From NCBI GenBank assembly GCA_048013815.1, contig CM106585.1, forward strand, positions 930,001 through 994,000: a stretch of DNA of 64,000 nucleotides. Direction: 5' to 3'. Each line of letters opens with the position of its first letter. The stretch's first letter is position 1. The notes under the pieces are model-generated. The model worked only from the letters and a program-made list of their open reading frames with translations. It was not told the DNA's origin and did no database searches. Of this stretch, positions 1 through 64,000 are shown piece by piece. Source of the stretch: Setoptus koraiensis (lineage: Eukaryota; Animalia; Arthropoda). Both the position numbers and the translations under genes were made by a program.

Positions 1-1
1 C

Positions 2-3000
2 GCGGAACATGATTTCGGTCTGAAATGGCTAGATCTGAGTCGTGCGCATTTGATCGAATCCATTTTCAGCAACAATCTGATAGATATTGTTAACACTTTA
101 CTGACACTAGAATACGAGCGAAACAATAACCGTCTATTGTTACTAATGATATCTGAGGAAGAACCTTCCATAGAGCCCATGTTGCCAAGTAGCTTTGATG
201 AACAACAATTTGAAAACTTGAGAAACACTCTTAAAGATACTAGTATGTTCGAGAAGTGGTACGCAAATCAAGTCATTAATGGTAAACAAATGTACAGTAA
301 AAAAAACATAAATACTGTCCTACCTGATATTGTTGCCAGAGACTCACCGGAGGCGAGAACGGAAGCTCTAGATTTATGGTATTCCGAATGTAGCTCCATT
401 ATTTCTGATATCATGAATTCATCAGACGACGAATGTCACGCCTACCTAGATTCCATCTTAGAAACTGTGACAAAATTTATACTAGATAGGCCTATTTTAC
501 AGAAGAAAACATTTCTTATAAAATCTTCAAGCAAACATCAGGCCAAAACGAAACAACAATTGGGTCGAGGTTTAGAGGCAGTCAATAATCTGACGAGGGT
601 CCTGTCAGATCCAAATAAATTAATTATCAAAAAAATGTTATCCGTTGATGACTATAGTAGTACAGTTTGTGACTGGATTCAAGACAATCTAGTGAAGTCA
701 TTGGAGAATATCCTGGAAGACATGACATCAATTGCAAGACCTATTTTATCTATTGAGAGATCTGTTTGCATGGAACTTATACAACAACGTCAGATCTACA
801 ATGATACATTAGAGTCTTCGATCACTCATTTCGAGGATTATAGCAAACGAATTTTTGACGAGCTCATATTGAAGCCAGTTACTCAACCAGAGTTAAAAGT
901 GCTTAATTCTACTCATGAACTATGTGCGCCACTATTTATCTGTGGTTCTCAAGGTTGCGGTAAATCTACGATTATGTCAAATTTGATCAAAAGATGTTAT
1001 CAAGAATTCTCGGCCAACTCACACATAGTCTATAGATTCTGTGGTAGCACTCTAGACTCTTTAACAGAGCATCGTGTACTCAGAAGTATATGCGAACAAT
1101 TTTGTCAACAACACGGTGAACACATATCAGCCGCTTCAAGAATTTATAGCAATCGAAAAGAGACATTGAATATTTTATCTAGAATTCTACGATCGGCTCA
1201 AATAAGTATGCTTTTACTCGACGGAATAGATCAGCTAGACCGTCTATCACCTGTTACTCTGGATTGGTTATCAGAGTTCGAGTTGAGCCCAAGACATCGA
1301 ATCATAATCACATTAACTAATAACTCAAACCTTTATAGAAGTTTGCTCAAACTATATCCGCCATCTTGCTTTTATGATTTGGAAGAACCCACGGAGAAGT
1401 ACTGTCGCTCCGTAACAGAGCTCACATTTACAAAAGCCTTCCATGAGAGATACCATGGACTTCAAAAGTCAGCTCCAAGTATCGACACTAACTCAAGCTC
1501 TTATTTCGGCCCCACTAGCGGGCCCTACTCGTATATACACGCGTACAATACTGGTCATTTGTTACTCATGGACTTGAGCCAAGAGACAACTAAACAAACT
1601 AGTGATGAAAGACATTCGAATGTTATCCTAGCGATTTTATCCCAACTGGAGATATTCGTCAGTCCATATATACTGTCCTTTTTGCTCGTCGCATTAGATT
1701 CGTCACGATACGGTATTTTGGAGCATGATATTATTCAGTTGATGGCTTCAAATGACAACATTTTGAAAACTTTCTATTCCAATCGAAGTAGCAATGATTC
1801 AAAATCCACTGCTGCTTTATGGTCTTATCTGAGGTATCAACTTGAGCCATGGTTGGTATATCTCATATGTGATAAAAATATTAGAATCTCGATCAAACGA
1901 GAATTTTCCAAGTTAGCTATTCAGTTATACGCAAAACGAAAGTTCGGTAATATTGTAGAAGAAGTTCGAAGGTTTCTTTTGGGCTATTTCAGCAGACCTC
2001 TTAGGAAACTCTCCTCAGTTAATATTGAAGCTATTCAACAATCCAAAACGTCATCAACGAACAAGCTCGATCAAAATGGAGAATTGAAAGAAGATTTGAG
2101 TAAATTGATGAGGATGCAGTTGGCCAATAACTACTCGGAATCAACTTACTTAGCTCTTCTCACTGATCCTAGTAATGCCAAAGATCAATTGCTCAACAAG
2201 TACCATTTCTATGGCAGATTCTTCTACAGTTGCAAACCGGAAGAATTCATCGAGGACTGCGATCGTTATGCTATTGTTACTGCCATATCAGCAACTAAGT
2301 CAAATAGCGGCACCGAATTGGGCCACCTAGTCAATTACGTGCGTAGCGCAATATATCCATTGCGTTACGATGGTAATCAAATTTTTAGTCAAATCTACTG
2401 TCGTGCATTTGAAGCAATCAAGAATGGAAAACATTCAAAGAATCGAAAAATTCAAGATATATTGAATCTAGCTTTAGCACCACCAGTCACTAGCCTATTA
2501 CCAGTGAGTGAAGCGTCCGTCACTTCTATGAAAAAATCTCAATTTAGTCCAATGATCGCCTCATCAACTACAAATTCTCAGCACCTACAACAGCAAGGAA
2601 ATAAAAATGTCAATATAAGTAGTTGCAGGCAACATCTTTATACTATAGAGGGTAACCATAGGCACATGATCTCAATATCCCCGGAGAGAGGTACTTTAGT
2701 TGTATGGGACATTTATGAAGAAAAAGCAGTTCGTGTGATGCACAACTTAGATCAACCCCGTGATCTCAGGATGATTGATCAGAAGAGAGCTGTTATATTA
2801 TGCAATCGAGAGCTAAAAGTTTACGATTTAGATAGTGGTGAGTTATTGACAAAATTGAAGGGCGTCATGAATCAAAAAATGCCATTCTTTGAAATATATG
2901 GTGAACAGTACGTAGTTGCTCTGGCAAGGAATAGGATGTATGTCAACATGCTTAATCTTGTTACGGGTGAACTGGAGACAACGTTCAAAGTAGGCGAAGA

Positions 3001-4024
3001 TAGATTTTTAAATAGCCTATTAGTGAGTGCCAATGGTGGTATTTGTGTGTGTGGAGATGAGACTCAAAAACCATTTCCCCTTTTAGTTTGGGATCTCAAT
3101 GAGAGAAGATTGTTGTACGACCTACGACTTGAACGTCATGAGTTTCTAACTAAAATATCAGCCATTAGTGATGACGGTCATTATGTTGCGTCTGCTTGTC
3201 GGCAGCTGACATCCCCCAACGAACAATCTAACGAAAACGGCCTCTCTGGAATGGTCAAGACAGATGGTCAACAACAAGCAGGACCAACTCCAAATTTTAT
3301 AGTTGTTTATGATCTCAATTCCGGAACCATGTTCAAAAAATGGAAGCCTGGCTTAGACTCTTGCAGTATCTCCATCTCTTTGTCGCCAAATCAGACAGGC
3401 AAGGTCTTAAATGGTGTCGCTAATTCTAATATTTTCGTCTGGGACTTGGCCACTGGTGCTAAAAAGTAAGCTCTAGATTCAGAAACAACTGTTTTTTTTT
3501 TGTTTACAAATCTAACTTGTTCATCACAAGTAAACTGACTCCCAACTTATCTCGTATCCTTTATTGTAGACACACTCTTGTCGGTCATACTGCACCTGTA
3601 GACTTCCTCCAAGTACAAAATGACAGATTGTTCTCCATGGATTCCACATGCCGAGACAGAAGCCTGAGGACTTGGGATATAGAAAAAGGTAATTTATTTT
3701 ATGAAATAAGAGATCAAATTTATTAGATCCATGTAAACGCGATGATATTCTAATACAATAGTTGTCTCGTTGCATCTCTATATAGGTACATGCCTGGCTG
3801 TCTTTACACCAGATTCACCAGTTAATTGCTGCAGAATAGCAGTTCGAGGCGATGCGTTGGTATGTGGTTTTTCTTCAGAGACAAGACTCAGCACTTTGGC
3901 CTTTTGCAGGAACGAGCTAGTTAATGATATTGTGAAAAGAAACAATCGAAGGAAATCGTCCGGACCCACCTATGTATTTGATGAGCCTGCCCCGAATAGA
4001 AAGACAAGCCAACAAAGCTCATAG
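2..4024 (+). CDS. NACHT (STAND NTPase) and WD40-repeat protein, NWD1/NWD2/qui-1-like; 5' end lies outside the window. Exons <2-3465, 3570-3688, 3786-4024
   Basis: The frame is open from base 2. It contains Walker A (LFICGSQGCGKST), Walker B (MLLLDGIDQL) and C-terminal WD40 repeats (LVVWDI, LLVWDL, IFVWDL, GH...LRTWDI). Two GT-AG introns (GTAAGC at 3466, GTAATT at 3689) join three ORF-track fragments in phase; 3822 nt spliced = 1274 codons. Confidence 0.88.
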
Positions 4025-4267
4025 CTGGCAGTGTGTACGAGCTCAGAAAGGCCCCTTACAACAAAAAACTTCGTCCGCGAAACAATCATAGCTTCTATGC
4101 TATTTTGATTGCTTTGGTTGTACACAATATCAATTAAAGAGTTAGAGAGTCTTTTATAGACATGGAATCAATGGAAAAATGAGTAAATTGATTAAGCAAA
4201 TATAATTATATTTATATTATATACTTTATGTACAAGTATATCCTAGGTATGAATGGACAAAGGGATG

Positions 4268-5506
4268 CTAATGTGATAATCTGTTTTGTTGTTGTTGATC
4301 CAGTGGAGGAAACTCACTGTCGTACTGGTACGGGTCATTTGATGATGATGATGACGCTGGAAGTCCCATATTGGCACCCAAAGATATACACTCGGGTATG
4401 GAAGTATCACGACATAGTTCTGCCTCTTCTAGCCTGTGCTGTCTAATCAAAGTACAATCGCCTCCTTCATTCACATTCAAATCGTAAATGTACAAATATC
4501 CCTCTGCGGAGACAACCAGCACTCGTGGTTGTTTGTCTATGGTGGTTATGGCGCACACATTTTTCAATTGTTTGAAAGGAAGGCGGCAAGTGGCAAATGA
4601 ACGCCACTGATTAAACATATCGCTAACTTGCGCGGATACATATGTAGATGATTGCATTATGACTCCTTTAAGGTAGTTAGTCCATGTGGATTGTGATGAA
4701 TTCACATGATCCTTCGATTGATCCAATTTGAATATGTGAACTGTTTCTGTGCTGCTAGATGCAGAAAGAAACAATGAGTCTTGACTAAACGACAATGAAT
4801 ATATATCAACGCAACGAGCGTATCCTCTCCTGAATTCGTATATGCATGATCCATCCTCTATTGTGTGCACTCGAATAACGGTGCCTTTCTCAGAAGCGCT
4901 GGCCAATTTGAGACCTTGTTGGTCAAAGGTCAAAGCTGCTAGGGGATTGTCATGAGCTGGTATAAGAATCTTGTTCTTAAGCGTAATAGTATCGAAAATT
5001 TGTACCTCACCACTCTGTGAGCTGGCTGGGTAGGCTAGATAACAATTTTCACTTTTGGGTGATAAAGCGCACAGACCATGGGGATTTGGTGGTGTGTTAT
5101 TGATGACCCATATTAGTTTCATATCTCTCAGATTGTGTATAAACAATTGATCTTCTAGGCAAATGATGAGACGCTGCCTATTCAATCTGACGGCCAAAAT
5201 TGTGTTTGTATAACTATAGTTGCATATTTCTGTATTTCTGCGTATATGGCAAACTCGCAACTTTCTTGGCGAGGACAGACTAACAATGGCGACCAATGAT
5301 GATGAAAATAACCGTTCTACAATACAAACGTCTTCATGCTCGTGTCCTTGAAATGTTTTGATGAGATTATCAACACAATTATGTAAAGCGTATAGTTGAT
5401 ATCCTGTTTTAGTACCAATTGCCAGCGAGCTTACATCCTGATTGAAATTGACAAATTGTACATTGGGGTTGGTACCCTTGTAGTCACTTTCTATGGTTAG
5501 ATTCAT
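4268..5506 (-). CDS. WIPI2: WD repeat phosphoinositide-interacting protein (WIPI1/2, Atg18 family PROPPIN), intronless, 412 aa
   Basis: Typical N-terminus ([14 protein letters not shown]), [29 protein letters not shown] and the lipid-binding FRRG motif ([10 protein letters not shown]). Confidence 0.93.
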
Positions 5507-8010
5507 GGTTTTTTTGTAGCACCTTCAGCTCTAGATGTGTTCGAGTGACTCTTGTTTGGATGGCCTGATAGTAATAGAAGTGTTATAATGATATGAAGCT
5601 GTGTGATGTTATATTGTATTATGATAATATATAAATCAGTAAAAGAGTAATAGTTGCAATGGGACTCAATTTATTCGCAACGTATCTCCGAAACACAGAT
5701 GATATGGGATCGATATTAATAATAAATGTTTGGTGATGATATTATTAGATAGTTATGATTTGTGTGTCTGTGATGGAGGCATTGATGGACTTGATTAAAG
5801 TTTTATAAAATGATAGGGCTAGATTGTTTATTTGTTTGTTTTGTGTTGTATTTGGCAATTCAATTTATATATTAGATAGCTGCATCCTGTGAAGACGATG
5901 ACCAACGATGATAGATATAGTAATAATGTGCATTTATGAGTGTGAGTATGCGTGTTGATGATAGCGAAAATATATATTTAATATAAGATATATAAATAAA
6001 ATTATTATTATTAGGTTAAAAATATAATGGTGATAGTAATTATATCACAAAGTGTAAAATGAGTGTGAGATTGGTGGTGGTGCCATGATGTTAGCTTACG
6101 GATAAACTCAACCGATGATGATAGGTTGTTGTTGTAGAATATGTTCTTGTCCAATGTTCATCGTTGATTACTCCAACAAATCTTGGTTTGCAGTTCAGCT
6201 ATATTATATTAATTTTATTTATATTCTTGTTATTATTATTATTACAGTTATATAGTTAACATAACCAATGTATTTACTACTGTATATAAAAAGATACAAG
6301 TATAACAAGAGTTGTATATAAATATAAAAGGCAGAACAAAAACAACAGTTGTTGTTGTTGATAATGATGTTGTTGTTGTTGTTGTTGTTATTCTACGTAC
6401 TTCTCTATCTCGTGCCTCTGTGTATCGTGTATTCGTGTAAGTGTTTTCCCTTTGTGCGCCAGATAACTGTGCCAAACTGTGCCAACTGGGCTCATGAGCG
6501 TCCGTTGAGTAGCACCCATCGCAACGTTAATTTGCGTTATAACTCATACGAATGGCACTACACAGGCTAGGGTAAACTCAGCGAACATTGTAATAGTATA
6601 GAAAATAGGAGAGTGTTCATTTTGACGAAGCGACAAATGCAAATGTTGTAAAAAATTAATGATTTATAGGAGGACATAACTCTGGACAAAGGGTCCATTA
6701 AGCTCTTGTCACACACATGTTACTGCCCAATGTATTGCCCGAACAAAGAAGCCTTCGACATTCGGAAACTGCATCCAGTCTTGTCAATCCATTGCACAAT
6801 ATATCGAAACGATTGATTATAATACATAAAAAATATTCAGATTTATAAACACTGACATTGACCGGACTATCCTGGGCGCCATTATTGTCACCTTGCGACA
6901 GGATGATGCAACTTCTTCAATGGGTCTGTTGTGGAACAAGAGAGAAGAGACACAAGTTCACAGTTGAGTTTACTGGAGGATCTTGGTTGGTCTCAACTTC
7001 ATGCTGCCATCAATGATACAAAGCCTTTTGCGAGACTTGAGAGTTGCCATCGGGTGCCAGCTAGACAACTGTGACTAATAGACGATCTGTGTAATGTTGA
7101 CAACTCGACAACCAATCGAGTCACTAAAGATCGCTGTTCATTGATTTAAAAAAGACAATTTCATTTCTGTTCCTTTCTGTTCGTTGTCCACGAGCACAGC
7201 TCCGGGTTTTCGTTTATTCTCGCCCTTCTGTTTTGCGACTCTACCATTTGTTTCACAAGTCAGTGGTTTTCGTGTGTGCCACAATGCAAATATAATGGGA
7301 TTTAGATGGGCAATCTAGAGAAATAACTGACAAATAATCAGGGTTTAAGCGACACAATGAAAAAGTGCGCATGAAAAATCAGAGAGACACGTAGCAATAT
7401 TGCCGATAGAGACACCGCTCGTTTGTTGTCAACAAAGTTCGTTGTTTTCATGGCAATTTTTACTGTCTTTTTGTTAATATCAATGTGTAGTAAAAGTAAT
7501 AAGTATGCAAATTTTAATATATGCGATTCAATACTTATTATATCGCAGTGATCAAGTGACTATACAAGATTCTCCACTATTATTAATGGCCACGTTTTAC
7601 CAATTGTCAACTCATCAAGAGTTCAATCACTCACACAGATCCCTTATCAAATCAATCTGACGTGACTAATCAACCAGATGAAACAGTTCAAAATTTATTC
7701 ATTTTAATATAATAATGGTGTATTTACACAAAGATTATTTGACATTAGCGATTAAAGGTTTGATCGGTCATGATAATATAATGATGCGACATATATTAAT
7801 TGTTATTCTCTTCAAGTCCATCTGTGGATATTGATGTGGTGTAATCTTAATGAGATCAGCAACTGAAATGAACAATACAGACTAGCAAACAGATTTGTGT
7901 ATTGTTGTTGAGTTGAATAGATAGTATTTATATATCATTCTTTATTATTATGCCATATGTTATTAATGTGTGTGTGTGTAATAGTGGTAGTAAGTTGCTA
8001 TACAGAATAC

Positions 8011-11000
8011 CTAGGAGCTAGGTTTGGCCCCAAATATATCCTCATGGTAGCGATTTTGTTCTCTCAATGATAACAATAATTCATCGCTTTGCGAATGATC
8101 ATGATTGCCCAAATCGCTTAATATATCTTGTAGTTGTCTGTGGACTCCCTCGGCCATGGCCACATCGCCACAAACGTAAACATGGGCCGCTTGTGTTAAT
8201 ATAAGCTGACGAACCCTATCAGAGTTTTCTCTTAGTCTATCTTGAACATATTCCTTTGGGCTAGTTTTTAGTCTTGAATAGCTTATATTCAAATTAGTAA
8301 TAACTGTCTTGTCTACCATATCATCTAACTCATCTTTATACAATGTGGCATCATAGTTTCTGCAACCGAAATACAGGTCAATACTTCCAAATTTAGACTG
8401 TGAATCAGTTAGTCTATTGTTGTTGTTATTGTTATTGTTGTTGTTATTGTTTCCGAACTGAGAATATCTGTGTTGCCAAAATGATCTGAATGGCGCTATT
8501 CCCGTACCCGGTCCAATAAGGATCATGGGCAAGGAAGTGTCTTGAGGCATATGAAAAGATGGAGCCGATCTGATGTAGCCGTAAATTGTTTCAGTTTCAT
8601 CAACTCTATTTAGGTAATTAGAGCAGACACCCTCTCGTTGGTGGCCCGTCTTTGTGATCCATCTTATGACGCCTACGGTAAGACTGATTTTCGAATCAGA
8701 CACTGTCGGGGAACTGGATATAGAATAAAAGCGGGGCTGTATCAAAGGTAATTGAGTTAAAAGTTGCGGCCTGAATCCGATAGATACAAATTGATCCAAT
8801 ACGTTCAATAGATTTGGGCAATTTGCATGTTTCCATTCTTCGTATAGGGCCGAATTGGTGGCCAATTGCTGAAGACGCTTCCTTTCGCTAACATCATCAG
8901 CAAACTGGCCCAGTATAGATAGATACTCTTGACTCGGTGGCGTCGTTATGTCCAAGAAACGCGTTAGTGCCTCTTGAATAGATGTCACCGGTAAACGATC
9001 ATGTAAGACCCATTCGTCGGAATCATTGCCTGAATGATCATTATTACATTCACTACCACCTTTCATCATGGAAGATAAATCATCGTTGTTATTATGACCT
9101 TTATCATTCAAAGCCTGGCCACTACCTTTATTGGTGTTGCCATCTTGGTGTTGTTGTTGTGCTGCTGGCTGATTACCACCAACGCCGCTTCCTCCCCCGC
9201 CACCACCACTATTACCACCTGAAGTGGTGGCAGCTGGTGTTATATCTAGATCTTCTCTTTTTATTAGTATCATATAAATGATGCTGGGATCCATTTTTGG
9301 ATCGTGCCTCTTCAAATGATCAATGATACCACGTACCAAATCTAGATTATTGGTAGGATAAATGGCAACATGATCGCCTGGCTCAAATACTAACGGAAGA
9401 CCATCGCTTGTCTCGAGATCAACACAGATAGTCTGAAGGGGACCCTGGCCATCGTAAATGTGCAAATCTCTTTTGTTCAATAGTTTAAATTGTGTTATCT
9501 TTTTGTTGGTCATTTTAATGAGGTCCTGCTGTACAAAATAAGGGTCCTGTTGTTGCTTGTTGTTTGCTGTTATTGTTGCAGCTTTTGTTGATGCAACACC
9601 GCTGTTGCTGTTGTTGTTATTACTATTATTGTTGTTGTTTGTTACTGGTATGAACTTGACATCTTTAGGGTTCCATTTTGAGGTTCGTTCATTGATTGTA
9701 ACGAAATTGTCACTGATACAGAAAACGTCGCATGCAGTTCGGAAGGCCATCTTACTCCATTCGGCGAAGGCCTTCTCTTGACCGCACAATTCATCGCCAC
9801 ATTCGCATTTCAATATACGCTCGGCGCCCAATTCGCCCAATGTTTGATCCACGTAGCGACCAAATGCACAAAAATTTGGATAAGCCGTGGAGCCTAACGA
9901 GAAGACCGCAAATCTAACATTTGATAGTGGACACACTGATTGTTGCAATGGATCTTCGACACTTTGCGACAGAACACGTGTAAAGGTTGTCGTCGACACC
10001 AAATTGACACTATCCATGTCGGGCGTTGTGTCACCCGTTAACTTAATGGCGTGCAATTGTCTGGCAAATGTTTCACCGTTTTCAGGCGGATCACCATTGC
10101 CAAATGTGCTAGTGACGATCAACACAAGAGCCTCATGCTCTAGACAGGTCATATCGTAGTCGTTCATGCACATTAAGTGTACATTGAAGGCATGTGAAAA
10201 TATTTGCGCCAGCTTATTTGCATAGCGTTCCGATTTACCTGTCTCGGTTGCATACAATATTGTGGCCTTTATGCGCCTACTAAGGGCCTTACCAAACAAT
10301 TTTGAGGTAAACTTGACGGCTCTTGCTATCTCTTTGAAGCGCAATTTGCGTGGCGTCAGTCCACCCAACAGACGGCCAGGAGTAAGTGGACTAGCGCCCA
10401 TGTGCGAGTTTCCATCGCTGCCTGCGCCGTTCTGTTTGCAGCTAGAGTCCAACTTTGACCAGTCGAAAGTCTTCCAAGCGGGCTCCAGGTATTCATAATT
10501 GGGCAACAAATGATAATTAACCATCTCTTGGTGGTACACTTGTGTTGTGCTTCCGCCCGTTGGTGGCACTATCCAGACCCAATCGGCTGGGCAGCCGCCG
10601 CGCAAACGCTGCTCGTTAGCCAAATGGGTCATAAATGTTTCGCTTGCAGTGTGATGATCCACAATAGTCACACCAGCCCGCTGATAGCTATCTAACACGG
10701 CCAGATTAACCTCAACGAGAGCCTGGTCGCGCCACAAGCTAAAGTTAGATGTTGTATCGAGCTTCATACGTTGAGCAACACTTTCGAGAACGTTGTAACG
10801 ATTTACATCACCCAAATCCCTGGTGCCGATTTCTGTCACCATATACCAACCAGAGAAAGGTGCAGCGGGAAATTGCAGGCCGCCCACATCGAGCATCATG
10901 GAACTGACCGCGGGCAACGCGTACCATTCCAAACCGAGCTCTTTAAACCAGTCAAATTTTGGATGATGCAGTTTAACTCGCAACACCAGATCCTCCGGCA

Positions 11001-11803
11001 GTGGAAAAAATTGTGGCGGTCCGCCATTTGCGGACAACACCAATGGTAATATGTCGAATCTGGTGCCAGCGCCTTGCCAGCCCAATTTTTGGCACAATTC
11101 TGTAAAGTCAGCATTTGCGGGGTCGCCAATAATAGTGCCAGCTTTATTGTTGGCGCTACTGTCGGCTCCGCTACCAGACTTGTTATTGTTATCTTGATTC
11201 CCGTTGGTTTGTTTGTCGTCACTTTCGTTGTTTGTTATTCTGTAGCCAGCATAACCAATAAGTTGGCTATTCCAAACACGATAATCGTATTTAGTTGAAT
11301 TGACACGTTGCGGAAATATTGTTATGGCTGATCTCAGACTGCCCTTGTTGGTTGCGTACCTTATATGATTACACAAGGCCTCAAACATCTCGTGGGTGGT
11401 GGTGGTGAAACGGGCATCAAATACCTGCAATTTTGACCACTGTATTCTGCCAATACATCTAGGTGCATTGCGCCAAGCCAACTTGGCGCCAAATATAAGC
11501 TCTGTCTCTTTCAGGTAATATGTTTTGGTTAATTTTATTTGCTCTTTTATCTCTTCAATGCGTTGGTTGTGTGCCGGTGAATTTAATCTTTTAATTGAAG
11601 TGTAATATTGAATCAAAAATTGCTTCGCTTGCTCCAAAATATCCTCTGGCGATCTAACTGAATGTTTAACGGGTTCAGGATTAATAATGCTACCCATACA
11701 ATGCTTATAAGTACAACCAACTGGATTATTGCTTGTCTGGTGTAATATGTCAACTGTTTGATTTCCCGTGCTTAAATCCCTAAGCTTGATGGGCTTCATT
11801 GGT
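8011..11803 (-). CDS. Nos: Nitric oxide synthase, constitutive type; main exon 11803-8011 encodes the whole oxygenase, CaM-binding and reductase regions (possible start ATG at 11799)
   Basis: Zn motif CTYKHC; heme motif AWRNAPRCIGRIQW; substrate Glu in GWYMVTEIG; WVWIVPP; CaM helix RFKEIARAVKFTSKLF; FMN motifs YATETGKS and TSTFGNGDPP with an ~40-aa autoinhibitory insert; FAD motif RFYSISSS; NADPH motif GPGTGIAPFR; terminal YHEDIFG. An acceptor CAG at 11806-11804 precedes RPMKPIKL. Confidence 0.97.
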
Positions 11804-12677
11804 CTGTATGTGATTGCGATGCGTGTTTGTGCGTGTATAAGATAATAATAAATATAAGATGATAAAAATAAGAAAAAAGAATATATAAACAATGAATTCA
11901 GTTAGTTTTAACACAATGATGTCTTTAGCTGCCCTAATTTTACCAATATTACACACTGCAAAATCATCAATGGAAGACATAAACACAAACATAAAAATAA
12001 AAAGAAATACAAGTGGGTGCAAGTCCTGTGCGATGTTAGATTGGTTATGTAATTGTCAATAGTTGCCTACTGTCAAACTAAAGACACCAACAAAAAAACA
12101 ATAATCGATTGCTCAAGTGTTGATCTTGATATCGATGCTTACGTGCAGCATAGTGTGACTTTTTTTTTGTTGGCGCCAATGTGTATCAATTTATGCAAAT
12201 TCAACCAGCCTAAAAATACAACAACAGCAACAGGGAGCAAACATTTGCTCGCGACTATTCATGTCATCCAACAAGAATTCAAGAATGAACAAGGTCAATT
12301 GAATAGATCTCTATGCAATCTCGCGCAAACCACGAGCACTGTATATCTATATTCTATTCTGTGGCAATAGTTGACTAGCTAGTGCTAGAGAGAAACTTGC
12401 AAGAATCAATCTTATTTGTATCTACACAAGAGATTCGTTTTCGTCGTCGGCGTTGTGGACCACTATTGCAGCTTACTCATGATGCAGCGGAAACGTTGCA
12501 TCATCGTATATCTTGCACGTGATATCAGATCATGTGTTAGAGAGCGCGTGTGATTGTTTTTTTTCTTTGTAAACTTTTTACTCTCCTATCACGACACATA
12601 TTGCTTCGTCAAGCTAACCATGGTCGCCGTTTTGACTCGCAATGATGTTTGTCAATAAAGAATTGTCAACTACTCAC

Positions 12678-12983
12678 AAGTTGACCAGACAATCACCAAT
12701 ACCAAATGTGTTACAGTTAACAGAGCAGCGATAGTTGCCGTAATGGATGTTGTTGCGATAACAATTGCCTTGAAATTTAGTGTTGGAGCCCTTTAGGAAC
12801 CTTTGCTCTTCCATCACAGCATACGCCACTGGAAAAGCGATAAGATAACATGAGCAGTGATGATAACAAGTCGCTAGGTGCATTTCCGTTTTGTGTGATT
12901 GTTTAAATCTAGGTGACGCAATAGGTGGCATTAGATAGTGTGTTTTGTTAGTGTCAACTTCCGATGTCCGACAACCATCAAAG
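12678..12983 (-). CDS. Candidate upstream NOS exon (306 nt, phase 2-2)
   Basis: Pyrimidine-rich acceptor (TTCTCGTTTTTCTGTCTCCACTTACAG) and GTGAGT donor at 12677. The only long open frame splices in phase onto the NOS main exon. No homology recognised, so it could be UTR. Confidence 0.3.
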
Positions 12984-15510
12984 CTGTAAGTGGAGACAGA
13001 AAAACGAGAAGCGGGTTTGCCGAGGGCCATAAGCGAGATAGTATAGGCGACAATTGAACGATAAAACTGTGAAGGGTCACGGTTTAGATTTCTTTTTTAT
13101 AGGTTTACATGAAAAAATGGCCGTTCTAAATGATGGCTAATAGAGCTATTAATGGTGGTGGTTGACAGAAGAAGAAATGACATGAGAAAGGCCGCCATTT
13201 GAGTAGATAAAAACCAACTGCACGCACCTCGATATACAAGCAATAGTTGATACAACATTCTTTCATCACTAAACTGTTAGTTGCTGGCTATCGCAACATA
13301 TTATGTAACATACAAAAGGGAACAGCTAACCACGATGACCACCATTTCAATGGTGTGGTCCCGTCACAAGGGGTCAGATGCAATCGTCTATGTTTGGTCG
13401 GTGATAAACCTATTGTGTAAGCAATTCGAGGCATCACTTTAAACCGACACATGCGTGTTTGTATTTTTAAGTGTGTGGGGGTATATGTGTGTGAAATTCA
13501 CAACATTGTCACACAACCCGTTTAAATAATAGGTGCCACCCTCACTTACGCAAACGCACACACAAACATATGTAATATATTACGCAATATATAGGTTAGT
13601 TAGGTGGCCATTTGTCAACTGCAATCTCAACAAAAGTTTTATGTTTTGTTTTGTTGTTTTGTTTCTTGTCTGAAGAATAGGCGCAATTTCTCCTTCGAAA
13701 TTCTTTCGTATTGTGGTCTCAGTTGATGATCAATGGTTATTGAAGAACCACAGATAATACACATAATATACAGACAATGTCCGCATGTGAGAGAAGGCAC
13801 TTTCAAATTGTATGATGGGCATAAATTCTAGCGGTTTAAATATATCACCGCGCACATGTAAACACACCTAGCTTGCGTGTTTAGAATAATACAATTATAT
13901 TTTTCGCCCTGTCTCTCTATCAGATGGCTCGTGTAGTTTGGTTAACGAAAAATGAAACTGGCACGATATACACCTACTATTAGTAGTTTCAAGTAACTTG
14001 TCGAAAAACATGATCTTGGCTGCTTGCGATGCTGATGATCGTCATCGTTTTGTTTTTAAACAAATCGCATCCACGTGCAACGGCAACAACAGCAACCTTA
14101 AAACAATTCTAACCAAGCGACAACAATCCACGCAACGATAACCCATTAATTTATCAGGCCAAAAGAGTTACACCATCGCTATATATAATGGTATCTTTTA
14201 CAATTGTCAGTGAGTAGGTATTGGTTGTGGTTGTTGGTGGCAAACATCAAATGCGGCGATTATCCATTATGACATGATGATATCAAAATGTTATTTTGGT
14301 TGCTTTTAACATTTTGTTGTTGTTTGCATTCATTTTTCTCGCATGAAACAAACAAACAACAAATAATATAATCAAATGTTTGCAACAGCAACCATTGTTT
14401 TTTGTGTGCCGCTTGTGTGAGCGTGCTATGCAAAGACATCATCAATCATTGTAAAATCTTATTCAACAACACCATACACATGCACACGCAATTCTACCGA
14501 ACGAAATTGCGTTTGCATCGTCACAAGGGCAGCACACTAAACACTACAGGTAACCTTTATGATTGGACCATTATCAGAGATTACATCATTTCAGAGCGCC
14601 TATCTAAACGGTTTGACAGAGCGGCAGGCCACTGAAAATGTCACTTTGTTTAACAAAGTTTGTTGTGAAGAGGCGAGCAGTGTTGCTTTAGTCAGTTGTT
14701 AGTTAAGTTAGTTTTTTAAAACAAAAACACCAAATCATTGATGATGCAACTAAACCCACTTTACTCCATGTCACGCTCTCATAATCAACTAACTGAGAAA
14801 AAAAAACTGGTGTGCATTCGTGAACCGGAAGCAACCTTGTCGATACATTTTGGCGATCGCTGTCTAGATTGTTGATTAGATCTAACAATATCTCTCTTGC
14901 TATGTGTATATCGCATTATAAAAAAGTGCATAGCGCCGTGTCTTGTTAAACAACGGCACAAATTGGTATCGTTAGAGCTGACTTTTTGTTTCGACGCCAC
15001 ATATATATGTATTTCTATATATACTTTCTGGCTTGTGTGTTCTCGAGCTGCATACGTAATGTAGATTGTTGCGTGAAATCGTTCGTCGGCTTAAGATGGA
15101 CCAGCTATTGCGCCTCACACTGTGGGTACTACATTTCTGTTCACTGGCCCACGCCTGAGACCTAGACAATGCTATGCGTGAGTCCAGACACACCAACACT
15201 TAGAGCAAAATAAGTTGCGCCAGTTGTTGCGAAAAAGGCCACACCGAGGACTTGATTTGTAGGTCCCCGAGGCGATATTTGCCAACCAATCAGGCGCAAT
15301 ACCGGGCAAGTCTTATTGCTTTCGGATGATTGCAAAGATACCATTATTTGTGCGCATACATATACACACTTCTTCCGGTTGAGTCTAACATTAGTATCGC
15401 TGGTAGCATGACCATCGGTTTTGGTGCTGGTATTGCTGCTAGTTTGCCGTTGCTTGATTGTGAATGTACGCTGTTCAGGTTGATTCGACTTGGTTCTCTT
15501 TTTAGTTGTG

Positions 15511-15525
15511 GTGTGTGTGTGTGTA

Positions 15526-15556
<31 letters not shown>
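15511..15556. repeat. (GT)n microsatellite, imperfect
   Basis: Seen directly in the sequence. Confidence 0.95.
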
Positions 15557-15557
<1 letters not shown>

Positions 15558-15888
15558 AGTGTAATAGGAAGTTTGTTTGACAACTGCGTGTGAAAATCAA
15601 ACTACCATTACTACTGTATTGCGTTCAACAACAGCACATGTAACATATATCCTGGTCAAGCTAATCCTCACCTTACGTGAGCCTGTCATCTAGCGGTAAC
15701 TCAGCTCACCAGCGACCGTTCAAAAACTACTACCACTCAAATGTATTTTGGTAGCGGTCATTCTCGTCTACTTAGGGCCACTAGTGCTAGATTGCTGACT
15801 AGTCTAGTTAGCAAGGGTAGCTTTAATAGTTATGTGGCGCTGAATCATTAGGTCGATTATATGAATACATTTTTCATCGGAAAACAGC

Positions 15889-15893
15889 GGAGA

Positions 15894-15926
<33 letters not shown>
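15889..15926. repeat. (GA)n microsatellite
   Basis: Seen directly in the sequence. Confidence 0.95.
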
Positions 15927-16286
15927 CAGTGCGGTTGGCGACGAAGCACACAAAAAACATCAAAGAGGCCAAATCAATAGTGTAGGTGAAACAGCAAAGA
16001 TAAAATGATAAGATAATGAATTATATGTGCGTGTCTACATATGAGCACGTTAGACCTAGTTGTCATAGTGGTGGCGGCAGTCGCTATAGTTTTCGTCAGA
16101 TCAATTTCTAGCCTATGATTATCATTAGTTGTGGTTGAACGAATGACATAAGCAAGTTATAAAGGCATGCTGGGTCGCTTATCATTCTTGAATCAATTTG
16201 TAGACTTGGCGAGCTAGCTGGCCAGTTGCAGCTCGCACAATGTACTCATTTTACTGGCAAAGTCCATATATACATGTGCGTGTGTA

Positions 16287-16288
<2 letters not shown>

Positions 16289-16335
<47 letters not shown>
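16289..16335. repeat. (GT)n microsatellite
   Basis: Seen directly in the sequence. Confidence 0.95.
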
Positions 16336-16338
<3 letters not shown>

Positions 16339-19300
16339 TATAAATTGACAGGCGAGCCTGGAGCTAAATTTCGTTTCATGTTGAGACGACTCATCAATTC
16401 TTTTGCGGTTCGTTACTAGCCTGCCCACCGCTCTTCTACGAAAATGGGGATTAATTTATATGAATGATACTCAGATTCATTATGTGATCATATTGTGGGG
16501 TTGTTAAACTCTTATTTATGCGAATCATATACAGCGCAAACAGACACAGGCTTGGCTGGTAATCAAGCCAATGACGTTGTGCCAGTCGATAGGGTCGCTC
16601 CTTGGATCTTGGAGGCGAAATCTGTTAAAACACTAGCAATATGGAGGTAAAAACTAAGCTTTCAAAAAACAACCAAACTGAGTGTTTCTTTTTATTTCTA
16701 TATTTTCGACACACATCGAGCGCAAACATGGAATTGAGTCGAAATATTGCATCACCAAAGAATGCGCAAATTGAGAGAAGGTGGGCCGGGTGCAGTCAAC
16801 GTCATGATAAACTCAGATTGCCACCTAGGCATTATCGCATCACAAACGGTGCTAGTTTTATAAATCGCTACTACTAAGTGGCTACGCTTTTATTTCTAGA
16901 CATTGTGGTTTCTAGACATTCGCAAAATTCTACGTAATGACACTCAGGCAGTTGTATTCGACACTGTAGGCGGACAAGCATTGGCACGACACCATCATTG
17001 AGCGACTGAATTGTTACCCTCTATAGTCAAGCGTACACACACGAATGTTCGTATTAGTAATACGTTCTTGTTTGTAGGTGCCTCTTGTATTGTAGACACC
17101 ACTGCAGCCATTGGAACCAAAACAAAATTTATTAGTAGTAGTAGTCAAGGTGCAATAGTCATAGGCGACAAACAAGAGAATAAACATGAGGAAGACAATA
17201 GAAACAACAATTAATCATTCACGTCGATATTGTATTGTTTCAGGTTGTGTCATGTGCATAAGTATCAATAATGAGATTATAGAATGCTGCGAACTCTTCG
17301 CCAACGATTCACCCACTATAAACACAGTGACAACCAAAGCAAGCTTGTGTATGTATATTGATGATCGAGACAATTTATCCGAAAGCATCTATGGGCAGTA
17401 AAATTGATATGGTACACACATCGTTATTGCTATAGCGAACAGCGAATAGGTAGCCAAGTGAAAATAGAGTCACTATTTTCTTACAAATCATTCATGAGCT
17501 CTCTAAGAAACAACACACAACAAAGTGGCCGTGAATTCATTTGAATCTGCTTTGTTTCATTCGCATTATCGTCAACATTATATATAATGTTATTATAACG
17601 ATATAAACTCTGTCTAGGATAATAATAGAATAATGTTTGTCATCGCCATAATGCCACTTTCTTACCCAGATTACTATCATCATAATATGTCTTTCAGGGG
17701 TCATGATATTTGGGGTTACTGCCAACCGTAGGGGCGGTCTTTTTGTGTGTCGCGCCTCGTTATTAGGAGATTTACCTTGAAAGGAAGGCGCACACAGAAA
17801 CGAAAGTTGTTCCTAAAGTAGTTTTGGTACTTTGAGCTTTTAGAGCTTTTTGCCATTTCAACAAACCGCTACTTTGTTTCGCGCATAAAATCTTGTTAGA
17901 CATGACAACTACCTATCAAGATTTTCGATCAAATCCACTAATGTGATCATGCCGCAGCATTTATCTGTTTCGTGCTGGCATCTCAAACAGGTAGTTGCTT
18001 GAAGTGAGAATATTAGATTGGGTAATGGTGTTATAACAATGTATGCTTGTCACGCTTGCACATAAAAAGAACAAGAGATTTTTTCTTGCAGAAGTGAGGT
18101 CCATTTAGGCGAACACTGTCAATGCGTTACAGATCGAAAAGAATCAAGTCATCCCTATGATTTAGCTTGCGGCTGAAATCATATACTCTCATACATGAGT
18201 TTCTATCTTAGCTACACACTAACTCACACTGGCTCGGCAATAATAATAATGAACGACAAGCCAGAGCTAAATTTGTGCGTAAAGGTATGTGTATGAGGCT
18301 GTGTATGTGTTGGTTTGAATAGTCGGACTAAGGGTCGGAAAGTCTCGCAATAAGAGATATACTGTATTTTCTCAAGATAAGGGTAGAATAAAAACGAGGA
18401 AGCAAGGGATAGAGAAAGAGGTCGAGATAACTATTTTTCAACTTTATCTTGTATCATGAGATGAAGTTGAATGGAAATTAAACCAATCGCCACGTGAGGG
18501 CACAGGCAAGAAGTTCATGAAGTTGACACAAATATTTTCTTTATTGTTGCTCCTTGGTATAATGGAATCCTCTAGAACTCCGATAAATCCAAGTTGGTAC
18601 AAAGAGAAGGAGTAGTAGGATGATACACACAGAAAAATTTAGTTTGCACATAGTTTCGTACGATAAGATTGCAAACCTCATTACGCAAGCGCCAGATATA
18701 TATGACGATACATAAATGAGATACTTACATACGCAATTCTTTGTATTTTGTATTTTAATAGGTGCGGATAAACTCGTCACAATACTCATTGTAATACAAG
18801 ACCTTTTATCGATGAACATATGAGGTAGGAAGTGGTAGGCTATCAATACAACATGAATCGTGCGCTTTACAAGTTGATATTGAATTCTTTTCATTATACA
18901 ATAATACTAGAAAGAAATCGAAAGGAAATAGAAAAAGGAATCTTCGATAGCTCTCTGCTTAATTATCTTGCCCTCATTCCCGTCTTGTAAACGATTTAAA
19001 AACGTTCATATATGTTTCGCAGAATATCCGCCACACCATATATGGGACGAGCCTGATTTCAAGGTGGTCCCTTCCTTCTCATGATGGCTATACTAAAGAC
19101 CAATGATAGTTATAGAACTGTTTCGATTATCCGGGTATCTATTCTTTCGACAATTTATGCTAGGGTATATTTGAAAGAGAGCGCCCTCTCCACTTTATAT
19201 TTTATTGTATAAAAAGAGAGAAAGAGGTTGGTAATCGCCATGATTTGCGAGGATCTAACCATCTTGAAAACGCTTTGCAAGCAGATGTACTCAGATGGAA

Positions 19301-20273
19301 AAGTGTTTTAGAATCCAAACATTATGGTGGCACATATGTATCGTCTATTATGGTGTACACATAAGGAATTAATGTCAGCAGAATTGGATTGTAACAAAAT
19401 AGAACAGCGAATTGTGATTGGGCCGTTAATGCCGATGGTCACTTAAATGACTTTCATTGCTGCTGGGGAATCTTTCTAGTTTCGCTATCCCTTTCTCTGG
19501 TTTGACTTCTTTGTGAAAGCACAAAAGTGACAGAACCGAATCAATGAAAGTAGCCGTGCCTCCCATAATAGATCTATAAACAGTACCCGCACTTTTCCAC
19601 CAATTATATAAAAACTATAAATGAGAGTTTGTTTAGTTTGCGCTGTCGCTTCCCGAATTCGTGGCTTATTTCAACAAGCTTTTACATTATAAAAGATCAG
19701 ATAATGTGTTTATGTGCTATTACTTATTATACTTATATCTAACTAGTCTAACTTATTATAGCGAACCTTTTAGGATTCGGAGGGATGCACATCTCTTCCA
19801 CACATTCGCATTCACTGAGTGTATGTGTTTGTGTGAAAGAGGATATAATTTGATGATAATTGTAGAAAAAATACAAATCACCGAAAACCAGCAGTGAGAG
19901 GGCATGAACCATTTTTTCATTCTTCTTGGAACAATGGTAATTGATGTCATGCTAGATGCACACACTGTCATCGAGCATTAGACATTTTGAAATTTAAAAG
20001 TCACAAAAAAGCAAATGATCAGATGTGAATTTGACATTGATCTATGGCACATTGGTTTTTGAGGATAATGTTCTAGTCAACACATTTCATTTCATAAGCA
20101 ATGTACTAAAGGGTCTAATCTATAATGTACAGAAACGGTGTGCAAGTTGAACCAAACAAATGTCATGTGATATCAGCGACAACAACAATAAGCTACATAG
20201 TGATGTATCTATCTTAACAAGAAAAGAAAAAGTTTTCAGCCAAACTAATTGGCCAGTAGCGTAGTCTACTTAC

Positions 20274-23200
20274 GTTGTATCGGAATTGGGCCTCCCTGGA
20301 CATTCTGGTTTTGCTTGGCTTGTTTTCTGGATTTTTTCCCTTTGATTTGTAGATATATCATAATTAGTTGCTACACCGGTAGAGTCAATAAGTGATGATG
20401 CGTTCGTCGCCGTCATCGTTGTCGTAGTTGTTGTCGTCGTGGTCGCCGTTGTTGACTTCGTATCAGGACTAGTAGTAGTGGTACCAGCGTCCACATTGTG
20501 TTCTTTGCGTTGTTCTTGGGTGCACTCAATGTTGAATGGATTCTGCTTTTTTTTACTTTCATGAACAATATCGTCAGAATAGAGAGCATTGCCGCTCGTT
20601 GGCTCTACTACGTCAGTTTGTTGCGTCTGATTTACCCGATTGTTAATTTTGTGTTTACCATCGTCGGCTTCACCAAACGACAACTGACTTTGTCTCACAG
20701 AATCACCTGCCACTATTGGGAACTGGTGACAACTATCTTGTGCTCGAACATTATCTCTCTTTTCCACCATCAGCAGCTTCGACTCGATATCTACCTGCTG
20801 ATTTTCAATAGTATTTCTATGGATGATTTGTTGCTCACATTGGTCAGCTTGCTCAGCGAACAACTTCTGATGGTTTCTCATTTGTTGTTGTATATCGTTC
20901 GATTGATAGAAAGGATCACGATTGTTGTTGTGCTGAATGTCTATGTTTGCACATGCAGGTGAAGAGTGTTCGTTGATCAGGAATGGATTTTTCGATTCTC
21001 CTCGAAAAGGCGGCTTATTTATCATGTTACCAATTGTTATTTTGATAACGCCTTCATCGTCGTTACTAGAATCAGATCCCTCAACATCAATTTGCAGTAC
21101 ATCGCCACAATTCGATAGCCCCCTATCCGACTTAACTGAATTATTCATACTTTTTTCGGAGGTTCGGCTATTCTTTGATCTCTGTGGCTGAGATCGATCG
21201 TATATGGGTGAAAGCTTTGATGTAACTTGCATTGATTTAGGATTCTGTTCATTGGCGGAATAATTTGTTGTTATTGTTGAGTAATCGTCACTCGTGAATG
21301 TTTCATCTTCTGCTCTGTAAGAGCTATGTTTAGGTGAATTGTTGATAGTTGGCGATGCACAATCTAACTTCAGGCTCTCATAGTACTTTGTTGAAAACTT
21401 GGTTGGTGACGAAAATGTTTTCTCTTGACCACACGAACAATTACTGCTGATCATTTCTGGATAACCACCGGGATTCATCATATCATCGTCTTCAATTTTA
21501 TCGTGCAATACTCTCCTATTTTGGACGGAAGTTAAATAAATAAAAATCAATTAATTAATTAGTGATGAAACAACTTTTTTTACATTCTGATCAAGTATAG
21601 TATAGAGTCTCGAATCAAAGACATGACAACATGACACGAATCGTGAACAATCTAGTAGATGTTCGGTTTCCTTCCTGTCTATGATGAATCTGGATTTCGA
21701 GTGGATTCGAAGATTTTTGTGCGGACAAAAGATTTTCACTCAAATGTAGTGAACCAGTGCAAAATCACTGACTCGTTACAAGACCTCCAAATTTAGGCAG
21801 CGTGACCTCAATCTTATCAGCTATCTTGATTGTCATCACACCAGACAAGTGTAAAGACTTACTCTGAGTTGGGAATTATTGTTTTGCGCAACATTCTGGA
21901 CGAGCATTCACTCTGCGGACTTCTAGATTTAGTTCGGCTCGTTGATGATCCTCCATAATTGCTGAACGTATTTGATACGGCACGTGGCACATTTGACCAC
22001 TCCACTTGAGGTAATTGCCGATGATTCTTTTCATAGTTGTCATCCTGGTTGAATACTTTTTGTTGTTGTAGTTGCTGACTTGTGGAATAAACATTAGAAA
22101 CGTTTGGTCTATACATGTTGTAATTTTCGTGTTCTGCGGTTTGATTTCTAAGTAGCGGTCGTCTTGTCTCCATATTCAGGTCACGCATTTCCTGTTCCGA
22201 CTCATCAATCAGTGACTCTATACGTTTTTGATTTTGGTTTTCTGTCAATCGCTCGTTAATAGGCTTGTTATCTTGTATGTTGTTGAGATTATAGTTGTTG
22301 TTATGCCTAATCATCGTGACAGTGACCTTCTGATTGTGCTGCGTTTGTGTCAATTTGATACCTAAATTAGCGTTGTTGTCTCGCACAAAACTGTCACTTT
22401 TTATCATATAACGATGCCTTATTCGTTGAGGTGATCTAGTCGACATATTGATTGAATAAGAGCTGTCGTTAGGAATTTTCATTACGTATTGATTGTGATC
22501 AGCATGGTTATCCCAATTAGGTTGCATCATAGTGACATTGGCAACATCGTTTACATCGCGTTCTACACCCGCGAAATATCTTTGACTTGATAGTTGTTGT
22601 TGCTTGGCATTTGTGTTCACTTGATCTGACTTATTCATTCTTGTTGGGCTGTTAAGGTATGTATTATAATTACTATCGCTAATGTTTCTGGTTGAACTAG
22701 AAGCTGAAGAGGTGTTCATTAGATTATTGTTTTCATTAACTTGATGCGCTTTGTAGTGATTGTTTGATTTGCTATCAACATCGTGCATATCAATATCATG
22801 ATAAGTAACATCGAAGTTTCTACTATCGGGCTCATAAGATTTTGCGCAAATTTTCCCCTGAATTCTGTTTCTTTGCATATCATCTCTATTTTGTAAATTA
22901 ATCTTATTGTAATGAGGGTCGATTGTTGTGAATGATCTGGAATTGTTTCTAGGCAACTCATTAGGTCCAAGCTCACTTTCTAGTCCACTATCTGGCTCAT
23001 TGTCTAGACCTACAACCAGTTTTTGGGCGTTCATGTGTTTTGTACAAGAATCATTCAATTGCTTTAAGTTGGTAGTAGTGGTGTATTCGCGACTATTCAA
23101 TGGTATATTATTCAATAGCGACGACGATGACGACGAACGATGATTAGTATTATTGCTCACTATAGGCTGCTGAAACAAATGGTGATCGCCAAACGATTGA

Positions 23201-23968
23201 CGATGGTGATTGTTGTGAAGGTGATGATTAAGACGATTGTTATTGTTGTTGTAATCAGATGAGTTGGCCTCTTCTGCTGAAGATGACGATGATAATATTT
23301 TGTAGTCTGAGCCATTGTCAAGATGTTCATGATCGGTGTAATGAGTATGATGATGAGTTAAACTTGATGTTGAATTATTATCATTATATGTACCGTCGTC
23401 GTAATCTGTTATATTATTGTTATTTGCTATATTGTCGACATTGGTCAACAATTGTGAATCATGCATGCCTTGTTGTGTTATGTCTAGATCGTCACCAGAG
23501 GGTATAGATAGGGCCAATGTTAATTGTTTTATTTTGTCAAACGATATTGAGGTCTTTCTATCTGAGCGTAGGGCAAACAAACCGGCCCGGGATAAAGCAT
23601 CTTGTTGTGAACTGTTGAGTTTAGCTTGTTCAGAGTATGATCGATTCAAGTGAGAGCCTTCTCTTTGTTTGATATCTTTCTCATTCATTTTGACGACGAT
23701 TCCTTCATTGATATGTACAAAACGCAATAAAACTTATGGTAATATTAATATCAATAATAGTAATAATAATAATAATAACAATAATAACAGAAGAATATAA
23801 TAAATAATAAATGATTACATAGGTTTATACAGCATCTCCTCTCCACTATCTTGTCGCGTGTCTCCCCAATTATAGTTAGGTTCCAATTTCGGGGCCCGCG
23901 ACTGAATCCGCTCTTGTTTGCATGATTGACGCGGACCCTCGATTTATCTAACTCTACTTGCACTGCAT
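20274..23968 (-). CDS. Large unassigned multi-exon gene encoding an N/S/Q/H-rich, probably disordered protein. Exons 23968-23819 (tentative), 23732-21863, 21515-20274; both ends unresolved
   Basis: Two long ORFs (622 and 426 aa) each end exactly at a canonical GTAAGT donor (21862, 20273). They join in phase 2 through an acceptor at 21517-21516. A tentative 150-nt phase 1-1 exon lies 86 nt upstream. No domain recognised. Confidence 0.7.
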
Positions 23969-26640
23969 CTAATAATTTATTATTATTTGATACTGTTAGA
24001 TGTTACTTTGAATTTGCACAATTAAATAGTTATGATGAAAATGTTGATGGTAAAAACTATAATTATTATAAATAATTAATCGTTTCATATAGGTTTAATT
24101 GGTTGATTATTGAATACAAGCATGTCTTGAAGGCTTCCTACTTTCACTGTACATTGGATTACATAGAAATCCCATGAGCTCACATTGGGCGCTATTTATG
24201 GCGCGTAAGCAACAAGCAAAAACAAATGGAATCAATTGAAACACCCAGTAGCACACGATGCGAACTTTTGCAAGTCTTGCAGTGAATAGAACAAATACTA
24301 GTGAACTCACAAGTGGCCAGTGGAGTCACGCCATTCGATGCTGTACGGTAATAGTTCGGCATGAGTTGCGCACTATCAAGATATAGAACATAAATTTGCG
24401 CACCGATCTAACCAGTCGAGAAAGCGCCAATTTCGAGCAGCAAAATTTTTTGCCAAATAACAAATGTGTGTCGTCCCCAATATGTGTCACAGCCGATCAG
24501 AATACTAACGATAGCATGCAACTTTTTTTCCTTCAGCCATGCTTCGTATTTCGCCTCAAAAAAAAAAGGACATATCGTAGATCGAGGCCTAATAGCGAAG
24601 TTGTATTTGCATCTCAGATCAGTGATCACCTTTGAAATCGATGATTCAAGTGACTTGTCGCACTTTTGTTGCCACCACCGCCACCATCACCTCCAAACCA
24701 CCGAACACTCTCTGTAAGACACTATTCAACGGGTAAATAATAATTTGAGAGAACGCGCATCTCCTCTTTCTTGTATGTTGCACACTAGAACCCTTTCTCG
24801 GGTAATCCCTTTTTAAAGCGCCTCGTCAAACGAACGCTATCAACGCTATAGTAGTCATAATGAATTCAATGTTTGAATTTACATAACTCTAGTCTAAGCA
24901 GATGCTATAACAGTTTGGCATTGGACCAGAATAAGTCAAAAACAAAAATGAATGAATTGATCCATCAGTTGGACGATCTTCTCGTTTTGTCGAGCAATGC
25001 TAACAATTCTGAGAAACGCCGTGAAAAGTGGATCACCCAGGTGAAAATTTTTGGTAGTCTATAATTTGATATTTCCACAATATGCAATCATCGTCATCTT
25101 TAGATATAATTTTTTAGCGAGTTTGAGAGCGGGAAAATCTGGTGTCAACCATAGATTAAGCACACACATAGAACTGAAACTCCGCTCATTCACGAATAGA
25201 TGGACGTAGGCCTTGAGTTAGCGTGTCCGTCCATGGACCAGCTAATTCAATAGTGTTACTAAACTAAACAAAAGACCGTTGTTATAACAAATGCTGAATG
25301 GAAAAAAACGAGAGATTGTAATGATCTCATTGGCATTATAACTAGTGGTGAGAGAGATCGCATCATTCGTGAAGCTTGTGTGAGTGTGGGGCTTTACTGT
25401 CGGAAGTACCAAGTCTAGCTTATTGGATGAATAGTACGATTTAGGATCGAGATGAGATGCAATTCGTAACAACCATGCGCTTTCGTCTTTTATCCATATC
25501 TTTATCTTCTTCTTCGGCTTCTTGTCTAGATATAGAAGTGTTCTCTCTAGTAACAAGAGTGGCGCCGACCAATTTATGGGCAATACCGAGGGCAATAACA
25601 TAAATTATATTACATCTATTTATTGACCTGCTTATCTTGCAACGCCGTCGCACAATGAAGCTTATGAGATAGGAATGCGATGTGCTAGGTGACAAGACAA
25701 AGAAAAGAAGAGAGTGGCTATAGGGTGTCTTTTCTGTAACTTGGACTACACTGAAATGGTCTTTGATGGCTTCCACAATGCGTTCGGCCGAAATTGTGCC
25801 GCACAATTTTGAGTTTCTTGCATGCAAAATGTAACGTGCGTGAGCAGTCGGGCAAACTCAGTTGAGCACAGGTCTGAACTAATACACTGATTGATGGAGA
25901 ATAATGCACAGGTTCTACTTGGGTTGCGTTTGTTCCTTTTTGGTATACGCTCACACCAATGGCAAGACCAAGTTTAGTTCGTAACCATAGGCAGAGGGTT
26001 CTATTGCACATTACATAGGCAATTGCAGAGGAAAAATTCAGCATAACGTAAAAGAACGGGGTCCTGGTAATGCTGTGGACATTTCCAGGTGAGCACGCTG
26101 CAGCTTAGATCATGAGGAACTTTCACTTTACTGTTGACACTTCTCAATAGCCAATATCATAATCCAATTATTTCAATACATACATACCAGCTAGTCGGAG
26201 TAAGAATAACCATCTGATGTAGTTCGGCTGTGACCGCGCAGGGGCCCCCAAAAGCTTCAGACGCATGAGTCGTGACGCAAGCTCTCTTGCGTCAGGCAGA
26301 GAGAAATACAAAGATCTAGATTCTTGATTCAAATAGATGTTTATACAAGACCCCTGTGATGGAGAACAGGGGCCGGTTTCTTTAATATCGAAAACTTCAA
26401 CTTATATAAAGCCGACATAAATTGGACAGCATAATAAATACTAATCAATTGGTTTGTCAGACAATACAGATCTGGGCATTGCTGATTAGAGATGTCAAAT
26501 TAATTGGCTGATATAGGAACCACATTGACACATTTATAAACAAGCGACCAACACTAATGAAGTGAGGTGGCGGCAGCGGCTAGAGCACGCGAGGAAAAGG
26601 AGTTCTTGACGATATATTTTTTCTCACTTTTTATCACTGG

Positions 26641-28518
26641 TCAATTTTTTTTAGTAGAGCCTTTCTCCGAGTTGATATAAGCTGAGTAAGGCTTTATATT
26701 ACACTTAAAATTGCGTTTAGTTTTAGCTGGATCGAATTTTTTCACCATGTCTGGATTTCTAAGTGCACAATAAATTGAGACTTTGTCGATGCGAGTAACA
26801 TTAACACCACCACATTGACTAAAAATTTTGAATAAATCCTCTATGTGCCAATCTTCATTTTGAAATTCAACATGATAAACGTGATTACGATTCGGTGAGG
26901 GATCTTCCTTTTCTAGATCAAAATATTTGAGATCGTATGAGAGAGTAAAAAATATTTTGTTGCAAAAAGCTTGCCTTATTCTTTCTCGAGATATAAGAGG
27001 CAAATTGTCAGTATCTGAATCACATTTGGTTAACTTTGAATCTTTGTTCCCTGAATCTAAATACCACTCACATAACGCTATAAAGCAGTAGCCACTTAGA
27101 TAGGCATCGTAACCTGCTTTATGTAATTGCGTGTCGATGGGTTCTGCGTTTTTTGAGTAGATCTCTATCTTTGGAAAGGGTTCTTGTCTCAGAATTTGAT
27201 ATAAATCACCTAATGGTGTCTGATGATTAGCAACATCGTCTTGCTTGTGTGTAGAGGCGATGTATTTTGTGTCGTAAATCATTGAAAATAATTCATGACA
27301 AATTTCCTTAAAGCCCAAATAGTCCTCTGGTACCGGTTCAAAAAACTGATCCACAATGTGTATGAGGTCCAGTAAAAGATTATGTCCTACGATTGGTTTG
27401 CGATAGCCTATGATAAAATATAATATCTGTAAAAACCCTTTGGCTTGATCGAACTCGCGCTGAGATTTATTGAGCTTAGCTTGTCGATCTACCCGTGAAA
27501 TTGAAATGAATCTTTCATTACGTTCTTTATCATGAATGACTTGAACTTCTATCTGATCAAAATAGGGCTGGACTTTGATTGCTTCCAAAATCATGTTTCT
27601 TCTGGTCGCTGGACAAGATTCAAGTTCTAGACACTTGATAACAAGTTTACTGGGATCAGCATCAAGATACTCTTTGATTTGGTTAAGAGCTGTCTTAACA
27701 TGCTGTTTCATATCATTGGGCACAAAAGTTGGCACACCATTTTGATCTAGTACAGCACTTTCGGACTTGGTTTTGTCTTTCTCGAGCGTGTCTTTAAGCA
27801 TTTTCTCTTCGCTGCGATTCAAATATGGAATCCCATCTCTAAATAATTTGTTAAAATCGAAGCCGTGCGAACATAAAAAGTTTATAGCCGAAGTTTGCAT
27901 TGAGAATGTTCTATTCGTGTCTACGTCAGGCCAGCTTGTTGTTGGTTGTGGAAAAATGTAAAAATTATAAGTTTCGCAGGAGTAAGCTAACGTTTTTATC
28001 TCATCTTCCTTCTTGAGTTCTTTTCTAGCCGGACAATCCTCATCACTGCTGCTACTATCGTCTTCAATTTCGCCTGGTTCTAATTCTTTCATCACTTCGT
28101 CCGTACTGATGTCACCAGTATCCATTCTATGACTATCCTGACTATCTTGATTCACTATATCTTGACCATTTACTACATCGTGGTCCTGTTTTGAATCGGC
28201 TGACTCAGTTTGTCTGGAGGCGTCTTGCTCTGAGCGTTTGTCCAGAGTCACACTGTTTTGATTGAGGGTCGACTGATCAGCAGCACCGGTATTTGGCTTC
28301 GACTTGAAACATGCCAATCCAAATTGCAGTATCCGATATCCATTACTAGATTCTACTACTTTCTTGAACCTTTCACTGGTCAAATCAAACGAGTTCAGGG
28401 TGCGACCTCTCATGAGGCCGCTTAGTTCTGTGTCAATAGCGACAAAATCGCATTCTGATATCGTTTTCTGTATTTGTGGCAACAATTCTAGGAAATTTGA
28501 ACTAGTTACATCAATCAT
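26641..28518 (-). CDS. PARN: Poly(A)-specific ribonuclease PARN (CAF1/DEDD family), intronless, ~625 aa
   Basis: Start MIDVTSSNF; catalytic motifs FVAIDTELSGL, IVGHNLLLDL and LHKAGYDAY; AINFLCSHGFDFNKLFRDGIPYL; central R3H-like region; C-terminal RRM (VYHVEF..W...DLFKIFS). Confidence 0.92.
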   Translation of the reverse strand: MIDVTSSNFLELLPQIQKTISECDFVAIDTELSGLMRGRTLNSFDLTSERFKKVVESSNGYRILQFGLACFKSKPNTGAADQSTLNQNSVTLDKRSEQDASRQTESADSKQDHDVVNGQDIVNQDSQDSHRMDTGDISTDEVMKELEPGEIEDDSSSSDEDCPARKELKKEDEIKTLAYSCETYNFYIFPQPTTSWPDVDTNRTFSMQTSAINFLCSHGFDFNKLFRDGIPYLNRSEEKMLKDTLEKDKTKSESAVLDQNGVPTFVPNDMKQHVKTALNQIKEYLDADPSKLVIKCLELESCPATRRNMILEAIKVQPYFDQIEVQVIHDKERNERFISISRVDRQAKLNKSQREFDQAKGFLQILYFIIGYRKPIVGHNLLLDLIHIVDQFFEPVPEDYLGFKEICHELFSMIYDTKYIASTHKQDDVANHQTPLGDLYQILRQEPFPKIEIYSKNAEPIDTQLHKAGYDAYLSGYCFIALCEWYLDSGNKDSKLTKCDSDTDNLPLISRERIRQAFCNKIFFTLSYDLKYFDLEKEDPSPNRNHVYHVEFQNEDWHIEDLFKIFSQCGGVNVTRIDKVSIYCALRNPDMVKKFDPAKTKRNFKCNIKPYSAYINSEKGSTKKN

Positions 28519-29287
28519 AGTGCCAAAGAATGTTAAAAATTTTATAATTATGTATGCTCCACCAACTAATAATAGAGATATATTATTGCATGTTGACACT
28601 GATCGACAATATGACCCATGTGTAGATTTGTTGTTCTTAGGAGCGAAATTCAAACATGGAGAATATCAAATATTGATAGGAATATGAATCAAGACTGCGC
28701 GAAATACAATTATCTCGGGATCTAGCTCACAAGGTAGCCCAAAAGACTTGAACTCTCAGATTTTTTTTCTACTAGGACAATTCTTGTATTTCTTCTTTCA
28801 TTGCATAGATCTAGACGAGTTGACAAGGTAAAACGCATTACGGGGTCAAGACCTCCCAACTGGCTATGGCATAAATCTTGTCTCTTGATCGAGCCGAGCA
28901 AGAAAAGGTCTATCAAAACGTTAGCTAGTCGAAGTCCATTTTTATTCCACCAGGGAGAGGCATTTAGATTTTTTTTTGTGCGGTGTGTAATGCTTCTCTA
29001 CAGGATCGCGCATAATATTGAGAACCAATAATCAATGATCAATCAAAATAAATAAACATTTAACGTAACACTCTCAGCTTGCGTGTGCATTCTCACACGC
29101 TCCGCGCGCTCCTGGCGGAATGAAAATAAATTTCGACCATTTGCACTAGAAAAAGTACACACTGTTTGTGTACGAGCATCGGTAATAAGCGCAGAGCGCA
29201 AATGGCATTAAAAAAGAATTGAACCTCAAATTCTGTCCACGTCTTAGAACATCTGATTGATTAGCGTATAATAATTAACCAGTTGAA

Positions 29288-30462
29288 ATGAATCGCCTTG
29301 GGATTTCGTTGATCTCGAATCAACGTATGACGAGTATCAACAAATCAATGAGACTTTATTTGGAAAAAGCAAGAGCAAATGATGAATTTATGGCAAAAGA
29401 AATCAGAGAATTTGAGAACGGTAAAAGGCATCTTGCCAATATGATGAGTCTCGATGCCAATGAAATGACTCAAGAGGATATTGATGTAAGAACTATAAAA
29501 GACACCTAAAAGCTCACCTTCATGCATGACTTATCTATTTCACTAATTTATTATTCACTATGTTCCATCTATAGAGTGCCATAAGATATCTATTCCCAAG
29601 TGGCCTATTCGATAAGAGAGCTAGACCCGTGATGAAACACCCCTCTATTATTTACAAGAAAGCGACGCAGGCTCAATTCAACGATGAAGGAAGACCACAT
29701 CACTTTTTATTTTATACAGCAAGTCCTTATTATTATGAAGTATTGCACAATTTATCTACCCAATTAGAAATATGTAAAGAGCATGAAGATGAACAATTGG
29801 CGCATGGAATCACCACTCCCCTGTCCAACGACGGATATAGCTTTGCTGGTAAACAGTGGATCTCAATGAAAGACCTCAGTGACATGTTACAAGAAGATAC
29901 TAATGAGTTTAAGTACGAGTATCTAATCAGGAGTTTAAATTTACTCAAAGATCATCCATACTCAAACTTGGCCAAGAATTTCATCGATAAGTATACTAGA
30001 ACAATGGTTGGTCAATCACTGTCGCTAGAATTGCCCAAGCTAGAAAAAAACGAAAAACTAAGGACATATGTGAGTGTTGAGTCAAAACAACGTGAACTGG
30101 TCCTCAAAGTGACGACTCTGTTTGATGGCACAGGAAAAATCAATATCATGGGTCGTGATATCTTGCAATTCGAAGATTTATCTCACAGAGAAGCTGTTTT
30201 GTTTCCGTTGCAATTGAGTGGAATGTTGGATAAAGTAGATATCGAGGCCGTTCCTATTAGGACACCCAAGTTAGTGGGAAATTCTCAGATAGCCATGTCA
30301 GTGAGATATGGCGTGTCAATGGCTATTGCCAGCTACACGGACGATGCAACTCGTGAAAAGATGCGTTTAGCGGGACTTCTAACTCGTGATATCAGAACCA
30401 GAGAACGTAAAAAATTTGGCCAAGAGGGAGCTAGACGTAAATATACGTGGAGGAAACGTTAG
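29288..30462 (+). CDS. MRPS9: Mitochondrial ribosomal protein S9 (uS9m). Exons 29288-29485 and 29575-30462, 361 aa
   Basis: The spliced junction gives [27 protein letters not shown]. The C-terminus is RERKKFGQEGARRKYTWRKR. The 89-nt GTAAGA...TAG intron is phase 0. Confidence 0.96.
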
Positions 30463-30683
30463 TTTGGTGACGTATTGTTGTGAAAACGTCTGGTTTATTA
30501 TAATTTTATTTAATAATATGTATTGTAGAATGGTAACAGAGCGATGTGTGGTATTTACATGACTAGATATTCTAATAAAATTCTATTATATTTAATAACA
30601 ATAATATGTATGGCGGCGTGTGTTGTGTTTCACTGGTGGCATTGAGTTAGCTGCTTATTATTTGAATATATTAATCACTATTG

Positions 30684-32069
30684 TCACGAGGCATTGTCCT
30701 CTTGGTGGCTGGCTATGACAGAAGATAACATCAAACAGCACATACAACTTAAGAATATTGTGAACATTATGAAAGTAGATGAAAACAGCCAAAAGGCATA
30801 CAAATAAACTGTCCTATTACAATACCGGCTACTAACAGTATTTTCATAATCTGGCTCATAGACCCGATAGACAATTATACAACTGGCCACAAACCACCCC
30901 ACTAAGAATATGTTGAGCAAAGATTCGTATTTGAAGCTCCGCAAGGCAGAAGGTGGAAATCCACTTGATGTAGAGCTTCGCCTTGGTGTAGAGGATTGAT
31001 TATTGTTATGATTGATGGTTGTACTGTTGTTGTTGTTGATTTCGTTTGATGAGCGACCACCACGCTCAATGAATTGATCGTATGGTTCGAGGTGACGATG
31101 ATGATGAATAGCTGATGATGCTGATCTATTTGTGCCGACTCGTGTAGACGATGAGTAGGATGAACTGGACGATGTTGATGACGATGCAGATGATGAGGTA
31201 TCCTTTTTGAATTGATTGTAACAATTTAGCAAATTTTTTGTGATCCACACGAAACCACCAATAACCAGAAAGACGGGAATGTTCTCTGCCTTACAATCGT
31301 TTATGTAAATTATTCCTATAACAATCATGGTAATTGGTATTAATATTATAAAACCTATAATAATTGTGCATCCCAACGTGCTTATTAATATCAAAAACAA
31401 TTGCCTTAATAGATCCATCAGACCGGAAGATGATTTCCTAGCTTCGCGAACTTGTCCAAACAGTGACTGATATGAGGGGGGTGGCGCATTTGGATTAATG
31501 ACATCATCATAAGAGGGTGGGGGTCCTGATGATCTACCCTGATAGGCTGGCACAGTTCCAGGAATTTCATGGTAGAGAGGTGGCGATACCATAACACTGA
31601 CCACATCAACAACTATTTGGCCCGATGTGGTTGTGGTTGCTGAAGCGGTCGCTGTTGTTGTTGAGGGTCCATTTAAATTATTCTGATTATCGTTGGCGAT
31701 TCTTCCATAGCGAGAACCAGAGCCCAAATTAGAGATGGGCGCTGCATATATAGTCGTAGTAGTTGTGGTTGCCCGGTATCTACTACTACCGTCGCCACCA
31801 CTGGCATCTAGACAAGATGATCTAGTAGCTGAGCTAGTGACTATTGGCATATGATGATAGGATCTTGAGCTAGTGGTGGTTGTGATGGTGGTTGTGGTGG
31901 TAGTTGTCGTATGGTGTGGCACTTGTTGTGTTGGTTGACTTTGAATGGGCGATAATAATTGTTGCTCTTGTTGTTGGTGACTTTGGCTTGTTGAGTGATT
32001 GTGATAATAATTTGACAGAGATTGCGACTTGATATTTGTTGCGCCTATGATGCTCATCAGATGCGCCAT
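30684..32069 (-). CDS. TMEM272-like multi-pass membrane protein with PY motifs, intronless, 461 aa
   Basis: Low-complexity N-terminus with three PPxY motifs, followed by TM segments containing IGIIYINDCKAENIPVFLVIGG and YCNRTVYLYAFW, the pattern of the TMEM272 family. Confidence 0.8.
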   Translation of the reverse strand: MAHLMSIIGATNIKSQSLSNYYHNHSTSQSHQQQEQQLLSPIQSQPTQQVPHHTTTTTTTTITTTTSSRSYHHMPIVTSSATRSSCLDASGGDGSSRYRATTTTTTIYAAPISNLGSGSRYGRIANDNQNNLNGPSTTTATASATTTTSGQIVVDVVSVMVSPPLYHEIPGTVPAYQGRSSGPPPSYDDVINPNAPPPSYQSLFGQVREARKSSSGLMDLLRQLFLILISTLGCTIIIGFIILIPITMIVIGIIYINDCKAENIPVFLVIGGFVWITKNLLNCYNQFKKDTSSSASSSTSSSSSYSSSTRVGTNRSASSAIHHHRHLEPYDQFIERGGRSSNEINNNNSTTINHNNNQSSTPRRSSTSSGFPPSALRSFKYESLLNIFLVGWFVASCIIVYRVYEPDYENTVSSRYCNRTVYLYAFWLFSSTFIMFTIFLSCMCCLMLSSVIASHQEDNAS

Positions 32070-32597
32070 AGCGTTTCATGAATTCGATTTGATCTAATTT
32101 TTGTAAATTTTTCAGATTTGAATCATTATTATTTCATCACTTTAGTATGTTTGCGCACCAATCTAAATGATCGAGATATCTTTGCTGATGAATACCTTCT
32201 TCTTATTATTTGCTAGTTGCAGCTTACTATCGACAACCATCAGCTAACATGAAGTAACGGGGCACTGCAAATATGCGCGCCATTGATTTACGCACCACAA
32301 CTACACTAACAAACAAAAGGAGGTCAAAACGTGGCATCCAAGACGCCAGTTGAGTCTCGCCAGTAAGCCTCTGGCGTCTTTGTTCTCCTGTTCAGGTGAC
32401 CGGTTGCGATTTTCTAATGCACTAGTAGTAGGTACATCATCATCATACAGCTTACAGCAACAACAGCAAAACTATTCAGGCAATGGTGACCGACTCAACC
32501 ACACTATACTTTCTCATTTACCTTATACAGCTCACCTGTGATGTTCTATCAGCTATAAACCAACTAACACTCCGAGTCCGACTACATCTTGCGAACT

Positions 32598-32599
<2 letters not shown>

Positions 32600-32629
<30 letters not shown>
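32600..32629. repeat. (CT)n microsatellite
   Basis: Seen directly in the sequence. Confidence 0.95.
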
Positions 32630-32631
<2 letters not shown>

Positions 32632-32889
32632 AGCTATCTACAGGTGAATACAGTTATATAATCAGGACAGAGAGTTATTGGGGACTTATAAAGAACTAGC
32701 TAGACACAAGGTTAGTGGTAAGACTTGGTATGGGCAGGCACTTTTTGTGGCCTACAAATGGAATAATCATGATTAAGTAGTAGTCATATCAAAAGGAGAG
32801 ACACAGTGTAGTCAGTAAATTTGAACCCCTCATAGGGCGACTTACAGCTACACAGACGCAAACACTGCATACATAGGCACAATTATTGT

Positions 32890-34067
32890 GTAATAATGGA
32901 GGATGCTGGAGCAAACCGGTTTTCTCGTTGCGGTTGCTGCTGAGTTTCTGTTATAATGATCGCCGTAACTGTTGTTGTCCATAAGTGTCTTTGAAGATTT
33001 GAGATTGACCGTTAGCAGGCATTACAGTTGCTTAAGTCGACTCTCTCTCCACAAGAGGGTGTTAGCTTGACTAAAAATTGAGACTATCCATTTCAGATAG
33101 AAACGGGTTTACCTGAACACACCTAGAGCCTCTGGGCTAGCGATAATGAAAAGACAGGTGGCGTCAACTGGTGTTAGTTATGTTTTAAGAAAACATCAAA
33201 GAGAACATACTGAAACAAACTCCTTCTTTCAGCAAGTTGCAGATGAATATAAGGATTACATTAACTCTATGACTAGAGAATATATTGTGAACGATGGAGA
33301 CGAAAACAATAATAACAGTAGCCAGTTATCTAAGAATATGACTGCTAACTCACCAATTAATAGTAATACAACAACAGAAGAAACTACTGCAAAGTCAAAG
33401 GAAGAAATCGAAATGAAAAATATTCAAGAAAGTGATAATCTAGATAGGGTAGTAGCTCGAGATTTGGTTGATGCTTATAAAGTCGAGCAAAGGAAACATG
33501 AGAAAGAAGGTAAATTGAATTATTTTAGTGATGCACAATTAGCACAGATTATGACTGATATATTTCTTACAGGCTCAGAAACAACTATGTCGAAGACTGA
33601 ATGGTCTACATTATTTTTTATGATGAACATTAATTGCCAAGAGAAAACACAAACAACAAATAATATATTTGGACGTGAAAGGATGCCCAATTAGATCTGG
33701 CTAGTATGCAATATGAAGAGGCGACAATGTGTAACGTCGTTCAGAAATTATCACTCCAGGCAATGCTCGTTCCACTTTGGATGAAGCCACCATTAGAGGA
33801 TACCTACTACTAGAGGAAATGGAACCCGAATCTTTATTCATACTTTAATGCCGGATTTTTTTATTCTTTTCTCAGGAGGTGTTTAGGTGATATCTAACAA
33901 AGATAGAAGTCTTCTTATTTCTAGTCAACTGTTTCAAAAATATCCGTCCCGAGCTGTCCGTTGCAGAGGAAGATAAACTAGATCCACATAGGGTAAAAGG
34001 TATTATATCTGCCGCTATGGACCCGATTTCATTCAAGGTGGCCTTGAACTCCAGATGGACTTGCTAA
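32890..34067 (+). pseudogene. Decayed cytochrome P450, clan-2-like
   Basis: P450 landmarks occur in the correct order across shifting frames: C-helix-like NNGGCWSKPVFSLRLL (~32890-32945); CL*RFEID; RDLVDAYK; I-helix QIMTDIFLTGSETT; GRERMP; a degenerate K-helix (DLASMQYEEATMCNVVQKL); heme motif RRCLGD (Cys codon 33880-33882); then KIEVFLFLVN. Multiple stops and frameshifts. Confidence 0.85.
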
Positions 34068-34749
34068 AGCGATATCACAATTTAATTGACTGATTGTTAA
34101 TACCTGCTAGATTCTGTTGTTGATAATTCAAAAGTTGGCACTACTATTGTCACGAGCAAACTGTTTTGGATCAACCACCTTAACTATCGATTTAAGTGCG
34201 ACCTCACACAAAAACAATCACGAACTTCTTTGGTTATTCTTGCAATTGTTGCATTTTTTGGCCCAATAACACTGGAAGCACAATGAGATTTCGCACATTC
34301 AATAACAGTATCAACAAACAGTGTAGTTAATTCATTTTGATGCCAATCAATAATTTCATATTCTAGCGTGTCTGGAATTTTATACTTGTGTTGACCTTAG
34401 ATAGTTATCAATTTGATGTTAATCTAATTTTGCAAATCTCAACATCATCTGATAAAATCGATAATCAGCTAATCGTTCGGGACAAGAGACCAGAAATTCC
34501 TCTTGTTCAAACAAACTGTAAAGTTGAAGATTATATCGATGATTGTTTGTTCCTATCACAACGAGCAACAATAACTATCAAATAGAAAGGTTCTGATGCA
34601 CTCTCATGGAAGAAGCTTGAATTTCAAACAAATACATGCTATGTGCGGAGACTGTTACACAGTAGCATTATTAACAACTGACAAGTTGAGAGATCAACAT
34701 CAAACCAAGTCAAATCACAGTTAAAGTCAGTAGAGACAACATTTTCATC

Positions 34750-35007
34750 ATGTCCAAATTACTATCTATTATTATCATTTTAGCGGTGTTAATTATGGCC
34801 ATTGGCACATCGAAATATCAAGTGTCATGTCAAAGCAAGTTTTACCCGACCAGAGGCCGCTACGCAACAATCGATGAACCGAAATTGGTCTTGCCAGGCT
34901 TAGGTTTCGAAACAGCTATTCCCGGCAGAATGAAACGTCAAACTGCTTCTGCTGAGTTGATGACCAGCATTCCGTTATCTATCGACGTTGATGACGTCGC
35001 TAGGTAA
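34750..35007 (+). CDS. Small secreted protein, candidate neuropeptide precursor (85 aa as single exon; a possible donor AG|GTAACA overlaps the stop)
   Basis: ATG followed by a hydrophobic signal peptide (LLSIIIILAVLIMAIG), then QSKFYPTR-G-R and a dibasic KR site. It is an isolated ORF with coding-like composition. Confidence 0.55.
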   Translation: MSKLLSIIIILAVLIMAIGTSKYQVSCQSKFYPTRGRYATIDEPKLVLPGLGFETAIPGRMKRQTASAELMTSIPLSIDVDDVAR

Positions 35008-35978
35008 CAAATGAGTTACTGAAAGTAGCAACAACAGGCTACCAACACAAGAAACTAGCGTGATGCGAAACTCGACGAAGAACGTGTCTGCATCTAGACT
35101 CAATTGTCACGTAAGATTCATAATACAATCAGCGAAATATGTCACTTTTTCGATCCAGCAACATTGAACCATCGACGCCTGGGATTTTTCTCAAAATCAA
35201 TCTACCTATTTGTTCAATAAAACACGATTCTGTAGATATTCTAATGGTTCCCAACGTATTAATTTCTTTTTGCTTTGATCAGTGATAACGTCTGGATCAT
35301 AATTTCATTTGTCAGTCGGTTGAGCGCATTCTATCAAATAATCATTCAGCATATCCAAACCATCATTATTCAAGGCTGATATCATAAATAACTGTAAGAA
35401 ACCATGCCAGCCAGGTGAATATTGGGAGTTTTCCTTTTCTTAAATTTCATTTTTTTACTATATTCGTCGTCATCGGGAAATATAGCGTTACCATAGCCTA
35501 ACAGGAGGTTTTTTTCGTGGCGACTGGAGTACCGGCTCAATTCCGAGTGTCTTATCTACCGGGGGCCAGTGTTTATAATATGACAAAAACAATTGTGACC
35601 AATTGACATTGATTTGATGACGAGTGATTCATTGTTATATAATAGTATTATGCTATATATGTTTATTCTCTCATCTCAATAATATATAAAAGACGATGAT
35701 ACTAATAATGTGACATACATGCCGAAGTGTTCGTTACAGATCGAACATAACTCCCTCATAAACGCAGATAGACAGACATAAACATGTGAGCATTATTTTT
35801 AGTAATATAAACACAGATGATGTTCAAGAGCGCTCCTTTTGAAGGTAACAATTATTTTTAATAATAATCCAATAGTTATTACTATCACAATTGTTAAGTA
35901 TTTTCATGTAATGACTTAATTAGGGGCGCCCTCGAATCTGATATCTACACATAACAAACGCATACAACAGACCTTGAA

Positions 35979-37088
35979 CTATAAGTCCAATTCTTTATCG
36001 TTACGTAATGGTTGAAAATAAGATTGTACCATTTCATCAGTGACTTCTTCAAGAGTGGAAGGCTTCCATTTAGGGCTCTTATCTTTGTCAACAAGAAGAG
36101 CTCTAACGCCTTCATAGAAATCACTGTTGTCTTCTAAGAATCTGACACTTATAATGTACTCCATCTTGAGGCATTCGCTTAATGATAGTGACTTTCCGCG
36201 TTTCAGCTGTTCAAAAGTGACTTTCAATGATGTGGGCGACATCTTTCTCAATGTTTCAATCTGTTTTTTTGCCCAATCAGTATTGTCTTTTTGTAAACCT
36301 TGTATTATCTCCTCTACCGAGCCAGCCTGACCAAAAATACTATTGATGCGTCCAATGTAGGGCTTCAACGAAAACTCTTTACGATAGTCTATTTCCCATT
36401 GTTCCTGATATTTAGATAATATACTGTCTATTGTTATAACATTTGGATTCTCTAAACGCATTAGTTCCTCTTCTAGACTATTTAATTTGTCTGACGGTAC
36501 AAAATGTGTCGCTATACCAGCTTTAAATATATCACGGCCAAACAAACGATGGCCAGTTAAGCCTAGGAACAGGCCTAAACTGCCTGGACATCGTGGTAAA
36601 AAATGAGATGCACCAACATCGGGAAAGAAGCCAATGGCGGTCTCTGGCATGGCGAAAATGGCCCTCTCTGTTACAACGCGAAAATTGCCATGTATTGAAA
36701 TGCCACAACCGCCACCCATCATGACGCCATTAATTAAAGCTACATAAGGCACTGTTAGCGTGCCAATTCCATGATTGATGGTATATTCGTGCCGAAAGAA
36801 ATCTCTAGACGCCTTGCGGGCCGATATAATTTCTTTGATATCACCACCGGCACAGAATGCCTTCTCTGACGAGCTCTTAACCATCACCATCTTGATTTGA
36901 TCGTCTTTGTCCCATGCCTTCAATTGGGGCAATATTGCTTTGGCCATCCCGTAATTGATTGCATTCAATTGTGCTGGCCTATTCAGCGTTATAACGCCGC
37001 CCGTACCAGATTTGCCTAACTTGCACACCTCGAGAATAACATCCTTGGTTGCCTGGTGGCTCATCATCCTGGTTATATTGGCGAACAT
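35979..37088 (-). CDS. HIBCH: 3-hydroxyisobutyryl-CoA hydrolase, mitochondrial; intronless, ~369 aa
   Basis: Crotonase-fold motifs ITLNRPAQLNAIN, KAFCAGGDIK, GVMMGGGCGISIHG, FAMPETAIGFFPDVG, MSPTSLKVT and DFYEGVRALLVDKDKSPKW. First ATG at 37088. Confidence 0.96.
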   Translation of the reverse strand: MFANITRMMSHQATKDVILEVCKLGKSGTGGVITLNRPAQLNAINYGMAKAILPQLKAWDKDDQIKMVMVKSSSEKAFCAGGDIKEIISARKASRDFFRHEYTINHGIGTLTVPYVALINGVMMGGGCGISIHGNFRVVTERAIFAMPETAIGFFPDVGASHFLPRCPGSLGLFLGLTGHRLFGRDIFKAGIATHFVPSDKLNSLEEELMRLENPNVITIDSILSKYQEQWEIDYRKEFSLKPYIGRINSIFGQAGSVEEIIQGLQKDNTDWAKKQIETLRKMSPTSLKVTFEQLKRGKSLSLSECLKMEYIISVRFLEDNSDFYEGVRALLVDKDKSPKWKPSTLEEVTDEMVQSYFQPLRNDKELDL

Positions 37089-40000
37089 CCTAAGATGCAA
37101 TAATCAACTATAGTCAGACGCTAATCAATAATGATATTGGAGATATTGATTTTTTTCTGTCTTGTCTTTCTTTCCCCACACAAATTCTCCGGCTGGTGGG
37201 CGACGTTATGCCTGTGTGTGTGTTATTTAATTGGTCGATTGTGTGAGTGGATAATATTACAATTTACTCAACTGACGTATGCTTGACTTGTCTAATTTGG
37301 CCTGTTAGAAATGATGATCTCTGAAGCCCAGTGGCATTCACGTGAATAATCCAATACCATTAGCCCGAATCAATGGATATATAATAGGCGGTTAACGTTC
37401 ACAACAGTGCCTTCTTATATAACCCTGTAAAATTGTGTTAGTCTGTGTTATTCAACATTTAAAATGCAGGAATCTTCAATGTACAATCTGATGGGCATAG
37501 GTCGACGAACAAATGATGATTTTGTGTGTCATTGCACAGAATTTCTGTTTGAGTGCGCAAAACATGCTCATTGAGAAGAGGCGATCGGCGCGCTAATTGT
37601 GCAAGCATTCTTGTTCAAGTTTTGCACCAACTAGTGCGTCCATTGAGTCATGCCTATGCATGTGTTGTGCGAATGAAGAATGAAATTTTATTTACTATTA
37701 CTATTGTTTTTACAGTGTTGCCAGGATTTGAATATTAGTTAATCCCATTAGTAGATTAATAACTATGAGTGTGTGCATGAAAAAAAGTGATATATTTGTT
37801 GCGATCTTGCCAGTGTGTTAGCTGGCACACACGCACATGACAGTGATGAGATTCCAATGCACAACATGTCAACACTGTGCAGTAGAAGCTTTCATTCTGA
37901 ATCTCGGCACACTTGATTTCCGCGCCACAAATCTATAGGTACTCAGAGAGGACATAGATGGCGACCAAGTATCTGTATAGACTCAACTAGGATGGGTGAG
38001 CAGAACAAACCATCAAATTGAACTAATTTACCTAATACATCTCACCGTCCGACGGTGACCGTCGATTCAGCTAGTTCAACTCACAAACAATATATTGTTC
38101 ATTAGAGATAGCTCAATTACTTAACAAATCCCCATTTTCCAGTGTCGACAATCGCTAGTTGGCTTTCCACTTCCGGTTTATCGCATTATCTCGCGAGCTA
38201 ATCGAGTTGGAATGCAATCAAATCAAAATCTGCCTTATCTAACAGGCCCGTACTCGCTGCACTCTCATCTTGTAGACATTTTCGATCAATCATCTATCTC
38301 AGCCAGTGGGTACCAGCAAATCACAACTACAAGCTATGCTGAAATGTTACAACAGTAAAATATAGCCACAAGACACCCATCGATTTACCGTTGTGCATGA
38401 GGCCAGTCTGCTGAAGGTGGAATTATCACGCATCTATGAGGCATCCTGGTCGCCTCGGTGACAGGTCCGCCTTTAAAATTAATTTATCCTCAACAGAACA
38501 ACTGGAAATCGATTCTATGGAAAGACCGAGAATGCAAGCGAAATTCCAGCTGTGTCAGTGCTTTAAGAAAGGGACAACTATAAAAACAAGACATTGTGAG
38601 CAGAGAGGAATTTACATGAACACAAAGCTACAAATCACTGCGTGAATCTTGTCTAACTTCGACAATTCCCAACTTTTTTTATCTACGTGTCCTCGTACTT
38701 CCACAGACACCACTGATAACTAGCATCAGTTTGATGTCAGATATATCCAACAGTTGAGATAGATAGATTAGACAGGCAACTCTTGGTGATCACAACAACA
38801 GGACCTAGTTGACATTTGATTAATTTGCTGTCCACTTTGATGTCGAGACACTCCGATGATATCGCTCTCATCAAGGTAAGGCACGTAATTTGTACATTAA
38901 GCGTATGTCAATCACTTTGAATAAACAAACATTCTGCAGTGTTGCAGTGTAGAGCACTGTATGTGGTGTTTGTCACTAATTTGTACAACATCAATTATAA
39001 AGCCAATGATCACTATGGTCAGTTGTAGCCATGTTTTGACAACACTGCGTCGTGTTCGGAATCAAGAACAAGTGTGACAACTTTAACGTACCTTTTTAGT
39101 TTTTATCTGACACCAAATTAACTTTCTTTTCTATATGCCGTCTTAATTAGTGCTGACCTCCTATTGAAACACCACAATGGTGGTGCTGCTATACAATATT
39201 ATTCATAGTGGTAACGAAGGAAGACGAGACCACAGGCTATTTCATTCATCTTGTTGGACACATTTAGCCTTGCAGATTGATTAGCAACGCGAACATATCC
39301 AATAGAGAGAAGAAAATCTTTGACAGACCAAGACAAACAAAATAGATTGAATAGTTTTTTACTCTTACTCGATGCGTAAAAACATCCGACACCAATGATA
39401 GCTCACAAAGATATCACACAGAAACACATACACAAAACGAACTCTATGGCTTATAACTGGCATCAGTCTAATAAGTCAAGCCCTCTTATTCTAACGTAGA
39501 GTTTAATTAACGCTAGATTTAATTAGTAGAATACAAAAATAAACCTGGTCACTTCTTTGGATAGCTGACCAAAATGAAAAAAAAACATGCTCTACGTGAT
39601 GCCGGTCAGTCAAAGAAGCAGTACAAGTATTTGAGAATAGTTGCACATCTAGATAAGTCAGATGGAATGAGATAGACAGGAAGATAAGTTAATCAATAAC
39701 TAAGCCACAGCTATTCCATTCGAACTGCACAGAAACTATTCAGTCGAATTCCTTTCGCCTTGAATCGCCGTTGCGAGAGAGGCTTTGCTAGTAAATTAAC
39801 TTCGCTTAATATGCAAAAAATCAACTATCGATATCGAGTGAAATTTGTATATGTTCTTAATCCAGTTGTATATTTGTAAATAATATATCTATCATATATT
39901 TATTTATTTTTATTTATATATCTATGTACAATATTTTGATTCCAGTACTCGCATGTTACAGCTACAAATAACTTGACATGCGTGTGCTTGAATGTAGATC

Positions 40001-41511
40001 AGGCCATTCATTCGAATGAGAGTTATAACTAAATTTTATCATGTTTATAGTTATAATCTGAGTAAGTAATCCTATCACATACAAATATTCATCTTATTAG
40101 TGGTAGCTTTCTTGGAAGATTAAAACCGATACTCGTTTCCATTCTGATTTTTTTTAATAAAGTCGTGAGTATTAGTTATTAATTTTCTTGAAAAGGTGAC
40201 GAGCCGATTCGTGAATATTGTCACTTTCGTGATGATGGATTTTACTTTTTTAATGTTATTCTCAGCTAAACTCTTAATAAGAAGGAACTGACAGTAGTAG
40301 CAGTAGTTGTTGCTCCTGTAGTCGTAGAAGTAAAGGCGATGGTGCTGGTAGCAGTCAATTGAGTGAGGGATAGGCGCTTGTTTTCAAGTGATTAGACGCT
40401 TCAAGTGATTGTTGTATGTAAGTTGTCGGACATCAAAGCATGTTGTCTATCCTTGTTTAATTTCAATTCATGCACCTTCTTAACACTAACACTTTTGACT
40501 TGTTGTTTAGCTGTTATTATTAAGGATCGCCTTATGATAATTACATTGAATCCAGTTCGCCTACTTTATTTTGATTTGTGTGTTTGTTAAGCCAGTCTGA
40601 ATTGAACAGCCACAAATACTATCAAGTTGTTGTAAACAGTCTTAGTAGCCTCTAGACAACTATGATGACCATTAAATAAAAACGATATGCGAATGAATCC
40701 AATCATTTTTATTCATTCACTCAATTATGATAGATAATAAAAACGTGTAACTCTCGTCCCGTTACCTTCAGCCATCTTTTTCATCCATCATCGCGACCAC
40801 TTCTACTTCTTTCTTGTGCTTGGTTCAGTTATCTCACTTCACGATACTACACTATCATTATGTGTACCACTGAACCAGCCAGCTAGCCGACTACTATTAT
40901 TATTTAACATATAGTGGCAATACATATTAGTAAGAATTGAAATAACTGTAAGATGTTGATTTGCTGTTGATCGAAGAATTTGATAATAGAATTGCTCACT
41001 CATCATTCCATTTAGGTCTTTATCGCTTGGCACAACCAACTGGTCATTTTTAAATTCTTAACTTAACTGGCTAGCAGCAGAAGCAACAACAACTTGCAAA
41101 CTTGTTGCTTGCATTCTATTCGTTGCATTTGCAAAAGGGTGCGTTCTATTTTTGCTTTCAGTTACTTCTCCTCGTCTTCTTTTTGCTGTAGATGTGTGTC
41201 TGTGTGTAAAAATATTTAATACTTGTAGAGATCGATTTTGTTTGTTATTTGTATGGCAGTTGAACGTTACCAAGGTACAGATAAAGAAGGAATGAAATTC
41301 CGTGACTAGATGTCATAGTATTTGTGTGTGCATGTGTAGACACTCTGTTCTGAATGTGTTGTTCAATCAAATGAATCCAATTCATACAATGATGATGATA
41401 AGGTTGGTATATAAAATGAGTGAGGATACCACTGTAAGCTGAAACTAATGCACGTTGCAGCTAGGCAAAAGGCGGACCATCTTGTAGCTGACATGTGGGA
41501 CCACCAATGGT

Positions 41512-41803
41512 TCAGCAATCCGTACTCAACTTATCTGGCCAACCATAAGGGAATGGAGTGTTTCCATTCAGGCTTGACGCACCGGCTGTGCTGCTGCTAT
41601 CGTAAATGGCCATGATGTCATGAGCTTGTTGCAATTGATTGTTGCTGTTGGCGCTATTACAATTGATGGCAGTGGCCACTTGAGGACCGATGGTAGTTTG
41701 TTGGGTTGATTTCGAGCAGATAATGTTAGTTTTTTGATTATCGCGAACTATGGCAGGCAAGGCAAAATGGCGTTGCTGACCACACGGTGTTTGCTGTTGT
41801 TGT

Positions 41804-41835
<32 letters not shown>

Positions 41836-44800
41836 ATGTACACTTTGGCCATTGACTGATTGTTGGACAGCGGATTTGAGTAATCTTGATGCTAAAGCCA
41901 ATTGATTCATTTGCATTTGCGGCTGATGGTGACTCTGTTGTGAGGCACGACCTCCCATGGTTTGTGAAGACGAAGAGGAAGGAGATACTGCTGCTGTTGT
42001 ATTCAAGCCGAGTTGACGCGCAAGAGTGGCAATATGTCTCGCTTGCTGATCCGGACTTAGCTGACCATATAAAGTAGGCAACAACAATTTGGCAATGTAA
42101 GGATTGTCGTCATCGATACACTCGTAAATGTGCTCTTGCATGAGACCTTTTGAAGTGGCTGTAGATCGTTGTTGCTGATGTTTTTGCTTGATTAGAAGTT
42201 GCTGAACTATATTTTGCACCTCAGACTGATATGCGTTGGGACAGGACATTGATAGTTGCGATAAAGCATCACCGTATTGGTGTAAAGCAGAGTTAGATAA
42301 GAGGAGCGATAAATCATTTGTAACAGCACCTCCAGATGTACCATTGTTTGCGTCGATTTGTTGTTGGCTCATAGCTTGGCCAGCTAGTCTTCTACAACCA
42401 TAATCGGACGATGATGTTAACGATTGTTCATCCGTTATATGGTAACCTTTCTGTTGTTGGCTATTGTTTGTTGTTGCCGAGCTAGATATAGACTCTGCTG
42501 TATTCATCATTGGTGAAACTATAGACGAGTTTTGGTTCAATTGATAATGATTGTTGTTTGAATTGGCTTGATGAAGACCGTAAATTTGTTTTTGCTGTTG
42601 TTGCTGCTGGAACAACAACTTGTTTCCATTGCCCAAACCTACTGTCACTTGGGTAGGATTGTAACTCAAAGATGCATTGTTGTGCGACTGCATAGGAGTT
42701 AGTTGACACGATTGTGCACCTCCGTCTATTAGATTATTTTGTCCATCAAGTGGAGCATCGCCAATCTGATTGTTTAGATAAGCGGCCGAGATTGCTATCT
42801 TCTGCTGTTGCTGACCTGAACCAAACGCATTGGCCATATTATGCGATTGATGGTTGAGCACACTGTTTCTCACTGATGTTAGTGTATGCTGATTGGTCAC
42901 AGGATGACGAACAACACCACTCAAAGAACCTGAGGAATAGGAAGATTGATTTGAAGAAGCAGCGCCGCTCAAATGGACATTAGCTGAACCATTGTTGCTT
43001 GGATATTTCCCTGTCGGACTAGAGTTATTCGGGGCGAGTGACAATCTCATGAAGAAACGGATCAAACTGAAACGCTGAAACACAAGTTTGTAATAGTGAA
43101 GGACCTGATTGCTTTGTAAACACTGTGTAGTAAATATAAATATACCCATTAAAGCATTGGCCACAGCGAATATCAATGTAGAGACGACAATAATTATTGC
43201 AGATCTCTGATGATTGTAATTAGGTAACTTCCCAGGTGATAATTGGCTCCCAAAAGTAGATCCGACTAAGAGCTGTTGTTGAACTATACCGTTGTTGCTG
43301 AATGAATTATGTTGAATCACACTAATATTGTTACTATCAATCAGGTAGGGTAGAGCAAGCGTCCATGTGAGGGCAACCAATAGTACCAGTAAAATGGTCT
43401 TTTTTAACCTTACACTGTACAACACAAAATTGGGAATACATAACATAAACAATAATCATAAATATGCATGATTTGTTTTAGTGATAGATATATAAAATGA
43501 AAAGAGAAACAGCAATGATTAACGTTTGATACTTTAGGTCAAATTATTTATAAGTGTAACTGTGATATTAACCGAGAAAAGTTAATTAACATAAATAAAT
43601 AAAATCAAAAGATAAATGAGTGAACATAAAGATTTACTTACCTCATGTGGTTGAATTTCTTTCTATCAGATTGCTTCTTCAGTGTCAATGTCATGTGATT
43701 TGTTGTGATTAAACCACTAGTGAGGTTTCCACCGTTACCAACATAACCGTTCATGTGTCGGTTATATTTATTGATATAATATACGCATATCACTAAGTAG
43801 GTGGCCGTGGCTACAAGCAATAGAAGTAGGGGTGCCATTGCTAGAGACATGAGCTTTTGACCACTGAAAACAGTAGCTGCTCCAAATGAGGATGCCGCTA
43901 ACCAGCAATGGTTAATTACTAAAGATTGCTGACTGGATGGCCCATAATAATAAACTTGTGGTGTTACAAAACTAGTTATGCAAACAACTAGACATGGTAC
44001 TGCATATGCTATCAGGTGCATATATCTTGATCGTCTTGTTGTCCATGAGGAAACTTCTAAATGATCATAGTGGTCAACATCATTCTTGTTAAGCCAATAG
44101 GCATTGCTTTGTTGGATGTCACTTGTAGGTGAGTTACAGTTGATAACATTCCGAATCAAAGGAATAGGACCGGTAGTGGCGTTGTTTATCAGCGGTGGCA
44201 ATGTGGCAGTAATAGTTGCGTTAGTGTCTTGAGAAGTTGGTGATCCTATGGACGAAGAATCCGTTTGTTGCTGTTGCAATTGTAGCATATGCTGCATTAA
44301 ACTAATATCATGACTCTGATTACCGCTCACTACTAAACAAGGATTCGGTGAACTGGCCGGTTGTTGATGGCTAGACAGTAGCGATGCTAACTTGTTCGCT
44401 TGCTGATTCGTTCTATGATGGTGATGACTATGTTTGTAATGATTGTTGACGGCTGTAGTCGACTTGAGGAAGCTCTTCAAATTTTTATGCAATTCATGCG
44501 CCTCGATTAAGCACCACATAAATGTGGCCATTAAAGCAAAGTGCATTAGACGCGATACAACATGACAATAAAGCTTATGATGATTATAATGATTCACAGT
44601 GACCAGATATAAAAACTCTACAACTAAGACTGTAAGGCACAGATTCTTATAAATAATCATTCCAATTTCACTATTAGTATTTTTATGTAGTTGCTCATGC
44701 ACTGTTGGACTGTTTATGTTATTATTTCCGTTAATCAAGCAAGCAGAATTGTCGAACAAAGATGTATTGGTGTTGTTTATTGCTGGAATTGGGCTCATAA

Positions 44801-47395
44801 AATCATCTACTAAGCTTGTGGATGTGTTATTGTAGTTGTTGATAACAGTGTAGGATGTTTTTTGCTGAATGTTTTTTTGTTGATGCTGACCATAATCTGA
44901 TTGCTCTTGTTGTTTAGATATTGTATGGCTATCTACTCTCTGCTGAGGGGCATAGATGGTATTATTGTTGCTAGTCGATGCAGATGATAACTTTTGCTGT
45001 TGCTGATAATAACTACTTGCACCATAATAATAGTTGTTATTTCTTTGTTGTTTTCTTTGATTTGAAAGTCTTCTTTGTTGACGCACCATAAAAACTAAGG
45101 TGATCAATGTTAGACTCAAGCACACAGACGATATTATAAAGCTACAGAAAGTTATCGTACGCCAAAGTGGATCGTGACTCAGATAAGGCATTGGCACCGT
45201 CTATATTGTTGTATACATTTGTTGATGCAGCGAGCATTGTTTAGTTTTTTCATAATAGAATGTGTAAGATATATGAGAATAAAAGAGAGGTGGGAGAAAC
45301 CGATTTGAGGTCAGTCACGCGTACAATTAATTTGCAGTGAGAAGGTTAAAATTTTGTCATCAAATCACTCAGTATTGTATATCTACATAGATTGTACAAC
45401 CTTGGGTAATTGAATTTGTCTTTTCTTCGACAGTGTTTTAAACAAAGATCTTAAGCAGAACAAAATCTGAAGTTATGAGGCATCTCAGATGGTACTTACC
45501 ATACTGTTCGGAATGGTCAGGTCCATAAGGACAGCATAATAGGCTAAATGATCACAAGAACAACTGGTATGAGTGGCATTGGTTTCAATGTGTTTGCAAC
45601 CCTGGCCTGTCCAATCTTTTCGCATTTGATCCCAAAAAACGCATCTAGGATTTGTTACATTATCTTGTTGCAAATGGCGCATTGTTATTGATACTGGCTC
45701 GCTCAAGATAATGGGTCTATCCATCGTGGACAAAGTTGTTAGATCACTATTTATGAAAGTAACATTTCTCTGTTGATCTGCCGACTGTAAGTATTTGGTG
45801 ATGATTTGTATCAAGGCAATGATCAAGATGATATAATTGATTAGTAATAATTATTACCAGTCTATTTGAAATAGATGATTTTTTTTTTTTGAGAATATGA
45901 AGAAATTCAAACTTGAGTCGATTAGATCACTTACCGCATCTACCACGACGACATAAACAGTTAGTCTATCACAAGCGCAGCTGGTATGAGTTGTATTTGT
46001 CTCAATAAGCGCACAGCCTCTAGTTGTCCAAACTTTAGATTGTTGGTCCCAAAGAACGCACCTCGGATTTGAAATGTTTCCTTGCACTGGTGAATGGTGA
46101 CGCATTGTTATTTGCTCTGGCACAGCTAATACCAATGGTCTGTCTTTTAGTCCAATCATGGACAGAGACATCACTTCGCTGTTGAAGAAAGTAACTGGAC
46201 CTGTTGCTGGATTTTTGTTGTAGTTGTAATTGTTGTTGTTGGTGTTAGATGGTGTTGCATCATAAGAGTAGGGCGGTGGCTCTGATCCATTAAATGTGGA
46301 TGGATCCATTGGAGCAGTTATTGGTAGACGAATAACGTTTGAGTATAATTCTTCAAGATATTGCGGACTAAGTGAGAGTTGTTCTGATACTTGATCTGAA
46401 TCTGGAAGGCTTGGATGTTGTATTTGACTAATTTGAGATTTACTATTACTATTAATTCTCGTGTTTGTTGACGGATTATTATTGCTATAAGATGGCAATT
46501 GACGAGGATCTTGTATAGTAATAGTTCTGTCAGGTAGATTATCTGTAACAAATGGTTGATTACTTGGTGGTTTGATAGGTGTTTGATTCGGTGGATTAAC
46601 AGTGGGATCTGATCTAGTCCAAATATCCATGTTATTTATTGGATCTGATTGGACTGATGTATGGGGCACTGGTGGTTGTGTTTGTTGTTGCGTTGGTGGA
46701 TAATTGCTATTACTATTAGAGGGCTGTTGCTGTTGTATTAGCTGAGGTATTTCTTGGCATTGATAATGTACTTCAAGATATTTGCGCGTTTTAGGACATT
46801 TATCACCGAATATTGAACTTGAGGCATTAACAGCGCAAGATGGTTGCATATCGCAACGTTCTTGCATAATTCTGAAAGAGATGGGCGACATACAATCGAT
46901 GCTCCAATCTAATTGGCCCTGCTCGTTACAGATGGCTATTGAGAATCTACCAAAATTGGCACGAATTAAATTAATTCTGGTGCCCTCATCACATTCAATT
47001 TGTAGCTGACGATCTTCGCATGCCAATTGGGTAAGGTAGCGTGATTTAACTACTGGCAGGGCATGCTGTTGGCCGCTTGTTGTGGTCCATAGTGATGTGC
47101 TGTTTTGTTGATAGATGAAAGCCGAATTGGGTGCATTTGTAATGGTGGAGGTGGTGGGGTTATTTTGAGCGGTGTTTGCGTTGGCGGCCTCAGCCACACC
47201 AAGCAGATGATTATGGGGCCACTTGGCGTGCACATAATCAATATTATTATTACTGCTAAGGTGGTTGTGTTGTCGTATAAATAAATGGCTCATATATATA
47301 ATTGGATAACATGGTAATAGTGAATTGATTGCACAATAAGCAACAATAACAGTGATCACATTTAAGATAGTAACGGAGTGATGATTCCTCACCAT
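41512..47395 (-). CDS. Cirl: Latrophilin/Cirl adhesion GPCR with duplicated GPS. Exons 47395-45935, 45784-45500, 45200-43642, 43414-41512; ~1735 aa
   Basis: N-terminal hydrophobic leader; SUEL/rhamnose-binding lectin (ACED..LQIEC..G..I.LIRANFGR...C...YLEVHYQC); two GPS motifs (NPRCV.WD....W...GC......T..SC.C); secretin-like 7TM (KNLC, HF..MATFMWCLIEA, YAVP, CWL, LTWT); cytoplasmic EHIYECID motif; C-terminal STDC. All three introns have GTAAGT donors and phases close the frame (5208 nt). Confidence 0.9.
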
Positions 47396-49500
47396 ATTTA
47401 GTTTTTCACATCTTCCAATTTCATTGTTGTGTGTGATGGTTAGCTGTTGTTTGTGTATTGGTGCTTGCCTCTGTTTGTTGCTCTATCTTCTCTGATTGGT
47501 TATTCTCTGATTGATTATTCTCGGATTGATTTTTCGATTGGATGCTGAGTTTGAATTGGTGGCTAAATCGGTGACAAAATGTGGCTGTAATGTGAGAGTT
47601 CAGTTGTCGCGCTGCTAATTGAATTCATTCGATGCTTATAAATTAATTAAAAAATGCTGATAATTCTAGTTAAATAGTGATAATGGTAATGCATTGAGTT
47701 GTGACGCCGGTGTCTAAAATAATAAATGATGATAACAATTAGCTCGTGTGCAAATCGAATCGAATGAAATCGAATGCAATTGGAATATGTTGACGCATAA
47801 AGTTGATCGTGTGTTGCATGTACTCTCGTCGCGGACGCTGAAACAGACTAAATTCTATTTCAAACAGTTCGCTCAGTTTCGTTCGTTCGTTCGCTCTCTC
47901 GCTCGTTCGTTCGTTCGCTGCCTGCCGCTTGCCGCTGTTAGTTCGAATATCGACACACACACACACACACTCTTGCTCACGAACAGCCTAGTGAACAGTA
48001 GATGCCATGGCACTAACACGCTCCATACCATACTACAGTGACTACAGTAAAGTGCTGTATAGTGCTGTACAGTGCGCCGGCCCGGGCCACGGAATTGAGC
48101 CACCAGCTCACACAAGCAGCGCACAGGTTCCACCACTGCGCATCAGCGATAAGATTCGATGTGCGCATGCGCAGTGTCACCATTGTTCATCATGAGCGTC
48201 GAATCATGAGCTACACACACACGCACACACACACACACACACACACAGTCTAACACACAGAGAGCAGTACTGTAGACACACGCACACGCATACTGTATGG
48301 GGCATACACACACTACTACTAGTACAGTGCAGTATAATAATAAGGCAGCCGAATGTGCGAATGTGCGAATGAGCGAGCAAACACAAACGAGAAGCATGCA
48401 CACACCGCGATAGAACGATACAAGTTCTATCGCGGCACAACAACCGACCAGCGATCGAACCAATGGATGGACAGACGGACGCACCAAGGGCTCGTTACTT
48501 GCCAGTTACAACAGCATGATGAAACCAACACTAATGATGCTGTGCTGAGCGGCTCGTTTTTTCCTCTGCTTTCGTTTGCTTTCGTCCGCTTGCGTCCGCT
48601 TTCGTATGCTTTAGTTTTTAGTTCGTGCTTTTGCACAAAACAACCGCAGCTCACCGTTCAACAGAGACTGTTCAACAGTGACTGCTGTGTTTGGGTTTCT
48701 TGGCCACTCGATCTACTCGCTGCTGCCAGCACACACACACACACATGCGAAAGCCATACAACAGCGCGTGCTTGCGCCAATGCAACGCCATGCAATCCGG
48801 GCCGCAGTGGTCGCCAGTGCAGTGGCTGGCAGCGGCAAGTAGCCAACAAGTTGACCATTGTCCAGTGTGGCGGTCGGGTAGGTGTAGCGACCAATTAATG
48901 CACAGACACGCACAGGGATGTAAATGATAGCTGGTGTGAGTGCGCAGTGCAGGGGAGAGAGTACATCTGTGTTTGTATGCACTGTTGAATGTTGCCGGCG
49001 CTGCTGTTGTTGATAATAAGAGCAGGCACACATGAGAAACAATCATGACATGGTTGGCTGAAAGCAGCGCCTGCTCTAGGTCATCATTGGTCATCATGAT
49101 GATAATCATTGCAAATTGTAAGACAACATCAGTTGGCGCTGATGCTCGACTCGCAAATGCTCAAATGGCAGCCAGTCTGTCAGGCTGGCAGCCGGACAGG
49201 CAGGCAGGCGAGCAGTCAGCCAAGCACAGCAACAACAAGTAATTGAGAAGACGGAGCAGCATACAGTAACGAGCATCATTATCATGGCCACGGCCAAGTC
49301 TGCACTATGTTAATGGTCAAGTTCCTCCAGCAAACCAACAACTGGTGCTACTGATACCTGTTTGTGTCGGCGCAGCAACAGTGACAGATAAACAATCACA
49401 TTCGTCGGGCCGGTTATCGTTTGCATTGGCCGCCGTCTGACACACACACACACCCCGGTGACCGGTCGGCTTCAGGCGAACGTGTCGACGATAATTGTGA

Positions 49501-49502
<2 letters not shown>

Positions 49503-49537
<35 letters not shown>
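49503..49537. repeat. (GT)n microsatellite
   Basis: Seen directly in the sequence. Confidence 0.95.
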
Positions 49538-49539
<2 letters not shown>

Positions 49540-52500
49540 GCTCATGTGAACAAGGGCGACATAAAGTTTTCACTGTCGTCTGCACTCAACTTTGTATAGT
49601 TGACAGAGCACACAAGTTTACCTGTGCTCGTCATTGCCTGTCGGCTGTTATTATTGGCGCAACGTCGAATGTTTTATTTTAAAAAGTTTGCTCTTAAACT
49701 GGGCGACGCTGACAGAGCCAGCCAGTTGGCTGACATGTAAACGGCGACGCTTCGAGCGGCTGACAATTGTGAAACTCAATCACATTCGTCACATCATGGC
49801 TGACTCACGGGCTGGTTGTTGTGTGAACTGGCCGCTGCCACTGAGACAATTCACGTAGGCTAGTGAGTCGCAAATTAAAAGTTCAACCACACTACAGTTA
49901 TGATTATCGTTTCGTTGAGCCGTTTCGCTGTGCCGATTGTAACTTTCGTTGGTGCCATTCACATACGCACTACATACACACACAGCGAACAATGTAAGCT
50001 GTTTGTGTTAGCGCCAAACACAGCGCAACGGACGATATTAATCATCAACTGTCACCGGGCCATCAATTGGGCACTGGCCAACTTTGCCAGCTCGGCCAAA
50101 GCTGACACTTGGAGAGCGGCCACAAGCGACCGGCCAACATTCATTGGTCGCCAGTGCGTATGTTATTGTTGGCGACCATAATAATAGTAATGATAATAAT
50201 AGTAATAGTGATAATAAGGCGTCCGCTAATACTTCTGGTCGGCAAACGCCACGGTTGCCTAGTGATTCACTACTAGTGAATTCCTGAGGCCCGTCGCAAA
50301 CTGCGCAAACGGTGCAGTGCGCGCGTCACCAAACCCGCGATGGGCGCCCCTCGTGTGTGCAACAGTGCGCACAGCCACGGTCGCGCAGCACCCAGGTGAG
50401 CGCACGGCATAGAGCGTCAGAGGCAGCCCATTGGCATGGGCCGACAAGCGGCCACCGACAAGCGACGAATAATAGCGATAATGGGCGATAATGGGCAAGA
50501 ATCTTAAGTGATTGTCATCATCATTTGTTTGCATCAGTGGCGGCCACTAGATTTGCTCGCACCAACGTACGCACAAACGTACGTAGGCATAAATGCACAA
50601 ATGAAGCTACAAACGTATTGTGGGCCCATTGTGAGGCGCGCAGCAGTGCGCTCAGTAGTGCGAGGTGGCCGCGGTTATTTGTGGCCGCTGGCGCGACGAT
50701 AAAGACGTCAATGTGGCCGAAATGAGACAACAATGACATGGGCAAATCGGGCCAAGAATAGGCCCACTTTTGTAGCGACTAGCGGCTATCGTTGGACGGC
50801 AGCAGCAGGCGTTGGGGCAAGGTTAAGGTCGACACACACGCACGGTTGGTTGGAAAATGTTTGAAAAAGCGGCTCGGAATAACATTTATGGCGGTGTTAG
50901 TCGTAGTGTTAATAATTGTTGCTGATGATGTTGTTGTTTGTGAGCATATGCAAATGTTGCTATGTGTTTGCTTGTCGTTGTCGCACTGATTGTTGTCTCA
51001 TTATGGTGGTGCCGTTGTGGCGCACAATGGCGCACAATGGCACCACCACCGTACGTCTGTCAAGAATCCAGGTGAATTATCGATTATTCTTCTTGCTGGC
51101 TTATACTGGCTTACGCTTATACCGGCTCACGCTGCCTGACGCTGCCTCATACTGGCTCATGCACAATGCGCAGCACAACCGACAACAATGCGGCCTTATC
51201 TGGCTTTATCTGGCTGCAAAGTGAGGCAGCGGATTTAATTCTAACATCTAAATAGTATCAGTGGTAGCACAATTAAAGTAAAGTCCAGCAAAATACTTTG
51301 CGCGTCACTGTGCACTCAAGAAGCGCCGGTGTGCACTTTTTTAGCGTGCCCAATGAAACGATTCGTTCGCAGGTTTCAATGGCTGGCCAATGGCATCCGT
51401 TGGCCACGGTATCGCCCATGGGGGGACTCTAAACTTTAAACGAATACAAGTAAAACTAATGTGAGGACAAATGCTCGCTTCCATTGTTGCCTGACAGAGG
51501 CAGAGTTGCTTTTTGTGGTCGCTGTTTGGCATTTTGAGAGAACGGGACAAAACTGCAAGACAAACAACGACAAACATCAGTATCAATTCAATCATCTGTG
51601 GACAAACAATCGCCGCCATAATGAAGCCATAGACGTCAGTGCGTGCGGTGTGCGCCTCACTGGCCCGTTTATGCCTGTCATGCCCGTGCAACGCGGGCCC
51701 GGCCTCCGCCGGACCCGTGACAATCGCCTAAATCATTGCTTCTCGTCTGTCAATTATCGCTCCCAATCGATTCTTGCGCTCTCGTCGCTGCCCGTAGCCG
51801 CTCGTGGCCGCTCTTGGCCGCTCTTGGCCGCTCGTCGTTGCCCGTCGCTCTCATCGCTGCCCGCGGCCGCTCGTCGATTCTCGTCGGATTCGCTTGAATT
51901 CGCTTGAATTCGCAGTTGTCAGTTGTCGGTCTCAGCTCTGATTCAATTGGCGTTTATTCGATTCGATGGCCAATCTGATCCAATTCGATCTGATTCAATT
52001 CAATCATTGCGGCGTCGCTAATGGATCAATTCGCAACGACCGCATTACCTGGCCCACATGACAGCGCATGCAAATGCGTCGCTCCACTCGGGCCCACATG
52101 CCACAGGCACCGCTGTCAGTGCCGTTGTCAGTGGCGCTGGCGCGGGCCCGGCGCCCCGTCTGTCGGCCGGCCGAGCGGTGGCCGCACGACTCTCGATGCG
52201 TTGGAATTTGCCCGTGCAGCGAAACGAGCCAACAGGCAACAGCAACAGTGACAGTGACAGCAACGGTGATATGAGCGCTGATGGCAACAGCAACATGGGC
52301 ACTATATACGCGCCGTTAACGTATCAGGCACAATTATATTGAGTAGTGTGTCAATATAGTGGCACCATGGAAGCGAGCGCTCAGCTTCCGACCACCAACT
52401 GTCGACATTCAACATGACGCGATGAAAATCGTCGAGTTTATGTCAGTTTATGATGCCGGGCCGGGCATAAACACGACGCTCCGTTTCGAGTGCGCCAATC

Positions 52501-52605
52501 AACCATCGCGGCTCTCAAAAAACAAGAGGCCACGTCTCTTGGACGCACCGAGAGAATGCCCACAGAATGCCTCTCGATTGCCTCGCCTGCTCTCGCAGGC
52601 GAGGC

Positions 52606-52662
52606 AATCGAAAGAATCGAGAGAATCGAAAGAATCGAAAGAATCGAAAGAATCGAGAGAAT
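52606..52662. repeat. 9-bp tandem repeat (AATCGAAAG/AATCGAGAG), about 6 copies
   Basis: Seen directly; it produces the spurious SKESRE/IERIER ORFs. Confidence 0.92.
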
Positions 52663-53010
52663 AAAATCAATAAAAGTGTTGAGCAGGCACACATAACGAT
52701 ACAAGCGAGCGTCGGCAGCGGGCGAGCCTAATTTGAGGCCGGCGAAACAACGGCGAACGGCATGAATCGCAAATATCAATCAGCTCATCATCGAGCATGA
52801 TTAGCATTCGGTGTCACTATTGTTGTTTTATGGCCAATAGCGGGCGGCCACTTTGCGAGCAGCGCCGAGCGGCGTGTCTGTTTACTTTGAAGCGGCCGTC
52901 GCGAGATGAAATGGCGCAAATCTCAACATTAACGACGCTCATCATTTGAGTTAATGAACACTCACAGCTCACCTTGCTTGTGCAAACCTGTGCACACACC
53001 GGCCAACACA

Positions 53011-53065
53011 CGAGCGACAACAGACGAGCGACAACAGACGAGCGACATCAGACGAGCGACAACAG
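53011..53065. repeat. 14-bp tandem repeat CGAGCGACAACAGA, about 4 copies
   Basis: Seen directly, with one variant unit. Confidence 0.92.
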
Positions 53066-53220
53066 CGACCGGCCTAGAAGAGGTGCCACTCTCCGGCCAG
53101 ATTCATTGTCATTGTTGGCCGTCGGTGTTGGCTGTCGGTGTTGTGGCGCATTGTTTGCATGCTGGCTGCCTGTTGATGGGCGCCCACTCTCAGCCGGCTC
53201 TCGGCCGGCTCTCACACGCT

Positions 53221-53260
53221 CACAATGGCTCACAATGGCTCACAATGGCTCGCAATGGCC
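53221..53260. repeat. 10-bp tandem repeat CACAATGGCT, about 4 copies
   Basis: Seen directly in the sequence. Confidence 0.92.
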
Positions 53261-54212
53261 GGGCGGCGATTGTTTGCCTGGCACGGAATCGTTTGCTGGA
53301 CGGCGATGCGTTTGGCGCATACGAGGCACAGGTTGCAACAGGCCACTATCAATAAATGACTCTGTTGCCACAGGAAGCTGCTTCACCTACCAATCGTATG
53401 ATGCCAGTGGGATCATGACACTGTCGCCATCACACTGTGAGATGGCTACGCTTGTCGCACAGATTGTGATTATCGCCCATCGGCCGACAGCGCACACTGG
53501 CCAACAGCGGCGCGGCCCATTCGCGGCCGAAGCGAAACGAACAGATAATGGCCAAGCCCCCATCGGCTACTGTTGGCCCGGCCACAGCCAATGGAGCGCC
53601 ACCATTAGCCAGTTAATGGTGCCGCTGGCCGAGTGACGATTGATTGCTGCTGCAATTTGAATGTTGCTCTCTCTCTCTCTTTGAGACACACAGTTTGTAG
53701 CTCGCTTGCTTGTTGGCTGGCTGCAACGATTAGCATTGTCGAGCCACACACCGCAGCAACGCATCGTAGATTTAAGTATTGTAGTTTAAAGGTGTGCCCG
53801 CTTGCTGGCCGGCGAGCGCGCTGCATTCACCTTGAAATATAAATGCTTGTCGAAATATAAATGCAAAATCTCCATTGGCCATTGTGCCAACTGGCAACTC
53901 AATGCCAACTTGAGCATCGTAGGTGCCCTATTGCTGCCCGCTTGACCACTCTCCTTTGTTTCGGCTTGCCTGTGACGCTGGCCTGTCCACCCGCCATTGT
54001 GCACTCACTGCCGGCAGCAGCGCTAACAAGCGAGCCAAGCTGAGACTCCTATGACATTCTACATTGTACTTGTAAGAGAGCCTCAGAGATACTGTGACAC
54101 CCTGCGAGACCCTAGCAGCGATGCGCCGGCGTCTCGCCACACCAGTTTTATGTGGCCGCATAGGCGCTTGTTAGTGGCACTATGAGCACGCTCGGCACTG
54201 GCGCCAACGGCC

Positions 54213-54268
54213 AACATCCAAGAACCAAGAGCCAACATGAAACATCCAAGAATCAAGAGCCAACATGA
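54213..54268. repeat. 28-bp direct tandem duplication AACATCCAAGAA(C/T)CAAGAGCCAACATGA
   Basis: Two adjacent copies with one mismatch. Confidence 0.92.
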
Positions 54269-57200
54269 AACAGCCGACGGGCAAGCAAGCAACGCACTCA
54301 CGCAATCTGGCCATCATATGGCCCTCTCACATATCCCGACATTGGGAGACACCGACAACTTGAGAGCGGGCACTTGTGAGCTGGCGGCCACATAGCAGAG
54401 ATTAATTGTCACACATACAGCCAACAAGTGCAATAATGACAGTTGCCCAAATTGAGCCGAGCCAATTATCATCGCACGCCTGAGATGCGCGCACTTTGAA
54501 ACAGATATGCCAAGCAGAGATATTTCTACAGAGACAATTATACTCTGCTTGCCTCTGTCAAGTGTCGCACATTAGCAATCGCACACCAGCCAATGACTCA
54601 CTGTCACAGTGACTTTTTGCTGTCATTCACACAGTGTCAAAAGTATCACAATTCACTGGAAATTATAGACGGCCAACAATCATCTTTGTGGCTCAAATCT
54701 CTGCAACTTGCCACTGCCACAAATGATGCTTGCACGCGCTCACAGTGGCCACAGTTGGCGCACTTTGCCCACCGAAATGCTAATGGACTGCCCACTGGCA
54801 ATGCTTTCGTGCTCGCCAAGAATGTTCCTCTCTCATCTATTATCTGCGACGCTCTGTCGACGGCTCCTCTGCAACTGCGACCCCAACTGCAACTGCAACT
54901 GCAACCGCAACTGAAAACCAATACCAACATACGAACGCACCAACGTACGAATCTGGTTGGCAGCCAGTGCGCCAATCGAGTCACGTCAATTGTCGCTCCA
55001 AATCTCGTTGCTCTCTCGCCGTTTGTTTGTCGCTGGTGTCTGGTCGCGCTCGTCGACTCGCAATTGTCCGCTCCTTTGCGTCTCATGCTAACGACACACA
55101 CACATCAGATTAAAAGAGAGACACACAGAGAGAGATGAAATGAGATAATTGTAGCGAGCGCACAATCACTCGAGGCCATTCATATTCATGAGAATACGCA
55201 CACGCGGCCATTACTGCTCGTACAAGTCGCAAGTTTGGTTCGCTCACCGTTGCTCGTTACGCAATCCGATATCATTCGCTATCTCGTGTGTCCGATTTCT
55301 GCGCTCCTCCTACGATATTGCAACTTTATTCTCATGATGATACTCATGCTACTCTCATGATACTCGCTCACTCTTGCAACGCCGGCACTGTTGTCGGCGA
55401 TGACAACAATGATTATCCATCCATCTGACATTGCCAGCAATAGATAGAGAGCATCCCATAAATCCTATAAACACTGCGCTATCTGTATCAGTATAATAAT
55501 AAGTGCTGATAATTCATTGTTAGTATGATTTAGCAAGGCAGCACACTCATCACACACTGACCATATTGTGAGATGGGACAGTGGACACAAGCGAACAGTT
55601 GTGTCAATAAGTGATTAAGATTTGTTATTATGCAATTTGTTTATTCAACGTTCACTCTCACTCTTAAACGAGATAAGCCCATTGATACAGTGAAATGTGT
55701 GCAAAAGTTTACAGTTAATAACTCACTTCTGGCTTGCACTTGGCACACAGTATAAGCTTATTGTTGTTGCTGCCGGCTTTATCAGCAGCAGCAGACCAGC
55801 GACTAGTGATCAATTGCTGACCAACAAAGACAATTGAGCATTATCAGTTAGAATAACTTTATCAATCATGGCTGCTCTTTTCACACAAATCTTTTCTATT
55901 CAGACAAATTGATGCCGGCCACTAGCCACTAGGAAGTGACCACTACAAACTAGACACTATTGCACAACTAGACACTGTTGTACAACTAGATAGTATCACC
56001 TGTGGAAAGTGTATCTCTGACCGAATGTATTCGAGCCACAGACCCAATGTAAACAGATAGCATGATGAAATGGCTCAAAGTGACTGGCACTCAAATTCAC
56101 TATATTCGCTGGCTTCATTCCGCTTTCAGCACAAGAGCTATGACAGGCACAAGAGAGAAAAGAATGCGCCTAGGAAATAATGTGGAGCACCACTCGATAT
56201 AATAACATTTACTGCTAATGCCGTTGTTGTTGTTGTTGCTGCTGTTGATGTTGATGTTGCTGTTGCTGTGGTTGTTGTTGCAAGCAATTAGTTGAGCATC
56301 ACGTCATAAACAATTCTCGGCTATTTTGACTGACTGGCTGCATTTAATAATGCATTTGCAATTACCATAGACGAGCCACTGTCTCCTGGGGCATCTCCGA
56401 CTGTCCACTGGCATGTTGGCCGCTGTTGTGTCGGGCCGGCCCGGCCGCATGCAGCCGTATCAAGCCGAGTGGTATCATTTGTTAGTTTGGTAGCAACTAA
56501 TTGATTCCTTGTCAATCTGCTGTTGCACTGCCAGTCTCGCCGGTCGACTAGTGACTCAGTCTAGCATGCCAGCCATAGACACAGCACACACACTATACTC
56601 ATCCAGTATACACACCAACTCATCAAGTCTCAACAGCAACAACAACAACAACAACCTGATGACGCAACCTGACCGCGATCAACGCGCACATGATACGTCA
56701 CGACTCTCTGCTGTTGTTGTTGTTGCTGTCCATTTGTATCTCTTGCATATTGTACACTTCGTGAATGGTCAGATAAGTGATGCCAGTCGTCCAGTCGTCC
56801 AGTTGGCCGCTTGGCCAGTTGACCAGTCAGCCAGTCAGTCAGCCACATAGTGAGACAGTCAGATAGTGAGATAGTCAGACAGTCAGATAGCCAGGTAGTG
56901 AGCCAGCCAAGAGCAACAAACAAGCTGCCATGGTCGAAATCGAAGCTCCGAGGCATGTGGGGCAAACAGTGAGCGCAGGGCCAACATCCGCATAGTTTGC
57001 ACGTGAGCGTCACGATTTCTCTCTATATTTGGCTATGCTGTCCTCTGAGAAGCGCTGGATATTTTGGATAGTTGCTGCATTGGACAACAAGTGACTATTG
57101 GTAGCTGCATGGGATCATTAGTATTGACGACGACTAGATCATTAGCTTTTTCTCCTCTGACATTCTCAGACAGTGTGTATGATGTGCTGCTTGCATGATA

Positions 57201-57878
57201 CAAACAGATCGCTTGTGCTGCTCGCGAGGACAACTGCCAGTCGGGCCAATTGGACAGGCCAGTTCCGAGAAACAGCAGACCGAGAATAGAGAGAGAATAA
57301 AAAAACAATTTTCGCTTCAGGTGAATAAACACAACGAGATGAAATGTTATCAGCTGTTTAGCGCTGCATAATAACAGTGGCACTAGCAGTTGTTGTTAGA
57401 TACAGCAAGTGATGTAAGATAATACGCCAAGATGTATGTGATATTGCGACAAGCAACTTTGTACTAACAACTGTAAGAAATAATTCAAGAGAGCGACCCT
57501 CCATTACATAACAATGCACACACACACACACACACAAACATTTGCAGATTGCACTGTAACAATTGCATAAACGGAGATGGCCCGTGACCTGATGGTATCA
57601 GCGACAGCGGTGACAGTTAAATCGGCGACCTGATGATTCAGTATAAAGTTGTTGCTCATTACATACAAAGTAAGACAATACTTAAGACACAGATTGGCAA
57701 GAGCTAACCACTTTGCGCTGCTAAGTGAGCGAGAAATATCTACTATAAACGCAGCTCGTCAGGCCGACAGTTTCGACGGGATCGTTTGGCCGCTTGACTG
57801 GCTCGCTATGAGGCTGTGTAAGGCCAGATGACCAACTGACTCACTGGCTGGCTGATGGAGCAGCACACTGGCCACACA

Positions 57879-57960
57879 CAACAACAACAGCAACAGCAAC
57901 AACAACAGCAACAACAACAACAGCAACAACAACAGCAACAACGACGACGACGACGACGAC
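57879..57960. repeat. (CAA/CAG)n followed by (CGA)n trinucleotide tract
   Basis: Seen directly; it gives polyQ-polyR, polyL and polyC ORFs in different frames, none with support as coding. Confidence 0.93.
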
Positions 57961-59416
57961 GTAGAAGCAACAATTGTGTTTTGGTCATAGAGCATGACGT
58001 AATATCACGCAACAAATTCTTGCGAGCTCATGGTCACAAAATAGCAGCACACACAGTCAATAGAAAGCATTTTGTTGCTGGCAGCACAGTTGCCGGAGAG
58101 CCTCGAGAGACTCATTTAGCAGTAGTTTAGTCGGTATTTGTAGTGGTCGTCTTGGCCGTTGTCGGATATTAGTGGCTGTTGAGTGAAACAATTAAGTTTG
58201 TTGCTGCCGTTGCCGCTTACGGGCTGTTCAATGGTGCTACTTCTATACCCTATCAAATCATCAACATTTAATTTAGGCTAGTTTCAGTTGAGCAGCTCTT
58301 TGTTCGCTCTTTTTGCACTACTCTCGCCCTATCTCTATCTCTCTGTCTCTCTGTTCGTGTTTATATCTTTAGCTTGTTGTTTGGAGCAGTGGTGCTGTTG
58401 TGCTGGCTTGACCAATTGTATTGTTTTATCTCAGTCAACATCATCGCCGTCGTCGTCAGCGTAATCATTAAATGGTCATTAGGCTCACTAAACAACAAAA
58501 ACAACAATATAACCAGCAACAATGGTCAGGGCTCATCTTACGACACAATCTCAGCCTGGTTTCATCGTACCAGCGCTGCTTCTATTGCCACTGGTAACAC
58601 TGCTCTTAAAGATGCACGCTTCCAAGAGAGATGAAACAAGAGAGAATTTTATATCTTCGCTCTATATCTACGCCCAATTTTACTTCCTTCCTTCCCCCGG
58701 GCGCACACTATATTCTATCAATCTCGTTCATCATAAAAATAGTAATAATAGTAATAGCCGTAATAATAGTGCTAGTAATAATCGCAATAATAAGCGTTAC
58801 TGTGCCCGTTTAGTAGTAGTGATACTTTCATCTCGATTTGCCGGATCATTTGGCCGCCTCTGACCAACAGTCTTGTCGCTTTGCTGCTGGCTGCCGTTGT
58901 ACGTGCCGTGGCACAACGATGAACAATGGCGTCTATGGTTATTTGCCATGTTGCTCCATACAACAGACGCTGATGACGAAACTAGAGCGATGGGAACCAC
59001 ACACTCCGACTCTCTGGCCACCAAACAGCGCTGACCAACACTGACAATATCGAGAGTAGAATAGGTGGTGCCAAATGGAGACAGAGAGAGCCCCATTAAT
59101 GAACACACGATAGTGACGATGAATAATAGCGCAGGTACACATCACCTGAATACTTAATACACTGAATAATACATTACGACCACGACCACGACGACGACAA
59201 CAATGCTCCCAATTGCTGCACAATCTGAATGGGAAAGAGGCCTCGGCCGTTCCCTGGCAGCTCGCAAATGCTACCTGCTCGCCCCTCTGTCCACTGGCCG
59301 CTGCTGCTGACCTAAACGACTACCGAATTTCTCTTTCCTCTGTTGTTTTTTTATAGCCTCGGGGACAAACTCAAATTCATGCATTATCACGTTCTCTTTT
59401 ATATTCTTGAATACCC

Positions 59417-59419
<3 letters not shown>

Positions 59420-59449
<30 letters not shown>
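59420..59449. repeat. (CT)n microsatellite
   Basis: Seen directly in the sequence. Confidence 0.95.
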
Positions 59450-59451
<2 letters not shown>

Positions 59452-61104
59452 CTGTAATACAATGCGCTGTACATAATGCATTGCTGTGGACACTATCTTG
59501 CTCAACAACAACAACAAACATGCGGTGGGAACTATGATAATGATGATGCGCTGATTTGCGCTCGCTCTTATTCTATATATAACTACTTCATGTGTGCGTC
59601 TAGCGCCACGCCTAGCTGGCCACTCAAAAAAGGCCACGACAGGTGACGATTTGGCAGATGAGAGCGCCGGTGCCGCTCGAGGCGGCCAAAAACTAACCAA
59701 ACTCCAGGGCCACCAATTGCGGCCAAATCTGGTTGCGGTCACAGCGTGCTTGCTTCATTTGTCTATATTTGCGCGCCATATCAACCGGCGACTGACCACT
59801 GTCGCTGTCATCCAGCTCACTGGTCAACTAAAACTCGCCGCTGATGATGCAACTCATACAGTTATCGTCAAGTTGACTTACTAAATGACTAGTCACTAGC
59901 TGTGCCTTTTAATAACTTGTAATGGTGGCACTCATTACATAATAGGATGCTCTAAATATATATATTCCATTTCCAATTCTATTGCCGTACTGCTGGCATG
60001 GTTGTCGCTGTTGTTGGAGTTGGCGCTGTTGTTGCAGTGGCCGCTGTTTTGTTGTTGTTGCTGGTGCCCGTGAGCATCGCATGGTTCTGATGGTAACGGC
60101 ATCAACATAGTGGCAGCGTCACCAACCAAGCCAAACCAAGCAGCAGCAGCATCATCATGGTCAGCGTGGTCAAATTGAGTTCGCTAGTGGTTGTTGTCTC
60201 TCTACTCACTAGACTAATACTAACTAACTAGCTTGTTGTTGTTGCTGGTGCTGCTGTTGCCGTTGTTGCAGCGGCGGCAGCAGTTTCTTCTAATCATGAT
60301 GATGATGATGATGATGATTAGGTTTATTCAATGGTTGTTGTGGTTGCTGTTGTCGTTGATGATTGTGGTTGTGCGTGCGTTCATTATCTTGCTCTAGGCC
60401 AACTAGGCAACAAAAAGAATACAGAAGCACAGAGCAACGAAAACAACTAACACATACACAAACCACCACTACTGACATCATCATGGCTGTGTAAGATAAA
60501 ATATACAGAAATTATGATAGAGCCAGTGGTTGCAGTTGCACCATCCCTTCTTTATTGGGTCGTCATCGTCGTCGCCGTTCATTGCCGCTATCAGCCATGA
60601 CACAAACTTTTATCTAGAGTTGCAGCTTCGGTTGCTAGTGTGCACACTCAATACTGCTGACCATTTTCAATTGTGAATCATATCACAACAACGAGACATA
60701 TATATCTAGAGACCGAGAGCCTCATTACAGCCAGCGCCGCAACCAAGAGGCTCTGTGGATGAGAGTTTGCGTGCAACCACGCGATATGTTAGCCAGTGGT
60801 AGGTAGATACAGTATACAGGATATAGTGCGCTTCTGCCATCAATTATCCATCGTTCCAATTCGATCCGGGGTTCCACTGGACGTTAGGTGGCGTGACACT
60901 CGCCAGCGGTTCGGCTATAACATGGTTTCTGCCTCATTCTTCACTGCGTACAAGTTGTTCTCGGTTCTTGGTTGGATGGTCGTAAGCTGAAATCGGTAGC
61001 CGATATGGTAGTATGGTTGTGTATCAAATAATTAAGTGAGATGAGACTCTAGCTCTCAGTGGCCGAATAGTGGCAGTGGCAACAGTAACTAGTTCTCACT
61101 TTCT

Positions 61105-61151
61105 CCATTATTTGAACCATTATTCGAGCCATTATTTGAGCCATTATTGAG
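61105..61151. repeat. 12-bp tandem repeat CCATTATT(T/C)GAG, about 4 copies
   Basis: Seen directly in the sequence. Confidence 0.9.
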
Positions 61152-64000
61152 CGTGTACCTGTTCCTTTTCGCTCTATGTCTCGGTGTCCAAACAGCCAAA
61201 TAGGTCCAATAGGTAGCGGCGGCAGCCATATTGATGAATTTAATGGAAGAACGCTGACCAGCCGATTGTCATGTTGGCGCCGCCACCAAAACAAATTGAT
61301 GATCGATATTAGTGTATCGGCTTCGTGTGTTTGGTTTTGCGCTTGTACTACTCCCTGTATTGTATTCAGCATATCGTACTGACTCAATAGCAACAGCGAA
61401 CCGAGGTTGCCCAAGGAAAATAAGAGAGAAAATTAATTATTGAAAAGCCAACGCGCTGTCACTGCATAGCAAATTATAATGATGGCCGATAGCGGCAACT
61501 AGCGATTTAATCAACTCTCGGCAGGCAACTTGTTTTTACCAATATTTGCTCAACCAATACTCTCTCTCCCCGTGTTATCCGACTTTGTATGTTGCTGGTC
61601 TCGATCGTATGGTGATTGTATATGATGATATAGCGGTAGAATAGAGTGGCGCCTATCAATCACGTACAACCGAATAGATACTTATTAGCTACATGAGAAT
61701 GAACAGTGTTTAGTCTTCATTCAAATAGTTATTGACTGGCACGCAATATTCCAATATATACATTTTGTTGTTGTTGTTGTTACTGTCCATTTCAATAATT
61801 CAATACACTCCATACAGTGCATACACGATGAATATTGGTGCCGACGATGGTTATTATCTCTTCATTGGTGCCTTCTCTTCTCGACAACACCGCCAATCAA
61901 CGGCGAGATCTTTCTTTTTGAATTAAATCAGTTTAGTCCAGCGCGAGTGTGCCGTGCAATTGCTGGCCAATTTGATTCAATCCAATATGGCAAGCGTTGT
62001 TTTTTTTTCAACATTTTTACAATTTTCAACAACGCCAAGTCCCATAATAGCCGACTCTGTTATTAATAATAATATATACTAATAGTAATGGTAATATCGA
62101 ATAACATTGTTCTATGGTGCGCTGTTTATTGTTGTTGTTTAATGATTTAATACAATCTCTACAATCTAATGTGTTCTCATCTGATCATTAATTAATCACA
62201 ACAATCTTTTGTTTGTTTGTTTGTTTGTTGTCCTAATATTTGTTGTTTGTTGAAGGTGCCGCCGCCGTCACGCTCGTTAAGCGTGGCTTCGAAAAAATGG
62301 TGAGTCCCTTCAAAATTGGCGCCTTACCTAGACACGGTCACACAAGCGCGCAATCAACTGGTTTAGGACTGGTTAGAATAATTCGTTTCGACAACAAACA
62401 AACAGCGACCAACTTTTATATCTCTTTACTTTTTACAACCGATACACTGTAACGATAACGACGCTTAGTACATAGTATCCAGTAAAAAGTGGACAATAAC
62501 ATCGGTCTGGTTAGGCATGATTGTTGCCAATACACAGTGTACATGGTAATATTAATCTAATAATAATTGTTGTGGTTGTTACAGAACATCTTGCGCCAAT
62601 TTCGTGCGTGTATCAGCTGTCTGAATATTTTAATATTTTGAGTTGTATCACCATTATTAACAATGTTCAACTCAAAAAATATTCAACCAGATAAAATATG
62701 ACAAGCTTGCCTTAAAAGATATAGCATGCGCTTGGCGAGACTGGCCGTTTGTTGACCTAAGCGCTGACCAAACAGCGACCGACAACAGCGTTAATAATTG
62801 TTGTTTTCTTATCTCAGAATTGTATCTCCCTCTTTGGCCCGCCAGTTCTGGCTAGATGTTAGTGGACACGCAGGATCGCAGTAGTATTAGAGAGCAACGT
62901 ACGAATAAACTAACTTTATCATACGGAAGGATATCAATCATCAAGCAACAGAAACAGCAAACATGGAACAAACAGCAAACTTGGTACCACAACTCAAACA
63001 ACTCATTGTTGCTGGTCAAATTGTTCACTTCCGTCCAAGGGCACCCAAACGGCTGACCAAATAGAGGCACGCTTCAAAAGGTTACATAATATGAGCGAGG
63101 ACCCTGGTTGAGTAACTCGTTACAAGGACACTTTCATTTTCAACGGCCCATTGCAACAGCTAATACTAATAATACAACTCATTCAAACACTTAGCCCAGA
63201 TAAACTCAACTCTCATCGTTGTTCACAACCAACAAATTTCGCTACGTTATTGTGTCGCTGATTACATTTGGCCGGCGCCACAACAACACCGGACACACGC
63301 TGGCCACCATAACCACCGCACAGATTTCCTGCTGATGTTGCCAACCAATGTATTTTGGGGCCATTCTAGTCTGGCCAGACTATTGGGCATTTGGTGATGT
63401 ATGTGTTTGTTTGACTGACAGAGTGAATGAGTCATTTCACACAAAAGGCCGCGCCACTACTATATAGCATGAAGCGCCGCTGGCCGCTAATTCCTTAAAG
63501 CTGACCAAATAACAACAACAATAGCCAGCAACAATAGTAGCCCACTAACAACGGAGGAAGCCCAACTGATTAGATTTGAGCATCCATTGTTTGACATTTT
63601 GGTGGCACCACTTGGTTCGCTGTTGTCGTCGCCTTTCACCAACATAGGCCAGGCTAGCTGGCTGTATTGGCCTGTATTGCCCTGGCTTGACCACGAGAGC
63701 TGCGGCGGCAGCAGCAGTAGCAAAGTAGCTATGTGATTTGTTGTTGTTGTTGCTGCTGCTGTTGTAGTTTGACGTCCGATGTTGCCGATTGTTCACAAGT
63801 GTTATGTAACTCATGATGTACGTATAATGCCTAAATAATAATGTCGACAGCAGCGCCAACAACAACAGTAATAATAATAATAAAACATCTGCTGTCGGCC
63901 TCTCACAATGGGCACAAATTGTTGGTCAAAGGTTGGTCGGCTGGCTGGCGGCGGCAGCAGCATAAAATTCTGTGTAATGGCAAGTTGTATAGTGGATGAT

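Follow-up and report, generated by a model that had tools for sequence, protein, structure and literature searches.

Adhesion GPCRs carry a single GAIN/GPS module directly before the first transmembrane segment (TM1), and the GAIN domain, some 320 residues long, is regarded as one indivisible fold that ends in a strand serving as the receptor's built-in agonist. Within this fold, subdomain A comprises 2–6 helices and subdomain B 12–14 strands, and a buried V(S7)-W(S10)-W(S11)-L(S14) cluster surrounds the cleavage site (PMC11697300). Cleavage itself is dispensable in the Drosophila latrophilin dCIRL, where H-2>A and T+1>A each abolish it; the H>A receptor retains normal function, and T>A gives a null phenotype (PMC5548486). 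The latrophilin/Cirl receptors (ADGRL; Drosophila dCIRL, rat CL1, PDB 4DLQ) are the closest described system to the gene that we report here from Setoptus koraiensis, located in a window of 64,000 nucleotides, which is the whole stretch of DNA that was analysed. It shares with them an N-terminal SUEL/RBL lectin, a secretin-like 7TM with a GPS directly in front of it, and a long cytoplasmic tail, and the GAIN domains of ADGRL3 and ADGRL1 are the best solved-structure sequence matches of its GPS-containing units. In contrast to the latrophilins, it has no detectable HormR, no detectable GAIN subdomain A and no detectable first half of subdomain B; it carries the remaining half-GAIN twice, with both H-L-T triads broken, and its 7TM region bears very large N/Q-rich loop insertions.

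The gene lies on the minus strand and spans about 47395-41512 in four exons, as judged from its ORFs and splice sites. Exon 1 (45935..47395, 487 codons) is a continuous ORF from its ATG that encodes a hydrophobic, signal-like N-terminus, the SUEL lectin, a low-complexity linker and the first of the two units, unit A. The lectin occupies amino acids 133-213 (46757..46999; Pfam PF02140, 67.3 bits, E 1.6e-18) and is followed by the linker (46205..46756), 184 residues of which 62.5% are P, Q, S, N or T, in the place usually held by HormR, GAIN subdomain A and the first strands of subdomain B. Unit A is a 90-residue half-GAIN module at amino acids 398-487 (45935..46204), with its GPS motif at 45959-46066 (PF01825, 40.7 bits, E 3.5e-10, against a Pfam cut-off of 22.5 bits). 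The exon ends in the donor GCG|GTAAGT at 45934, the sole strong phase-0 donor found by a donor scan, and is followed by an intron of 150 nt (45785..45934, GTAAGT...CAG) in which two TAA codons stand in frame. An introner or MITE origin of this intron was considered and rejected, as it has no terminal inverted repeats. The second half-GAIN module, unit B, is exon B (45500..45784; 95 codons, 285 nt, phase 0-0); its GPS motif (45527-45649; PF01825, 57 bits, E 2.7e-15) stands immediately N-terminal of TM1, and a 299-nt intron (45201..45499; donor ATG|GTAAGT, acceptor TATAG|ACG) separates it from exon 3. As a refinement of the earlier account of this locus, A forms the 3' end of a long exon 1, and B alone has a separate exon.

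The remainder of the gene encodes the membrane-spanning region. Exon 3 (43642..45200) holds TM1-TM5 as five hydrophobic segments, with long N/Q-rich insertions at TM1/TM2 and TM3/TM4, and matches Pfam 7tm_2 at 42.6 bits (cut-off 20.6). Exon 4 (41512..43414) contributes TM6-TM7, as two hydrophobic segments, and then a long, Q-rich tail in the cytoplasm that closes with ...KLSTDC; it has no Pfam match. Judged by hydrophobicity, exons 3 and 4 together supply all seven transmembrane segments; TM2-TM3 share about 32% identity with other aGPCRs. The 3' boundary of exon 3 and the acceptor of exon 4 are putative, having been placed from sequence. The combination of SUEL lectin, GPS and 7tm_2, together with nearest named relatives that are labelled 'latrophilin Cirl-like', bears out the first-pass annotation, which had called the gene a latrophilin/Cirl-type adhesion GPCR. 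Cirl and latrophilin appear to be its closest named relatives in the sense of family likeness, strict orthology being left aside.

The two units had been described as tandem copies of about 85 residues at 46195-45938, reading VTFFNSEV...VVVVD, and at 45784-45500 on the minus strand, roughly half identical by eye, and blocks were indeed found there. BLASTP aligns them with 47 identities in 86 columns (55%, E 1e-33), and the Pfam scan returned the two PF01825 matches that had been expected, one in each unit. Both copies keep all four GPS cysteines and the two tryptophans, again as first described, in columns that are C or W in 77-90 of 90 homologous units. Synonymous sites have reached saturation between A and B (NG86 dS about 2.6; third-position identity 47%), and the duplication is hence old. 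Only about 7 residues part the last strand of A from the first strand of B.

Each unit corresponds roughly to strands S6/7-S14, the half of subdomain B that holds the V-W-W-L cluster. A and B align to the last 85 or so residues of the solved ADGRL3, ADGRL1 and BAI3 GAIN domains, and the sequence upstream of unit A has no similarity to solved GAIN structures. Nor did Pfam detect HormR (no PF02793 (HRM) match at E<=0.1) or a complete GAIN domain (no PF16489 match). An AF2 model of exon 1 residues 121-487, built on a 26-sequence alignment, gave unit A a pLDDT of 78-93 and 6-7 strands, and a model of exon B on a 94-sequence alignment reached a mean pLDDT of 90.5 and a pTM of 0.80 with seven strands. 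In Foldseek, the unit A model matches the GAIN structures 4dlo, 8oek and 4dlq, and B superposes on the BAI3 GAIN domain (4dlo) with a TM score of 0.73 and an rmsd of 2.8 Å over 84 columns. The alignments, AF2 models and Foldseek matches thus agree with the earlier reading of both units as C-terminal beta-halves of GAIN. The models describe isolated units, and the relative placement of A and B falls outside their scope. With 6-7 modelled strands per unit, nothing upstream of A was ordered: the stretch from the lectin to A has a pLDDT below 50. The genuine lectin domain is also poorly modelled in the same run, so that the low values of the linker are weak evidence of disorder, and a very degenerate GAIN remnant might conceivably lie within it.

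The triad and Stachel columns, compared with those of the 90 homologous units, suggest that neither copy self-cleaves. Among these homologues H stands at -2 in 71, L at -1 in 72 and T or S at +1 in 80. Unit A reads R-L-T and unit B reads H-L-A, and in an orthologous gene of a related species (contig L001) the triads are R-I-T and H-F-A, so that even the -1 position seems free to change. We predict that A is uncleaved because it has no histidine base, and B because it has no Thr/Ser nucleophile. The nearest parallels are naturally uncleaved aGPCRs and engineered GPS mutants: A resembles the H-2 mutant of dCirl, and the HLA sequence of B is identical to that of the ADGRL3 T>A construct (PDB 8JMT). 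Unlike those uncleaved GPS mutants (dCirl H>A, T>A), the substitutions at this locus are natural, conserved between species and split over two copies.

The two units also differ in what remains of the agonist. The agonist-like strand of B, AYYAVLMD, keeps Y+3, A+4, L+6 and M+7, and about 27 residues lie between its +1 position and the hydrophobic stretch of TM1. The last strand of A is TVYVVVVD, with V at +4, +6 and +7, about 100 residues from TM1. The suggestion that the two copies supply two alternative tethered agonists is unlikely in view of the loss of L+6 and M+7 in A and of its distance from TM1, and it is weakened further by the want of an intact cleavage triad in either copy.

Contig L001 (Logan, 10.2 kb) was reached through a search of protein representatives with exon B, which returned a 92%-identical fragment, P0001, that derives from it. 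It carries the orthologous gene at about 89% nucleotide identity, with A and B intact, the same exon structure and all four flanking splice sites conserved, and its exon 1 ORF is intact in spite of numerous in-frame indels. The intron between A and B is only 60% identical between the two species, with indels whose lengths are not divisible by 3, and its two splice sites are conserved. Nei-Gojobori comparison of the window gene with L001 gives a dN/dS of 0.061 for unit A (4 amino-acid changes in 25 substitutions; dS 0.41) and 0.070 for exon B (8 amino-acid changes in 32 substitutions; dS 0.58), both of which match the 0.066 of 7TM exon 3; the lectin stands at 0.13, exon 4 at 0.21, and the linker, 64% identical to L001 at the nucleotide level with in-frame indels, at 0.30. 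Neither copy is drifting neutrally; both are under strong selection, which together with the saturated dS upholds the view of an old, selectively retained duplication. The non-canonical triads of both copies might suggest that one of them is a decaying relic or an unused pseudo-exon, or that the duplication is an artefact of assembly. We regard this as very improbable, and largely refuted: two species assembled independently keep both copies intact, at a dN/dS of about 0.06-0.07, B is spliced into RNA (see below), and A shares its ORF with the lectin domain.

A search with exon 1 recovered, from Logan, ENA and JGI contigs, at least 23 related sequences of a compact design, in which a lectin and a low-complexity linker are followed by a single unit that closes the ORF. 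This unit reads ...NPRCVLWDQ..W..RGS...THT.CAFDQATSYLLVMDY and has lost cysteines 2 and 4 as well as the HL of the triad. These single-unit orthologues resemble the window gene in the design of exon 1 and are likewise predicted from their sequence to be uncleavable, and they differ from it in having one unit without cysteines 2 and 4 in place of two units with four cysteines each. In the three loci examined (L002-L004), the single unit is followed by the 7TM ORF within 17-209 nt, a gap that leaves no room for an exon B. The more distant named matches comprise a Tigriopus 'latrophilin Cirl-like' model, a Sarcoptes scabiei lectin-HRM-GAIN protein (KPM10509.1, which does carry HRM and GAIN) and a Tetranychus protein. 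These matches point to an arthropod and, plausibly, to a mite. The Tigriopus model did not align by BLASTP with the 7TM exons (exons 3 and 4), and the nearest named Atlas cluster, 'latrophilin Cirl' (Arthropoda, score 0.77), is to be taken as a lead only.

Position makes A the counterpart of the single unit of these relatives, and it is probably the counterpart in sequence too. A maximum-likelihood tree of 57 units unites the single-unit clade with A and B (100/98) and resolves the three as (B,(A, single-unit clade)) with support of 98/92; two derived states are common to A and the single-unit clade, and none is found in the other pairings. This pattern speaks for a duplication that came first, with B lost afterwards in the single-unit clade, although a sister pairing of A and B remains compatible with the AU test (p 0.21), which argues against a firm dating.

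Evidence on the transcript comes from an RNA-type run, X1, of a third species that is a closer relative than L001 and whose contigs cover exon B and the start of exon 3. One of them (record 3) spans the start of exon 3 (45200/45201) and continues directly for 29 letters that match the 3' end of exon B in reverse complement, save for three synonymous differences; the contig records a splice from B to exon 3 that skips the 299-nt intron. A second contig falls within exon B, and nine of the ten differences between X1 and the window are at third codon positions. The splice from A to B is predicted from the sequence of its sites. Exon 1 was scanned for phase-0 donors, and none that could be used lies upstream of unit A; since exon B, for its part, encodes no signal sequence, a coherent product with B would also contain A. 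Queries with exon B, exon 1 and exon 3 found no transcript or gene model with A and B together; those searches returned only L001 ORF fragments and more distant single-unit relatives. Mutually exclusive use of the two copies was also considered, and rejected, since A is not a separate exon, the lectin-linker-A ORF is continuous and conserved, and a phase-0 donor is absent upstream of A.

It is possible, though in our judgement unlikely, that exon B is a facultative cassette, so that isoforms with A and B would exist alongside isoforms in which exon 1 is joined to the 7TM exon with A alone; the two would differ in their membrane-proximal GPS and in their tethered agonist (AYYAVLMD or TVYVVVVD). 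Exon B is symmetric (phase 0-0, 285 nt), and skipping it would stay in frame. Moreover, the direct succession of an exon 1-type unit and a 7TM exon in L002-L004 indicates that such a junction is ancestral or at least workable, and the tree joins A with the single unit of the relatives. However, the exon 1-to-exon 3 junction appears in no RNA contig and the sole junction seen includes B; the donor of B is strong, its constraint is as tight as that of the 7TM exon, which fits constitutive use, and the last strand of A is without L+6 and M+7. Facultative use of B could in any case coexist with the explanation that we prefer below.

A different possibility is that the two units are two parts of one fold. 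The first-pass annotation had raised the idea of pairing or domain swapping, and one may imagine A and B packing together or exchanging strands to form a single composite sandwich, similar to GAIN subdomain B, that replaces the lost N-terminal half. A normal subdomain B has 12-14 strands (PMC11697300), of which each unit retains only about 7; neither subdomain A nor the first strands could be detected, and no more than about 7 residues lie between the last strand of A and the first strand of B. We nonetheless hold such a composite to be improbable: at least 23 relatives carry one conserved half-GAIN unit without a partner, so that a lone unit is viable and no pairing is needed, three loci have no exon B, and AF2 folds B by itself (pTM 0.80). 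A broader version, in which the two half-GAINs came to work as one unit after the loss of subdomain A and of the first half of subdomain B, either as a pseudo-symmetric composite sandwich or as a strand-exchange switch, strikes us as a long shot. In the switch, TVYVVVVD of A would compete for the groove that holds AYYAVLMD of B, and force on the lectin-bearing stalk would free the agonist of B to the 7TM without cleavage.

How unusual is this arrangement? Full-text searches of the aGPCR literature found no description of tandem, double or multiple GPS or GAIN. Among the best 150 matches of the representative search, however, 16 proteins have at least two GPS-like stretches; five of these are two receptor genes merged in one model, two are fragments without a 7TM match, and nine have 2-4 units before a single 7TM. 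Models with several GPS come from otophysan fishes (Silurus meridionalis XP_046693903.1, Brachyhypopomus XP_076876420.1, Acnodon KAL7845324.1, and RefSeq or GenBank entries from Cirrhinus, Prochilodus, Hemibagrus and Clarias), from the ostracod Darwinula stevensoni (CAG0884253.1, three units), from the crinoid Antedon mediterranea (XP_071959919.1) and from the caddisfly Arctopsyche grandis (XP_077283257.1), and in all three that were scanned Pfam finds multiple GPS and one 7tm_2. The claim that no described aGPCR has such a layout was hence too strong, given these models with 2-4 GPS before one 7TM in fishes, Darwinula, Antedon and Arctopsyche.

These models share with the window gene the presence of more than one GPS upstream of a single 7tm_2, and they are gene models alone, in which a predictor may have merged tandem genes. 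Their units are 150-250 aa or more apart and are mostly whole GAIN repeats, whereas those of the window gene measure about 85-90 aa and are separated by about 7 residues; some of them keep an intact HLT, and they belong to other subfamilies (ADGRG- or ADGRE-like). The nearest analogue is provided by two catfish models (KAK3511204.1 and KAF5882404.1) whose GPS motifs directly abut. The layout is unusual, not unique, and it is not a new kind of system; what sets it apart from all of the multi-GPS models, as far as sequence can tell, is the combination of abutting half-GAINs in a GAIN-reduced Cirl with complementary triad defects.

We suggest, with a probability of roughly 60%, that the gene encodes a strongly reduced Cirl-type aGPCR whose main product contains A and B in tandem and is uncleaved, with B as the working module and A as an accessory. 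The protein would consist, in order, of a signal sequence, the SUEL lectin, a low-complexity stalk of about 180 aa, two adjacent half-GAINs and a divergent 7TM. Both copies would be present in it, A being part of exon 1 and not removable in frame, and B being joined to the 7TM exon. If neither copy is able to autoproteolyse, the receptor would stay a single chain. B, with its canonical distance from TM1 and its agonist residues, would serve as the working GPS/Stachel module, needing no dissociation of the receptor halves in order to act. As a conserved accessory module, A may lengthen or stiffen the juxtamembrane stalk, or it may shield B. A working agonist in B would need some compensation for its native Ala+1, as the T+1>A receptor is null in Drosophila (PMC5548486).

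The practical value of this locus is modest: the organism is obscure, the evidence is computational throughout, and multi-GPS models exist elsewhere. What it does offer is a clade of receptors that appear to have been reduced to the last 7 or so strands of GAIN, one lineage of which carries the remnant twice, with both copies under strong selection and each predicted to be disabled for cleavage at a different residue of the triad. If the protein is as proposed here, it would constitute a natural test of the minimal GAIN needed to hold and present a tethered agonist, and of cleavage-independent signalling as the sole mode of a Cirl-type receptor.

The gene's seven-transmembrane region carries two very long insertions rich in N, Q and H, both encoded by exon 3 on the minus strand: one of about 140 aa between TM1 and TM2 and another of about 160 aa between TM3 and TM4 (window 45140-44670 and 44500-44020). 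Both are kept in the species considered here and in the related species that supplied the orthologous contig L001, with exon 3 at 94.5% nucleotide identity and a dN/dS of 0.066. Upstream of the gene, window 47700-49700 is GC-richer and holds many (CA)n/(TG)n microsatellite runs; no convincing ORF was found in this interval. Elsewhere in the window, an intronless minus-strand ORF of 373 aa (35979-37100) resembles a member of the enoyl-CoA hydratase/isomerase family, by eye one of the 3-hydroxyisobutyryl-CoA hydrolase type.

In otophysan fishes, Darwinula, Antedon and Arctopsyche, public gene models place two to four GPS/GAIN units ahead of a single 7TM (proteins P0006, P0012, P0013, P0040, P0077, P0097, P0134, P0135, P0142 and P0143). 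In the Darwinula model there are three such GAIN repeats, and every one of them carries a site of the HLT type (HLTNF or HLTDF). As predicted proteins, these models would represent either real multi-GPS receptors or merged tandem genes.

The AF2 model of the exon B half-GAIN (ma371e0bd12c0) matches, in addition to GAIN domains, the UNC5b cytoplasmic region (3g5b; TM 0.57 over 93 columns). In a relative, a 5 kb Logan contig yields P0105, one uninterrupted ORF of 923 aa that runs from lectin through unit to TM1 and then at once into a Q-rich C-terminal tail (…EHIYECVDDDKPYMARLL…KLSTDC), without TM2-TM7; this may be a single-pass isoform made by splicing, or else a separate gene.

In at least 23 related sequences, the Cirl ectodomain comprises nothing more than a lectin, then a low-complexity linker, then a single half-GAIN unit (L002:8652-8945, L003:9156-9434 and L004:9045-9257, loci of relatives; proteins P0046-P0163). 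From this unit the second and fourth GPS cysteines have been lost, together with the HL of the H-L-T/S cleavage triad (…CAFDQATSYLLVMDY). With about seven strands, the remnant lies outside the range of 12-14 strands given for 14,435 GAIN domains (PMC11697300), and this minimal GAIN remnant may be of greater interest than the unit duplication itself.
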